A stretch of DNA of 62,623 nt, the filler included. It is 7 parts of 7 records of this genome, joined end to end, with 100 filler letters (N's around TTAATTAATTAA, not from the genome) between each part and the next. Parts side by side here need not be neighbours in the genome. Positions count along the whole stretch, not along the records: positions 42,569 to 50,019 come from SRR31156797_13130; 6 more parts are not named here. One strand, given 5' to 3'. The notes beneath the pieces were generated by a model. It searched no databases and was not told the origin of the DNA. It saw only the letters and a program-made list of their open reading frames with translations. Numbering within the stretch: position 1 is the first letter of the stretch; each line of letters begins with the position of its first letter. The position numbers and the translations under genes were made by a program. This document shows positions 1 to 62,623 of this stretch, one piece after another.

Positions 1-801
1 ATCTAATAGAGAGATAGAAGCATCTTCCATTGTATTTACAATTCCATCGATTTTAGATACGATGTAGTTATAGAATACCTGTAGAATAATTGCTACGATC
101 AAACCAGATACTGTAGTAATAAGAGCCACTTTAATACCACCTGCTACAGCTGTTGCAGAGATATCACCCATAGCCTGAATCTTATCAAAAGCTTCAATCA
201 TACCGATTACTGTACCCATAAACCCAAGCATAGGAGCAAGAGCAATAAATAAAGAAATCCAAGTTAAACCTTTTTCTAAAAGACCCATTTGAACTGATCC
301 GTAAGAAACAACTGATTTCTCTACTACCTCGATACCTTCGTCGATACGGTCTAAACCTTGATAGAAAATTGATGCAACTGGTCCGCGAGTATTACGACAC
401 ACTTCTTTTGCAGCTTCAACACCACCTTCATTTAACGCATCTTCAATGTTTTGAAGTAATTTTTTAGTATTGGTAGATGCAAGATTCAAATAAATGATTC
501 TTTCAATACATAAAGCCAATCCAAAAATTAATGCTAAAAGTACGAAGCTCATAAATGCAGCTCCACCTTCAATAAATTTAGCTTTGATTTGTTTGTGAAT
601 TCCCTTAGGAGCCTCCGCCTGTGTGTCTGCAGCAAAAGCATCATCTTCCATAGAATCTTCTTCCACTGCTTGATTTTCAGACTCAACTTGAGTAAGTGAA
701 TCCCCTTCTGCCTGAACCTCAGTCTCGACCTGAGCGTACATAGTTGATGCTCCAAGAGTCATCATCGCGAAAACTGCAAAAAACGCAAATAGCTTTTTCA
801 T
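1..801 (-). CDS. MotA/TolQ/ExbB proton-channel family protein, 3' end cut by window edge
   Basis: Not in the ORF track. Manual translation from ATG at 801 gives MKKLFAFFAVF...FIEGGAAFM...ALAPMLGFMGTVIGMIEAFDKI...AVAGGIKVALITTVSGLIVAI, with the ExbB/TolQ TM motifs APxLGxxGTVxGMI and ALxTTxxGL. Frame is open to base 1. Confidence 0.92.
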   Translation of the reverse strand, partial: MKKLFAFFAVFAMMTLGASTMYAQVETEVQAEGDSLTQVESENQAVEEDSMEDDAFAADTQAEAPKGIHKQIKAKFIEGGAAFMSFVLLALIFGLALCIERIIYLNLASTNTKKLLQNIEDALNEGGVEAAKEVCRNTRGPVASIFYQGLDRIDEGIEVVEKSVVSYGSVQMGLLEKGLTWISLFIALAPMLGFMGTVIGMIEAFDKIQAMGDISATAVAGGIKVALITTVSGLIVAIILQVFYNYIVSKIDGIVNTMEDASISLLD

Positions 802-954
802 AGTCTGTAAAAAATTTTTGATTTGTATTAGTTTGTTAATACTATAGTTTATTTGCTAATAATTCCCTTTTTAAAGCAATAAACAAGTTAATAATTGAAA
901 TTCTTCGATTTTCAGGTGTGCAAAATACAAAAAAAACTGCAATTACAAACCTTA

Positions 955-1980
955 TCAAATATAGATTTCCCCTTTTAGTGATTTATTTAAATTGATCTTA
1001 ACCTCTTCCTGTGACTTTGTATTACCCAATAAATACATCAATTTGGTAACCGCAGCCTCGGTGGTAATGTCACCGCCACTAAAAACCCCCATTTCCAGCA
1101 AATGAATACCGGTTTCATATCTCCCCATAGCTACACTACCTGCTAAACACTGAGTTACATTTAAAATTATCAATCCCTTTTGTAATGCTTTTTCTATAAT
1201 ATTTAGAAAACGCTTGTCTGTTGGCGCATTCCCCGAACCATAGGTTTCTAAAACAAGTGCTTTTAATCCGGGTGTTTGTATTACTGTTTCTAAAAAGTTA
1301 TATCCTATACCCGGAAATAGTTTCAGTAAGCCAACATTATGATCCATTTTCTTGGTTACCGAGAATTCTCCCTGGTTTTCATCTTTGTGAATGTAAGGAT
1401 CATTAAATTTTATATGTATCCCAACTTCTGCTAAAGCTGGATAGTTATCTGACCTAAATGCCCTAAAATGAACTGCATTATATTTTGTTGTCCGATTACC
1501 TCGATATAATTTGTCTTGAAAAAAGATACAAACTTCAGGCACCATTGCCTTTCCATCCTGATAACTAGAGGCAATATCCAAAGCAGTTATCAAATTTTCT
1601 TTTCCATCTGTCCGAATCGTACTTAATGGCAATTGGCTTCCTGTTAAAACAACCGGTTTACCCAGGTTTTGAAACATAAAACTCAACGCACTTGCTGTAT
1701 ATGCCATTGTATCAGTTCCATGCAATATCACAAAACCATCATACAATGAATAATTCTCCTCAATAATCGTACCTATTTTGATCCAAATATCCGGGTTCAT
1801 ATCAGATGAATCCACAATTGGGTTAAATGAGGTACTATCTACATGAAAATCGAACCTTTTTATTTCAGGAACTTTCTCTACAATCAAAGAAAAATCAAAC
1901 GGAACTAATGAATTAGTTTCCGGATCTTTGGCCATCCCAATCGTCCCACCTGTATATATTATGAGTATTTTTCTTTTCAA
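955..1980 (-). CDS. ansA: Type I (cytoplasmic) L-asparaginase
   Basis: IYTGGTIGM and HGTDTMAY asparaginase motifs; no signal peptide; TTG start. Confidence 0.93.
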   Translation of the reverse strand: MKRKILIIYTGGTIGMAKDPETNSLVPFDFSLIVEKVPEIKRFDFHVDSTSFNPIVDSSDMNPDIWIKIGTIIEENYSLYDGFVILHGTDTMAYTASALSFMFQNLGKPVVLTGSQLPLSTIRTDGKENLITALDIASSYQDGKAMVPEVCIFFQDKLYRGNRTTKYNAVHFRAFRSDNYPALAEVGIHIKFNDPYIHKDENQGEFSVTKKMDHNVGLLKLFPGIGYNFLETVIQTPGLKALVLETYGSGNAPTDKRFLNIIEKALQKGLIILNVTQCLAGSVAMGRYETGIHLLEMGVFSGGDITTEAAVTKLMYLLGNTKSQEEVKINLNKSLKGEIYI

Positions 1981-1992
1981 TTCGCTTTCTAA

Positions 1993-2766
1993 TTATTGAA
2001 GATTAAACATTGTTTTGGCAGTCTGAGCAGTAATTTTTTGTACTTCCGCAGGACTCATATCAAATATTTCAGCCAGTTTTTGAACTACATAACATATATA
2101 AGCTGGTTCATTTCGTTTTCCCCTATAAGGAGTAGGCGTTAAATAAGGGGCATCTGTCTCCACAATCAGGTTTTCAATACTTAAGTTTGACACCGTTTTA
2201 TCCAATCCTGAGTTTTTAAAGGTTACTACTCCATTTATTCCAAGCTTAAACACTTCATAGTTCAAAATCTTTTCTGCTTGCTCCTTATTTCCGGTAAAAC
2301 TATGAAATACTCCTGAAATACCTTTTAGATCCATATTATCAAGCACTTCAAAGATCTCATTAAATGAATCTCTGGCATGAATGACCACCGGAAGATTATA
2401 TTCCTTTGCCCAATTTAACTGAGTTGAAAATGCATCTATTTGTTCTTTTAGATAGGTTTTATCCCAATATAAATCAATACCAATTTCACCCACAGCACAA
2501 AACTTTCGCTTTGTGAACCAACTTTTAATTTCTTTTAACTGATCCTTATAGCTACTATATACTGAGGTTGGATGCAATCCCATCATTGATATACATTTAG
2601 ACGGGTACTTTTCTTCCACCTGAATCATTGGATCAATAGAATCAACGTCAATATTTGGCATTAAAATATATTCCAATCCAATATCAAAAGCTCTTTGAAT
2701 CATTTCGTCACGATCCTCATTAAACTCCTCAGAATAAATATGTGAATGTGTATCTATTATACTCAT
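1993..2766 (-). CDS. tatD: TatD family metal-dependent DNase/hydrolase
   Basis: IIDTHSH, GLHP, VGEIGID, VIHAR, VFHSF and ETDAPY motifs. Confidence 0.93.
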   Translation of the reverse strand: MSIIDTHSHIYSEEFNEDRDEMIQRAFDIGLEYILMPNIDVDSIDPMIQVEEKYPSKCISMMGLHPTSVYSSYKDQLKEIKSWFTKRKFCAVGEIGIDLYWDKTYLKEQIDAFSTQLNWAKEYNLPVVIHARDSFNEIFEVLDNMDLKGISGVFHSFTGNKEQAEKILNYEVFKLGINGVVTFKNSGLDKTVSNLSIENLIVETDAPYLTPTPYRGKRNEPAYICYVVQKLAEIFDMSPAEVQKITAQTAKTMFNLQ

Positions 2767-2857
2767 TTTTCAGAATGATAAAAATTTCTTCAAAGCTAGT
2801 AAAACCAATAATCTGTTTTAATGAATTAAGTAGATTTAACGTTTTGCAACTACCACT

Positions 2858-2900
2858 AAAAAAGAAACCTTGTGATCATTAAACATTGACCACAAGGTTT
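2858..2900 (-). terminator. Intrinsic terminator downstream of gdhA
   Basis: Minus strand reads AAACCTTGTGGTCA-loop-TGATCACAAGGTTT followed by a T-run, about 20 nt after the gdhA stop. Confidence 0.7.
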
Positions 2901-2922
2901 AAAACTATTTCAATGTTTTTAA

Positions 2923-4260
2923 TTAAACAACGCCTTGAGCAATCATGGCATCAGCAACTTTAACAAAGCCTCCAATATTTGCTCCTTTTATATAATTTAT
3001 TTTACCATTGAGCTCTGTTCCATATTGAACGCAGACCTTATGGATATTAATCATGATCTCATTTAAACGTTGATCAACTTCTTGTTCGCTCCAGTTAAAA
3101 CGCATACTATTTTGACTCATCTCCAGACCAGAAACTGCAACACCTCCAGCATTTACAGCTTTACCAGGTGCAAACAGAATTTTCTCTGAAGCCAGGAATG
3201 CTGCATCAGCCGTACAACCCATATTGGATGCTTCTGCTATTAACTGACATCCATTATCAATCAACTTTTGGCAATCCTCTTCATTTAATTCATTCTGAAT
3301 TGCACAAGGAATTGCAATATCAACCTTCTGCTCCCAAGGCTTTTTTCCTTCAAAAAACTCTACATTATATCTTTCTGCATAAGGCTGAATAATATCCTGA
3401 TTTGAAGCTCTTAGCTCTAATAAATAATCAATTTTATCTCCTGAGATTCCTTCCGGATCATAAATGTATCCGTCGGGACCTGATAGTGTTACTACTTTAG
3501 CTCCTAACTCAACTGCTTTTAGTGCAGCTCCCCAGGCAACATTACCAAAACCAGATAAAGCAATTGTTTTGCCTTCCAGATTAAGTCCTTTGGCAGCCAA
3601 CATTTCTCTAACAAAATATATAGCTCCAAAACCAGTTGCCTCAGGACGAATTAAACTTCCTCCAAACTCCTGCCCCTTACCTGTTAAAACACCAGTAAAT
3701 TCATTTCTAAGCTTTTTATATTGACCAAATAAGTACCCTATTTCACGTCCTCCTACTCCAATATCACCAGCAGGAACATCAGTATTTGGGCCAATATGAC
3801 GATATAATTCACTCATAAAAGCCTGGCAGAAACGCATAATTTCATTATCGGACTTTCCTTTGGGGTTAAAATCAGAACCTCCTTTTCCGCCCCCCATTGG
3901 AAGACTTGTTAGACTATTTTTAAAGGTCTGCTCAAACCCTAAAAATTTTAAACCACTCAAGGTCACACTTGGGTGAAATCTCAATCCGCCTTTGTAAGGT
4001 CCAATTGCACTATTAAACTCGACTCTAAATCCTCTGTTTACCTGAACCTCTCCGCTATCATCAACCCATGGTACCCTAAACATGATAACCCTTTCCGGCT
4101 CAGTCATTCGTTCCAGAATCTTAGCTTTCTGATAATGTGGATTTTCAATATAGAAATCCCAAACGGTTTCTACAACTTCTTCAACTGCTTGTAAAAACTC
4201 ATCCTCTCCCGGATTCTTCATCCTAACACCATCTAAAAACTCTTTTATTTTTACATCCAT
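2923..4260 (-). CDS. gdhA: Hexameric-type NAD(P)-specific glutamate dehydrogenase
   Basis: GPYKGGLRFH, LPMGGGKGGSDF, DVPAGDIGVG, RPEATG, SGFGNV and NAGGVAVSGLEM motifs; 445 aa. Confidence 0.96.
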   Translation of the reverse strand: MDVKIKEFLDGVRMKNPGEDEFLQAVEEVVETVWDFYIENPHYQKAKILERMTEPERVIMFRVPWVDDSGEVQVNRGFRVEFNSAIGPYKGGLRFHPSVTLSGLKFLGFEQTFKNSLTSLPMGGGKGGSDFNPKGKSDNEIMRFCQAFMSELYRHIGPNTDVPAGDIGVGGREIGYLFGQYKKLRNEFTGVLTGKGQEFGGSLIRPEATGFGAIYFVREMLAAKGLNLEGKTIALSGFGNVAWGAALKAVELGAKVVTLSGPDGYIYDPEGISGDKIDYLLELRASNQDIIQPYAERYNVEFFEGKKPWEQKVDIAIPCAIQNELNEEDCQKLIDNGCQLIAEASNMGCTADAAFLASEKILFAPGKAVNAGGVAVSGLEMSQNSMRFNWSEQEVDQRLNEIMINIHKVCVQYGTELNGKINYIKGANIGGFVKVADAMIAQGVV

Positions 4261-4483
4261 GGTTATACTTTTAAATGTGTTTGCTTTGATTCAAAATTAA
4301 TTATTAAAGTATTGGTAAATCATGATATTTAACAAGGATTTGCTTTTTACAAAGAATAACTACTACTCCCTACTAATGTGACAGTTGCAAGAGATAAATA
4401 CTATTCTTAATATCATTACATGATAACAGTCACATAATGCCTAAACATGATTTATTGATCATGTCTTATTTTCTTTGAGTTAA

Positions 4484-5653
4484 TTAAAAAGCCTCTCGAA
4501 AGGAAATATACAAACCACTATTATCTTTAGCAAAGCCATAATCTAATCGTACACAAAGTCGTGGTTGTACCTCTATTCGAAAACCAAGGCCAACATTAGG
4601 CAATAGTTCTGCAATCGTTGAAAATTCAGAGGCCACTGTACCTCCGCCTGCCCAACATACGAAACCAAACGGACTTTCGTAATTACCTTTTTTATTCAAC
4701 TTATTGCGCATAAACATATGACGGTACTCCAATAAGCCAAACATGGCAAGTTTATCACGAAACCTGCCCCATTGATATCCTCTCAAATCATAAGGTGTTC
4801 CTAATTGAGGCAAATCGAACCAAGGTACATTGTTTTCTGCATACATAGCTTCTAATTGTAGAGCCAGTGTTTTTCTTTCCTTAATTTGAAAATATTTACG
4901 CGCGTCAAAAGTATACTTGTTGTACTGATTATCTGAGGAATCGAACCAATCATTGTACTTGATAAATGAGAAACTTAATAAATACCCATTAAAAGGCATT
5001 TGTACATTATCTCTTTTGTCTAAATCAATTACAGCACCAAGTCCAATATTAGTACCTGCAGTTCCAAATTCTTTTACATAAACCTCTTCTTTCATAAAGT
5101 CATTAAGACTTTTTGCTCTCGTTGAATTTATATCATATGCTAAACCAATATATAAATCAGGAATCAGTTTTCTTGAAATTTTACCTTTAGCTGAAAACCA
5201 TTCTCTATCATATGAAGTTGTTTCATCCGCTTTGGATACTCTATTTCCTGCATCTATACCTACACCCCAATAATTATATGGCATGTTTTTGTAATGAATT
5301 TTAGTAATAAACCTAAACCGTTCTCCACGTGTATAAATTATAGGAAAAGCCGACATATCAATTGATCCATTGGTGCTATAACCAATGGAGAAAGGAATAC
5401 TAGAGCGCTCATTATCCGGGTTTAACTTATCCGTATCAAAAGACATTAATGCTCCCAAAGTTACCATCAGCTTAAGTTCAGGAGTGTATACCGGAGCAAC
5501 AAAAGGAGAGAACATGAATTTTGATTCATCTTTAAATGCAACTTTTACAGAATCATTTTTTGAATTTGACTTCTTTTCTACCGCACTTAAAGGCATCGAA
5601 CATACTACCAACAACAATAGGAGTACCACCCCATTCTTACAAAAACAAGACAT
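4484..5653 (-). CDS. Omp85/BamA-TamA-family outer-membrane beta-barrel without POTRA domains
   Basis: N-terminal signal peptide, LRGY...GRFRD motif, C-terminal ...RLDYG...LYISFREAF beta-signal ending in Phe. Confidence 0.75.
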   Translation of the reverse strand: MSCFCKNGVVLLLLLVVCSMPLSAVEKKSNSKNDSVKVAFKDESKFMFSPFVAPVYTPELKLMVTLGALMSFDTDKLNPDNERSSIPFSIGYSTNGSIDMSAFPIIYTRGERFRFITKIHYKNMPYNYWGVGIDAGNRVSKADETTSYDREWFSAKGKISRKLIPDLYIGLAYDINSTRAKSLNDFMKEEVYVKEFGTAGTNIGLGAVIDLDKRDNVQMPFNGYLLSFSFIKYNDWFDSSDNQYNKYTFDARKYFQIKERKTLALQLEAMYAENNVPWFDLPQLGTPYDLRGYQWGRFRDKLAMFGLLEYRHMFMRNKLNKKGNYESPFGFVCWAGGGTVASEFSTIAELLPNVGLGFRIEVQPRLCVRLDYGFAKDNSGLYISFREAF

Positions 5654-5802
5654 TATAAATTATATTTGCCACTGATTCAAATTAATCATTGAACCAATTT
5701 TCTTTCATTACCCAACAAACCTTTTTAACTCAAAACGGATCAAACCTGCATCGATAAAAGGAAGACCTGCAATTTAAGAAAAATCCACATTGAAATAATT
5801 AA

Positions 5803-6759
5803 TTATTGACTTAAAGGTGCCAAAGGAATTTTCTTTACAACAACAGACGAATATGGAATAGAAAAATAAAACTCTGAACCTTCGCCTAATTTTGACCTTA
5901 CCCACATTTTCCCATCCAATAATTTAACAATTGATTTGGTAATATTTAATCCAACTCCTACTCCCGATTTAAATTCACTACCTGAGGCCAACTTGCCAAA
6001 AACCTCAAATATCTCTTTTTGCTGTTCTCGTGTTAATCCGATTCCTGTATCTTTTACAAAAAACACCAATTGCCCCGACTCATAATAACAACCTAACTTT
6101 ATTCGTCCTTCATCGGTAAATTTTACGGCATTATCAATTAAGTTATTCAAAGCCAGTTTTATTTTTGCTTCATCAGAATTGATACGTTTTAATTTTTCGG
6201 GAAGACAATGACCTAACTTTAAACAAACCTCACTTTTAGTTTTATTTAAAAACTTAAAGTATAATTCCTGCATCATTTTATTTACATCAAACCCCTTTTT
6301 CTTAAGATTCATTGCCCCTGTTTCAATTAAGGATAAGTCCATTATATTATCGACTACAGTTAATAATTCCTGAGCACTTTTATCAATAATTCGAACAAAG
6401 TTGATTTTTTCTTCCTGCGATAGATTATTGTATTGCAATAATTCAGAAAAACCTAAAATTCCATTTACAGGTGTTCTTAATTCGTGAGATATATTTTTTA
6501 GGAATGCAGATTTTAACCTATCATTCTCAGAGGCTCTGGCCTCGGCTTTCCTCATCATTTTAAGATGATTTCGCAACAAAACATATAGCAAGAATGCAGT
6601 AGTTCCAACATAAAACCAACCTTTATAGGTTTGAAGTGTACTTAAGGTATTAATATCTGAAATAAGTGCTTTTAAAATTTGATCTGAAAACAAAATCCAC
6701 AAAAAGCCTAAAATTAAATAGGCCAGCACTACTTTAAATTCAAACTTAACAATTCTCAT
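5803..6759 (-). CDS. Membrane-anchored sensor histidine kinase (2 TM + HisKA + HATPase)
   Basis: H-box ISHELRTP, N-box NLIDNAVKF, G1 DTGIG, G2 GVGVGL. Confidence 0.88.
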   Translation of the reverse strand: MRIVKFEFKVVLAYLILGFLWILFSDQILKALISDINTLSTLQTYKGWFYVGTTAFLLYVLLRNHLKMMRKAEARASENDRLKSAFLKNISHELRTPVNGILGFSELLQYNNLSQEEKINFVRIIDKSAQELLTVVDNIMDLSLIETGAMNLKKKGFDVNKMMQELYFKFLNKTKSEVCLKLGHCLPEKLKRINSDEAKIKLALNNLIDNAVKFTDEGRIKLGCYYESGQLVFFVKDTGIGLTREQQKEIFEVFGKLASGSEFKSGVGVGLNITKSIVKLLDGKMWVRSKLGEGSEFYFSIPYSSVVVKKIPLAPLSQ

Positions 6760-6941
6760 AACAGTCTGGTTTTTAAATACGTTCTTTCAATTTAATGATT
6801 AAACAAACAAAAATCAACCACTTTTATTCAAGAAGTTGTAATTGATAAATGAAAGACTGAAAGATACTTAGCTCTAATTCTGGACATTCAATGATTAATT
6901 AGTTAAATTGTAATACAGTATATAACCAATACCACTTTACA

Positions 6942-7409
6942 ATGATACATTCAATTGCTTCAACAAATGTTTCTTTTAATTTTTTAAAAGGATCTCCTGA
7001 TTTTTTAAATATTATCCTAAACAACATTAATAGTTGTGTTTTACTACTAAACAACAAAATGGAGTTAGTTGCATTTAATAATGCTATCAATACTCTTTTC
7101 CCAAGAACTATAAATTCGCAAATAAAATATGTAAGATGTGGCGAAGCCATAGGTTGCGCATACCAGGTAGAACAACAAAAGGATTGTGGAAAGACTACAA
7201 AATGTAGAGATTGCGAACTCAGAGTAAGTGCTTTATCATCCTACATGGATAATAAGGTTACACAATTTAGAACCATAGTTCGACCATTTTATAACAATAA
7301 AAATGAAAAGATAAATAAGATGTTTCAATACTCTACCAGACTATTTCCTTTTGAGCAAGAACGATACATTATCATGTTGGTTGAAAACCTCCCTTATAAC
7401 GAGCAATAA
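6942..7409 (+). CDS. Stand-alone PAS-like domain protein with a five-cysteine motif
   Basis: PAS-like start (ILNNINSCVLLLN...VAFNNA) and RCGEAIGC-x9-CG-x4-CRDC. Confidence 0.6.
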   Translation: MIHSIASTNVSFNFLKGSPDFLNIILNNINSCVLLLNNKMELVAFNNAINTLFPRTINSQIKYVRCGEAIGCAYQVEQQKDCGKTTKCRDCELRVSALSSYMDNKVTQFRTIVRPFYNNKNEKINKMFQYSTRLFPFEQERYIIMLVENLPYNEQ

Positions 7410-7447
7410 TAATAGGTAGACTTAATTCTATTTTTAAATGAAATATT

Positions 7448-7477
7448 GTTGAACGACTATTTCCTCTCGTTCATCGA
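7448..7477 (+). promoter_or_regulatory. Candidate LytTR-type operator (imperfect 9-bp direct repeat, 12-bp spacer)
   Basis: GTTGAACGA (7448-7456) and GTTCATCGA (7469-7477), 21-bp period, upstream of an operon encoding a LytS-family kinase. Confidence 0.5.
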
Positions 7478-8183
7478 TAAAAGTGGCATAGAAAATTAAA
7501 AAAGTAAATATTTGAATCATGAATATTTACTTAATTTATATGCTATGAAAACAAGATTATTTTCAAAACAGAATAAGTTTAAATTCTCGCTAAGAAGCAA
7601 GTTATTCGTCATCATTGCTTTTATCTCTCTTGTCTTATTAACTAAGTGCACTGTTGTATACTGATGATGAATTAATACGCGACGACAGAATTATTGGTAA
7701 ATGGATGTCGCGATTAGAGCGAGAAGAGGTTTCTAAGGACTCCATCGTTTGGGAAATATCTTTCCTTGAAACAAAACAAAGTGAAAATTCAAAAAATATT
7801 TTTAGATCTGGAACCCAAAACCAATTCACTCATAGCCTTAAACTATATCCATATAGTAATGCTAAAGACGCTATAATTTTCGACCTTCATATCGTGAAAC
7901 TGGAAAACAAGTTATACTTTGATTTTTTATTAGAGGAGTACAATAATGACAATTTATTTACTGCCATGCATTTAATGCCCATTCATACCTTTGCCCGTAT
8001 TGAAGTAGGTGAACAAATTACTGTAAAATGGTTTAATGGTGAAGTTCTAGAAGATTTACTTAAAAACAATAAAATAAGAATTAGACACGAAAGAAGAAAA
8101 GATGATGTATTCTTATTGACGGCCAAACCCAAAGAACTTCAAAAGTTTATTATTAAATACGAAGAACAAAACGAAGCTTTCTT

Positions 8184-9612
8184 GACACTAAGCTAGAAAG
8201 TGTGTAAGTTTAAAATATCAGGGTTCAGTATATTTACTGGATCCTATTTTCAAATATAGCCAAAAACTGATTGTGGATAATACCCCAATTTCGAATTGGC
8301 ATCGACCACTTTTTAGTTGCTTCTCTCACCGCCAGAAAAACAGACTTCATTACAGCTTCATCTGTAGGAAATGAAAGCTTGTTTTTGGTGTATTTCCTAA
8401 TTTTGCCATTTAAATTTTCAATTAAATTGGTTGTGTAGATGATTTTTCTGATCTCAATAGGAAAGTCAAAAAACACAGTTAATTCGTCCCAGTTATTACG
8501 CCAGCTTTTGATGGCATAAGAATATTTGCTTTCCCACTTTTGTGCAAAATCATCCAATGCAGCTTCTGCAGCCTGTTTTGTAGGAGCTTCATAAATCGTT
8601 TTCATATCACGAGTGAACTCCTTTTTATCTTTCCATACTACATATTTACAAGCATTTCGTATTTGGTGAACAACACATATTTGTGTGCTTGATTCAGGGA
8701 ATACATTCTTTATCGTATCTGTAAAGCCATTTAAATTATCAGTTGCGGTAATCAATATATCATTGACACCACGTGCTTTTATATCGGTTAATACGCTCAT
8801 CCAAAAGGCTGATGATTCGTTCTTTCCCAGCCATAAGCCAAGAACTTCTTTCTTGCCGTCAGCTTTCAAACCAACCGCAATATAAATGGTCTTATTGATG
8901 ACTTTTGAGTTGTCTCTAACTTTAAAAACAATACCGTCCATCCATACAATCAGATACACAGGCTCAAGAGGTCTATTTTGCCATGCGATTATGTCTTCGG
9001 TGACTTTAGATGTGATCCTGGAGATAGTTGACGGTGAGATATCAAAATCATACACTTCACTAATCTGTTGTTCAATGTCACTATTGGACATCCCTTTAGC
9101 ATAAAGAGATATGATTACATTTTCTATTCCGTCAATAATGTTCTTGCGTTTAGGAACGATCATTGGGTTATAAGTACCTTGACGATCGCGAGGAACCTTG
9201 ATCTGTGACTCTCCATACATCGTTCTGATTTTCTTTGAAGTATGGCCGTTTCTTGCATTTTCAGAGTCTGAGGTAGCATGGTTTTCGTAGCCGACATGAG
9301 CATCTAATTCGCCTTCAAGAATCTGCTCAACGCCGCGTTTTTGAAGTAGGTGGAGAAAATCATTGAGTTCTTCTCCATTCTTAAATTGCTTAAGAAAGTC
9401 GCTGTTTAATAGATCTTCTTTTTTCATAAGTATACTATCTGTTTAAAAATAAATAAAATAACTCAGGTTTGCATCCTAATATTTTAAACACATAGTATAT
9501 CGTCCGCTGTCGCGGGGACTCCTCAAAATCAATTACTAAATAGTAAAAAACTATTCAGTAATTAATTTTCGAGGTATAATTTTACTATTTACACACTTTA
9601 TGTGATAGTACT
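8184..9612 (-). mobile_element. Complete IS256-family insertion sequence (1429 bp) with 8-bp target-site duplication GCTTTCTT
   Basis: Imperfect terminal IRs GACACTAAGCTAGAAAGTGTGTAA and (reverse complement of the other end) AGTACTATCACATAAAGTGTGTAA. GCTTTCTT is present at 8176-8183 and 9613-9620. Transposase inside is intact. Confidence 0.93.
8234..9427 (-). CDS. IS256-family DDE transposase
   Basis: RNG...[40 protein letters not shown] motifs; 397 aa. Confidence 0.96.
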
Positions 9613-9658
9613 GCTTTCTTGGATGATTTAAGTTTTATTTTAACTCCTCATTCATAAA

Positions 9659-10396
9659 ATGTGCCAGAATACAATAAAAAACCCATTAAGCAGGGTGTTA
9701 TTTCACACCCTGTTTTGGATAATTTCTGTTGTACTTAATGCTTTTGTTTTTAAGTACTCGTCTCAAATTAGCTCTCTTGATTTTTATTATGCTCTTTTAT
9801 CTCACTTAAGCATTCTTTTGGGCACATACTTTAATTATGCTATTTTAATTCCGCTCTTTTTTAAAGAAAAAAGATATATTAAATACAGTATATCTGTGGT
9901 TTTTTTGAGTCTAACGTTGACTCTCTTCTACGGTTTCACCTTCAATACATTGTCCGATATTATTTTGCCAGATTTTTATTTTGTTTCTCAGTTTAATACT
10001 GCAGAAGCATTTATTTATGTATCTGTCTATTTATCATTCACTACCTTATTAACACTTTCTGAATCGTGGTTTGAGCTACAGGATAAAAACAAACAGTTAC
10101 TATTAATTGAAAAAGAAAATATTGACAGTCAGCTTAAAGCATTAAAATCACAAATTAACCCACACTTTTTATTTAACAGTTTGAATTTGATTTATGCAGA
10201 AGCTTTAAAAAAAACAGAATTGGTTCCTGATTTTATTATCAGGCTATCTGAAATTTTACGTTATGTAATTTACAAATCCAATCACGACACCATTAAACTG
10301 AGTGAAGAAATTGACCTAATAGAGAATTATTTGACGCTACTTAAACAAAGGTCGGAGAGAAATAGTAAACTGAACCACTACGGAATGAATTCCGTA
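9659..10396 (+). CDS. LytS/YehU-family sensor histidine kinase (truncated at contig end)
   Basis: Four TM segments, then LKSQINPHFLFNSLN H-box and LSEILRY...LSEEI. Confidence 0.88.
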
Positions 10397-10496
10397 NNNN
10401 NNNNNNNNNNNNNNNNNNNNNNNNNNNNNNNNNNNNNNNNTTAATTAATTAANNNNNNNNNNNNNNNNNNNNNNNNNNNNNNNNNNNNNNNNNNNN
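10397..10496. other. Artificial contig linker
   Basis: N44-TTAATTAATTAA-N44; gene content and composition change abruptly across it. Confidence 0.97.
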
Positions 10497-11933
10497 CCCT
10501 GCTTCTCCAGCAGTTGCCGCTTCAACTGCAGCGTTAAGTGAGAGGATATTTGTTTGGAAAGCTATTTGATCTATGATAGTTAAAGCTTCATTGATATGGG
10601 TTACTTCATTAACAATATCTTCCATTGCTTGTGAAGTTGAGTGTGCGAGTTTTTCACCCTCAGTGGCTGATCTATTTACATCTGAAGCTAAAGTAGACAT
10701 CTTCATTGTGTTTTGTGTATTGTTTTTGATCCTATTGGTGATCTCTTCTAAAGATGCTGCAGTCTCTTCTAAAGATGCTGCTTGCGAATTTGCAGCAGAT
10801 GAGAGTCCAGAAGAGGCATTTGATAGGGTATGGGTATTATTATTAAGATTTTCTCCTGTATTCATGATCATTGCTAAGATCTCAGAAGTGTTATTCCCTA
10901 CAAGTTTAATCCCAGCTGTTACAGAACCTAGGTCTCCAAAAATTCCATTATCATCAATTTTGTAGTCATATTTTGATTGTGAATATTCTCTAAGGGTTAA
11001 ATTGATCTTATCAAGAGTCCCTTTTACGGTTTTGATCATAAAGTTAAGATTGGTTTTCATCTGTTCAACATGTGGGTTTGCTGCAGTTGATTTTACTTCA
11101 TAGACAAAAAAACCATTGGCCGTTTTTTGTAATACATCATTGGTCTCATTAATAACTATTTCATCTTTTTTAAGATCTTGTTTTACTTTATTCATATACT
11201 CATTAAATAGATTTGCAACTTCTCCTATCTCATCTTTCGTTGTAATATCAAGGTGAAAATCATCTTTTACTTCATTTGAGTTGATTAGTTTTTTAAAACC
11301 ATCTTTTAAGCCCTCTATAGGTTTTGTAGCTCTTGTAACCACATAAAAAATAATACCTATAGTGATCCACCCTAAGATACTTGATGAGATAATGATATTT
11401 AAAATAATGCTATGAAGACTTTCATCTGAACTTTTTAAAGAAAAGGTTAAATCCATTACTCCAATTACATCCCCTTCCTTTTGGTTGGCATGGCACATTA
11501 AACACTCATTTGTAGCGATCATTGGTTTGATCATTCTTAAGTTATGTCCATTTTCATCTTCAGTTTCTAAGATCTGATCTTTTTTTGTATTAAAAGATTG
11601 AAGAATGTTTTTATCTGTAGTAAATTTTGAATTTGGTGAATACATCTCAATTAAAGCTTTACTTTTTGCAATATTAAGCTTTTGGACACCTTTTATTGTT
11701 GAAGCTTCATGTCCCGCTTTTTCAATTTGGATAGGATCACCTGTGTTCATGGCATTTCTTAAACTTTGAAAAATAGCAGTATTGAGCATATTTAAATTTT
11801 CTTTCGTTTTGGCAATATTGTCACTACGTACTTTTGTAACGGTAGAGTATAACACTGCCATACTGCTTAGTGTCATTAATATGAACATCCAGAAGATGAT
11901 CTTTCGGCTAATAGTTTTATTAATAAAATCCAT
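10497..11933 (-). CDS. Methyl-accepting chemotaxis protein with a periplasmic c-type haem (CxxCH) sensor domain, truncated
   Basis: TM - periplasmic domain with ECLMCH - TM - HAMP (DEIGEVA) - MCP signature IAFQTNILSLNAAVEAA. ATG at 11933 follows AAGGA. Confidence 0.9.
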
Positions 11934-12130
11934 CAATTTAAATCCTTGCTTTAAGTAATAAGTAATATTTATAATTACATCATTATTACATTTTTGTCAT
12001 GTGATTAATTTTACACTAAACTTGATAAAGAATAGTTTTAAAGTGTTACTTTATACTTTGTTTTATCTTGATTTTTTTTAAAGTATAATAAGGGTATAAT
12101 CAGAACTAATAAATTAAATAAAGATGATAA

Positions 12131-12691
12131 ATGATTGTTGGAATTGAAGGTAAAATAGAAAAGAAAGAACCAACTTTGGTTCATCTCAATGTGCAGGGAC
12201 TTATTTATGAGGTTTTTATCTCTATAAATTGTAGTAGCAGTATAATTGATAAGAGTGTTAAACTTCATACTACACAGATATTAAAAGAGGATAGTAGTAG
12301 TTTATATGGTTTTGTAGATATAAATGAAAAAAAACTTTTTGATACAGTGATAAAGATCAATGGAGTTGGGCCTAAAGTAGCATTGGCTATTTGTAGTACT
12401 TTTACACCAAGTAGTTTTGCTAAAATTGTAGAAACAAAAGATGTAAGTATGTTAAAACGTGTTCCTGGAATTGGTCCTAAAGGAGCTAGTAGAATTTTAG
12501 TGGAGCTTAGTGGATTTGTGATCACTGATGACTCTGATATTTCTACAGTCTCTAGCTCTGCTTCTGAAGCAGTTATGGCACTAGAGTCACTTGGGTTTAA
12601 AAAAGATCAGATCAATAAAGCATTGCAAGGGTGTAGTGGAAGCGATACGGCAAGTTTAGTAAAAGAAGCATTAAAAAAACTACAGAAATAA
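12131..12691 (+). CDS. ruvA: Holliday junction branch migration protein RuvA
   Basis: LYGF, two HhH motifs ([19 protein letters not shown]), C-terminal ALESLGF. Confidence 0.95.
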
Positions 12692-12727
12692 AAGAAAAAT
12701 TTTAAAATTGAAGAGTAAAAGATAATA

Positions 12728-13774
12728 ATGGCAAAAAAAAGAGTAGCAATTGTATTTGGTGCACAAAGTTATGAACATGAGATTAGTATCGTAAGTGCGA
12801 TCGCGATGAAAAAGGTATTGGATCAAAACTTAGTATATATTTTTATCGATAAGGATAGAGAGTTTTATGAGATACCTACAGATATAATTAAATCGAAAAT
12901 ATTTAGTAGTGGTGAGTATAAAAAACATGATCAACTTTTTTTACAAAAAGGGGGCTTTTTCAAAAAAGGACTTTTTAGCTCAAAAAAAGTTGAGTGTGAT
13001 GTGGTTTTAAATTTGGTTCATGGTGGAGATGGAGAGGATGGAGTTTTAGCTTCTTTATTTAAATTTTTTGAAATCCCTTTTATTGGTCCTAGAGTTGAAG
13101 CTAGTGCAGTAAGTTTTAGTAAATATTTTACCAAAATGTATGCAAAAGAGTGTGGGGTAAAAACGATCGATTATCAATACTTTACAAAAAATGATGAGGT
13201 TATAATCGAGAAGTTTCCAGTGATCATCAAACCAACAAGACTAGGAAGCAGTATAGGGATCTCAATCGTAAGAGATAAAGAAGACCTTCCATATGCTTTG
13301 GATATTGCTTTTGAGTTTGATGATTCTATTATTGTAGAGCCTTTTGTAGAGGGGATAAAAGAGTTTAATTTAGCAGGAACAAAGATTCAAGAACAATTTG
13401 TTTTTTCTATGGTTGAAGAGCCTAGTAAAGGGGAGATCTTGGACTTTGAAAAAAAATATCTTGATTTTAATAGAACAGCTAGAGTCAATGAAGCTGAGAT
13501 ATCTGAAGAACTTAAAATAAAATTACAAGAGAATTTTTCTAAAATATATAATACTCTTTTTGAAGGCTCTTTAATACGATGTGATTTCTTTGTTTTAGAA
13601 GATCAAGTTTTTATCAATGAGATCAATCCCATTCCTGGTAGTATGTCAAATTATCTCTTTGATGATTTTGAAACAATACTGATGAATTTATCAAAAAATT
13701 TACCAAAGGTTAATAATATTTTGATAAATTATGAATATGTTAATACGATTCAACAAGCAAAAGGGAAAGCTTAA
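12728..13774 (+). CDS. ddl: D-alanine--D-alanine ligase
   Basis: FGAQSYEHEISIVSA, HGGDGEDG, KP..LGSSIG and NEINPIPGS motifs; follows ruvA as in Campylobacterota. Confidence 0.94.
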   Translation: MAKKRVAIVFGAQSYEHEISIVSAIAMKKVLDQNLVYIFIDKDREFYEIPTDIIKSKIFSSGEYKKHDQLFLQKGGFFKKGLFSSKKVECDVVLNLVHGGDGEDGVLASLFKFFEIPFIGPRVEASAVSFSKYFTKMYAKECGVKTIDYQYFTKNDEVIIEKFPVIIKPTRLGSSIGISIVRDKEDLPYALDIAFEFDDSIIVEPFVEGIKEFNLAGTKIQEQFVFSMVEEPSKGEILDFEKKYLDFNRTARVNEAEISEELKIKLQENFSKIYNTLFEGSLIRCDFFVLEDQVFINEINPIPGSMSNYLFDDFETILMNLSKNLPKVNNILINYEYVNTIQQAKGKA

Positions 13775-13776
13775 AT

Positions 13777-14799
13777 ATGGAAACTCTCAGTTTAGAGCTT
13801 CAAGATCTGAAGCAGGTTTATAATTATATAAGTGAATCAGTAGTTATTATCGATAGTAAAACACATAGTATTGTTTTGATGAATCAAACAGCACTCAAAA
13901 GGTTTAAAACAACAGAAGAAGAGATCCTGTTTAAAAAAATCACAGAACTTATCCCTTTAGATTATCAAGAACAGATCTTTGAAACTTTATCAAATGAAGA
14001 TGATTCATATTTAGATGTGTATCTAAAAGATGCAAAAAGTGATATATTTGCAGCATATGTAAGTGGTCAAATCCTTCCACTTAAAGATGAAACTTATGGG
14101 ATTTTAACTATTGTTGATGTAACTGATTTAAAAGAACAAGAGAAAGAAAGAGTTAAAAAGCTAAAAAGTCATATTATTACCCAAGCAACAAACCATGCAC
14201 AAAAAGCAAGTGAGATGAAAGGGCAAAATACCTCAGAGCTTATTGCTATGCAAGAAGAACTAGATCAAACTCGTCACGAGATGTTTAAACTAGAGCGAAA
14301 AATTACTCTTTTTGAGAGAGAAAACCATGTATTAAATGCCCAGTGTGAGAAGATACAAGAGGAGTCTTTTAGTTTTGAGCAGGTGTTAGATAGAGAGATT
14401 GCTCTGTATAAAAGATATGATAGAAAATTCTCTTTAGCTATCGTTGCTATTGAGGATTATAAAACATTTTCTGAACAAGTAAATAGTGAAGCAAAAAAAG
14501 ATTTAATTTTAAGAGCATTTAAAAAACACTTTAAAAGTACGGTAAGAACTACAGATATTATTTATTATGAAAATAGTGGACTTTTTTATCTTATTTTACC
14601 AAATTCAAATGATGTAAATATTACTGATCTAGTCAATAGACTACTTCATGCTAAAAGGATAGATACAAAGATCATTGTACGGTTTAATTGTGGAATAGCT
14701 CATATTTATGAACACGATACAAGAGAACACCTTATCTATAGAGCAAAGAAAAGTTTAGAGGAAAATATTAAAGAAAACAACTATGTTAGAAGTCAGTAA
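13777..14799 (+). CDS. PAS + coiled-coil + degenerate GGDEF-domain protein
   Basis: N-terminal PAS. C-terminal GGDEF fold has RTTD followed by NSGLF where GG(D/E)EF is expected. Confidence 0.7.
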   Translation: METLSLELQDLKQVYNYISESVVIIDSKTHSIVLMNQTALKRFKTTEEEILFKKITELIPLDYQEQIFETLSNEDDSYLDVYLKDAKSDIFAAYVSGQILPLKDETYGILTIVDVTDLKEQEKERVKKLKSHIITQATNHAQKASEMKGQNTSELIAMQEELDQTRHEMFKLERKITLFERENHVLNAQCEKIQEESFSFEQVLDREIALYKRYDRKFSLAIVAIEDYKTFSEQVNSEAKKDLILRAFKKHFKSTVRTTDIIYYENSGLFYLILPNSNDVNITDLVNRLLHAKRIDTKIIVRFNCGIAHIYEHDTREHLIYRAKKSLEENIKENNYVRSQ

Positions 14800-15559
14800 A
14801 AAGATTACAAGATTAGTTGGACAAACTAATGCAAAATATAACCTTATTAAAGAGGGTGATAGGGTTTTAGTAGGATTTAGTGGAGGAAAAGATTCTTTAA
14901 CACTTATCCACACATTAAAAAGGATGCAAAGACATGCCCCTTTTCAGTTTGATTTTAAAGCGGTTACTATCACTTATGGGATGGAAGGTGAAAATGTCGA
15001 CTTTTTAAGTGATCATTGCACGGAGCATGAGATCGAACACGAAATTGTAGATACCAATATATTTGATATCTCTGTTGAGAAGGTAAGAAAAAATAGCTCT
15101 TTGTGTAGTTTGATCTCTCGAATGAGAAGAGGGTATCTTTATACCCATGCACTTGAAAATGGTTTTAACAAATTAGCTCTAGGACATCATTTAGATGATT
15201 CGATGGAGAGTTTTTTTATGAACTTTTTTTATAATGGTGCCATGAGAGCTATGCCTCCAATTTATAAAGCAGAAAATGATCTTTTAGTGATTAGACCTTT
15301 GGTCTTTTGTAGAGAGAGACAGTTACGTGCCTTTGCACAGGATCATGAGTTGGCAGTAATTGGTGATGAGGGGTGTCCTGGTATGAGGCTTGATGAGGAG
15401 CAAAGAAAGCATATGAAAATGCCCCATGCAAGAGCTAATACAAAAAAGCTTTTAGAAGATTTGGAAAAAGAGAATCCAAAGATCTTTATAACAATGAAAG
15501 CAGCTTTTGAAAATATCCATACGGAGACTTTTTTTCTTAAAAATGAGGATCTAGACTAG
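14783..15559 (+). CDS. ttcA: tRNA 2-thiocytidine biosynthesis protein TtcA family
   Basis: PP-loop SGGKDS, LGHHLDD, VIRPL. Confidence 0.88.
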   Translation: MLEVSKKITRLVGQTNAKYNLIKEGDRVLVGFSGGKDSLTLIHTLKRMQRHAPFQFDFKAVTITYGMEGENVDFLSDHCTEHEIEHEIVDTNIFDISVEKVRKNSSLCSLISRMRRGYLYTHALENGFNKLALGHHLDDSMESFFMNFFYNGAMRAMPPIYKAENDLLVIRPLVFCRERQLRAFAQDHELAVIGDEGCPGMRLDEEQRKHMKMPHARANTKKLLEDLEKENPKIFITMKAAFENIHTETFFLKNEDLD

Positions 15560-18231
15560 CTTTTTACTAGATCTTCTTCTGGAGCTCCAAAGAGATATCC
15601 TTGGGAATAATCAAAACCTATCTCTTCAACAGTTAAGTGGATTTCAGATGATGATACAAACTCAGCAATGGTTTTATATCCCATTTTTTTAGAAAAATCT
15701 AAAATAGTGATAATGATATCTTTGATATTTGAATCACTGATATTTTTAATTAAACTTCCATCAATTTTGAGGTAATCTACATTTAATTTTATAAGGTATT
15801 CAAAGTTACTATATCCCGTACCAAAATCGTCGATAGCTATTTTACATCCAAATGATTTAATACGTTTGATAAATTTTTGTACCTGATCAAATTGTTCTAT
15901 ATGCTCACTCTCCACGATCTCTAATACAAGACGTTCAGCTACATTGTATTGTTCTAGCATAGTTTCTAAATATTCACATAGATCCTCATTTAAAATATCT
16001 TCAATAGTTAAGTTGATTGAGAATTCACTAGTCTCATTTTGGAATTTTTCAAAAGATTGTTTGATAACGATCTTTGTAATATCAAGATATTGACCAGAAG
16101 ATTTGGCATAATCTAAGAAAAAATATGGAGATATAATCTCCCCTTGTTCATTTTTAAGGCGGATCAGGGATTCATATTTTTCAATTGATTTTGTATGGTT
16201 ATTGTATATTGGTTGATAAAAAACAACAAATCTATCTTCTTGAAGAGCTTTTTTAACGATCTCTGTCCACTTGAGATTCTCTTCAAACTCTTTTTCTATA
16301 TTAAGCTCTTTTGAGTATACAAGTGTTTTGTGATTATATTTTTTTGCATATTTATTAGCAATCTCAGCAGTTGAGAGAATAAGCTCATTTTTTTGAGAAG
16401 AGATACCAGAGGTGGTTACAATATCAAATGATTTTACATGGGTATCAATTATAGATTCGATCATTTGGGTATTGAGGTTTTGTATAAAGTGGACAAAACT
16501 ATCATGTCCAAGGGTAAAGTTTAAAATAGCAAATTTATCACTTTGCAGTCTATATAAGAAAAATTCATCTGTTAAATGTTCATCAAGTAGTTTTGAGAAT
16601 TTTACTAAGATCTCATCTCCAATAGTATGTCCATAAAAATCATTGATAGAAGAAAACCCATCAATATCTATAACGGCAATGTTATTTACTATGTGGTCAT
16701 TAATATCTTCATTAAGTTTATATCTATTCCCAAATCCAGTGAGAGGATCAGTTGTAGCAATATTGATAAGCTCTTTTCTTTGTTGTATTAATTGCGTAAT
16801 ATCATGTCTTACTGCAAGATACTCTATAATTTCATTATTTTCATTAAAAATTGGAGTGATAGCAATATCCACATCATAGTATCCTCCATCTTTCTTTTTA
16901 TTCCGCAAAATTCCCGTCCATATTTTTCCTGCTTGTATAGTAAGCCATAACTCTTTAAAAGTTTGTTTAGGAATATCAGGATGTCTTAAAAGAGAATGGG
17001 GTTTTCCTATAGCTTCCTCTTTTGTATAGCCACTGACTTTTGTAAAGTTATCATTGATATAAGTGATTTTTCCTTTTGTATCAGATTTTGAGATGATATT
17101 ATTTACATTCATAGCTTCAAGGTATCGATCATAGATATCTGATTTATCTTTTAGATTCTTTTGTGAGTGGAGTACTTTTGTGGCTAAAATAGATGGGATG
17201 TAGGCTAAAAGAATACCTAATGGCCCACTCACTAGTAGTATGATCCCTAAAGTGCTCAGTATCTTTTGAAGAGTAAGCTTTTTTAGCTCATTTACTTTTG
17301 AAGTTTTTACTTTCAGTAGTATAGTGATATCTTCAATTATTTTTAACTCATTTGTGATATTTTTAGAAAAAACATGTTCTGAGTTGAATTGAAAGCTATG
17401 AAGAATATTTTGAAAACTATTTGGAAGAATATCTTGTATAGTAATCTGTTTTAAAAGATATTTTGACCAAGAATAATCTTCTAATTTCCCATCAACTTCA
17501 TTAATACCAACGATAAAGTTTCCTTTTTTATCAAGTAAAGAGATCCAAAAAAGCTCAGAGCTTGCTATTTGTTTTAAAATATCATCCATAAAAAGGTTAA
17601 TGATAACTATCCCTTGAAAACTGTTATTTTCATAAATAGGAGCAGCTAGTCTTACTGTAGGTGTATAGGGTTTTTGGATCGTATCATTTTCTATATTTAG
17701 ATCAATATTAGATACCCATATATCATTATTAGAACTCAGTTTTGATACCTCTTGAAAATAATATCTATCCTTTTTATTTTGCAGAGTGCTTTTAGGAACA
17801 ATTGTATATTTTTCCCCTTTGTAGTTTCTCTCAAGACGAATATTCTCCATTCCATTATTATCGATATAACGTATTTGCATAATATCTTTTGATGAGTTTA
17901 TAACCTGTTCAAATAAAGAGAGAGTCTCTTGTGAATATTTTGAAAAATCACTATTAATATATTGTTGAAAGATCATATTATTGCGTATTGATCTAATAAA
18001 TTGTTTATGAAGATCAAGTTTATTTTTTAAATAGATAGTTTTTGAATCAATCTCCATTTGAGCTTGATTGTAGATATGGTCACGTAAATTTTTTTGTTCA
18101 TATTGATAGCTTATAAAAAATGAAAGGAGGGCAATGATAATTGCAAGAGTGATAAAAGAGAAAATAAAAAATATTTTGATCGATAAGGGACTAGATAAAA
18201 ATTTATTAAAATATCGTGATGTAATATTCAT
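15556..18231 (-). CDS. Cache-PAS-GGDEF(degenerate)-EAL c-di-GMP phosphodiesterase
   Basis: TM-Cache-TM, PAS (IGKPHSLLRHPD), GGDEF replaced by QSDKF, EAL domain with ESLIRL and DDFGTGYSNF. Confidence 0.88.
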   Translation of the reverse strand: MNITSRYFNKFLSSPLSIKIFFIFSFITLAIIIALLSFFISYQYEQKNLRDHIYNQAQMEIDSKTIYLKNKLDLHKQFIRSIRNNMIFQQYINSDFSKYSQETLSLFEQVINSSKDIMQIRYIDNNGMENIRLERNYKGEKYTIVPKSTLQNKKDRYYFQEVSKLSSNNDIWVSNIDLNIENDTIQKPYTPTVRLAAPIYENNSFQGIVIINLFMDDILKQIASSELFWISLLDKKGNFIVGINEVDGKLEDYSWSKYLLKQITIQDILPNSFQNILHSFQFNSEHVFSKNITNELKIIEDITILLKVKTSKVNELKKLTLQKILSTLGIILLVSGPLGILLAYIPSILATKVLHSQKNLKDKSDIYDRYLEAMNVNNIISKSDTKGKITYINDNFTKVSGYTKEEAIGKPHSLLRHPDIPKQTFKELWLTIQAGKIWTGILRNKKKDGGYYDVDIAITPIFNENNEIIEYLAVRHDITQLIQQRKELINIATTDPLTGFGNRYKLNEDINDHIVNNIAVIDIDGFSSINDFYGHTIGDEILVKFSKLLDEHLTDEFFLYRLQSDKFAILNFTLGHDSFVHFIQNLNTQMIESIIDTHVKSFDIVTTSGISSQKNELILSTAEIANKYAKKYNHKTLVYSKELNIEKEFEENLKWTEIVKKALQEDRFVVFYQPIYNNHTKSIEKYESLIRLKNEQGEIISPYFFLDYAKSSGQYLDITKIVIKQSFEKFQNETSEFSINLTIEDILNEDLCEYLETMLEQYNVAERLVLEIVESEHIEQFDQVQKFIKRIKSFGCKIAIDDFGTGYSNFEYLIKLNVDYLKIDGSLIKNISDSNIKDIIITILDFSKKMGYKTIAEFVSSSEIHLTVEEIGFDYSQGYLFGAPEEDLVKS

Positions 18232-18313
18232 TCAAATCCTTTTTAAAGGTTAAGTTTTATGATAACGAATAGTTACTAAAAAATTTAAAAAATTATTATC
18301 GACTTTAGGGTGA

Positions 18314-19471
18314 TTAATTAGTTTTTTTAATACCTACTTCAAAAAGAGCTCCATTGTTTTGGTTGCTTGCATTGATATATGAATCATTCTCTTCAATGAT
18401 CTTATGGGCAATAGTTAGACCAATTCCCATCCCTGAAGATGGCTTTGTCCCTTTAAATGGCTCATAAATATGATCCATAATATCTTCAGAAATTCCACCA
18501 GCATTATCTTGGATTTTTACGATGATATATTCTGTGTTCTCTTCAATAGTAATATCTATTTTTCGATCACTAAAGTCTTGGATTTTTTGAAGTTCATCTA
18601 AGGCATTGTTAACAAGGATTACCCAAAGGTGCTCTATTCGTCCTTTTTGTACATTGGCTTGAAAAGTTAATTTGTCTTTATCTAGATCTAAATCAAAAAG
18701 TTCTCCATTAATATAGATATTTGAGATATGTTTTGATTTACTAAAGGCTAAAATAAGAGCATCCACAACTGTTTCATAGATATTTGTATCGCTTTTCTCT
18801 TCTATACTAATATCATCATAAAGATCTTTCATAGTATTAACAATATTTTCGATTCGTTTCAGACCATCATTTGCATGGTCTAGATTTTTAAAAAGCATCT
18901 CTTTTGTTGAATCATTCTCTTTAATATCTTCAATATCATAATACATGATCTCCAATGCCCCTTTGATATAGGTAAGTGGAGTATTGAGTTCATGAGTGAT
19001 TCCTGAGGTAAGTTTTTTAATTGCTATAAGTTTAGCATTTTTGATCTTTTCCTCTTCATTGATCTTTTGCTCAACTTCAAGTTTTTTAGAAAGTATTTTA
19101 GGCTCAACGCTATTTTTAATAGCTTCCATCAGTTTTGGCATCATAATAGGTTTTAAAACAAAATGAGCCACATCAAGCTCGATTGCTTTATGCAAAAAGT
19201 CAAGATCATTAAAAGCAGTGGTAATAATAATAGGTATATTTTTGTCAAGTTGTCTGATATGTTCACACATCTCTAAACCATTCATATATGGCATGTTGAT
19301 ATCTGTTATGACAATATCAATAGAAGACTGTTTCTCTTTAAATAGCTCTAAACCTTCTTGACCATTTTGTGCAGTCAAGATAGTTTCAAACAAAATTTGA
19401 AGAGATCGTTTTACTGTATCTTGTAAAACTTTCTCATCCTCAACATATAAAAGAGTTAGTTCTTTAAACAT
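18314..19471 (-). CDS. Receiver-HisKA-HATPase hybrid signalling kinase
   Basis: LYVEDE...TDINMP...KP receiver; THELNTPL H-box; DNAGG and GMGIGL boxes. Confidence 0.88.
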   Translation of the reverse strand: MFKELTLLYVEDEKVLQDTVKRSLQILFETILTAQNGQEGLELFKEKQSSIDIVITDINMPYMNGLEMCEHIRQLDKNIPIIITTAFNDLDFLHKAIELDVAHFVLKPIMMPKLMEAIKNSVEPKILSKKLEVEQKINEEEKIKNAKLIAIKKLTSGITHELNTPLTYIKGALEIMYYDIEDIKENDSTKEMLFKNLDHANDGLKRIENIVNTMKDLYDDISIEEKSDTNIYETVVDALILAFSKSKHISNIYINGELFDLDLDKDKLTFQANVQKGRIEHLWVILVNNALDELQKIQDFSDRKIDITIEENTEYIIVKIQDNAGGISEDIMDHIYEPFKGTKPSSGMGIGLTIAHKIIEENDSYINASNQNNGALFEVGIKKTN

Positions 19472-19563
19472 ATTTTAACCTACGCATAGTAATTAAGAGC
19501 AATTATAATTTTTTCTTTTTTAATAGTATAACAAAAAGAAAATAAAATGTAAAACAGATTTTA

Positions 19564-20823
19564 CTATATTTCAGTCCCATTCCAAAAAATTATTTTATTT
19601 CGACCAGTTTCTTTTGCTTTGTATAATAGTTTATCAGCGTTAACGATAGTTTCCTCTACGCTTTTATTATTTGAACGTAACTGGATACCTGCACTAAAAG
19701 TTATTTTTAGCTTGAGGTCTTGATAGATAAATTTATTTTTTGTGATAACACTTTTAATTCTTGAAATATATTTCTCAAGTTCTTTTTGCTCATGGTAATG
19801 AAGTGCCACAACAAACTCTTCCCCTCCATATCTTCCAACTATATCTGTATCACGAGTTAGTTTTAATAAAAGTGATGCAAAAGTCTTTAGTACAATATCT
19901 CCACAATCATGACCATGATTGTCATTGATCTTTTTAAAATAATCAATATCAAAAAATACAATGGCATAATCTTGATTCTCTCTTGTAAAAAGATTTTCAA
20001 ATTTGTGGAGCTCTTTTTCATAGGCTCTTCTTGTAAGAGTTTTTGTTAAAAAGTCTGTAGAGTTTTGTTGTTTTGCCTCTTTGAGTTCAAGTTCTAACTG
20101 TTGTACTTTTTTTTCTAAAGCAGATACTTCAGTTTTTCCATCTTCGAGGTTTTTACTTACACTTTGCATCTCGTTTTCAATATTTATTGCAGCTTCTACA
20201 AGTTTTGATTGGAGTTTGTTAAGCTCTGATTTTGTAGTAGTATTGATCTTAATAGATTTGATCTTATCTTTAATCGTTGTAACACTATCTCCTCCACTTT
20301 TACTGCTATCAATTGCATCGGTAAGATATTTGTTCATAAGGCTAATGAGTCGTGCAATATCTGCAGTTTTTTGTGCTACTACTTTTTTATCAACTTCAAA
20401 TCTTCTTTCAATAAATTTTTCCATCTCTTGTTGGATAGAGTTTTCAAAGATAAGTGATGGAGAATCTCCAATTTTAATACAAAAAGCTTGGAGTTCATCA
20501 TTGATCGTTAATGAGATAGATGGCTGTAAAGAGCTTTGGAAAAGCTCTGACATCTTTTTGACATTTTCATTTGGAGCACGTAATAATAGCAGATCAATAA
20601 GATCATAAACAGTTTCTATTTTATTAATATCTGAATTTATAATCTCCTCTTTTGAAATCTTCTCTAATGCTTTTTGAAAATAAGCACACTCTTTATCATT
20701 AAGATTGTGTTCTTTTGCATTTTTACAATACTCTTTTGTATAGTTTGATGGAGTGATATCTATTTTTTGATTTGCTAGATTTGATAATGCTTTAGCTGAA
20801 ACTCTTCTAATTGTTTGATCCAT
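19564..20823 (-). CDS. Cytoplasmic diguanylate cyclase (coiled coil + GGDEF)
   Basis: DFLTK, DIDYFKKINDNHGH, RDTD I-site and intact GGEEF. Confidence 0.9.
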   Translation of the reverse strand: MDQTIRRVSAKALSNLANQKIDITPSNYTKEYCKNAKEHNLNDKECAYFQKALEKISKEEIINSDINKIETVYDLIDLLLLRAPNENVKKMSELFQSSLQPSISLTINDELQAFCIKIGDSPSLIFENSIQQEMEKFIERRFEVDKKVVAQKTADIARLISLMNKYLTDAIDSSKSGGDSVTTIKDKIKSIKINTTTKSELNKLQSKLVEAAINIENEMQSVSKNLEDGKTEVSALEKKVQQLELELKEAKQQNSTDFLTKTLTRRAYEKELHKFENLFTRENQDYAIVFFDIDYFKKINDNHGHDCGDIVLKTFASLLLKLTRDTDIVGRYGGEEFVVALHYHEQKELEKYISRIKSVITKNKFIYQDLKLKITFSAGIQLRSNNKSVEETIVNADKLLYKAKETGRNKIIFWNGTEI

Positions 20824-20826
20824 CTC

Positions 20827-21270
20827 TTATCCTAAAAGTTTTTTTACCATCTCATTGATTCGTTTTCCATCAGCTCCACCACCGATCTTCTCTTTTGCTG
20901 GTCCCATGATTTTTCCCATATCTTTCATACTTGTTGCACCAACCTCTTCAATAATAGTTTTCATAGCTACTTCAAGCTCTTCATCACTTAATTGTTTTGG
21001 AAGGTATTGTGAAAAAATATCGATTTGTCCTTGCTCTTTTTCTACTAAGTCATCTCTGCTTGCAGTTTTAAACTGCTCAATCGCTTCTTGTCTTTGTTTG
21101 ATCCCTTTTTGGATCAGTTTAATGATCTCAGCATCATCAAGATCAACTCTTTGATCCACTTCAATTTGTTTAATCATAGTATTAATAGCTCTAATTGCAT
21201 CTCTTTTTACAATCTCTTTAGCTCTCATTGCATCTTTAAGATCTGATTTTAGTTGTTCTTTTAGTGACAT
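20827..21270 (-). CDS. GatB/YqeY domain protein
   Basis: LKDAMRAK...YLPKQLS...DMGKIMG...ADGK pattern; 147 aa. Confidence 0.92.
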   Translation of the reverse strand: MSLKEQLKSDLKDAMRAKEIVKRDAIRAINTMIKQIEVDQRVDLDDAEIIKLIQKGIKQRQEAIEQFKTASRDDLVEKEQGQIDIFSQYLPKQLSDEELEVAMKTIIEEVGATSMKDMGKIMGPAKEKIGGGADGKRINEMVKKLLG

Positions 21271-21378
21271 AAAAAATTCCTTTATTGGTAGTAAAAGGAT
21301 TATAGCAAATAAAATATTAACTGTTAATCATTTAAATGATACAATTTGTTCACTATTCTTAGAAAAAAGCGAAGTGAG

Positions 21379-23589
21379 ATGAATATTAATACCAATACTT
21401 TATTAAATATGCTCAACCCTGGACTTGCAAATGTTATATCACAAAAAATAGATGATGCAAGTATTGATGGAAAAGTAAATTTAGGGAATGTGGCACAAGA
21501 TAAAACAATTCAATCACTTCTTAATGGTTTATTTAAAGATATTGCAAGTGGAGCTCAAAATAAACAGCAGGTTTTAAATCTTTTACAAAACTCTGAGCAA
21601 TCTTTGAGTTTTAAAAATCTTTCAACTGATATAAAAGGTTTACTTACTACTATACAAAGTAATTCAAATCTCAGTAGTAATTTGACCCAGCAAGTGAGTG
21701 CATTACAAAACTCCCTCCTTGATCTTGGGAAAGTTGATTTTAATAGTTTAAAAACTTCATTAAATAATAGTGGAGTATTTTTAGAATCAAAACTTTTAGC
21801 TCAAAATACCCCTTTGACAAAAAATTTATCTGCAACGGTGCAGAATCTTACTAATCTTTTAAATACTATTGTCTCAAAAGGTAATATTACTGAGCCAAAT
21901 CCAGCTTTGATCCAAAAACAGATCAGTACTATACTTACTCAACAAAACTTAACTGATGAGATGGTAAACAGTACAAAAAATATGGCAAATACACTTTTAA
22001 AAGATATCTCTCTTTTGCAAAATAGCTTAAAATCAGAACCTCAAAGTATGCAGAGTGTTCAAAAGATATTGAGCTCTTTAGAGGGGATACTAAAAAATGT
22101 AGGACTTAATCCTAGTCCTAATAGTGAAGCAAATGCAAATTTAAAAATGGATCCACAAGGAACCCAAAAAACAGATCTTGTTACAAATCTCAAAACACTT
22201 TTTCACGCAAATCAAACTCTCCCAAATACTACAAATGTAAAAGAGTTAGTACAAACCCATTTACAGCAAATACGAATAGCTCCAGATATTCCTCATGATA
22301 TAAAACTAGAAGTCAAAAATGCTGTTGAGACTCTTTTAAGACAAGCAAATATGTTTCAAGAGCATCAAATCCCAGTGAATAAAAACATGATAGCTGATGT
22401 GGAGCAAAATATCTCTAAACTCCAACAGACTTTGGAGTCTTTAAAATTACCCACAAATATAAAAGAGGAAACTGTAAGTGGACTTAAACAGATCTTTCAA
22501 ACATTAGATACTTCAAAGCTTCAAGTCCCTCAAACTCAAATGGTTCAAAACTCTTTAACTCAAGTGATGATGAATAACAATGTGCCTGATGATATAAAAT
22601 TAGAAGTAAAAACTGCAGTAGAAAACCTCCTAAGACAAGCCAATTTACCAACAGCTTCAAAACAAGTTTCCTTTCAGCAAGCATTGACTCAAAGTATAAA
22701 AAGTGGAGTGGAAAGTCTGGAGCAAAATCTTTTACAACAAGGATTTAAAACTGATACTACTACACAAATTAAAGGGATGCTTTTAAATAGCTTTGATCAA
22801 GTAAATATCAAAACAGAGCTTAGTAATCTTCGAACCACTCTTTTAGTACTTCATAGTAGCATTGAAGAGGGAGTTTCAGATGTGGAGCAAAAAGCAACTT
22901 TAAAAGAGCAGGTTCAAAATCTTTTAGTACAGCATAAAAGTGTTGCTGCATCAAAGAATATAGCAGAGCAATTACCACAGCTCAATCAGCTTTTACAAAA
23001 TATGAAAGGGTTTGAACATAAACTTGATAGTTTTTTAGCAAATGTTCAACAACAAAAAATGATCCCAAAGGAGATAGCAAGTGATCTCAAAGTAGTGGTT
23101 TCTCAAATCCAAGAGCAAGTAGAAAAGTCTAATGAACCAGTTGCTAAGGAGCTTAGAGCTTTAGTAGATAGGATAAGTTCTCAGATTGATTATTTTCAGC
23201 TCCTTTCATATACCTCAAACTCTTCTCATACCTATCTTTCATTTTTACAAGATACAATTGAAGATGCTGATATAAAATTTCATAAATCAGATGATGATAC
23301 TTTTTCATGTCAGATCAATCTAAGCTTAAAAGAACAAGGTGATGTAAAGATCTTACTTCTTTTAGATAAAGAGGTGAATCTTGGAGTAACTATTGGGGTT
23401 GATAATAATAACTTTAAACAGAAGATCAGTAACAATTTACAGACTTTAAGACAAGGTTTAAATAAAGCTGGATTATTATTGCAATCTTTAAATATATTTG
23501 AACTTGATGAGAATAAATCACAAATGAATAAAGTAAACAGCTACCATGGAGATAGCCATGCAAGTTTTGGATTGGATCTCAAAGCATGA
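21379..23589 (+). CDS. FliK-like (hook-length-control-type) protein
   Basis: Long Q/N/L-rich region, SGVFLESKL motif, FliK_C-like C-terminus, stop overlapping an FlhB-C homologue. ATG 21379 preferred over TTG 21346. Confidence 0.65.
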   Translation: MNINTNTLLNMLNPGLANVISQKIDDASIDGKVNLGNVAQDKTIQSLLNGLFKDIASGAQNKQQVLNLLQNSEQSLSFKNLSTDIKGLLTTIQSNSNLSSNLTQQVSALQNSLLDLGKVDFNSLKTSLNNSGVFLESKLLAQNTPLTKNLSATVQNLTNLLNTIVSKGNITEPNPALIQKQISTILTQQNLTDEMVNSTKNMANTLLKDISLLQNSLKSEPQSMQSVQKILSSLEGILKNVGLNPSPNSEANANLKMDPQGTQKTDLVTNLKTLFHANQTLPNTTNVKELVQTHLQQIRIAPDIPHDIKLEVKNAVETLLRQANMFQEHQIPVNKNMIADVEQNISKLQQTLESLKLPTNIKEETVSGLKQIFQTLDTSKLQVPQTQMVQNSLTQVMMNNNVPDDIKLEVKTAVENLLRQANLPTASKQVSFQQALTQSIKSGVESLEQNLLQQGFKTDTTTQIKGMLLNSFDQVNIKTELSNLRTTLLVLHSSIEEGVSDVEQKATLKEQVQNLLVQHKSVAASKNIAEQLPQLNQLLQNMKGFEHKLDSFLANVQQQKMIPKEIASDLKVVVSQIQEQVEKSNEPVAKELRALVDRISSQIDYFQLLSYTSNSSHTYLSFLQDTIEDADIKFHKSDDDTFSCQINLSLKEQGDVKILLLLDKEVNLGVTIGVDNNNFKQKISNNLQTLRQGLNKAGLLLQSLNIFELDENKSQMNKVNSYHGDSHASFGLDLKA

Positions 23590-23888
23590 TTGAAAAGCAG
23601 TTTTTAAAAAAAGCAGCCGCGTTAAAGTATGATAAAGAGAAAGATCATGCACCAAAACTAACAGCTAGCGGAAAAGGTGAGACGGCAAAGACTATTATTA
23701 AAATTGCTGAACAAAATGGGATCCCTATAAAACAAGATGAGGATCTTGTGAATATGTTAAGTGAAATTGAGCTTAATCAAGAGATACCAGTGGAACTTTA
23801 TAAAGCAGTAGCAGAGATATTTAGTTTTATCTATGGGATATCAAATGAGAGTGGGATGAAGATGGATGAAAAAAAACATATCAAATGA
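23586..23888 (+). CDS. FlhB C-terminal-like protein (FlhX/YlqH type)
   Basis: KAAALKYD...APKLTASGKG...EIPVELYKAVAEIF; 100 aa. Confidence 0.9.
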   Translation: MIEKQFLKKAAALKYDKEKDHAPKLTASGKGETAKTIIKIAEQNGIPIKQDEDLVNMLSEIELNQEIPVELYKAVAEIFSFIYGISNESGMKMDEKKHIK

Positions 23889-24351
23889 CCTAACACTTTT
23901 TTTTACTCCCTGTTATCCTTATAAAATAACAAGTATATCAACGAAGAAAAACTTGATCTATATTGGAATAGGTGGTAATGTGGGAGATACAAAAAGGCTT
24001 TTTCATAAGCTTTTTGAGGTTTTAAAAGGGGATGCACGTTTTGATATTTTACAAACTGCTCCTATTTTAAAAAATCCTCCTTTTGGTTTTTTAGAACAAA
24101 ACGATTTTTATAATAGCGTGATAGTTTTAAAAAGTGATCTATCTGCTATGCAAAGTTTAAGAGAGTTTCAAAGATTGGAAAAAAGGTTTAGACGGGTACG
24201 AAGTTTTAAAGATGCTCCAAGAACTCTAGATATAGATATCCTTTTTTTTAACTCTCAAAAAATAAATTTAGAAAAACTTATAGTTCCTCATCCAAAATTT
24301 TATGAGAGAATAAGTGTTCTTTTACCTCTACAGTTTGTTTTATCAGTATAA
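23866..24351 (+). CDS. folK: 2-amino-4-hydroxy-6-hydroxymethyldihydropteridine pyrophosphokinase
   Basis: YIGIGGNVG, Q.DFYN, PRTLDIDIL, LIVPHP motifs. Confidence 0.93.
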   Translation: MKKNISNDLTLFFTPCYPYKITSISTKKNLIYIGIGGNVGDTKRLFHKLFEVLKGDARFDILQTAPILKNPPFGFLEQNDFYNSVIVLKSDLSAMQSLREFQRLEKRFRRVRSFKDAPRTLDIDILFFNSQKINLEKLIVPHPKFYERISVLLPLQFVLSV

Positions 24352-24395
24352 ATTGGTTAGAATATTGTAACTTTTATTTTGATATTAAGGGTAAT

Positions 24396-25838
24396 ATGTC
24401 TCAATCAACAGATAAAAATAATCAAGTGCTAAAAGAGATTATTAATAACTCTTGGAGTGGAATCGGTATTATGAACTATGATAGTAGTTTAATCTTTACC
24501 AATGAAGCTTTTAAACCTATTTTAGGGTATAAAAAAGAGGAACTTCAAGGGACAAAATTTAGTGATCTAGTCTTGTCAAAATATCGAAATGAATTCTTTA
24601 ATCTCCTTGAAAGTCATAAAGAGAATGAGTATGTAAATAATATGCTTGTAGGGTGTCAAAGAAAAGATAATCAAACAGTATATCTAGACATCTCCATCAA
24701 GCAGATGAAAAATCAAAAATTTATTGTAATAAATATTAATGATGTGACAAAAAATATTTCAGACCATGAGATTTATGATCGTTATGTGATCCAGCTTCAT
24801 ATTGATACAAAAGGGAAAATATATGAAGTGAGTGAAGCATTTTGTAAACTTACTCTTTTTAAAGAAGAAGAGCTTCTCGGAAAGTCATATGAGTTTTTAA
24901 TAGATGATGAACACAATGATGAAAAACTTTTTGAATCAGGGGTACAGCAGTTTCAAACACAGGGACAATTTACAGGCATAGTGATCATCAAAAGTAAACA
25001 AGATGAAACTCTTTGGGTAGATGTGATTGTAAAAGCTATTAAAAATAAATATGGTGATATCACAGGGTACAGTGCCGTAATGTTTGATATAACTCATCAG
25101 ATAAGGCTAGAAAAAAATACTGAAGTATTAGAAGAGACGATTATTGATAATCTAGAAAAATTAAAGATCATGTCTCAAACTATGCGTACAGTTGCCCATG
25201 AATGGAGACAGCCTCTAAATGCGATCTCTTTAAATGCTCAAAACCTTTTGGTCTCGTACCAATTGATGGGGGAGAGTGTATCAGGAGATGAAGCAATACC
25301 TATTTTACAAGATGTTCAAAATCAGATACAAGAGCTTTCAGAAGTAATTAGTCAGTTTCAATATGTGACAGAGTTTCATGAGGAGTTTGTGACAGTTTCT
25401 TTAGATGAAGTGATGCAAAAAGCTTTAGATTTTGCAGTGATCGATAAAAATATCACTAAGTATAGATCAACACAATTAGAACTCTATACGTGTAAAAATG
25501 CTTTATCAAAAGCTATTATCTCTATTTTAAATAATGCTCAAGAAGCTATTGATAAAAGAGCTAGTAAAGCACCGTTTATTGAAATAAAAACAGAAGAGAA
25601 AAGTGATTCTTTATTTATCAAGATATCAAACAATGGTGGAAATATAGCCGATGAGGTGATAGATGATATTTTTAACCCTTATTTTAGTACAAAAGAGGAA
25701 CGAAATGGAGTAGGGCTTAGTTTGTATATAGTGAAAATGATCATAGAGTTTCATCTAAAAGGGAAGATCAGTGTAAAAAATCTTGATAATTCAAGAGTTG
25801 AATTTAGTATAAAGTTACCAAAAGAGGATAGAAAATGA
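24396..25838 (+). CDS. Cytoplasmic PAS-PAS sensor histidine kinase
   Basis: Two PAS domains, AHEWRQPLN H-box typical of Campylobacterota, NNGG, PYFSTK, GVGLSL. Confidence 0.88.
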   Translation: MSQSTDKNNQVLKEIINNSWSGIGIMNYDSSLIFTNEAFKPILGYKKEELQGTKFSDLVLSKYRNEFFNLLESHKENEYVNNMLVGCQRKDNQTVYLDISIKQMKNQKFIVININDVTKNISDHEIYDRYVIQLHIDTKGKIYEVSEAFCKLTLFKEEELLGKSYEFLIDDEHNDEKLFESGVQQFQTQGQFTGIVIIKSKQDETLWVDVIVKAIKNKYGDITGYSAVMFDITHQIRLEKNTEVLEETIIDNLEKLKIMSQTMRTVAHEWRQPLNAISLNAQNLLVSYQLMGESVSGDEAIPILQDVQNQIQELSEVISQFQYVTEFHEEFVTVSLDEVMQKALDFAVIDKNITKYRSTQLELYTCKNALSKAIISILNNAQEAIDKRASKAPFIEIKTEEKSDSLFIKISNNGGNIADEVIDDIFNPYFSTKEERNGVGLSLYIVKMIIEFHLKGKISVKNLDNSRVEFSIKLPKEDRK

Positions 25839-26554
25839 TAGTGATTCCAGCACGTTTAAATAGTAGTCGATTTGAAAATAAGATATTAGTGGATATTCTT
25901 GGAGTCCCTATGGTTATAAAAACTGCCCAGCAAGTAGCCTCTTTAGATAGAGTAGTAATAGCAACTGATACACAAGAGGTAATAGATCTAGCACAAGAGT
26001 ATAATATTGAAGCAGTTTTAACTTCAAAAGATCATGGAAGTGGAACAGATCGTATCAATGAAGCGGTGAATACTCTTGGACTTGATGAAAATGAAGTGGT
26101 GATCAATGTACAAGCGGATGAACCATTTATAGAAAAAGAGGTGGTTCAAGCGGTTATCGATAAGGTAAAAGAGCATCAAAATGATCCTTTTACGATGGTG
26201 AGTTGTTATAAAGCGATTGATTCAAATTTAGCAGATGATCCCAACCATGTAAAGGTGGTATGTGACCATGAAGATACTGCTATCTATTTTTCTCGTGCAA
26301 AGATCCCTTATCACAGAGACCATTATAACAATGAACCATACAAAGGGCACCTTGGGATCTATGGATTTACAAAAAAAAGTTTAAATCAGTTTTGTAACTT
26401 TGAAGCATCTATCTTAGAAAAAGTAGAAAAACTTGAACAATTACGAGCAATCTCTAATGGAAAAACCATTAAAATGGTAGCAGTAGAATCAAAGAGCTTT
26501 GGGATAGATACCAAAGAGGATCTTGAAAATGCAATTAAATTATTTGGAAACTAG
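25835..26554 (+). CDS. kdsB: 3-deoxy-manno-octulosonate cytidylyltransferase
   Basis: VIPARLNSSRF, SGTDR, NVQADEP, YFSR, HLGIYG, EKLEQLRA. Confidence 0.95.
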   Translation: MIVIPARLNSSRFENKILVDILGVPMVIKTAQQVASLDRVVIATDTQEVIDLAQEYNIEAVLTSKDHGSGTDRINEAVNTLGLDENEVVINVQADEPFIEKEVVQAVIDKVKEHQNDPFTMVSCYKAIDSNLADDPNHVKVVCDHEDTAIYFSRAKIPYHRDHYNNEPYKGHLGIYGFTKKSLNQFCNFEASILEKVEKLEQLRAISNGKTIKMVAVESKSFGIDTKEDLENAIKLFGN

Positions 26555-26557
26555 ATT

Positions 26558-27565
26558 ATGGATAAAAGTTTTTTAAAAGAGATCACTTTATTATATGTGG
26601 AGGATGAGGTAGAGGTACTTGATCTAACAAGTGATATTTTAAGAAAGTTTTTTAAAAATGTTTTTACTGCCAAAAATGGTATGGAGGGATTGACTCTTTT
26701 TAAACAACATAATCAAGATGATAATAGTCTTGAAAAAATAGATCTTGTAGTGACTGATATTAATATGCCAAAAATGAATGGTTTGGAGATGATAGAAGAG
26801 CTTCAAAAAATTGATCACTCTGTTCCTCCTGTTATTACAACTGCACATACAGATACAGATTTTTTGAAAAAATCAATTAATCTTAATGTACGAGGATATG
26901 TAACGAAGCCTTTAAATATTACTCAGCTTATAGATACTATTGCCTATGCAGTTGAGCCAAAATATTTAAAAGAGAGACTTGAAAGGTTTAATGAAGATCT
27001 CCAAAATAAAGTTGAAGAGAAAACTTTGGAGCTTCGTTCAATTCTTGATTTTCAAGAGAATATGATCCTTGTATTAGATGAAAGTATTATCTCTTCAGCG
27101 AATAAGCGATTTTTAGACTTTTTTGGTGTTGAAAATATAGAAGAGTTTAAAAATACAAAAAAGATATATGAGTATTTTATTCATCAAAATGGATACTTTA
27201 CCACATCAAATGAAGAGTGGCTCTCAGAGATTATCCAAAGAGAGGATAAAGATAGAGTTATAAAGATGAAAGATCTTAATGAAAAAGAGAAAGTATTTCG
27301 TATAGATATCAGGTCATATGAGCATAAAACAAAACACTATGTGGTCTCTTTTACTGATATTACGGAGCTTCAAAAATATAATAATGAACTCCAATACCAA
27401 GCAACCCATGATAATCTAACCAAGCTTTATAACAGACAAAAGTTTAATGATGAACTAGACAAAGAGATCCTAAGAGAAAATAGATACCAACATAATCTCT
27501 CCATCATTATGTTTGATATAGATAACTTTAAAAAAGTCAATGATACTTTTGGACATGATATTGGA
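26558..27565 (+). CDS. Receiver-PAS-GGDEF response regulator / diguanylate cyclase, truncated
   Basis: Receiver (LYVEDE, TDINMP), PAS-like middle, then HDNLTKLYNR and DIDNFKKVNDTFGH; cut by the linker before the GGDEF motif. Confidence 0.87.
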
Positions 27566-27665
27566 NNNNNNNNNNNNNNNNNNNNNNNNNNNNNNNNNNN
27601 NNNNNNNNNTTAATTAATTAANNNNNNNNNNNNNNNNNNNNNNNNNNNNNNNNNNNNNNNNNNNN
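27566..27665. other. Artificial contig linker
   Basis: N44-TTAATTAATTAA-N44. Confidence 0.97.
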
Positions 27666-27696
27666 AAAAGGGCATCCGATCGGATGCCCTTTTTTA
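27666..27696. terminator. Intrinsic terminator, probably bidirectional, after the PpiD-like gene
   Basis: AAAAGGGCATCCGATCGGATGCCCTTTTTT: perfect GC-rich palindrome flanked by A and T tracts. Confidence 0.8.
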
Positions 27697-27719
27697 TTTT
27701 CGGGTTGGTTAATTGGTTT

Positions 27720-29840
27720 TTAATAAACCCTCAACCTGTTATCTTCAATATTTGCTTTTTCTTTCAGTGCATTAACGTAGGAAGATCCCATAAACTGCGA
27801 TGTGAATTTACGTTCAACAATACCTACGTTTGCTGTATAATCAGTTTTATCTTCCGGATTTTTAATTTCATCAGCAATTACAACAAATACGGCATTATTT
27901 CCTTTGATTGGCCCTGAGTTTACACCTGGTTCCAGGGTAAAAATCTTTCCAATCAATTCGTATTCGCTTCCAAAGCCCGGAAGGTTCCTAGAAGTAAAGC
28001 TAATTGTTGTTGTATCTACGCTTTGTTCCAGTTTGTCTGCAATTTCATAAAGATCCATGGTTCCGAAGAAATTAATACGTTCAGAAAGAATATCAGCTTT
28101 TTTCTGGTTTAGCACAATTGGCCTGATTTGTTCTTTAACATCAACAAATGGAGTTATACCTTCTTCGTTAACCTGTTTGAGTGCAGCAACAACATATTTT
28201 TTGTCATCTTCAATCACCGGAGAAACATCACCCACGCTGGTGGTTTCTGAAAACGCCCAACGAATAATCTGACGTGCATTCTGCAGTCCTGCTAACCTGT
28301 TCGACATCCTGGTGAGGTTGTCAGACGAACGTTTGTTAAGGCCTTGGTTAACTACTGCAGTATCGAACTTTTCATATGTGTTATTTGTGCCTGCAAAAAT
28401 GCTGGCCTCTAAATACTTTTCCTGGAAAGTTTCGTTGCTCGGCTCAATGGCACGTGTAATCATTGCAACCCTGGCTTTCTCAATGGGATCGGTTTTCTCG
28501 TTTACTTTGATAAGGTGAAAACCCAGTGTGGTTTCAATTTTATCAACCGTACCGGATTTCATGGTATAGCCATTACTGTAATACGGCCCAAAACCGGGAG
28601 TTCCGTCAATTACCCAACCCATATCACCTTTATCGTCAGCCGCACTTGGAAAATCGGAAAATTCCACTGCCATATCCTCAAATTTTGACGGATCTTTATC
28701 GAGCACATTTTGCAGGCTGTCAACTAGTTTTTCGGCTTCTTCACGAGGCCTGTCAGTCAGTCCCTGTGCTGCCGGAGCATTGGCATATGTAATCAAAATC
28801 TGGCTCATTTTTAATGAATCCGGGCGCTCTTCACGATTAACCAGTTTGGCAATGTGGTAAATTTCATTTTCAATATACGGGCCAACCATAGTGCCCATAT
28901 CTGAGGTGAACATCTGTTCGGCTATCCGTGCCGGAAGTTCTGATTGTTTTTTGTAGGTGCTGTCATAGTCATCATCCGAAACTGAATTCACAAACACTTC
29001 CACATCTGATATTTCCTTAAATTCATTGTAAAGGTCATTAACTGTGTTGGCGATTTGTTTACGGTCTTCAGCTGAGGGCTGAACTTCAAAAATTACATAA
29101 TCGATGCCGCGGGTTTCATCCTGCTCGTAACGATATTGATGCTCGGAATAATAGCTTTGGAGTTCGCTGTCCGTTACTTCAACAAGCGAATCGGCAACAG
29201 AAGCAAACCGGGCGGCAACAAACCTGATATCGGCAGATGTGTTTTTCTGGACATAGTCCAGTTTGGCAAATTGCTCAGGCACATAATAACCCTTGGTGAT
29301 TAAGTTGGTGAACTTGGTTCGCATGCGATCTTTTTTCACCAGCGATTCCAGGTTTAAATACCTGCGTTTCATATCCGGGTTCTGGTTGTCAAGATTCGAA
29401 AGAAAATTGCGCAACATTTCCGGGTCGAAGGTATTTGTGTTCGGGTTGGTAAATGATTGTTTAACGTACTGATGCGGGTCATCTCCTAAAATCTGATCCG
29501 AAAGCTCATCGGGAGTTACGGTAAGTCCAAGTTTTTCCAATTCTTCCTTAAGCAGGATTTCTTCAACCATTTCGTTCCAAACCGCTTGCCTGATTTGAAA
29601 TATATCTTGTGGGTCGAGTTTTTCTGTTTGTCGCTGGTTCCTGGTGGCTTCAATACGTTCTTCAACTTTGTTTTCAAAATCGATGATTGATATTTCTGTA
29701 CCGTCAACAGTGCCGATGGTCTGGCTGGGCCTGCTGGCTGAAGGTTTCAAAAAGTCGCCAAGTACAAAAGCTGCAAGGGCAATCCCAACTATTACAATAA
29801 GTAATCCTGAATGTTTTCTAATTTGTCCAATTACTGCCAT
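27720..29840 (-). CDS. PpiD/SurA-like membrane-anchored peptidyl-prolyl isomerase/chaperone
   Basis: MAVIGQIRKHSGLLIVIVGIALAAFVLGD start typical of the Bacteroidota family; parvulin-like region (SQILI...FSD...GDMGW...ETTLGFHLI). Start moved to ATG 29840. Confidence 0.85.
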   Translation of the reverse strand: MAVIGQIRKHSGLLIVIVGIALAAFVLGDFLKPSASRPSQTIGTVDGTEISIIDFENKVEERIEATRNQRQTEKLDPQDIFQIRQAVWNEMVEEILLKEELEKLGLTVTPDELSDQILGDDPHQYVKQSFTNPNTNTFDPEMLRNFLSNLDNQNPDMKRRYLNLESLVKKDRMRTKFTNLITKGYYVPEQFAKLDYVQKNTSADIRFVAARFASVADSLVEVTDSELQSYYSEHQYRYEQDETRGIDYVIFEVQPSAEDRKQIANTVNDLYNEFKEISDVEVFVNSVSDDDYDSTYKKQSELPARIAEQMFTSDMGTMVGPYIENEIYHIAKLVNREERPDSLKMSQILITYANAPAAQGLTDRPREEAEKLVDSLQNVLDKDPSKFEDMAVEFSDFPSAADDKGDMGWVIDGTPGFGPYYSNGYTMKSGTVDKIETTLGFHLIKVNEKTDPIEKARVAMITRAIEPSNETFQEKYLEASIFAGTNNTYEKFDTAVVNQGLNKRSSDNLTRMSNRLAGLQNARQIIRWAFSETTSVGDVSPVIEDDKKYVVAALKQVNEEGITPFVDVKEQIRPIVLNQKKADILSERINFFGTMDLYEIADKLEQSVDTTTISFTSRNLPGFGSEYELIGKIFTLEPGVNSGPIKGNNAVFVVIADEIKNPEDKTDYTANVGIVERKFTSQFMGSSYVNALKEKANIEDNRLRVY

Positions 29841-29867
29841 TTTGATGCATTTTTTTAAAAGTGGGTG

Positions 29868-29875
29868 CAAAAATA
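29868..29875 (-). promoter_or_regulatory. Bacteroidota housekeeping promoter -7 element (TAnnTTTG)
   Basis: Minus strand TATTTTTG(CA) about 30 nt upstream of ATG 29840. The same motif precedes the genes starting at 2766, 4260, 31327 and 33402. Confidence 0.6.
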
Positions 29876-30064
29876 CAATAGATAATTTAACAGGAAAGTT
29901 TTTTTTGTTTTTATCGCGTTAAATCATTAAAAATTAGAAATTACGGGCACTTTCTATTCGGATTTCAGCACTTTTTTGAATCCGGTTATGAATTTAAGGA
30001 TACAATCCGGAGCAGGACTCCGGGAATGTTGTAAAAAAAATCCTGAATAATAGACGAACGGATA

Positions 30065-31327
30065 CTAATTATCAATGATAAGCTTCACCTTTTCGATGCG
30101 CGTATCGCCGGCCTCCAGAATTTCAAACACAAGGTCTTTTAAAATGATTGTTTCGTTTAAAGACGGGATGCTTTGGTGATGATGAATAATTAAACCGGCC
30201 AGGGTCTCATATTCTTCTGATTCAGGCAGGTTGAGCTGGTAATTTTCATTCAGGTAGTCAATTTCAAGCCTTGCCGAAAAAATAAATTCCGTTTCACTTA
30301 ACTGCTTTTCAGTAAGATCCTCAAAATCAAATTCGTCGTCAATTTCACCAAAAATTTCCTCTATTACATCTTCCATGGTAACAATACCTGATGTGCCGCC
30401 AAATTCATCCACGACCACTGCAATGCTTTTATTTTGCGCTATAAACATCGACAGAACAACATTGGCCAGCATGGTTTCGGGAACAACGATAATGGGCCTG
30501 AAAAGTGATTTGATGGTTTGCGGACTCTTAAAAATATCTGCAGCATGCGTGTATCCAATGATATTATCGATGGAATCACGGTAAATCGGAATTTTTGAAT
30601 GCCCTGATTTAATGAATGCTTTTCGCAGATTTTCAACCGAATCATTTTCATCCAAAGCCACAATTTCAGTACGAGGGATCATACATTCCCGCAATTTCAC
30701 ATTTCTGAAATCGATGGCATTCTGAAACATCTGGATTTCTTGGTGTACTTCTTCCTGACTTGAATAATCCGGAGAAAATTCCTTGAGGTAATTATCCAGG
30801 TCAACCACACTGAAAACAAGGTTGTCGCGCGTGAATTTAATTTTAATGAATCGTTTCAGGATAGATTCAGAAAGGCCAATGTACAGGTATATTAATGGAT
30901 AGAAAATGTAATAAAAGATTGCTGTGGGCAGCGCAAATAGCTTTAGAATGGAGTTGGAGTTGATCCTGAAAAAGATTTTGGGAAGAAACTCTGCAACGAC
31001 CAAAACAAGTAGTGTAGCCAAAATGGTTTGGATGATTAAGTGCAGGGTTTCGCTGCCCAGGCCTGGAAGCAATTGAAATATTGCCGGCTCAAGAATCCGT
31101 GCCATGGCGATACCATAAATTACGAGCGCCACATTATTTCCCAGTAAAAGTGCTCCGATAAACCGGGATGGCATCCTGTTGAACCTTGAAATAATCCTGG
31201 CTGCAAGGTTCCCCTTGTTTTTATCAACTTCAATTTTCAGGCGGTTTGAGCTCACAAAAGCGATTTCCATGCCTGAGAACAAGGCCGACATTAAAAGACT
31301 TATAACAATGATTAACAGGTCGCTCAT
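30065..31327 (-). CDS. HlyC/CorC (CNNM-CBS-CorC) family transporter
   Basis: FSGMEIAF, AEFLPK, CBS pair (MIPR, SKIPIY), VVVDEFGGTSGIVTMEDVIEEIFGEI, CorC_HlyC tail. Confidence 0.92.
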   Translation of the reverse strand: MSDLLIIVISLLMSALFSGMEIAFVSSNRLKIEVDKNKGNLAARIISRFNRMPSRFIGALLLGNNVALVIYGIAMARILEPAIFQLLPGLGSETLHLIIQTILATLLVLVVAEFLPKIFFRINSNSILKLFALPTAIFYYIFYPLIYLYIGLSESILKRFIKIKFTRDNLVFSVVDLDNYLKEFSPDYSSQEEVHQEIQMFQNAIDFRNVKLRECMIPRTEIVALDENDSVENLRKAFIKSGHSKIPIYRDSIDNIIGYTHAADIFKSPQTIKSLFRPIIVVPETMLANVVLSMFIAQNKSIAVVVDEFGGTSGIVTMEDVIEEIFGEIDDEFDFEDLTEKQLSETEFIFSARLEIDYLNENYQLNLPESEEYETLAGLIIHHHQSIPSLNETIILKDLVFEILEAGDTRIEKVKLIIDN

Positions 31328-31394
31328 TAAGAATGATATAAAACTATCTGCAAAAGTATAAACATTTTATAATTGCTATTTGGATGGGTTAAGA

Positions 31395-31973
31395 TCACTT
31401 GTTTTCTTCCTCAAACAGGAACTCCCCCCGCGGCTTTTTGAGCTTCCAGGTGCTCATCGATTCATCGGCTTCAAAACCCTCGCCAAAAATAACCCCATCA
31501 GGCGTGGTTCGTTTCACAAATACTTCTGAATAGATTCTTTTGGTTTTTTGATCCCAAACTACGTGCTCCGTATTCATCACCTCCTGTTTCTCGTGGTTTG
31601 TAATCACCACATCGTCCTTCACTTCCATAACTTTACGGTCTTCCCAGTTGATGCCATAATTTGCAGTAAGTTCTGATTTAACCACCATAACTGAGTCGTC
31701 GTAAAAATACAGGTGTAACCCTTCCGGGAATTCAATATAGGGATCATCATTGATAAACCTGTTTAATTTCGGTGTAATCAGCTTGATCATTACGTTACCC
31801 GAGTCACTGTAGATCAGTTCAACATCTTTGGCTGTTTCACTGGGCAGCGAATCATCCACTGTAAAAGATGTTATGGTTTCCATATCATTTTTACATGCAA
31901 AAAGCATCGTTGCAATTAAGGCTGCAACAATGCTTTTAAATAATGTTTTGGAAAATAAATCTGATTCTATCAT
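31395..31973 (-). CDS. lptC: LPS export protein LptC (Bacteroidota type)
   Basis: Lipobox-like LFAC, YSDSG, EFPEG, beta-jellyroll-like sequence; usual position between TPR and CorC genes. Confidence 0.8.
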   Translation of the reverse strand: MIESDLFSKTLFKSIVAALIATMLFACKNDMETITSFTVDDSLPSETAKDVELIYSDSGNVMIKLITPKLNRFINDDPYIEFPEGLHLYFYDDSVMVVKSELTANYGINWEDRKVMEVKDDVVITNHEKQEVMNTEHVVWDQKTKRIYSEVFVKRTTPDGVIFGEGFEADESMSTWKLKKPRGEFLFEEENK

Positions 31974-31995
31974 CAGTTATATCACGCTGATACTA

Positions 31996-33402
31996 TTATT
32001 TCAGGGCTCTCACCTTGGTTGTTTCGTTTATCCAACAACCTACGGTGTATGAATCTCCTTCGGCAAGGTCGTAAAAGAATATGGTCTCGCTATTTGGAAA
32101 TTGTTTCGAATAAATTTTAATACGGCTTTTGGCCATTTCTTCAACACTGGGATCAACATTTTTAGCCTGGTTATATTTGTCAACCGCAGCCCAGTAAGCA
32201 ACTTTTTTGGTCAGGTCGTTATCTCCACAATCACTTGCACTTGCAGCATACAAATCACCTATCAAAATTAACGCATTACCATCTTCAGGCCGCAGGTCCA
32301 GCACATTGCGTGCATAGGTACGGGCTTTTGTGAGGTTATTTTTATGATTATAAACATTTGCCAGGATCAGGAAAACATCGGCTTTTCTACCTTCATCTTC
32401 CAGCGCCAGTGCATCTTCGAGGTACGGGATGGCCTCATCATACTGGTTTTTCTTGATCAGCATTCTTGCGATCATAAAACTTGAGTTTGGTGATGGTTCA
32501 AGCTCGTTGAGTTTTACTGAAGTTTCAAAAAACAGGTCTGATTCGGTACAATCTTTTTTATCGAGCATACCTGTAATTTTCTTTAACAGTTCAATATTTT
32601 CAGGATCTTCCTGGAATTTTACCTCATAAATCGGGATCAGGTCCTCGCAGGTAGCATATGGCTCAAATGACAGCTCGATGTTTCCTTTAACATTTTCCCA
32701 TGCGGAGGTCGACTTGGAATCGTTTGCAGCCTTGGCTTTTTTCAGGTTCGAATCGATAATTTGGCTCAACTCATCATAGGTCTCAACCAGGACGACTTTT
32801 TCCAGTTTATCAGCGTCCACCATTTTAATTACAGTTCTGAAATAATAAACCAGAACAAAAGACTCTGATTTGTTACCGCGGAGTTCAACCGATTTCTTGA
32901 AAATGTGATAAGCTTTTTCATACTCTTCCGGCATATATTTGAGCAGGTCGGAACCTTTACGCCCCAGCACATAACCTTCACGGCCAAAATATTTAATCCG
33001 CTGGTCGTAAACCATCATTAAGGTATCAACATACCTGGCTTTATCCTCTTTTGAGCCGGCTTTCTTCATGAAAAATTCAATCATGTTTGCCCCGTCAATA
33101 TATGCATTTTGTGATGATTCCGGACAATTAAAGAAAACCCAGCGCCATGGCCCGATCGCATCATTTACCGACGGACTTTTATATCCACTTGCTTTCCATT
33201 GTTTATAAAATTCGCGGTAAAGTGAAAGTTTCACGATGCAGGTTGCACTGTCTTTTCCGTATTTACCATAATCCTGGGGAATAAACGCATGCTCATCCAG
33301 CTGATTTTTAGATGTAGCTTCTGTGTTAGTGGCTAAAGCACTACCTGTTATCATCACAAGTGTGATTAGTCCTAATAATGCTTTTTTAAAAGTAGTTTTC
33401 AT
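31996..33402 (-). CDS. Exported tetratricopeptide-repeat protein
   Basis: Signal peptide from MKTTFKK (ATG 33402), TPR helices, conserved C-terminus YWAAVDK...VGCWINETT. Confidence 0.8.
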   Translation of the reverse strand: MKTTFKKALLGLITLVMITGSALATNTEATSKNQLDEHAFIPQDYGKYGKDSATCIVKLSLYREFYKQWKASGYKSPSVNDAIGPWRWVFFNCPESSQNAYIDGANMIEFFMKKAGSKEDKARYVDTLMMVYDQRIKYFGREGYVLGRKGSDLLKYMPEEYEKAYHIFKKSVELRGNKSESFVLVYYFRTVIKMVDADKLEKVVLVETYDELSQIIDSNLKKAKAANDSKSTSAWENVKGNIELSFEPYATCEDLIPIYEVKFQEDPENIELLKKITGMLDKKDCTESDLFFETSVKLNELEPSPNSSFMIARMLIKKNQYDEAIPYLEDALALEDEGRKADVFLILANVYNHKNNLTKARTYARNVLDLRPEDGNALILIGDLYAASASDCGDNDLTKKVAYWAAVDKYNQAKNVDPSVEEMAKSRIKIYSKQFPNSETIFFYDLAEGDSYTVGCWINETTKVRALK

Positions 33403-33448
33403 TTTAAAACGATTTTTATTCAAAGATAAAAGTACTTAATATTTCAAA

Positions 33449-34741
33449 TTAGTTGTATTTATTTTTCACAAACCATCGCTCCCAAACTGATATCCCGAGT
33501 GTTAACCTCAGGTAGTTGTTCTGGATAAGCCCGGAAGCGGTAGTTCCTTTTCTGCCAACCTCAACAGCAACATTTATTGTTGACAAAGAACGAGGTATTG
33601 GTAAACCCATTCCAAAAGTTATTCCAAACTCATTTATTCGGTTATCCCGGATATTTAAATAAGTTTGGTTATATCTGAATCCAAGGCGATACTTTACTCT
33701 TTTCCAATAGCTTGCGGTGATAGATGCTACCGGAGTAAATTCACCGCCTATATTTATTTGCATGGTGTTCTCCAGGGAATCACTTCTCCCAAAAGCTTCA
33801 AAATCACTCCAGTTTTGCCATGAATAATCAGCACCAAACATCCAACTTCCTTCATTTTTCAGGGTGAAACCAAACCCATATTTGTCCGGGATTATGAGTT
33901 CTCCTTCGTTTTCGATACGGCTGGAGATGGTGTCTCGGAATGATTCAATGCCAAGGCTTGTCGGGAAAAAAGACCTTGCCAGGTAATTTTCCACCGCATT
34001 TACTGATTGTTTGGGAGCATAAATAGCACCAATTCCAAGGGTCAGGTCTCTACTCAGTTTATGGTGATATTGCATGCCGTACTCAAAATAGAGATCGCCA
34101 ACTTCGATGTAATTGTCGACTCTGGTGTTGAGGTACCCAACCGAGTCCGGGAAAAATATGATACGCGCTAAATCTGATTTTCCAAACATGTACGACATTT
34201 TTGCACCAATGGAAAACCCTTCGAAAGGTTCGATGGAAGCATTGCCATAAAATTCGTTAAGCCCTCCCGAGCCTTCAAACCGGTATTCGGTGGAGCCAAC
34301 ACCTTCGATAACAGTTGCTGACGAAATATTATAGCCTACATTGCTGTATGGTGTTAAGCCAATTGAAGTTTTTAGCCATTTGGTAACCGGAAAACCAAAA
34401 AGCAGATATCCCAGTGATGCGTAATTGGTTGAGTTGCTGAATTCATCATTTTTTAGTGATCCTACACTGCCGATAATGCCTCCCGAAAAAATAAAAGAAA
34501 GTGAATCGAAGGCAAAGTTGGATGCCGGGTTGTAAGGGTTGATGTAGCGATTACTGGCAACAGCCATTGATATTCCACCCATCGAAAACTGGTAGGCGTT
34601 TCTTCTTGAACTTATTTCGCCAACGCCGAAACGTGAATAAGGTGAATTGATTGCGATTTGGGTTGATCCCGAAAAGGCAACGAGAAAAAATAGTGTGGTA
34701 AGAAATAAATTTCTGGCTGCGCGCTTGTTGCTATCTGACAT
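33449..34741 (-). CDS. Outer-membrane beta-barrel protein (FadL-like Bacteroidota family)
   Basis: Signal peptide, NSPYSRFG, MGG, NPA, GSGGL, C-terminal ERWF..KY. Confidence 0.72.
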   Translation of the reverse strand: MSDSNKRAARNLFLTTLFFLVAFSGSTQIAINSPYSRFGVGEISSRRNAYQFSMGGISMAVASNRYINPYNPASNFAFDSLSFIFSGGIIGSVGSLKNDEFSNSTNYASLGYLLFGFPVTKWLKTSIGLTPYSNVGYNISSATVIEGVGSTEYRFEGSGGLNEFYGNASIEPFEGFSIGAKMSYMFGKSDLARIIFFPDSVGYLNTRVDNYIEVGDLYFEYGMQYHHKLSRDLTLGIGAIYAPKQSVNAVENYLARSFFPTSLGIESFRDTISSRIENEGELIIPDKYGFGFTLKNEGSWMFGADYSWQNWSDFEAFGRSDSLENTMQINIGGEFTPVASITASYWKRVKYRLGFRYNQTYLNIRDNRINEFGITFGMGLPIPRSLSTINVAVEVGRKGTTASGLIQNNYLRLTLGISVWERWFVKNKYN

Positions 34742-35498
34742 TAAAATTTAAAATTTCATTCAACCCTTTGAGAACCAAATTTGGGACTGCAAAGATGTTA
34801 CTTTTTAGTTTCTTGGCAAAAAATTTCGCGTCTCCCCCGGTGATTAAAACCTTCAACCCGCTGTGTCTTTTTTCATATTCACCAATTATACCGTCAAATT
34901 CCGCAACTATACCGTTCAAAACCCCTGACAATATTGATTCTTCGGTGCTTGCACCGGACAGACCATCGAAATTTTGGTGTTTAACTAACGGCAACCTCTG
35001 GGTAAAAGTATGTAAGGCTTTAAAGCGCATATTGATTCCAGGGGAAATGCCGCCGCCATGGTAATTTCGTGCTGCATCAATAAAATCAAAAGTGATGCAG
35101 GTGCCGGCGTCGATTACCAGAGATGGTTTGTTGGGAAACATTTTGGAGGCTGCCACAGCAACAGCCAGCCTGTCCTTTCCAAGTGTATCGGGTGTTTTAT
35201 ACAGATTTGTAATTGGTATGGGCGTGGTATGAGAGAGCTCCGTCAACTCAAAGTTTTTATTCAGGTATTTCAGGGCCGCAACCGGAACCTTAACGACACT
35301 CGAAATGATGGCATGGTGTGCCGCGTATTCAGCAACAAGTCTATTTACAACGGATTCGTCAAATGCAGGTACGGTGACTAACTTAAAAATTTCATCATTT
35401 TTAAAGAGGGCGATTTTTACCAGAGTATTCCCAAAATCGATGATGAGCCGATGTTGTCCTGTATGCTTGAATTTTTTTTTTGTGATATTGGCTGTCAT
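34731..35498 (-). CDS. coaX: Type III pantothenate kinase
   Basis: IDFGNT, LGKDR, IDAGTCITFD, GGGISPG, TGGDA motifs. Confidence 0.93.
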   Translation of the reverse strand: MTANITKKKFKHTGQHRLIIDFGNTLVKIALFKNDEIFKLVTVPAFDESVVNRLVAEYAAHHAIISSVVKVPVAALKYLNKNFELTELSHTTPIPITNLYKTPDTLGKDRLAVAVAASKMFPNKPSLVIDAGTCITFDFIDAARNYHGGGISPGINMRFKALHTFTQRLPLVKHQNFDGLSGASTEESILSGVLNGIVAEFDGIIGEYEKRHSGLKVLITGGDAKFFAKKLKSNIFAVPNLVLKGLNEILNFNVR

Positions 35499-35590
35499 AA
35501 GAAATTGATAGACAAGAATTAAGATAATTTAAACTGTTTTTAAATTGATGCCGAAGGTAAAAATATTTGTTTGGTTTCAGAAAACAATTA

Positions 35591-35598
35591 TAAATTTG
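35591..35598 (+). promoter_or_regulatory. Bacteroidota promoter -7 element for the tRNA gene
   Basis: TAAATTTG(CA) 19 nt upstream of the tRNA, with TTTG copies further upstream. Confidence 0.65.
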
Positions 35599-35616
35599 CA
35601 CTCCATTTTTACGGAT

Positions 35617-35646
35617 GGTGCCATAGCTCAGTTGGTAGAGCAACGG
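35617..35646 (+). tRNA. 5' fragment of a tRNA, probably tRNA-Phe (anticodon not in window)
   Basis: GGTGCCATAGCTCAGTTGGTAGAGCAACGG gives the acceptor 5' strand plus D-arm. Isotype inferred from resemblance to Bacteroidota tRNA-Phe. Confidence 0.8.
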
Positions 35647-35746
35647 NNNNNNNNNNNNNNNNNNNNNNNNNNNNNNNNNNNNNNNNNNNNTTAATTAATT
35701 AANNNNNNNNNNNNNNNNNNNNNNNNNNNNNNNNNNNNNNNNNNNN
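35647..35746. other. Artificial contig linker
   Basis: N44-TTAATTAATTAA-N44. Confidence 0.97.
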
Positions 35747-35786
35747 TCATCTCGTCAGATTTCCTCTCTCGCGTTTCTTGGACCAT
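35747..35786 (-). CDS. Start of a downstream gene of the ABC operon (MVQETRERKSDEM...), truncated
   Basis: AGGAG RBS then ATG at 35786, 20 nt after the ATPase stop; frame open to the linker. Confidence 0.45.
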
Positions 35787-35806
35787 CGTAAAGACTCCTG
35801 GACAGC

Positions 35807-37558
35807 CTATATGTGGTCCGCCGAACGCAGTACGCAATCGCGTTCGTTTGTCGCTTCGTCCAGCCAACCGATGCGCAGGTGGGGGACGGAAGCCATCAAC
35901 ACTTTGGTATATAGATGTTCCGGTTGGGTGATGACCTTTTCAACCGGTCCTTGTTCCACGATTTCTCCTTCAGACATGACGACAATCTCCTTGGCCAAAG
36001 AAGCAATGGTTGAAATATCGTGGGTGATGAATAAAAAGGTAATGCCGAGTTTAGAGTGAAGCGCTTTGATCAAGTCGATGATCGACATTCGTACGACGGT
36101 GTCAAGACCGGAGGTCACCTCATCGCAAATCACAATTTCCGGATTGGCGGCAAACGCCCGTGCCAGGTTGACCCGCTGCTTCTGCCCGCCGGAGAGTTCG
36201 TGGGGTTTGCGGAGTTTGATTTCTCCGGGCAATTGGACCAACTCCAATAAATCCTCTATTTTTTCTTTCAGCTGTTTTCCGGTAAACCCCTGGAAATACT
36301 CTACGGGGCGGCCGAGAATTTTCTCGATGGTATGGGCCGGGTTCAGAGCCGTGTCGGCCATCTGGAAAACCATTTGGATGCGACGCAACTCATCCTTGGA
36401 TCGTTTTCTTGCGGATGGTTGTAGGGGATTTCCCCATAAGCGCACTTCGCCCTTGGCCAAAGGGTGCAGGCCTGCAATAACCCGACCCAGTGTTGTTTTC
36501 CCCGATCCGGACTCACCAATGATTCCAACGATGGATGAATTCGAGACATCCAGACTGATCTTTTTCAGGATCGATTTCTTGGGCAAACCGTTTTTCATGA
36601 GTCCGCCGTAACCGGCAATCAACTTTCGGATTTCAAGCAACGATCCGCCTGTTTTATCAGCTGATGGTTGTGCAGAAATGTCAGGGTTGCTTGCCATTAT
36701 GCGCTTGACCTCTGCGTCGCCACACGTGTTTTTGCGTCGCTCCATCAGGTTGTCGCAGGCACTTGCCAAAGCGGAGTCGGGGTCACAGGCGGCCATTAAC
36801 ATACGCGTGTAATCGTGAGTGGGATTGCAAATGATCTCCTCCGTGGTGCCCTGTTCCATGATTTCACCGTTGAGGAGTACGATGATTCGGTCGGCAATTT
36901 GAGCAACAACGGCTAAGTCATGGCTTACGTACATTGTCGCGACACCCTGTTTTCTGACGAGTTCCTTGAAGGCTTTGAGCACCTCAATCTGGGTGGTAAC
37001 GTCAAGCGCTGTGGTCGGCTCGTCAAAAATCAGCATTTCAGGTCCGCAACACATGGCCATTGCTGCCATCAATCGTTGAAGCTGCCCCCCCGACACCTGG
37101 TGAGGAAATCGCCGCCCGAACGTATCCGGATTCGGCAGCATTAATTGTTCATAGATTTCAATTGCTTTCGATCGTGCCGCCTCAGGCGTCATGATTTTGT
37201 GAATGAGTGCGGATTCAATTACTTGGGAGTTGATTCGAAGCGCCGGATTGAACGCAGCGGCAGCACTTTGGGCCACATAGGCAACCCGTCTTCCCCGAAA
37301 GCCTCTTAACGTTTTTCCTCTTAGGGAAAGCACATCGGTGGTGCCAAACCTTACGGAACCGGCTGATATTCTCAATCCCGGTCGCACATACCCCATTGCA
37401 GAAAGGCAAATTGTGGTTTTTCCAGACCCTGACTCTCCTATGAGGGCGACCACTTCGCCTCGATTGATGGTTAGGTCGATGTTGCGGACGATGGGAGTCG
37501 TTGATTCCTTGCCCTCAATATCGATCTGCAGCCCTTTAATCTCCACAAGCGCTTCCAT
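35807..37558 (-). CDS. Opp/Dpp-family ABC ATP-binding protein with two fused NBDs
   Basis: Two GESGSGKT Walker A motifs, SGGQ signatures, FDEPT and CDEVT Walker B motifs. Confidence 0.93.
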   Translation of the reverse strand: MEALVEIKGLQIDIEGKESTTPIVRNIDLTINRGEVVALIGESGSGKTTICLSAMGYVRPGLRISAGSVRFGTTDVLSLRGKTLRGFRGRRVAYVAQSAAAAFNPALRINSQVIESALIHKIMTPEAARSKAIEIYEQLMLPNPDTFGRRFPHQVSGGQLQRLMAAMAMCCGPEMLIFDEPTTALDVTTQIEVLKAFKELVRKQGVATMYVSHDLAVVAQIADRIIVLLNGEIMEQGTTEEIICNPTHDYTRMLMAACDPDSALASACDNLMERRKNTCGDAEVKRIMASNPDISAQPSADKTGGSLLEIRKLIAGYGGLMKNGLPKKSILKKISLDVSNSSIVGIIGESGSGKTTLGRVIAGLHPLAKGEVRLWGNPLQPSARKRSKDELRRIQMVFQMADTALNPAHTIEKILGRPVEYFQGFTGKQLKEKIEDLLELVQLPGEIKLRKPHELSGGQKQRVNLARAFAANPEIVICDEVTSGLDTVVRMSIIDLIKALHSKLGITFLFITHDISTIASLAKEIVVMSEGEIVEQGPVEKVITQPEHLYTKVLMASVPHLRIGWLDEATNERDCVLRSADHI

Positions 37559-38424
37559 TAAGTGATCCTCCTCGCAACTTCCTGACCCGACCGGGCAATG
37601 TAGTCGTCAACAATCAAATTGAGAGCGATAGTGAGACTTGCAATGGCCAAAGCGGGTATGATGGGGGCCAGGGATTGGGAACTCAATCCGATGAGGTTCT
37701 CCCGGACCATGCTGCCCCAATCGGCGCGGGGCGGTTGAACGCCAAGGCCGAGAAAACTCAACGCGCTCATAAACCGAATGGAAAACGAAAGACGAATGCC
37801 GAAATCCACAATTAAGGGAATCGCCGCGTTCGGAAAAATTTCGTGCCGCAAGATCCACCAGAGGCTTTCTCCGCGTCCTCTTGCCACTTCCACATAGTCC
37901 ATAACGCGGAGGTCCAAGCCTAACGCTCTGGCAATTCTGAACACAGAACACGCGTAGACAAGTCCCGTCGTACAGATCAATATGGGAATGGACGATCCCA
38001 GCGCAGCAATGATGACGAGCCCCAGAAGAATGCCGGGAACGGAGAGCAGGGCATCATTGAGTCGGCATAACAAACTATCGACCCATTTGCCTTTAACGGC
38101 GGCCAATATGCCCAATGCGGAACCCACCGAACTGGCAATCAAAGTGGCGACGATAGCCATGCCGATCGTCAGGCGCGTGCCCACAATCAGGCGGGAGAAG
38201 ATGTCCCGCCCGATGTAATCGGTGCCCAATAAAAACGCTTTGCTGGGGGGCAAAAAACTCTCATCGGATACAAAGTCCGACTCTGAATACGGGGAAAGAC
38301 TTGGGCCGAATAAGGCAATAAAAAGACAGATTACAAGTATAAGGATACCGCACCACGCTGAAAAGCGCAGTTTGAACTTCTGTCTGACAATGGCATCGCC
38401 TCTGCCTTTTAACTTTTCATTCAT
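37558..38424 (-). CDS. Opp/Dpp-family ABC permease (DppC-like)
   Basis: LLGTDYIGRDIFSR, EAA-like loop YVEVARGRG, LSFLGLG...DWG. Start moved to MNEK (38424) to avoid overlap. Confidence 0.9.
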   Translation of the reverse strand: MNEKLKGRGDAIVRQKFKLRFSAWCGILILVICLFIALFGPSLSPYSESDFVSDESFLPPSKAFLLGTDYIGRDIFSRLIVGTRLTIGMAIVATLIASSVGSALGILAAVKGKWVDSLLCRLNDALLSVPGILLGLVIIAALGSSIPILICTTGLVYACSVFRIARALGLDLRVMDYVEVARGRGESLWWILRHEIFPNAAIPLIVDFGIRLSFSIRFMSALSFLGLGVQPPRADWGSMVRENLIGLSSQSLAPIIPALAIASLTIALNLIVDDYIARSGQEVARRIT

Positions 38425-38449
38425 CTGCTTATCTTTCAATGGATCAAGT

Positions 38450-39397
38450 TTACCTCGAATGCCACAAACGTGGGTTTGAAACGATGGAAACGATGTCAGC
38501 CAGCAACATAAAAAACACATAAGCGATGCAAAAGATCAATGCGCAGGACTGCACCACAGGAAAATCCCTGGTTGACACGGCGTCGACGATCAGCTTTGCC
38601 AACCCCGGGTAGGCAAAAATCATTTCCACGATGACCACACCGCCAATCAAAAAGGTCATATTTAAAGCAACAACGTTGGCGACAGGACCGATAACGTTGA
38701 CCAGCGCGTGCCTGAAGATGATGCGGCCGCGCGAGGCGCCTTTGAGCACCGCCATTTCGATATATGGGGAGTCTAGGATATTCAGGATGGTGGCCCTTGT
38801 CATGCGTGCCATCTGTGCCGTGATCGTAAAGGCAAGCGTCATCACCGGCATGGCCATGGAGGCAACAAGCCTGCCCAAAGAATCGTATTCCGTTATATAG
38901 GAGATGGAGGGCAGCCAACCGAGATAGACGGAAAAAATCATAACGAGAAGACTGCCCGTTAAAAATTCAGGAACGGCAACCAGATATAAGGTAACCACGG
39001 ACACTGTGCGGTCAAATACGCTTCCAGGAAACATGGCTGCCAAGAGTCCTAAAACGATTGCGGCCGGGACGGACACCGCAGCTGTTACGGCCGCCAAAAG
39101 AATGGTATTGCCCAAACGATCCGTGATGATGTCCGAGATGGGGGTGCCACTGGATAACGACACCCCCAGGTCTCCACTCAGAAAACCCTTCAGCCAATCA
39201 AAATAGCGGATCAAAGGAGGGCGGTCCAAGCCAAGCTCGCTGCGGAGTGCGGCCACGGTTTCCGGCGTCGCCGATTGCCCGAGGATTGCTTCGGCAACAT
39301 CGCCCGGCAACAATTCTGTTCCCGCAAAGACGATAACCGTCACAAACCATAAGGTAATTAGACTTATGGCCAATCGTCTGGTAATCATGCCAATCAT
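38450..39397 (-). CDS. Opp/Dpp-family ABC permease (DppB-like)
   Basis: LPGD, GLDRP, GDLGVS, EAA-like YIEMAVLKG, VEMIFAYPG, RDFPVVQ, NPRL. Confidence 0.92.
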   Translation of the reverse strand: MIGMITRRLAISLITLWFVTVIVFAGTELLPGDVAEAILGQSATPETVAALRSELGLDRPPLIRYFDWLKGFLSGDLGVSLSSGTPISDIITDRLGNTILLAAVTAAVSVPAAIVLGLLAAMFPGSVFDRTVSVVTLYLVAVPEFLTGSLLVMIFSVYLGWLPSISYITEYDSLGRLVASMAMPVMTLAFTITAQMARMTRATILNILDSPYIEMAVLKGASRGRIIFRHALVNVIGPVANVVALNMTFLIGGVVIVEMIFAYPGLAKLIVDAVSTRDFPVVQSCALIFCIAYVFFMLLADIVSIVSNPRLWHSR

Positions 39398-39531
39398 TTG
39401 TGTGCAACCTATTGTTTAGCGATGGGTAAGTAGCAAAAGCGCTTGCCTCATTTTTTGGTAGGACAAACGCGGCGGCAAACCGTATAAAAGTAAGTTACCG
39501 ATGTGGCCGCAGCTTTTAGGCCTTTTCATTT

Positions 39532-39568
39532 CACCCGACAGGGACCCAGCCAGGATCCCTGTCGGGTG
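39532..39568. terminator. Strong stem-loop after the substrate-binding gene (stabiliser or partial terminator)
   Basis: CACCCGACAGGGA-N11-TCCCTGTCGGGTG, a perfect 13-bp stem 19 nt downstream of the SBP stop; no long U-tract. Confidence 0.6.
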
Positions 39569-39586
39569 GTCTGTTCACCTGGGGGA

Positions 39587-41248
39587 CTAACTGTCAAGGT
39601 AGGCCGTGTCTGCGTAATTATAACCGCCAATGGTTCCCGTCTTACAGTGAATCAGTCCCTTTACCTTGCTGTTGATCGCACCGATATAGTTTGTAAAGCA
39701 GGGAACCGCATTGCATCCGTCCTCATACAGGATTTGCTGCAATTCGCCGTAAATCTCTTTGCGGAGTTTCATATCAAACGTTTCACGCCCCTGGTCGATA
39801 AGTTTGTCGACCTTTTCATTCTTGTATTGGCTTTCATTCCATTTCGCGTCTGATTTAAAGCCAATGGACAACAGCAGGTCATTGGTCGGCCTGGCGTTCC
39901 ACTCCGCGGCATGAAATGACCGTTTGCGCCAAATATTCGTCCAATAGCCGTCCTTGGGTTCCCTTTTCAGGTCTATGGTCAAACCGACCCGAGCCGCTTC
40001 CACCTGGAGCATCATACCCAGTTCGACGCTGGCATATGCGGCTTCGCTTACGTGCAGTTCCAGTTTGCCATTTTCCATGCCGGCCTTTTTCAGGTAATGT
40101 TTTGCCTTGTCTCTGTCCAAACCGCGCTGTGGCAGATTGGCGTTGTAATAGGGATCGTTTGGCGCAAATAGATGGTCGTTGCCAAGCTGCCCCATATTTT
40201 TCATAATTGTCTTCAGTACTTTTTCGCGATTGAAAAGATGTTTTATCGCCAGTCGAAGGTTTGGATTGTCAAACGGCGGCCGGTCGGCCATCATGACCAG
40301 GTGCGTAAAACGAGGGGCCGGTGTTGAAAAGATTTCAACGCCCTCTTTTTTATTGACATCTTCAACGGATGCCAAGGCAACGCTTGCGATCATGTGAACG
40401 TCTCCGGCATACAGTGCGTTCAAGCGGGCAGACTCATCGGAAATGCCGATAAGTTCTTGCTCGTCCATATAAGGGCGGCCCTCAAAAAAATAGTTCTCAT
40501 TTCGTATGCCTATGGACCGGATACCGGGTTTGAATTCTTTGACTTTATAGGGACCGGTTCCGACAGGCATTTTGAAATCCGTCGTCCCATTTTTGACAAT
40601 CATGAAGTGGCTGGTGCCCAAAAGGATCGGCAGGTCTCCATTGGGGCGGTGCAATTTTACGAGGACCGTATCCTTGCCGTCTGCCTTAACCGTTTCGATC
40701 AGGTCGGCAAGCCCTTTGGCATTCGATCCTACCTTGGGGTCCTTGTGACGCATGAGTGAATAGACCACGTCGTCGGCATCCAACGTTTTGCCATCGTGGA
40801 ACGTTACCCCCTTGCGCAGTTTGAAGACCCATTCTGTTGCTTCCGCGTTGGGTTCGAAGGTTGTTGCCAATTCCGGTTGGGCTTGGGCGTTCGTGTCAAG
40901 ACGGGTGAGGCTATTGTAGAACGTAAATCCGCGGATATAGTCTGTGGAATAAGAAAATCGAGCCGGATCCAGCGTGTCTTTTACGCTGGTGGATGATCCG
41001 GAAACGCGCATCCTGCCCCCTCTTTTCGGCGTCGCGGCAAACGCCTTTTTACCCAATGTCCCGACAATACTGGAGGCGGATACCATTGAAATACCCATGG
41101 CGGTCAGCCATTTAATGGCTTGGCGGCGGGTCATGCCTCCGGTTGACAATGCATCGACCAGCAAGGTGGTATCCTTGCTCTGCAAATCCAAGTTGGACGT
41201 GGCAACCGACGAACCGTCCCCTCGAAGTTGTTGTTTGTCCCTGCTCAT
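39587..41248 (-). CDS. Family-5 ABC substrate-binding protein with Tat signal
   Basis: MTRRQAIK twin-arginine leader, TLDPA, LRKGVTFHDG, GTGPY; AAGGAG RBS. Confidence 0.92.
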   Translation of the reverse strand: MSRDKQQLRGDGSSVATSNLDLQSKDTTLLVDALSTGGMTRRQAIKWLTAMGISMVSASSIVGTLGKKAFAATPKRGGRMRVSGSSTSVKDTLDPARFSYSTDYIRGFTFYNSLTRLDTNAQAQPELATTFEPNAEATEWVFKLRKGVTFHDGKTLDADDVVYSLMRHKDPKVGSNAKGLADLIETVKADGKDTVLVKLHRPNGDLPILLGTSHFMIVKNGTTDFKMPVGTGPYKVKEFKPGIRSIGIRNENYFFEGRPYMDEQELIGISDESARLNALYAGDVHMIASVALASVEDVNKKEGVEIFSTPAPRFTHLVMMADRPPFDNPNLRLAIKHLFNREKVLKTIMKNMGQLGNDHLFAPNDPYYNANLPQRGLDRDKAKHYLKKAGMENGKLELHVSEAAYASVELGMMLQVEAARVGLTIDLKREPKDGYWTNIWRKRSFHAAEWNARPTNDLLLSIGFKSDAKWNESQYKNEKVDKLIDQGRETFDMKLRKEIYGELQQILYEDGCNAVPCFTNYIGAINSKVKGLIHCKTGTIGGYNYADTAYLDS

Positions 41249-41375
41249 AATCGTCTCCTTTCAAATGGTTCGTTAGTGATGGGCCGGTACCACTGCTATC
41301 GATTTAATTCAGGGTCACCACAATTCATGTGTGAAGGGTGCGCTGTCCTTTGATCGCAATGGCGCTATCAATGTG

Positions 41376-41391
41376 TGCAAAAATGTATCCA
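41376..41391 (-). promoter_or_regulatory. Possible sigma54 (-24/-12) promoter of the ABC operon
   Basis: Minus strand TGGATACATTTTTGCA has exact GG-N10-GC spacing, about 130 nt upstream of the SBP start. It lacks the consensus C after GG. Confidence 0.35.
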
Positions 41392-41779
41392 TTAATTATC
41401 CGTCGTTGCCTCTAAGTGGCGCCTACGCTTATTAAACCTCAATTTCCTTTTGGTTATGAAGCCCTTCGGCCTTCTTTCTACGGGCACCGCATGCGCATTG
41501 TTTGCTGACTATAATCGTTTCAACGGAATTAAGAATTCATAAATGTATGCATTATGGTTTGCAGCATCTTGGATCCATTGTCAAGACATAAAACTACAAA
41601 AAAGCAAGAAACAATCGAAATAGTACAATATTGTAATTACCTGATAAGTTTTTTCCAAACCGGATGCCTCTGACCCGGTAACAACCCGATCGATGGAAGC
41701 ACTGTCGTGGTTTTGCATCTCCTGCGCATGGCCGGATATCCAAGCAATCCGCTTGGGGTGGTCGTTGACTCTGCAGTGG

Positions 41780-42468
41780 CTATCCCAGCAGTTCAAGAAT
41801 CATTTGACAGTACATTTCAACGCCGGTTAGCAAGACCTCTTCATTGAAATCAAACCGGCTGTTGTGCAGCGGTGCTGCGCCTTCCCGTCCGACGCCTATA
41901 AATAGATAGCATCCCTTGGAGGCATCCATAAAAAAGGAGAAGTCTTCACCTCCCATGGTGGCTTCGGGAACCACGACGTTCCGATCCCCGACCACCTGAG
42001 CGCCACATTGCCGGGCGAGATCGGCGATGAGGGGATCATTAACCACCGGGGGGCTGCCCTGCCGGTACTCCAGTTTGTATGTCGCACCCGTTGCACTGCA
42101 TACGCCGCGGACCACATCTTCTATGCGCTGGTGCCATGAGTGCCAGACCTCCCGGTCGAATGTCCTGGTGGTTCCGCTGAGATCCACACGATCCGGTATG
42201 GTGTTGCAGTTGCTGCCCCCCCGAAACTTGCTGATGGTGACCACAGTGGGATTGAGCGGGTTCATCCGGCGGCTGACGATACGCTGCAGCGCGTTGGCCA
42301 CTTGGACACCCGTGTCGATGGGGTCGACGCACATGTGGGGCATGGCACCATGGCCGCCTTTCCCGATAATGCCCAGGTTGAAAGAACCCACGGCGGCCAT
42401 TAGCGGGCCGTCCTTCACGCCTATGGTTCCCTCGGGCAAAGCGGGCCAGAGATGGACACCTAAAGAAA
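41780..42468 (-). CDS. M20 amidohydrolase (Acy1/HipO-like), C-terminal part; start lies beyond the contig
   Basis: GVHLWP, GKGGHGAMPH...DP, GTTRTF, MGGEDFS, LHNSRFDFNE. Confidence 0.9.
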
Positions 42469-42568
42469 NNNNNNNNNNNNNNNNNNNNNNNNNNNNNNNN
42501 NNNNNNNNNNNNTTAATTAATTAANNNNNNNNNNNNNNNNNNNNNNNNNNNNNNNNNNNNNNNNNNNN
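42469..42568. other. Artificial contig linker
   Basis: N44-TTAATTAATTAA-N44. Confidence 0.97.
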
Positions 42569-42597
42569 AAGTGGTCCAAAAATCGGGGTTAAGCGCA
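42569..42597. mobile_element. Terminal inverted repeat of an IS3-family element
   Basis: Reverse complement TGCGCTTAACCCCGATTTTTGGACCACTT has the IS3-type 5'-TG...CCCC...GGAC pattern. It abruptly ends the transposase homology next to it. Confidence 0.6.
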
Positions 42598-42886
42598 ACG
42601 CTCTGATAACAGAATGACGATCTAACGAGCCACTCAAATCCCAGCCGACCACAATTCGTGAATATAGATATATAAAAACTGTCAAATAATACCATTGCCT
42701 TCCAATTTTTAAGTAGGTGATATCAGTTACCCAAACCATGTTTGGCGCTGTTACATTGAACTCACGGTTCAACAGATTCTCCGCCACTGGATATGTGTGT
42801 TTAGAATCTGTAGTGTGCAACATATTTCTTCTGAGACCTGCATTCAAATCTTTCATCAGCCTGGCGACTCGGTTTCTGCTACATGT
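42598..42886 (-). pseudogene. Internal fragment of an IS3-family OrfB transposase
   Basis: CSRNRVARLMK...TTDSKH..PVAENLLNREF...PNMVWVTDITY...SRIVVGW; both ends missing. Confidence 0.85.
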
Positions 42887-43017
42887 TCATTCGCATAAAC
42901 GACCCCTGTTTTTTTATTCTTTTGGTATACGATAGCTGCCATTCCCAGCTCTTTTTTTATCGTTACATTACCATATTTTGTAATGATGAAAACCGCAAAA
43001 TAAATTGCAATGTTTTC
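42887..43017 (-). pseudogene. Left end and first codons of an IS1634-like transposase
   Basis: ATG 42942 gives MAAIVYQKNKKTGVVYA(N)E, resembling IS1634 transposase N-termini (recalled pattern MAxIVYQxNKKTGxxYAYE); homology stops after about 19 codons. Confidence 0.55.
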
Positions 43018-43106
43018 TATCTTTTTGATTGTTTGGACGAAATGCTCATTACACTTTTCCGGGAAGGCAGGTGGTATGGACCACCAATGCATCGTAATCC
43101 CTGGGT

Positions 43107-43139
43107 AACATTTTTTGTCATATTATGACAGAATATGTT
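43107..43139. promoter_or_regulatory. Palindromic candidate enhancer (UAS) for a sigma54 activator, probably PilR
   Basis: AACAT-N4-TGTCAT-ATT-ATGACA-N4-ATGTT, about 100 nt upstream of the -24/-12 element. Confidence 0.5.
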
Positions 43140-43224
43140 TGTTTGGAGGAAAAATTTAAATGAACAAAAAAAGCACACTCCTTTTAACACTTTGAAATTA
43201 TAGATAAAAAATATATCATTATTG

Positions 43225-43240
43225 TGGCATGGTTTGTGTA
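43225..43240 (+). promoter_or_regulatory. sigma54-type promoter of the pilin gene
   Basis: TGGCATGGTTTGTGTA: good -24 TGGCA and correct spacing, but -12 is GT instead of GC; 65 nt upstream of the ATG. Confidence 0.55.
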
Positions 43241-43305
43241 TTAACAAATAATCAACTTCAAAAACAATGAAACAAAACCCTAAAATTAATTAAAGGAGAA
43301 GTAAA

Positions 43306-43719
43306 ATGAAAAAAATGTTTAAGAGAGAAGAAGGTTTCACACTTATTGAGTTGATGATCGTTATTGCAATCATTGGTATTCTGGCGGCGATTGCTATCCC
43401 GAACTTTATTGCCTATAGAAATAAAACTTTCTGCTCCAGAGCAGAATCTGATGCGAACAGCATTGCAGCAGCAATTGCTGATTATTTTGCCATTCCCTCT
43501 CACACAGCTACACCGGCCATCGGCCAGTTGAACAATAATCTTGGCCTTACCTTGTCCGGTGAGGCAGCAGATATCAACGTTGGTGTTATAGCAGGTAATG
43601 ATCCCAATGTGAATATTACCATCACAGTCACTGATGGTTCAGGACGGTGCCCTGCCGATTACCAGGCAGCCAGCCAGGATTGGAACGGGGGTGTATACAC
43701 TAAGACCATCAGCTTTTAA
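43306..43719 (+). CDS. pilA: Type IVa major pilin
   Basis: Class III signal [34 protein letters not shown] with E5 and P22; AAGGAG RBS; 127-aa mature chain. Confidence 0.92.
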
Positions 43720-43759
43720 GCCAACTATTTTAGTTACATGATTTAATAACAGAAAAGGC

Positions 43760-45853
43760 ATGGAAAATCTAATTCCATGCCTTTTCACTATTTCCATAAT
43801 GACAGTTCTAAAATCCCATCGGCTAATAGCCCTAGTTATTCTTACCATTATGGTATCCTATGCCTACGGCAATTCCTTTAAGGTGCCCTGGCATTTAGAC
43901 GATATCCCCAATATTCTTAACAATACCTATCTTCATTTAGAAAGGATGGATTTTGAATCCATTAAGAATACGTTCTTTACCAATGCACGGCATCCTTCAG
44001 AACCGGGGAAAAAAATATACCGCCCCATTTCCTGCTTTACCTTTGCCTTGAACTGGTATTCTGGCCGGGATAATGTGTTTGGGTATCATATGGTGAATAC
44101 AGGTATTCATATTCTGACCGCTTTTCTTTTATATCTGACCATCAGGCTTTTATATAAGACTCCCGGTCTAACGGGCCTACAACTTGAATCGAGGCACATT
44201 GCCCTGACAGCTGCCTTAGCTTGGGCTCTTAACCCCGTGCAAACCCAGGCTGTCACCTATATTGTTCAGCGCATGGCCCAATTGGGATGTTTTTTCTATT
44301 TGTTGGGTCTGTTTTTATACCTAAAAGGACGTCTGTCAACGTCACCTAACAAAATCGGAATGTGGTTTGGGGCTGTTGTGGCCTATTTATGCGCGATGGG
44401 TTCCAAGGAAAATTCAGCCATATTGCCTATGGCTATTATATTGGTTGAATTAATTTTTTTTAACACCGTCTGGCTCAAAAATAATAAAAAACTGTTGGTG
44501 GGAGCGGCAATTGTATCGGTGATTTTGGTTCTTGCGTTAGGGGCTGTGGTTTTTTCCAGAGACGACTCCTTGTTTTTCATGGCAAGATATGAATCGCGCC
44601 CATTTTCTATGGTTGAAAGGCTTTTAACCCAGCCTCAAATAGTTTTGTTCTATTTAAGCCAATTGTTTTTCCCTCTGCCGTCAAGGCTTTCCATTGCCCA
44701 TGACGTGACCATATCAAGCTCTTTGTTTTCAAATTGGTTTACTTTACCCTCTATTCTTCTAATCATCGGTATCTGCTGCTGGGCAATGTTGAGAAAAAAT
44801 AAAATACCAATTTTTTCATTTGGTATAATATTTTATTTTTTAAATCATCTCATAGAGTCGACCATCATACCCCTTGAATTGGTATTTGAACACCGGAACT
44901 ACCTTCCGTCCTTATTTTTATTCTGGCCTTTGACGCATCTTATTTTTACCAGGGTATCAACTCATATCAATAGGGCTGCAACATGGGGGGGGATTGTATT
45001 GTTGACCATAGCACTGGCTTCAGCAGCTTTTGTTAGAAACAACACATGGCAAAGCGCTAACTCTTTATGGACCGATGCAATGATAAAGGCTCCCAACCAG
45101 GCCAGGCCCTTGACCATCCTTGCAACTGAGCTTGCCTGGGGAAAAGAGAGTCGACATCCCAAGCGAAACGAGATGGCTTTGCACCTTTTTGAACAAGCCC
45201 TGGAAAAAGAAGTCGCTACAAAAAATCTTAAGGCGGCTATTATTGGAAACATGGCGGCTATTCATTTAAATATTGGAAACAATGATAAGGCGTTACATTT
45301 ATATGAAAAATCATTAGGGATTGACCCAAATGCCTTAGTTGCCAATTATAATTATGCCCTGGCCCTTTTAAAAGCAAGGCAATGGAAAAAAGCCGTTCAG
45401 CAGGCAGACCACCTCCTTTCTTTAACCCCTGAGTCTGTGGCCTATTATATCATAAAGGGGCAGGCTTTCATCTGGGACGGGCTTTTTGAAGAAGCAGTGG
45501 CGGTATTTGACGCTGCAGCTAAAATTGACCCGTTTGATTATAAAGTGTACTTATATAGAGGCATTGCGCTAAATCGGCTGAACCGATTGGAAGCGGCTAA
45601 AAAAAATCTTCAAAATGCATTTACCATTCAAAATAATAGCTTTATGGTTTATCTTGCCTTGATAGAAAATAGTATTCGTGCAAAAAATGAAAAGGAAATA
45701 GAAATCTACATAAAAAAAATGTTTATCGTATTTGATAAAGAGCAAATTGAGCGAGAACTTAAGAGGCTTTCAACCCAGTTTTTATCTGTACCTGTCTCAG
45801 AAATTTTGGTTTTCCCCGTAATTATGAAGCGATTAAAAAATTATGGAAGATAA
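43760..45853 (+). CDS. TMTC-like GT-C membrane glycosyltransferase with C-terminal TPRs
   Basis: DD motif after TM1 (HLDDIPNI), YRP, Q.VTYIVQR, SKE, EHRNYLP, about 11 TM segments, then TPR repeats. True start may be ATG 43799. Confidence 0.8.
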   Translation: MENLIPCLFTISIMTVLKSHRLIALVILTIMVSYAYGNSFKVPWHLDDIPNILNNTYLHLERMDFESIKNTFFTNARHPSEPGKKIYRPISCFTFALNWYSGRDNVFGYHMVNTGIHILTAFLLYLTIRLLYKTPGLTGLQLESRHIALTAALAWALNPVQTQAVTYIVQRMAQLGCFFYLLGLFLYLKGRLSTSPNKIGMWFGAVVAYLCAMGSKENSAILPMAIILVELIFFNTVWLKNNKKLLVGAAIVSVILVLALGAVVFSRDDSLFFMARYESRPFSMVERLLTQPQIVLFYLSQLFFPLPSRLSIAHDVTISSSLFSNWFTLPSILLIIGICCWAMLRKNKIPIFSFGIIFYFLNHLIESTIIPLELVFEHRNYLPSLFLFWPLTHLIFTRVSTHINRAATWGGIVLLTIALASAAFVRNNTWQSANSLWTDAMIKAPNQARPLTILATELAWGKESRHPKRNEMALHLFEQALEKEVATKNLKAAIIGNMAAIHLNIGNNDKALHLYEKSLGIDPNALVANYNYALALLKARQWKKAVQQADHLLSLTPESVAYYIIKGQAFIWDGLFEEAVAVFDAAAKIDPFDYKVYLYRGIALNRLNRLEAAKKNLQNAFTIQNNSFMVYLALIENSIRAKNEKEIEIYIKKMFIVFDKEQIERELKRLSTQFLSVPVSEILVFPVIMKRLKNYGR

Positions 45854-47009
45854 AAAAAAGGTGGTACCCTTACACGTACTGGCCTATTTTATACCCGTCT
45901 GCGTCCTTGTTTTTGCCGGGTTAATTGTATCCTTGTATCTGTCCTACTCCCATTATAAGGTTTATACGGATATCGGTTATGCCAGTTTTTGTGCAGTATC
46001 AAAAGCAATTAATTGTGACACGGTATCCCAGAGTTCGTATTCAATTTTTTTTAACCTTCCGGTTCCACTTTGGGGGGCATATGGATATCTGTTTTTAACT
46101 GTACTAGTGTTGATTTCCCTGGACCTTAGAAATAATACAATGCGGCTATTACCCACCCAATTGATAGTGTCATTTACGTTCAGCATTGTCAGCCTAATAT
46201 TAGGCGCTATTTCCGCGCTGAAGATCCACTCTTATTGTTTTTTATGTATTTCAACCTATGCCATTAACTTTTTTCTATTTTTTCTGTTTTTATTGCTCAT
46301 CAGGCGATATTCGTCCGGTTCTTTTTTAAAGGGTGTCCTAAAGGATGTTGATTTTCTGAATAAAAGAAGAACCCTTTTTTTTGCCTTATCTGCTTTTTTT
46401 TCGGGGCTTTTGATAGTATTATATATAATAGTCCCTCAATATTGGCATATTCAATCCAGACGGGTGGCAATCGATTTACCTAGCGGTATTACCGAAGAGG
46501 GGGACCCTTGGATTGGTTCTGTTAATCCCGAGATAGAAATTATAGAGTATACGGACTATCAATGTTTTCAATGCAAGAAAATGCATTTTTATCTCAGGAG
46601 CCTGATCGTCGAGTTTCCAGATAAAATCAGGTTGATTCATCGCCATTTCCCTCTTGATCAGGGTGTCAACCGATTTTTGGAAAATAGTGTCCATCCCGGA
46701 TCCGGCATGTTGGCAAAGATTGCTGTTTTCGCGGCTAAACAAGGAAAATTCTGGGAGGCTAATGACTACCTTTTTAATTATGACCTTTCTGAAAAATCCA
46801 TTTATTTGAAGCAAATTTCCCAGGATTTGGGGTTTGATCTTGAATTATTTAAAATAGGTGTTCACCGTATTGAGGTCTGCCGGAAACTTGAACAGGATAT
46901 TAAATCAGGAATAAGAAAAAAGGTCATCGGTACCCCCGCCTATATCATAAACGGGACGGTCTATTTTGGTAACATTCCTCAGGGCGTCATCGACCATATT
47001 TTAAAATGA
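45843..47009 (+). CDS. VKOR-DsbA(thioredoxin-fold) fusion disulfide-bond formation protein
   Basis: VKOR loop cysteines C-AVSKAIN-C, TM CFLC active site, then DsbA-like DYQCFQC, RHFPL and cis-Pro GTP. Confidence 0.9.
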   Translation: MEDKKKVVPLHVLAYFIPVCVLVFAGLIVSLYLSYSHYKVYTDIGYASFCAVSKAINCDTVSQSSYSIFFNLPVPLWGAYGYLFLTVLVLISLDLRNNTMRLLPTQLIVSFTFSIVSLILGAISALKIHSYCFLCISTYAINFFLFFLFLLLIRRYSSGSFLKGVLKDVDFLNKRRTLFFALSAFFSGLLIVLYIIVPQYWHIQSRRVAIDLPSGITEEGDPWIGSVNPEIEIIEYTDYQCFQCKKMHFYLRSLIVEFPDKIRLIHRHFPLDQGVNRFLENSVHPGSGMLAKIAVFAAKQGKFWEANDYLFNYDLSEKSIYLKQISQDLGFDLELFKIGVHRIEVCRKLEQDIKSGIRKKVIGTPAYIINGTVYFGNIPQGVIDHILK

Positions 47010-48652
47010 TTGTAATCTTAAAAAGAATTTTTTTCCCTTTCTCGCTGTTGCTTTATTCACTTTTGATAGTCGTTATGGGGGCTGTTCCGCCTGTCAGCCG
47101 GGATGCCCTGACCCATCACCTTGCAGTTCCTAAACTATATCTCAAGTATGGTGGTATTATTGAATTGCCCCATATACGACCCTCATATTATCCCCAGCTC
47201 CTTGATTTTCTTTATTGCATTCCCATGTATTTCGGCAACGATACTATTCCAAAAATTATTCATTTTTCTTTTGCTCTGCTCACAGCACGACTCATTTATG
47301 GGTATCTGAAACATAGACTAGGGCGCCCCTATGCATATGCCGGATGCATCTTTTTTCTGACTCTGCCGGTAATCATCAAATTATCCGTCACGGTATACGT
47401 TGACTTGGGATTGGTTTTTTTTTCAACTGCAGCATTAATGAGCCTGCTAAAATGGAAAGATTGCGCCGGTGAAGTGAGGTGGCTTATTTTGTCAGCAACC
47501 TGCTGTGGTCTATCCCTCGGAACAAAATACAATGGCCTGATAACATTTTTTTTATTGACGGCACTTACATCTTGGATTTCAGCCAGAAACACATGGAAAA
47601 AAAAACATGGCCAAAACAGATTTAATTTCACCCCGGTGATCCATTGTTTTATTTACCTATCCATTGCTTTAGCTGTTTTTTCACCCTGGGTGGTTAAAAA
47701 CTATAAGTGGACCCAAAATCCGTTATATCCATTGTTAAATACTTATTTTACCCCATCCCCGATTCCTGATCTCGACACTCCCATTAAATTTCCTAAAATG
47801 CATCCTTTTCTCATCCGAAAACTAGTATATAAAGAAAATTTCTTTGAAACAATTACCGTCCCTGTCCGGATCTTCTTTCAAGGGAAGGATGATAATCCTA
47901 AACTTTTTGACGGACGCCTCAACCCCTTGTTATGCCTTCTGCCAATATTCGCTTTTTTTTTTAGACCGCGATCAGATACAGACGGGCATTCGAACAATAA
48001 TTTGATACTTCTAAGTTTTTCCCTTCTCTATATTCTTATGGTATTTTTTTACAATGATATGAGGCTCAGGTGGATTGGTCCTGCCATACCCCCTCTCGTT
48101 ATTTTGTCGGCATATGGCTTTCATCACCTATTTTCGAAATGTGCAACGATCCAAAAAAGAGGCCTCTTAGTGCAGAGGACGTTTATTCTTGGCGTTCTAC
48201 TTATAGGGGGAATGAATCTGGTCTATTTGGCACAGCTTTTTTGGAAAATAGATCCTTTACCGTATCTTACCGGAAAACTTCCACGGGAAGCCTATATTGA
48301 AAAATTTAGGCCGGAGTTCCCAGCCTTCGAATTTGCCAATTCTCAATTAAAGGGAAATGTAAAATTTTATGGTTTTTTTCTGGGAGGACGACTCTATTAT
48401 TTAGATCATGAAATAAGGTTTAATCATGATATTTTTAAAAAAATAGTCATGGATAGCCAAACTCCACAACAAATTCGAAATTATTTGTTTGAAAACAAAA
48501 TAACTGGGCTGATTCTAAATATACCGGCCTTTGAAAATTGGGCGAATAAACAATTTAAAAATAACGATAAATTGAAGATTAAGTCTTTTTTGAGGCGCTA
48601 TACCCAATTATTATTTTTAAAAAATAATCATGGTGTTTATGCCCTTTTATGA
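47006..48652 (+). CDS. ArnT/PMT-like GT-C integral membrane glycosyltransferase
   Basis: DALTHHL..PK, YYP, YVDL, GTKY motifs; about 12 TM segments; ATGA overlap with the upstream stop. Confidence 0.72.
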   Translation: MIVILKRIFFPFSLLLYSLLIVVMGAVPPVSRDALTHHLAVPKLYLKYGGIIELPHIRPSYYPQLLDFLYCIPMYFGNDTIPKIIHFSFALLTARLIYGYLKHRLGRPYAYAGCIFFLTLPVIIKLSVTVYVDLGLVFFSTAALMSLLKWKDCAGEVRWLILSATCCGLSLGTKYNGLITFFLLTALTSWISARNTWKKKHGQNRFNFTPVIHCFIYLSIALAVFSPWVVKNYKWTQNPLYPLLNTYFTPSPIPDLDTPIKFPKMHPFLIRKLVYKENFFETITVPVRIFFQGKDDNPKLFDGRLNPLLCLLPIFAFFFRPRSDTDGHSNNNLILLSFSLLYILMVFFYNDMRLRWIGPAIPPLVILSAYGFHHLFSKCATIQKRGLLVQRTFILGVLLIGGMNLVYLAQLFWKIDPLPYLTGKLPREAYIEKFRPEFPAFEFANSQLKGNVKFYGFFLGGRLYYLDHEIRFNHDIFKKIVMDSQTPQQIRNYLFENKITGLILNIPAFENWANKQFKNNDKLKIKSFLRRYTQLLFLKNNHGVYALL

Positions 48653-48856
48653 GTTTTAATTCATAGGAAGGCTCTTGCATAGAGGTCTTTTTTTATGAGA
48701 CAAACCGTTTCAGAAAAAGCTCTCTATAAAATAGCCATACTAAAAATTATTCAAACCCAAAAAGCTAATTTTAACTTATTATGGAAATTTTTTTTGTGTG
48801 CAACTTATAATACTGATTATAATTAATGCTTTACGAAAAATTGTTTTGGAGATCCC

Positions 48857-49798
48857 ATGTATAAAGATAAATGTGTCTGTGCCGTTGTTCCATGTTTTAA
48901 TGAAGAGACCCAAATAGGTGTTGTTATTGAAACTATGCCTGAATTCATGGATAAAATAGTAATAATTGATGATAACAGTCCTGATAAAACAGTGTCAGTC
49001 GTAAACGACTATGCACAAAACAATGACCGCATTGTTTTGATCGTCCATGATGAAAATCAAGGAGTAGGTGGTAGTATAGCCACAGGATACAAGTGGGCTA
49101 GGGACAATGATATGGATATGGCGGTTGTAATGGCAGGAGATGGACAGATGAATCCTGAGGATCTGCCTGCCCTTCTGGACCCGGTGATAAACAAGGAGGC
49201 TGACTATACTAAGGGGAATCGTCTGTTTACCGGGAAGGCCTTTCAGAAGATTCCAAAAATCAGGTATTTTGGAAACAGTTTTCTTTCTTTATTTACTAAA
49301 ATAGCTTCAGGCTATTGGCAGATAGCCGATTCCCAGTCTGGGTACACTGTAATAAATAAAAAAACGCTTCATGCTATTGACTGGGACAAGATGTATAAGC
49401 GGTACGGTCAACCTAATGATATTTTGGTCAGGCTGAATGTTGAAAATTTTAGGGTAAAAGATGTGCCAGTGGAGCCAATTTATAATATTGGAGAAAAATC
49501 CGGGATTGAGATCCGTAAAGTAATTTTCAGTATTGGCTGGCTGCTGGTTAAACTCTTTGTGTGGCGAATGAAGGAAAGGTATATTATCAGGGATTTCCAT
49601 CCCCTCGTATTTTTTTATCTTTTGGGATTTATGTCAGGCTTGGCATCTATACTGCTTTTTTTACGGCTTTTTATCATTTGGTTTAGCACCGGACACATTC
49701 CGGCCATAAACGCATTGGCGGCAATGGTCTCATTTCTCAGCGCCAGTCAGTTTACTCTTTTTGCCATGTGGTTTGATATGGAGGCAAATAAAAAGTAG
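48857..49798 (+). CDS. GT2 glycosyltransferase, DPM1/polyprenol-phosphate glycosyltransferase-like, with two C-terminal TMs
   Basis: VVPCFNEE, IDDNSPD, NQGVG, MAGDGQM, KGNR, DSQSGY. Confidence 0.87.
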   Translation: MYKDKCVCAVVPCFNEETQIGVVIETMPEFMDKIVIIDDNSPDKTVSVVNDYAQNNDRIVLIVHDENQGVGGSIATGYKWARDNDMDMAVVMAGDGQMNPEDLPALLDPVINKEADYTKGNRLFTGKAFQKIPKIRYFGNSFLSLFTKIASGYWQIADSQSGYTVINKKTLHAIDWDKMYKRYGQPNDILVRLNVENFRVKDVPVEPIYNIGEKSGIEIRKVIFSIGWLLVKLFVWRMKERYIIRDFHPLVFFYLLGFMSGLASILLFLRLFIIWFSTGHIPAINALAAMVSFLSASQFTLFAMWFDMEANKK

Positions 49799-49811
49799 AG
49801 GCTTTATAGCC

Positions 49812-50018
49812 CTAATTTGCCTCCATCTTGTCTAACCGATACCGCATGGACCGCATACTCAGGTTGAGGTATTCGGCAGCTTTTTTCTTATTACCGCCTG
49901 CCAGTTCCATGGCTTTTTCCAGGTAGGCAGATTCTATCTTGGCCAGAATCCGGTCCAGATCAACACCAGAGACCACATCCTCAAGGTCGAACCGTTCTTC
50001 TTTAACCCCTTCGATCCA
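49812..50018 (-). CDS. pilR: C-terminal Fis-type HTH of a sigma54-dependent response regulator (PilR-like), partial
   Basis: Not in the ORF track. Manual translation gives ...VDLDRILAKIESAYLEKAMELAGGNKKKAAEYLNLSMRSMRYRLDKMEAN*. SxRSxRYRL is typical of PilR, and a pilin is nearby. Confidence 0.7.
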   Translation of the reverse strand, partial: WIEGVKEERFDLEDVVSGVDLDRILAKIESAYLEKAMELAGGNKKKAAEYLNLSMRSMRYRLDKMEAN

Positions 50019-50019
50019 C

Positions 50020-50119
50020 NNNNNNNNNNNNNNNNNNNNNNNNNNNNNNNNNNNNNNNNNNNNTTAATTAATTAANNNNNNNNNNNNNNNNNNNNNNNNN
50101 NNNNNNNNNNNNNNNNNNN
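50020..50119. other. Artificial contig linker
   Basis: N44-TTAATTAATTAA-N44. Confidence 0.97.
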
Positions 50120-50188
50120 CAGGTCGCCGAAACTCTTGGTAAGCCCCTTGACCTCGACCTTTACATCGTTATTTGTTTGAGCGCTCAA
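50120..50188 (-). CDS. N-terminus of an ABC transporter ATP-binding protein (possibly TauB/SsuB type), truncated
   Basis: AGGAG, then TTG start: MSAQTNNDVKVEVKGLTKSFGDL, matching the first strands of an ABC NBD. Subfamily is only inferred from context. Confidence 0.6.
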
Positions 50189-50289
50189 ACCATTTCTCCT
50201 GATTAATCGTCCTAAACGGTCCAGTTTTGGGTCCGGAATAGAAGATTGTAAAACGGCGCCCGTTCATTAACAGGCGCCATCCGTGTTGG

Positions 50290-51645
50290 TTACTCTTTGT
50301 AATCCGCGTCGGTAATGGCCAGGGCTTCATCAACAACAGACATGGCGAAGTCGATTTCGTCCTTGGTAATTGTCAGCGGCGGGCAGAGCATAAGAACACT
50401 GGCCCCTCCGCCCATAATGTAAACGCCTTTTTTGAAGACCTCGCCAAGTATCCGGTCCTTTCCCGTAGCCGGGCGCGGAGGCTCCATGAGAGCTTCATGA
50501 ACGGGTTCCTTGGTCTTGCGACTCTTGACCAGTTCCATGCCGCAGAAAAGGCCCCTGCCGCGAACGTCGCCGACGGATGGATGTTTTTCCTTGAGTTCGA
50601 GCATTTTTTCCATGAGGTATTCGCCCATAACCCTGGAATTGTTGATAAGGTCGTCGCTCTGGTAGGCTTCGATGGTTGCTACGGCGGCAGCCATGGCCAG
50701 GGCGTGCCCGGAATATGTGTGTCCGTGCAGGTAGGGGAATTCGTCGAATTTATCGGCCACCCATTTTCTCATGCTGGTGGCGCCCAGGGGAACGTAACCG
50801 GAATCGATGCCCTTGGCCAGGGTGACCATATCGGGGACCACGTCCCAGTGTTCAACGCCGAACCACTTGCCGGTGCGTCCGAAACCGGTCATGACTTCGT
50901 CGGCCACAAGAATTATTTCGTATTTGTCACATATTTCTCTGAGACGCTGCCAGTAGCCGTCAGGAGGTACAATGATTCCGCCGGCGCCCATAATCGGTTC
51001 GGCGACTATGGCGGCGATGCGTTTTCCTCCGCCTTCTCTGAGAATAATGTCTTCGACATGTTGTGCGCATTGCAGGTTGCATTCGGGTTGGGTCGCGCCA
51101 AAGGGGCAGCGGTAACAGTAAGGCTCGAGACAGTGAATGAATCCCGGCAGAGCAGGTTCGTAGCTCCAGTTCCGGTAATCCCCGGACAGGGACATGCCGC
51201 CGTAAGTGGAACCATGATAGGAGCGGTAACGGGTAATGATTTTATTTTTACCGGTGACGGTGCGAGCGATTTTGATGGCGCCTTCATTGGCTTCTGTGCC
51301 GCCGGTTGAAAAAAAGGATTTGGTCAGGTCGCCCGGAAGCACGTCAGCCAGCAGTTTGCCCAGGCGGGCTTTGGGTTCAGTGGCGAACTGGGAATTAACC
51401 GCGGAAAGCCTGGCCGCCTGTTTTGCGATGGCGTCAGCTACTCTTTCGTCGGCGTGTCCCAGGTTGCTGAATACGAACTGGGATGAAAAATCAAGATGTT
51501 TGGAACCATCCAGCCCGTAAATATAATTGCCTTTGCCATAATCGGCGACAAAGGGACTGGCGCCTTTCTGAGGCCGCCAGGGGTAAAAAACATGTTCTCT
51601 TTCCCATTTAATAATGGTTTCAGCGTCAAGTTTGGATACAGACAT
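50290..51645 (-). CDS. Class-III PLP aminotransferase (omega-amine; taurine transaminase-like)
   Basis: GGTEANE, RYRSYHG, DEVMTGFGRTG, LAKG (PLP Lys), GHTYSGH. ATG 51645 follows AGGAGG. Confidence 0.88.
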   Translation of the reverse strand: MSVSKLDAETIIKWEREHVFYPWRPQKGASPFVADYGKGNYIYGLDGSKHLDFSSQFVFSNLGHADERVADAIAKQAARLSAVNSQFATEPKARLGKLLADVLPGDLTKSFFSTGGTEANEGAIKIARTVTGKNKIITRYRSYHGSTYGGMSLSGDYRNWSYEPALPGFIHCLEPYCYRCPFGATQPECNLQCAQHVEDIILREGGGKRIAAIVAEPIMGAGGIIVPPDGYWQRLREICDKYEIILVADEVMTGFGRTGKWFGVEHWDVVPDMVTLAKGIDSGYVPLGATSMRKWVADKFDEFPYLHGHTYSGHALAMAAAVATIEAYQSDDLINNSRVMGEYLMEKMLELKEKHPSVGDVRGRGLFCGMELVKSRKTKEPVHEALMEPPRPATGKDRILGEVFKKGVYIMGGGASVLMLCPPLTITKDEIDFAMSVVDEALAITDADYKE

Positions 51646-51792
51646 CTTTGTCCTCCTTTTCACAAGTGATCCTAAAAAAACTAATTAGCGAAACAGATCA
51701 ATGACATCTTGCGACTATGCTTAGTTCCTCACGGAGCTAGTTACACAGGGTCGTAATTTTAAATAATTGTTATTAATACAAATTGATTCATA

Positions 51793-52533
51793 TCAGTATT
51801 CGCGCACGACCATTTTGTCTCCCGCGGCCAGGTAGGCTTTACGGTATTCATATGGTTTGCTTTTATATGTAAAGGCCAGCATTTCCATGTAGAGCACGGG
51901 GCTGCCCGTATCCAGATTCAGGACTTCGCCGACTTCCTTATCCGCCGGCCTGATGCCGATCAATTCGGCATTATGTATCGTCGGCATTCCGTAATTCTCT
52001 TCGACAGCATGGTAAAGAGTCTTGCTTTCGAATTCCGAACGGGGAAGATTATCCAGATCTTTAAACAGTTTTACCGGCATATAGCTGGTAGTGAATACGA
52101 GCGGCATTTCACCCGCGACGAAAACTCTTTTCACTTCGTACAGGCTCGTGTTGGATGCCAGCTGGAGGTAATCCTTTGCTTCAGCGAAGATTTTTATTTT
52201 TTTCAAGTCCAGCAGCTTAACTTTCAGGTCGATTTCCTGGTCGCTAAAATGGGAAAGGAAACGATAGTATCTAAGGCTTTCTCTGCGCAGGGCCGTTCCG
52301 GCGACGAAGGACCCTTTTCCCTGGACCCGGTAGAGGTATCCTTCGTTGACCAGGTTAAGGACGGCTTTTCTGACGGTTCCAACACTCACGCCGTGGATTT
52401 CGGCAAGCCGCCGCTCCGGAGGGACTGTCATACCCGGCTCGAGCTGACCGCTTTCGATTTCGTGTCGTAGTGCTTGTTGAACTTCATAATAGACCGGCAA
52501 AGGCACTGCTTCCTGTTTTCTACGCATATTCAT
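51793..52533 (-). CDS. GntR family regulator, HutC/UTRA subfamily
   Basis: wHTH PPERRLAE..GVSVGTVRKA...QGKGSFV plus UTRA domain. Confidence 0.92.
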   Translation of the reverse strand: MNMRRKQEAVPLPVYYEVQQALRHEIESGQLEPGMTVPPERRLAEIHGVSVGTVRKAVLNLVNEGYLYRVQGKGSFVAGTALRRESLRYYRFLSHFSDQEIDLKVKLLDLKKIKIFAEAKDYLQLASNTSLYEVKRVFVAGEMPLVFTTSYMPVKLFKDLDNLPRSEFESKTLYHAVEENYGMPTIHNAELIGIRPADKEVGEVLNLDTGSPVLYMEMLAFTYKSKPYEYRKAYLAAGDKMVVREY

Positions 52534-52569
52534 AGGCCCCCTCCAATTTCCATTTTTTCGATTCGCCCT

Positions 52570-52609
52570 ATTGCTATAAAGCTATATTTATACAAATATA
52601 TATAGCAAT
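52570..52609. promoter_or_regulatory. Nested AT-rich palindromes, candidate GntR operator
   Basis: ATTGCTATA (52570-52578) ... TATAGCAAT (52601-52609) encloses TATATTT-ATAC-AAATATA, 37-76 nt upstream of the GntR start. Confidence 0.45.
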
Positions 52610-52775
52610 TTTTAGAGACTAATGTCAATTAGATTATTTTCTTTATTAATGAACGGGCGACGGGGGACTTGTTCTTATCGCCCGCTCAGTATTACCTTTC
52701 TAATTAGGATTTAATTTTAAAGAGTTATATTTCATTAACCGTATTCGTGTTCCTGCTTAATATTTATCGAAAAGC

Positions 52776-54365
52776 TTAACGCAGGAGATACGGGATCTGG
52801 ACCCACAGTGCGTCGTTGGGGCATTCAACTTCGCAAGGCAGGCAGAACCAGCAGGTTCTGAATTTGCCGAACGGACTGCCGCATGAATAGCAACGACCGG
52901 CTTCAGTTCTGGCCGATTGCTCGTCGATCGGTCCTTCCAATTCGACAAAATCCCCTTTGCCTTTGAATTCCCGCCTGGGCGGTTTCACCCTGGGGGCGTC
53001 CGATCCTTCGGATGTATCGATATCGAATTCCTTTTCAACAGGCCCCTGGTATGAGCGTCCGTATTTCAGATGCTCGCCGGCCAACAATCGGTTGACGGAT
53101 TCGGCGGCTTCACGGCCTCCGGCCATGGCGGCGACGACCGAGGACGGCCCCGTGATGCAGTCTCCGGCGACGAATATATTTGAATCGCCTGATTGCAGAG
53201 TCTGAGGATCGACTTTATCCAGGCCGGCGAACAAGGCGTCGTCCCGGCGCTGTCCGATGGCGATAATAAATATATCTGCTTCCACGCTGTTGAGTATGCA
53301 GGCGTCGAATTTCGGATTGAATGCGCCTTCGGAATCAAATACGGCCAGGCATCGCTGGAGTTCAACCCCGGTTGCGCGACCGTCCTGGCTCATAAAGCGA
53401 ACAGGTCCCCAGTAGTGGTCGAATTGAATTCCTTCGGCCTTGGCTGCGGCGACTTCTTCCGGGAAAGCCGGCAGTTCGTTTTCTCCTTCAAGGCAGATAA
53501 TCCTGACATCATCGGCGCCGAGTCTCAGGGCGACCTGGGCGGCGTCGACCGCGACATTACCTCCGCCTATGACCACGGTTTTTCCGGACAGTTCCGGGGC
53601 GGAGCCGTTTTTGGCGTCTTTTAATAAATCGAGGCCGGAAATAATTCCGTCCAGGTCTTCGCCTTCGACGTTTAATTTCGCGGCCTGGCGAAGTCCGGCT
53701 GCCAAAATAACGGCGTCAAAATCCTTACTCAGGCCGGCCAGGGATTTATCGTCCATATCCTTGTCACACTCGAATTTGACGCCGATTTTTTCCAAAAGGG
53801 TCAACTCACGATCCAGGACTTCAACCGGCAGCCTGAATTCGGGGATGCCGTACCTGAGCATACCGCCGGGCTTTTGGTCGGCTTCGTATACTACAACTTC
53901 ATGGCCTGCCAATGCGGCGTCGTACGCGGCCTGCAGCCCGGCCGGCCCGGATCCGACAACAGCGACTTTTTTGCCTGTGGCCTCTTTGACTTCGGGCACG
54001 GGTATATCATCAGCCGTCTGACCTTCAGTCAGGTAGCGTTTTATGGCCCTGGCGGATACGGCCTGGCCGTCGACAACGGCATGATGGCAGGCGGTTTCGC
54101 AGGGGGCAGGGCAAATACGGCCCAGGATTTCCGGAAAAATCAATGTCTCGCGAAGTATTTCGCGGGCTTTGTCGTCATGGCCGCGAAGAGTCTCCTGGAC
54201 ATATCCCTGGACGTTTGCGCCCAGGGGGCAGCCCTGGCGGCAGGGCGACAATTTGAGTCTCAGGTTATCCAAAATACATGTATCGACGCACACACCGCAA
54301 AAGGTGCATTTGCCTGTATCTATTGCGATGTTGTCGGACAAGGCTTCAAGCAAATTTATCCTCAT
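52776..54365 (-). CDS. FAD/NAD(P)H oxidoreductase (GltD/NfnB-like) inserted in a 2x[4Fe-4S] AprB/AsfB-like ferredoxin
   Basis: N-terminal CTFCGVCVDTC; GltD cluster motifs PCRQGCP and GRICPAPCETAC; GSGPAG and GGGNVAVD; C-terminal RCYSCG and CWFCLPCEVECP...IPYLLR. Confidence 0.85.
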   Translation of the reverse strand: MRINLLEALSDNIAIDTGKCTFCGVCVDTCILDNLRLKLSPCRQGCPLGANVQGYVQETLRGHDDKAREILRETLIFPEILGRICPAPCETACHHAVVDGQAVSARAIKRYLTEGQTADDIPVPEVKEATGKKVAVVGSGPAGLQAAYDAALAGHEVVVYEADQKPGGMLRYGIPEFRLPVEVLDRELTLLEKIGVKFECDKDMDDKSLAGLSKDFDAVILAAGLRQAAKLNVEGEDLDGIISGLDLLKDAKNGSAPELSGKTVVIGGGNVAVDAAQVALRLGADDVRIICLEGENELPAFPEEVAAAKAEGIQFDHYWGPVRFMSQDGRATGVELQRCLAVFDSEGAFNPKFDACILNSVEADIFIIAIGQRRDDALFAGLDKVDPQTLQSGDSNIFVAGDCITGPSSVVAAMAGGREAAESVNRLLAGEHLKYGRSYQGPVEKEFDIDTSEGSDAPRVKPPRREFKGKGDFVELEGPIDEQSARTEAGRCYSCGSPFGKFRTCWFCLPCEVECPNDALWVQIPYLLR

Positions 54366-54376
54366 GGCTTACTCCA

Positions 54377-56038
54377 TTATTCCGACATCTTTATGATATC
54401 TTTGTGTTCAACATTAACTTTACCCGGTTCTTCACCCTGGGTAAGAACGATGTGCTTCAAATAATTGGCGTCGTCCTTTTCCGGGAAATCGCTGCGAAAG
54501 TGCCAGGGCAGCCACCGGCTTTCCTTGCGTTCCAGGGAGGCGATTGCGCTCAAGGTTGCGCATTCAATGATGTTCCGGACTTCATAGGTTTTGAACAGGT
54601 CATGCTGGTCTTTTACATAGACCATTTCGTCCAGTTCCTTACGGAATCTGTCCATCCACCAAAGGATTCTGTTCAGTTTATATTCGTTTTTAGGCGGAGA
54701 CAGGTAGTCAGTGATTATACGCCGGACTTTGAATTCGAATTCTTCCACTGCAATCGGATTTTTGCCCTGCCCAATGCGTGCATTTCGTTTTTCGATAAAG
54801 GCGTCGACCTTGCTGTAATCGATATCGGCAAATTCTGTTGAAGCAGCGTGATCTCCTGCGCTTTCGGCGGCGATTTCACCGAATACCAGGGCGCCCGACA
54901 AGTGCCCCCGGGCAACCAGGGATGTATCGCCGGCGGCGTACAATCCGGGTACGGATGATTCCGCGTTTTCATTAACGCGCACCCCGGTCAGGCCGTGACC
55001 GCCGCATAGATAAACTTCAGTAGGCCAGAGTTCGATTTCGCCGGTGCGGAAGTCATTATCCCGGCCCTCATGGAAACGTTCGCAGGCCGGTCTTTCGGTG
55101 GTGAAAAGAATGTCTTCGATTTCCTTGATTTTTTCTTCGGGCAGATGGTCCATCCTGATGCGCATGGGACCCGAGTGATCAAAGAAATCTTCCATGCACA
55201 TGGTTTTTATTGAAGGATGAGCCTTGTCGCGCCTCTGGTCGAAGGCGTTGAGCAGGTGCGCGCCCCGGGTAAGGGTTATATAGAGCAGGGGGGCGTTGAT
55301 ATCCTTTGTAATGTAGTAATAGAGGGTGTATTCAAACCCGCTGACTTCAGCGCCAGCCCTGTAGGCCAGGCAATAACCGTCGCCGGTATTGCCGGGAAAG
55401 TCGTATACGCCGTAAAGGTTTCCGTTGGGGGGCAGGCCGAAACGGGCGGTTCCGCCGGCGGACAGAATAACGCTTTTGGCGCGGATGACCATAATTTCGC
55501 CGGTGCGGACGTTCATGGCGATAACCCCGGCGATCCGGCCGTCTTCAACCAGAAGTTCGGCGGCCATTGTTCTGTTCAGAATTCTGACGCCGCCTTCCAC
55601 CAGGCGCTGATGAAAAATGGTTTTAAGCTCGGGCTCTTTCATGGTCACGCAAAATTTACCTTTTGGGTGCACCTGCAGAATTTCATAGTCGCCTTTTTCA
55701 TCGGTCGGGAAACAGACACCCCAATCGACAAGCTTATTCATCAGGGGCCAGCTTCGTTCGGCCATTCTGTAATTGACGGGCTCGTCCATTATTCCTTCAC
55801 AGGCCATGGAATTGGATTCAACATATAGCTCCGGGGATGAGACTCCGGGAACGGCCACAATGTTCAAAGCGTCCATTCCCCGGGCAATGCAGCCGGAGTA
55901 TTTGGCATGCCCTTTTTCCAGGACGGTCACGTCCTGATCAGGCCTTGCTTCCTTGGCCCGGATTCCCGCCATGGCGCCGGCGCTTCCGCCGCCGACTATA
56001 AGGACATCGGTTTCTAAAATCGGGTAATCATGATTCAT
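54377..56038 (-). CDS. AprA/SdhA-superfamily flavoprotein, non-canonical (AsfA-like)
   Basis: DVLIVGGGSAG, SGCIARGMDALN, NTGDGY, GLYAAGD, RKESRW..HFRSDFP; 553 aa. Confidence 0.85.
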   Translation of the reverse strand: MNHDYPILETDVLIVGGGSAGAMAGIRAKEARPDQDVTVLEKGHAKYSGCIARGMDALNIVAVPGVSSPELYVESNSMACEGIMDEPVNYRMAERSWPLMNKLVDWGVCFPTDEKGDYEILQVHPKGKFCVTMKEPELKTIFHQRLVEGGVRILNRTMAAELLVEDGRIAGVIAMNVRTGEIMVIRAKSVILSAGGTARFGLPPNGNLYGVYDFPGNTGDGYCLAYRAGAEVSGFEYTLYYYITKDINAPLLYITLTRGAHLLNAFDQRRDKAHPSIKTMCMEDFFDHSGPMRIRMDHLPEEKIKEIEDILFTTERPACERFHEGRDNDFRTGEIELWPTEVYLCGGHGLTGVRVNENAESSVPGLYAAGDTSLVARGHLSGALVFGEIAAESAGDHAASTEFADIDYSKVDAFIEKRNARIGQGKNPIAVEEFEFKVRRIITDYLSPPKNEYKLNRILWWMDRFRKELDEMVYVKDQHDLFKTYEVRNIIECATLSAIASLERKESRWLPWHFRSDFPEKDDANYLKHIVLTQGEEPGKVNVEHKDIIKMSE

Positions 56039-56070
56039 TGCTACACCTCAAATAAAGCAGGAAGGTAAAA

Positions 56071-56409
56071 TTACATCTCCCTGTACATTTTTCGATCGTC
56101 GACATTGCAATAAGTAATCCTGTATTCATACGGCTTTTCTTTGTAGGTAAAAGAAAGCATTTCTATTTTAAGAAGCGGTCGTCCGGGAGAGACTTCCAAT
56201 ATTTCAGCCGTCTCTTCGTCCGCCAGTTCAATGCTGAACAATTCCTGGTTGAATATTGTGGGCAGTCCGTATCTTTTTTCTATTGATTCATAAAGGGTCA
56301 TTTTTTCCAGATGCACTAAAGGCAATTCTTCAAAACCCTGGAACATCTTATGGGGCAGGTATGAAATATTGAGCATTAGCGGGCCGCTTTTATTGAAAAA
56401 TAGGCGTTT
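56071..56409 (-). CDS. C-terminal UTRA domain of a second GntR/HutC regulator, partial
   Basis: Paralogous to 51793-52533 (TLY..IE..YGLPTI.N.EL...EMLSFTYKEKPYEYR). Confidence 0.85.
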   Translation of the reverse strand, partial: KRLFFNKSGPLMLNISYLPHKMFQGFEELPLVHLEKMTLYESIEKRYGLPTIFNQELFSIELADEETAEILEVSPGRPLLKIEMLSFTYKEKPYEYRITYCNVDDRKMYREM

Positions 56410-56509
56410 NNNNNNNNNNNNNNNNNNNNNNNNNNNNNNNNNNNNNNNNNNNNTTAATTAATTAANNNNNNNNNNNNNNNNNNNNNNNNNNNNNNNNNNN
56501 NNNNNNNNN
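56410..56509. other. Artificial contig linker
   Basis: N44-TTAATTAATTAA-N44. Confidence 0.97.
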
Positions 56510-59500
56510 CAAAGCCATCGATAGTCAGATCATAGTCATCGGTGATGTTCAGGGTTGAAGTATTGCCAATTGTCACGCTGTCTACGGTAACATTGCCCAC
56601 AGGTGAAGCAATATCTAACAACACGCTTGTGCCTGGGAGATCAATCACGACGTTTTCTACCACATCTTCCGGTTCCACGGAGATACCTGGTATTTCGTTA
56701 TTGTACCAGTTTAATGGAGTTCCCCAATTCCCGTCGCCTTGATCATTATCCCAGAAGGAGCATTCATCGGGAATACCATTGGAATCTTCGTCAAGAGAAC
56801 TGCCGGACAGAATATCAAGCCAATCGTTGATTCCATTATCGTTACAGTCACTGGTTTCAAAGGCGCCCATATCAACTATTGGAAGCCCTGTTGTAGAGAC
56901 AATGCCTGTATCCAGAGCTGTTGGGTCATCCCTGAATCGAAGACCTCCATCCAGGTCAAAGGGAATCAATTCCTGCATATCGTCATCATTGTCCAGGTCG
57001 AAGGAGTCAAACGGCACTGCAGTATTATTCCCGGCATCGTTTACTGGAGAACCAAGCAATTGGTGCAAGTCTCCATAGTCGTCGTTGCTTCCTTCGTCGA
57101 TTTCGGGAGTAGCTGGGTCATCGCCCCAGCCATCGCCTCCGTCATCAGGATCGCGAACAAAGAGAGGATCATGAATAGGTAACTCGCCGATATTGCCCGT
57201 GCCTGCCCAGCCCCCCCGGATATTACAAAATGTCACCAATGGGGTACTGCCGTTTGCTTTGATCTCGGGAACCTGTGAAGCTTGGTTATTCCAGAAGATG
57301 CAATTTGTCATGACTGTCGATGTGCTGGTATTGTTGATGTACAAGCCACCTCCATAGTAAGGAGCTTGATTACTGCTGATTGTGCAGTTCGCAATCGTTA
57401 AGTTGTTGGCGCTGTAAATTCCTCCACCTACATTGCTGACTCTGTTACAACTGATTAAGCTATTTGTGATCAATGAATTCCCGGAACAATCGACTCCTCC
57501 ACCAACAGAAGATAGATTCCCACTGATCTTGCACTCTGAAACAGTCGAATTACCAGTTGCCCGGATTCCTCCGCCTCTCCCTCCCTCATTGTTAATGAAT
57601 TGGCATGCTGAAATCAGCGAATTATTACAGTTAATTCCGCCACCACCATAACCTCCTTGGGATGTGTTTTGCGAAAAGAAACATCGCTTTATGGTTATGC
57701 CCTCACAAGAGATTGCACCCCCATTGCTATATGCGACATTTCTCCTGAACGTGCAGTCAGTAATGTGTGCGTTCCCTAAAATTTGAATTCCGCCTCCATA
57801 GCCTTTGTTCTGTTGAGTCTCTTCGCCAACAGTGTTATTGTCTTGAATAATACAATTATCTATCTTAGCATCGCCTATGATATACATCCCGCCACCACTA
57901 CTGTTGAATGCAGTACAGTCTTTGATGATACAGTTGGATATTGTTGGGCTCACAAGGTTGCAATTGATGCCTCCTCCTCCATCATCGACATAACCGTTAG
58001 TAATAGTAAAACCATCGATCTTTGAATCGGGACCTTCATTGCTGTACAAGCAGAAACCTCTTCCGCTTCCTTCGCAGTCGATGACGGAATTCTGAGGTCC
58101 GTTTTCGCTCCGTAACGTGATCTTCAGTCCTCTGAAGTCCAAATTCTTGTTTTGTCTTCCTGTGTATGTTCCGCTTTCCACAAGGATGATGTCCCCATGT
58201 ACGGATGCATTGATCGCTTCCTGGATGGTAGCATAGTCTTGTCGGACTCGTAGAGTAGTGTTGACGTAAAGTGTAATCTCAACTTCCTGGGGGGAATTGG
58301 TTGCCGAACTGTCTGACACGATCAGTGAGCATTTGTACTCTCCGTGTGTTAAACCAACGATGTCAACTTGAAGTACAACGTCATCCATTTCACCCGATGA
58401 AGATCCAGTTTCTGGATTTGCTTGTAGCCATGGACAATCCTCAGTAATTTCCCAGTGAAGGGAGCCGCCACCGCTGTTTCGGATTTTCAATTGCTGATAG
58501 GGAGGATTCTGGCCTCCTTCAAGACTGTTAAATTCGATTTTTTCCTCACTGAGCGAAAGAGAAGGATGTGTTGGATCGAACTCGTGTGCCCCCATATCGA
58601 CGATGGGCATGCCACTTGTGCCTGCCTCTCCAGTGTCAATTGTTGAGATGTCGTCAATAAATCGAACAGTACTGTCAATATCCAGTGGAGATAATTCGGA
58701 AGTGTCGCCATCATTATCCAGATCCAGCAAGTCTGATAGAATAACCTCATTCGATGCAGCATCGATACATGGGGATCCGGATGTCAAGTGCCAATCACCG
58801 GTAAACGCAAAACCGGGATCGACAGTAATGTTTCCAGGTCCCCAATTCAAGCTTCCTCTTTTATTGTCGACACCAGCTTCTCCATACTGGATATTGCTCC
58901 AGGCGACAGTTAGACTCAGCGAGTTTCCATCAACTGTAATCTCAGTACCAGTGAGGCCTTTTGACTGATTATGCCACAAAACACTGTTTTTGATCATTGC
59001 ATTATCATCAATAAAGCACGTTCCACCACCATAGAGAGCTGAATTCCAGGCAATGGTGCAATTGAGAATTGCCGGAGTACTCCAGGAACTGAATAAACCA
59101 CCGCCATCGAGGAATGCTTTGTTCTTCGAAAGTACGCAGTTTACGAGCACAATGTCTAAACAGTGTGAGCATGAAACTCCAGCACCTGAATAAGCTCTGT
59201 TATTAGTCATTGTGCAGTTTGAAATTAATGCATGAGTAAAAGAACAGTTGATTCCGCCACCAGAACTTCTAGCGATGTTTTCCCTGAAATCACAGTACTT
59301 TAGAGCAGCCCCCCCGTCACTGGTACAATAGAATCCTCCTCCACTCTCAGCTGAGTTGCTGGTGATCGTACAACCACTCAAAGTAACTCTTCCATAGTCA
59401 TTGCAGGAGATTCCACCTCCCAGTCGGGCAGTATTTTGTCTGAAAGTACACTCTATTATTGTCATATCGCTGTGAGCATTGCAGTTGACTCCGCCTCCGC

Positions 59501-62294
59501 CATAAAAAGCACGATTATCACTGAATGTGCTTTTTCGAACGTCAAGACTTGAATTGCTGCAACTAATCCCAGCGCCATCCAAAGCAGTATTTCCATAAAT
59601 AGTACAATTTTCAATTGTTAATTCGGAATATCTACAGTGAATCCCACCTCCCAATGTAGTCGTGTACTCCTCCCCAAACGCATTTCCGCCCGTTATTGAG
59701 AAACCATCAAGAATGCTACATTCGGCTTCCTGGTTATAATAAACAGCACTAACAACATGAAAGGAATTCTCTTCGCGGCCATTCGTGCCGACATCATTTC
59801 GACTTAGATCTCCACTAAGAACCGTTACGTTAGAAGTGAAGTCGCGTTCATCGAGGTCAAAAGTCTCTGGATCTTCATTTCCAGTAAACCCACCATAGAT
59901 TGAGATACCGCTAAAGAGCTTAAAAGTAGCTGAACGTGTATCTCCCGGAGTGGTTTCGGCTGATGGATAATAAGTTCCTGATGCAACCCAGATCTCAGTA
60001 ATAACTCCACCAGAGGCTCTAGCCAAATCGAGTGCGGATTGAAGATCGTTAAAAGCTGTTTCCCAGCTGAGTCCGTTTGTGTTTACTGAAGAATCGTCAT
60101 CCACGAAGAGCCGTTGCGTTTCACATTCGTCTGGAACATTATTTCCATTCATATCCTGACTTGTACCATCTGCAATCTCGCATTCATCTGGAATGCCATT
60201 GCGTTGGCAATCCTGGCTCTGACCGCACCCGGGCACGTCACATGGTCCAAAGGATGGGCCGCAATCGATATCACAACAATCTGGTAATGAATTACTGTTA
60301 CAGTCCGGTGGGTCAATGGTGAAAGCGCTCATAAACGAACCGGCATCGACAAGATCTACATCAAAATCTGAATCAAAATCAAATGCGTTGAGACACTCTG
60401 ATGGGGTTGTGGGTTGTGGGGGACTCGGTAAAGTTTCGGGACCATTCATACAATCAGGAAAATATATGTAGTCGGCGAGATCTACGTCGCCATCAAGATT
60501 GAAATCTCCGAACTTGTTGAATGTAATTCCAAAATATACATGCTGAATCTCGCCAAAGTCTTCCAGATCCACATCCTTGTCGTTATCGGAATCAAACGCT
60601 TTGCACAACGGATCGCTGTAATGGTTCAATGGTCCGGTCATGCAACCTTGCCAGTTGTCGAAGTCGCCAGAATCAATGTCACGATCACAATCAACATCGC
60701 CTAATCCAAATTCGTAGGCACCAATGTCAACAACATTACAGAACACACGGGCATGCCCATCAAGATCATTCGTCAAACCTTCAGGAAATGCGTTGTTTAT
60801 GCCAGTATTGATGCATGGTGATCCAGCGGCAATGCGAAAGTCGTTATCTTCCCATTTGCTTAAATCATTATCCGCGCCATCGGGATCGACGAAAAATGGA
60901 TAGATGTCAATACATCCTGCTCCAAACCAGGATTCACCAGTACCGCCTTGAACATTGCAATACTCGAGAGTTACTGATGCTTCGTTCGTTCCAACTTGTA
61001 TCTCTGCTGGTGTATTGTTCCATATAATGCAATTACTCATCCAGGCTGGTTCGTTGTTTTGTGCATAGCATACTGCACCTCCAAAATGAGCGGTGTTCCC
61101 AACAATTGTGCAGTTCACTATTGTTGCATTGCTGTTGCTGGCATTCATGATTGCCCCACCACCATTGGGGAAGTCGGGGACTCCAAACGCCATGTTCCCA
61201 CCAAACAGGCTATTGGTAATTTGTGTATTGCTTCCATTGTAGTTAGAAATACCACCTCCAGCAGAGGCAATGTTTTGAAAGAAGCTGCAGTTGTGTATCA
61301 CAGGACTACTGCTGTTGCTGTACATTCCACCGCCACCACCATTTGCTCCTGATGCAGCATTGTTGAGAAAAACGCAGTTGAATAATTCTGGATTGCTGTT
61401 CATGAGGTTGCAGACTCCACCTCCGAAGTGATAGCTTCCTGCAGCCAGATTGTAGCTGAATGTGCAATTCGAGAGAGTCGGATTGCTGTTGTCATAATTG
61501 AACAAACCGCCTCCACCAAATCCTTTTTCTCCAGACACGGAGTTCGATATGAAATGACAGTTTTCCAGTGTGGGACTGCAATGGCCAAAACAAACCATAG
61601 CACCACCAGCGGCTATGGCAGAATTCCTGCTGAATATGCAATTCCTGATGATTAGACTACTATTGCCGATGCTGATTCCACCAGCAGCAATTACTTCTTT
61701 GTCATCACCATTTGCGTTTCCGCCAGTGATCGCCACGCCATCAAGCACAGATGAATTATCCAGGTTGACCGCCACGGCCACGTGATAACTGTTTTCTTCG
61801 TTGTTCTGGCTGATAATACAGTTTCCATCGACGCACATACCCCCATACATGTCGCACTCTGGAGAATCCCCAGAGCAGGGCACCAACAGGTCATCCCCGT
61901 CCAGGTCACCACTCAATATGGAGGTATGGGTGTCGATGTTGCGCGAATCCGGGTTGTTCGCCCCGATACCCGCATAGCCGCCATATATCTTCACGCCATT
62001 GACCAGAACGAAAGTCGCTCCACGACGCTCTTCTGGTGCAACCTGTCCGGCCTCGGACATGTCAGGAGTGTATACTCCCCCAGCAAGGCGGATCTCATCC
62101 CCATTCGTGCTGACATCAAGTGCGTCCTGGAGATAGCGAAATGCAGTATCCCAGGTTACTCCATTGCCGCTGGCGGGGGCATCGTCGTCTACATGAATGA
62201 TCCCTGCGAGTGCAACAGCGTGAGAAGTAAGAAAGATCAGAGCCGCTCCTGCCAGCAGAAAACGCACATTGTATTCCTGTTTTTTCATAGCCAT
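56510..62294 (-). CDS. Very large secreted multidomain protein (three right-handed beta-helix modules, dockerin/EF-hand-like and DCNxNGxPDxC repeats, BACON/Ig-like domain), C-terminus missing
   Basis: Signal peptide; many NCxFxxN..GGG repeats; GSPCI...D(I/M)GA(Y/H/F)E caps; GDFNLDGDVDLADY-type Ca-binding loops; more than 1900 aa and still open at the linker. Confidence 0.82.
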
Positions 62295-62623
62295 GTCCCT
62301 TTCAAGTTGAACACCAACTGGAAGCGAAAAAGTGAATTTGTGTCAGCTTTGCTTTTGAAACCCTGTATCAGCGAAATGAAGGTGTTTTCCCCTCGCGTGC
62401 CTGAGGAACTACGCAATAACCCCTAACCCCTTCCATTTGGCAATAATACAATGTTACAAAAAAACCTGTCTGGATGCAACGAAACACCTGAAAAGCTTCT
62501 TCGATACCTGATGAAGAAGGATCAATACTTTCGCTTCGCTTATCCTTTTTTTCTTGTCTGATAGAAGTTGGTATTCCGACTGTTCGATCTTTCCGGGTAG
62601 TGGTGTTTTTTTGTCAGGAAACC

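Follow-up and report, generated by a model that had tools for sequence, protein, structure and literature searches.

A putative TfpW-like cassette for pilin O-glycosylation and VKOR-DsbA-mediated disulfide formation in Desulfobacterota

The genes directly behind pilA on a 7.4-kb contig probably form a TfpW-like cassette for pilin O-glycosylation that carries its own disulfide oxidase, a reading to which we assign a probability of roughly 0.68 and which draws on genes, predicted models, conserved catalytic residues, linkage, co-occurrence, and co-divergence. The analyzed window of 62,623 nucleotides consists of seven pieces joined by N-linkers, and the cassette's own contig spans positions 42569 to 50019 (SRR31156797_13130; Table 1). 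All five open reading frames that the preliminary description had placed in this block, encoding the pilin, a TMTC-like GT-C, a VKOR-DsbA fusion, a second GT-C, and a GT2, were recovered at the same coordinates on the plus strand, with domains assigned by Pfam. The TMTC-like gene begins 40 nt after pilA and overlaps the VKOR-DsbA gene by 11 nt, which in turn shares a 4-nt ATGA overlap with the gene for the second GT-C; 204 nt then lead to the GT2 gene. A convergent pilR-like gene had been thought to close the block; its position and HTH_8 domain agree, but what is present is a 68-residue fragment at the contig end. This fragment is 41 to 74% identical to the C terminus of a 458- to 503-residue protein beside pilA in relatives, and the gene occupies an equal convergent position at three other loci (L045, L160, and L162). 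Plasmid and Rfam searches gave no match, and a single viral-contig match of 22 residues was disregarded. The gene arrangement is not due to chance, since it recurs with loci collected by any of four genes, and the block is conserved across Desulfobacterota.

Table 1. Features of the pilin cassette, in window coordinates.
Feature	Position	Strand	Basis or remark
Candidate sigma-54-type promoter site upstream of pilA	43225..43239	+	Pattern search
pilA, type IVa major pilin	43306..43719	+	Pfam N_methyl; mature form 127 aa
14-bp hairpin, gap between pilA and accessory genes	43752..43786	+	Covers ATG at 43760
TMTC/TfpW-like GT-C (about 15-445) with TPR tail, 697 aa	43760..45853	+	Pfam, model
VKOR-DsbA fusion, 388 aa	45843..47009	+	Pfam VKOR and DSBA
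Second GT-C, ArnT-like, 548 aa	47006..48652	+	Pfam PMT, E 2e-9; model
GT2 with C-terminal membrane helices, 313 aa	48857..49798	+	Pfam Glycos_transf_2
PilR-like activator, C-terminal 68 aa (Fis-type HTH)	49812..50019	-	HTH_8; contig end cuts gene

The pilin has the short leader, cleavage site between G and F, E5, and hydrophobic helix of a type IVa major pilin, and its N-terminal helix is nearest to those of Geobacter pilins. Its globular domain is rich in Ser and Thr, and it carries Cys33 and Cys105; C33, C105, P106, and W116 are invariant in 39 of 39 pilins of a set selected on C33. N-glycosylation was considered, but the N-x-S/T sites number 0 to 5 per pilin, none of them conserved. An alternating T95/T97/T99 stretch, with Ser or Thr in 59%, 59%, and 72% of the 39, recalls cadherins; such stretches are common in beta-strands, and we treat it as a lead only. 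Upstream of pilA, a relaxed sigma-54 pattern is found in 31 of 39 regions, the present locus included (shuffles expect 0.5), and a strict pattern in 25, the present locus not among them, its site being a variant with GT for GC at -12. Sigma-70-like sites do not rise above chance (26 versus 21.6). The hairpin behind pilA has a z-score of -7.0, 34 of the 39 sequences 3' of pilA give a z-score under -2, and this element is probably a terminator or attenuator between pilA and the accessory genes. Pilin-terminator-accessory cassettes have precedent in the literature.

What does the gene directly behind the pilin encode? Pfam finds TPRs at about residues 496 to 630 and a PMT_2 match below the cutoff (E 0.0018). 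The predicted model (pLDDT 91.6) matches STT3 (Z 20.0, rmsd 5.0, 330 aligned), AglB (Z 17.8), Pmt2 (Z 17.4), and ArnT (Z 17.2), which bears out the GT-C fold claimed for this protein. Sequence searches of the PDB returned nothing but TPR matches, and none for the GT-C part; Foldseek with the whole model likewise gave TPR matches alone among those listed, and no TMTC entry appears among the listed PDB matches. A DDX motif in the first periplasmic loop, the GT-C fold, and the TPR C terminus are all present (membrane helices judged visually from the model), and D47, D48, R88, R171, K216, E366, E377, H378, R379, and Y381 are conserved without exception in an alignment of 117 sequences. Because the annotated start lies inside the hairpin and residues 1 to 12 have a pLDDT below 50, translation may actually begin at the ATG at 43799.

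The cassette is an enlarged version of the Pseudomonas pilin-glycosylation kit, a kind of system already known. In the part of a preprint consulted (bioRxiv 10.1101/2020.04.19.049825), TfpW of Pseudomonas group IV strains (Pa5196 and PA7) is described as a pilin D-arabinofuranosyltransferase, a DDX, 11-TM, TPR GT-C encoded directly behind pilA that O-links D-arabinofuranose to pilin Ser/Thr and suffices alone. Measured against that account, the present enzyme shares the slot directly behind pilA, a GT-C with about 11 membrane helices and a DDX motif in its first periplasmic loop, the TPR C terminus, a similar length (697 residues versus 646 in TfpW), and the Y-x6-P of the fourth loop. The full YX6PFX7P motif of TfpW is incomplete in the present clade (Y298 in 111/117 and P305 in 114/117, with L, V, I, or M at 306 and H at 314 where the second P would stand). 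TfpW is partnered by TfpX or DprE1/E2, whereas the partners here are VKOR-DsbA, a second GT-C, and GT2, and no DprE1/E2-like family is among the recurring neighbor families scanned. Unlike TfpW, the TMTC-like gene may be present at one locus in as many as three close copies, and it belongs to a desulfobacterotal clade, whereas the TfpW homologues listed in that part of the preprint are gamma- and betaproteobacterial. The likeness seen here is one of architecture, position, and motifs; NCBIfam gave no match named TfpW at E 0.1. What is new is the variant with VKOR-DsbA, second GT-C, and GT2; a pilin had been put forward as a concrete substrate for bacterial TMTC-like proteins, and it is a likely one here, but TfpW already had both the architecture and, by experiment in the portion consulted, the pilin substrate.

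The enzyme also resembles the human cadherin-mannosylating enzymes. Animal TMTC1-4, which share the order of GT-C followed by TPRs, are O-mannosyltransferases according to the sections consulted (PMC7801869 and PMC13123603), and the motifs given there are partly kept. M1 (DD) and M4 (KE) are present, D47, D48, and K216 being invariant and E217 kept in 84/117; M2 (SHKSYRP) is reduced to YRP (87-89), and M7 (ERxxY) reads EHRNY at 377-381, with H after E. M3 (RxD) is lost (R171-M-A173), as are M5 (DW), where A313-H314 takes the DY position of paralogue L117 and D315 (114/117) follows one step on, and M6 (PxxP), of which a single Pro (371) remains; with M3 and M5 not kept, mannose, which the preliminary description had implied as the sugar, finds no backing. 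PF08409 (TMTC_DUF1736) matches neither the present protein nor any of 41 close members. Its cutoff is passed by 2 of 33 more distant bacterial paralogues, with 1 more weak, and those that pass align to the present enzyme at 28% (E 1e-24); a further likeness is an Atlas neighbor cluster with TMTC_DUF1736 (score 0.91). The acceptor is cadherin for the animal enzymes, TMTC2 and TMTC3 modifying different cadherin sites, and would be pilin here; in TMEM260 the TPR is sufficient for acceptor binding. For prokaryotic TMTC-like proteins the consulted part of PMC7801869 names no substrate, and our literature search, covering open-access papers and preprint main texts, listed no paper joining TMTC to pilins, TMTC1 to TfpW, or a GT-C to pilin glycosylation in Desulfobacterota or Geobacter.

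Linkage to pilins is a property of one clade. Among 62 close TMTC-like relatives, 51 have a pilin within 3 kb (48/59 plus 3/3 genes with at least 450 bits and 3-kb flanks), versus 3 of 46 evaluable distant paralogues, so that the suspicion that homologues are usually not pilin linked holds for bacterial TMTC-like genes generally but not for this clade, for which the expected co-occurrence with pilA in Desulfobacterota was found. Nearly all pilin-linked copies fall in one clade (95 rows, FastTree support 0.996). Collection by pilin gave 37 evaluable loci, of which 32 had an adjoining cassette gene, this TMTC clade accounting for 26; two had no adjoining cassette, and one TMTC-like gene was frameshifted. 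The wider family is found in 72 of 151 sampled genomes with at most 12 matches each, and its genes mostly lie in glycan loci of a general kind or in unrelated surroundings, so those members would have other acceptors.

Pilin divergence follows that of the TMTC-like gene. Pilin distances correlate with those of the TPR domain at rho 0.48 (n = 36), at 0.64 in 13 held-out loci, and at 0.57 in 30 loci, where the partial correlation, with GC and five further parts of the cassette accounted for, is also 0.57 with P = 0.0005, a Mantel value that is too small because related loci are counted as independent. In tandem loci it is the GT-C end that borders the pilin gene, so an effect of mere adjacency should have favored the GT-C half. 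Tree-shape agreement with the pilin is nearly equal for TPR (0.74) and GT-C half (0.73), and joint inheritance of neighbors thus explains part of the signal; in conflicting quartets the pilin sides with the TPR (1358 versus 735), the two halves being weakly separated. Tight linkage and co-divergence make the pilin the likely substrate, as had been suggested, and the TPR-tailed GT-C a probable pilin O-glycosyltransferase.

Could the locus instead be a general envelope-glycosylation island that happens to sit at pilA, with GT-Cs acting on other proteins of the periplasm or surface, on lipid A, or on O-antigen in GtrABC style? Most paralogues lie beside GT2, GT4, DUF2304, LPG-synthase-TM, methyltransferase, and radical-SAM genes without a pilin, the same families vary around the cassette, the second GT-C has ArnT as its best fold match, and GT2 plus GT-C systems are known to modify O-antigen. 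This reading nevertheless seems unlikely, since pilin linkage outlasts inversion and rearrangement (tandem and tail-to-tail loci), pilin divergence does not track the other cassette genes or PilR, and no GtrA flippase is among the recurring neighbor families scanned. It fits the second GT-C better than the first. The three-component GtrA/GtrB/Gtr* systems, as outlined in the part of PMC11127046 consulted, share a GT2 donor synthase and a GT-C; the present cassette differs in having two GT-Cs, a protein as its proposed acceptor, and no GtrA-type flippase on the contig.

The GT-C fold claimed for the second enzyme also stands, its model (pLDDT 87.0) being closest to ArnT (Z 24.7, rmsd 4.4, 436 aligned) ahead of ALG12 (24.4) and Pmt2 (24.0). 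It has one invariant Asp, D33, and a periplasmic alpha/beta domain. Its regions contain a pilin in 12 of 20 cases, one doubtful, and in 4 of 20 it adjoins a pilin without a TMTC-like gene in view (L241, L255, L256, and L258), and the proposed role of extending the first enzyme's glycan is not supported. Less probable still than the envelope island is a reading that gives this protein the main part in pilin glycosylation, the TPR-tailed one being a pilin-specific chaperone or secondary enzyme. Those four loci, its single-copy occurrence (28 of 301 genomes) near pilins of several types, an alpha/beta domain like that of oligosaccharyltransferases, and the missing acids of M3 and M5 in the TPR-tailed clade would suit this alternative; the ten invariant residues of the TPR-tailed protein, as expected for an active enzyme, the lack of co-divergence between second GT-C and pilin (rho -0.08 and 0.12), and the sufficiency of TfpW alone, as far as the consulted account goes, speak against it.

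The VKOR-DsbA protein, with VKOR and DSBA matches above the Pfam cutoff, has all hallmarks of a VKOR-thioredoxin fusion: a loop Cys pair (C50 and C58), a membrane CXXC (C132-x-x-C135), a soluble CXXC (C241-x-x-C244), and a cis-Pro (P365), the six Cys and P365 being invariant in 34 of 34. Disulfide formation is the known function of DsbA/DsbB. VKOR is present in 32 of 39 loci with a Cys-pair pilin versus 0 of 14 without, a pattern that nearly reduces to a single phylogenetic contrast (between subclades with 74 and 20 rows), and it is the likely source of the pilin disulfide, as first supposed. Genome G169 has both locus types, with VKOR at the Cys-pair pilin only. Among 12 genomes with a two-Cys pilin and no VKOR in the locus, 7 showed no VKOR genome-wide (draft genomes). 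Loci collected by VKOR-DsbA contain a major pilin in 22 of 80 cases, with at least two Cys in 22 of 22. On these comparisons the protein is a probable pilin disulfide oxidase, and we think it fairly likely that Cys33-Cys105 is its target. That VKOR-DsbA is instead a general periplasmic oxidase, or serves a partner of the second GT-C, and is merely co-inherited with an otherwise glycosylated pilin would agree with one copy per genome with a full-length match, at least 7 of 80 VKOR loci without any cassette gene in view, pairing with the second GT-C away from pilA (L149-L153), and no co-divergence with the pilin, but is improbable given the 0 of 14, its presence in 1 of 21 genomes with pair-less pilins, there beside a second, Cys-pair pilin, and six loci (L182, L186, L191, L213, L217, and L228) at which VKOR comes immediately after pilA without an intervening TMTC-like gene; general and pilin-serving roles can coexist. 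Known VKOR-thioredoxin fusions (PDB 3kp9, 4nv2, and 4nv6) share the four VKOR cysteines, fused CXXC domain, and cis-Pro loop, whereas the fused domain here matches DsbA/ScsC/BdbD-type chains best and the gene belongs to a pilin cassette of strict anaerobes. With the same literature scope as above, no paper tying VKOR-DsbA to pilins in Desulfo- groups, or VKOR to pilA and TPR genes, was found.

The GT2 domain followed by C-terminal membrane helices, as in DPM1/GtrB/AglJ/PpgS, makes the last enzyme a probable polyprenyl-phosphate-sugar synthase. AglJ (75.5 of 325 bits) and PpgS (62.6 of 370) are its best named synthase families, yet far under the cutoff, and its sole PDB match is the archaeal Dol-P-Man synthase 5mlz (E 4.9e-8). 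AGD stands at the DxD position; of 21 close GT2 rows, 12 have A-x-D, 7 D-G-D, and 2 no match. Only 18 of the 59 close TMTC-like relatives that could be evaluated have a GT2 of at least 45% identity within 7 kb, and GT2 is an optional member. Proteins of the LPG-synthase-TM family are present at 6 of 76 loci. An open reading frame and Pfam survey found no flippase on the contig, and the idea of a self-contained pathway was not sustained.

In the mechanism we favor, pilA would be transcribed from the sigma-54 promoter, and the hairpin would lower read-through to the accessory genes. While the pilin is in the inner membrane, VKOR-DsbA would oxidize Cys33-Cys105 and so link the alpha-1 helix with the C-terminal portion. 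The TPRs of the first GT-C would recognize the globular domain, and D47-D48 would serve, as in TfpW, to move a sugar from a polyprenyl-phosphate donor to pilin Ser/Thr, steps that we hold to be fairly likely. The second GT-C may add a further sugar, onto other pilin sites or onto the first sugar, and GT2 would make one lipid-phosphate-sugar donor; flipping and nucleotide-sugar synthesis would be encoded elsewhere or by variable neighbors.

Tentatively, and with less confidence than an even chance, TfpW, the present clade, and animal TMTCs may be one family of TPR-guided protein O-glycosyltransferases; in the present clade the TPR tail would recognize the pilin and diverge along with it, each tandem copy would act on a different site, and a dedicated VKOR-DsbA would close the helix-to-C-terminus disulfide. 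The part of PMC10580974 consulted describes a cable-bacterium cluster in which at least one TPR gene comes after pilA and genes for sugar modification are near (L031, L038, and L041 are of this type), and reports that among proteins of unknown role PilA has the highest expression; it takes the TPR genes to encode proteins for protein interaction rather than GT-C enzymes and makes no mention there of VKOR-DsbA or pilin glycosylation. Under the one-family reading, cable-bacterium PilA would be a disulfide-locked glycoprotein, and the 127-residue pilin a simple bacterial substrate for studies of TMTC-type catalysis. The small cognate pilin, cultured carriers such as Desulfofustis glycolicus DSM 9705 (L020), and natural TPR-pilin pairs would make substrate recognition testable. 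In Pseudomonas, pilin glycosylation blocks pilus phages, as stated in the portion of 10.1101/150227 consulted. The cassette suggests a route by which strict anaerobes supply a pilin disulfide and, if the favored reading is right, would extend pilin glycosylation to sulfate reducers and cable bacteria.

The cassette's contig (42569-50019) encodes an integrase fragment, pilA, a 697-aa TPR-tailed, TMTC-like membrane protein, a VKOR-DsbA fusion, a 548-aa PMT/ArnT-like protein (the second GT-C), a GT2 and the end of an HTH gene, with overlaps of 11 and 4 nt among the three middle genes (TMTC-like, VKOR-DsbA and second GT-C). The preliminary description had a pilR-like gene closing the block; a convergent Fis-type HTH gene does stand there, but only its last 68 codons are on the contig. 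The integrase fragment probably marks an insertion sequence that interrupted the assembly. Among the seven pieces that N-linkers join into the window (1-62623), GC content is about 0.29 over the first 28 kb and reaches about 0.55 elsewhere, so they may stem from more than one organism.

Features flanking pilA in the cassette contig
Feature	Position	Strand	Location
Integrase (rve) fragment	42569-42856	-	Contig end, upstream of pilA
14-bp hairpin	covering ATG at 43760		3' of pilA

With a probability of roughly 0.68, we infer that pilin maturation in the periplasm is the cassette's role: VKOR-DsbA would form the C33-C105 bond, the TPR-tailed GT-C would transfer a polyprenyl-phosphate-linked sugar to Ser/Thr of the pilin in O-linkage, the second GT-C would add a further sugar to some acceptor, and the GT2 would be the source of one donor. 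Candidate pilin sites are S34, S38, S74, T95/T97/T99 and S102, occupied by Ser/Thr in 59-97% of 39 pilins.

A genome scan with the TMTC-like gene gave at least 621 matches, the best 80 of which represent 75 loci, nearly all titled Desulfobacterota or deltaproteobacteria; the usual gene order is pilR, pilA, one to three TMTC-like genes, VKOR-DsbA, second GT-C and GT2. Of 87 genes scoring at least 450 bits on a profile built for this analysis, 28 were excluded because they lacked 3 kb on each side. A pilin lies within 3 kb of 48 of the remaining 59, and VKOR, the second GT-C and a close GT2 lie within 7 kb of 37, 36 and 18, respectively. As a control, 151 genomes sampled across the phylum were searched; 72 had a TMTC-like match, and 60 regions were fetched around higher-scoring matches, three being paralogues already found. 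A pilin was within 3 kb of 3/3 control genes at ≥450 bits, 2/15 at 300-450 and 1/31 lower, meaning that the proposed linkage stands for the clade but for only a few of the lower-scoring paralogues. Eight genomes (G024, G041, G060, G062, G063, G081, G108 and G125) have 11-12 scored matches each, a large, uncharacterised paralogue expansion.

A FastTree analysis of 162 domains placed nearly all pilin-linked copies in a single 95-row clade (support 0.996); further linked copies are in a five-row clade and in L108, L122 and L027. A scan of 89 of 151 candidate neighbours showed both glycan genes and genes of unrelated kinds beside unlinked copies. Starting from pilins, 42 loci, a few of them repeating earlier ones, left 37 evaluable (two other pilins and three contig ends dropped); next door were the TMTC-like clade (26), VKOR (3), the second GT-C (3), a weak TPR/TMTC match (3) or nothing (2). 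The second GT-C was found in 28 of 301 genomes; 12 of 20 fetched regions have a pilin, four of these with no TMTC-like gene in view. Counts by TMTC-like gene, control, pilin and second GT-C, together with the tree, show that pilin linkage is a property of the clade, not of the whole TMTC-like family. A general glycan island is an unlikely alternative reading of the cassette.

Several loci depart from the usual layout. In a second pilin locus of Desulfonema magnum (L155, G001), a pilin with four Cys is accompanied by a second-GT-C homologue and by a tandem of four distant TMTC-like genes; here another TMTC-like clade is recruited to a pilin. In L096, L097 and L098, an 800-aa TMTC-like gene from outside the main clade sits between two pilin genes. 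L110, L112, L113, L115 and L116 encode a TMTC-like GT-C of about 400 aa that has no long TPR tail and follows GT2 and DUF2304 genes; in L110 and L115, separate TPR genes adjoin it. Broken genes (TMTC-like in L300 and L032, second GT-C in L032, VKOR-DsbA in L001) reflect sequencing error or decay.

The 697-aa protein models as a GT-C fold, as anticipated (pLDDT 91.6): GT-C matches span about residues 14-460, with STT3 (Z 20.0), AglB (17.8), Pmt2 (17.4), ArnT (17.2) and ALG12 (16.9), and the remaining structure matches in both lists are TPR proteins. Against the seven motifs of animal TMTC O-mannosyltransferases, as set out in PMC7801869, it keeps DD, YRP and KE, with EHRNY as a variant; the M3 acid, DW and PxxP are missing. 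PF08409 matched neither this protein nor any of 41 close clade members (0 of 41); 2 of 33 more distant paralogues reached its cut-off, and one of them aligns to the 697-aa protein at 28% over 418 columns. In the Atlas, a eukaryotic DUF1736 cluster is listed for this protein (score 0.91). It resembles the TMTCs without belonging to them, and mannose should not be taken for granted as its sugar. The second GT-C was likewise correctly called: its predicted model (pLDDT 87.0) shows a GT-C fold with a single invariant Asp plus an alpha/beta domain on the periplasmic side, and ArnT, ALG12 and Pmt2 match it about equally well, at Z 24-25. The second GT-C is improbable as the main transferase. The GT2's sole PDB match is an archaeal Dol-P-Man synthase; no named family matched it at cut-off.

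Six Cys and the cis-Pro of VKOR-DsbA are invariant in 34/34 sequences. Across 53 loci with a pilin adjoining the TMTC-like gene, VKOR-DsbA occurs in 32 of 39 whose pilin has a Cys pair (early Cys, 29 or 33, plus late Cys) versus 0 of 14 without it (L001, with VKOR-DsbA split in two frames, counted as absent), a pattern weaker than its counts suggest because the contrast coincides with two sister subclades of the TMTC-like tree. For two-Cys pilins with no VKOR in the locus, VKOR lies elsewhere in 5 of 12 genomes and none was seen in 7. Among genomes chosen for pilins without the pair, 1 of 21 has VKOR-DsbA, beside a second, Cys-pair pilin. When metagenome loci were gathered by their VKOR-DsbA gene, 22 of 80 had a major pilin, always with at least 2 Cys, and at least 7 had no cassette gene in view. 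That VKOR-DsbA is only a general-purpose oxidase is highly improbable. Orthologues in L173, L178, L192, L199, L200, L207 and L222 have no pilin, TMTC-like gene or second GT-C in view. L027, L033, L057, L065, L070 and L239, arranged tail-to-tail, keep the TMTC-like gene and second GT-C and lack VKOR-DsbA; their pilins have no Cys pair and an N-terminal helix resembling Geobacter PilA.

Pairwise distances of the pilin globular domain were correlated with those of cassette parts. With 15 loci, the correlation was 0.54 for the TPR tail, 0.11 for the GT-C half, -0.11 for VKOR, 0.15 for the second GT-C and 0.09 for PilR; TPR versus GT-C half gave 0.48 versus 0.31 (n=36), 0.64 versus -0.03 (13 held-out loci) and 0.58 versus 0.38 (seven-member subtype removed), and the partial pilin-TPR correlation was 0.57, controlled for five other parts and GC (n=30). 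The sets share members apart from the held-out 13, p-values are optimistic, and joint inheritance of neighbours and kinship among loci add to the signal. Agreement of supported tree splits with the pilin was 0.74 for TPR, 0.73 for the GT-C half and 0.37-0.55 for VKOR, DsbA and second GT-C; where TPR and GT-C half conflicted, the pilin sided with TPR in 1358 cases, GT-C in 735 and neither in 547. These correlations and splits show the pilin co-varying with the TMTC-like gene as a whole, and moderately more with its TPR tail. Such co-divergence fits TPR-based acceptor recognition, by analogy with TMEM260, a TPR-bearing enzyme for which this is shown in 10.64898/2026.03.17.711096.

A sigma-54-type site precedes pilA in 31 of 39 cases (0.5 expected), and a hairpin with z < -2 follows it in 34 of 39. 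In Pseudomonas, PMC11841053 describes terminators that separate the pilin gene from its accessory genes; the hairpin by itself does not prove that pilA and the accessory genes are co-transcribed.

The cassette probably works in the manner of TfpW, a 646-aa GT-C of Pseudomonas that carries DDX, is predicted to have 11 helices and ends in a TPR tail; encoded directly behind pilA, TfpW O-glycosylates its pilin (10.1101/2020.04.19.049825). The likeness is to TfpW's description rather than to its sequence, and the TfpW proline motif is only half kept in the 697-aa protein. For cable bacteria, PMC10580974 draws a pilA cluster with TPR genes taken as interaction proteins. The literature searched nowhere describes the block as a pilin kit of GT-C and VKOR, nor does it connect TfpW with TMTC. 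Overall, the cassette is real and conserved; the kind of system is already known, and the variant is new.
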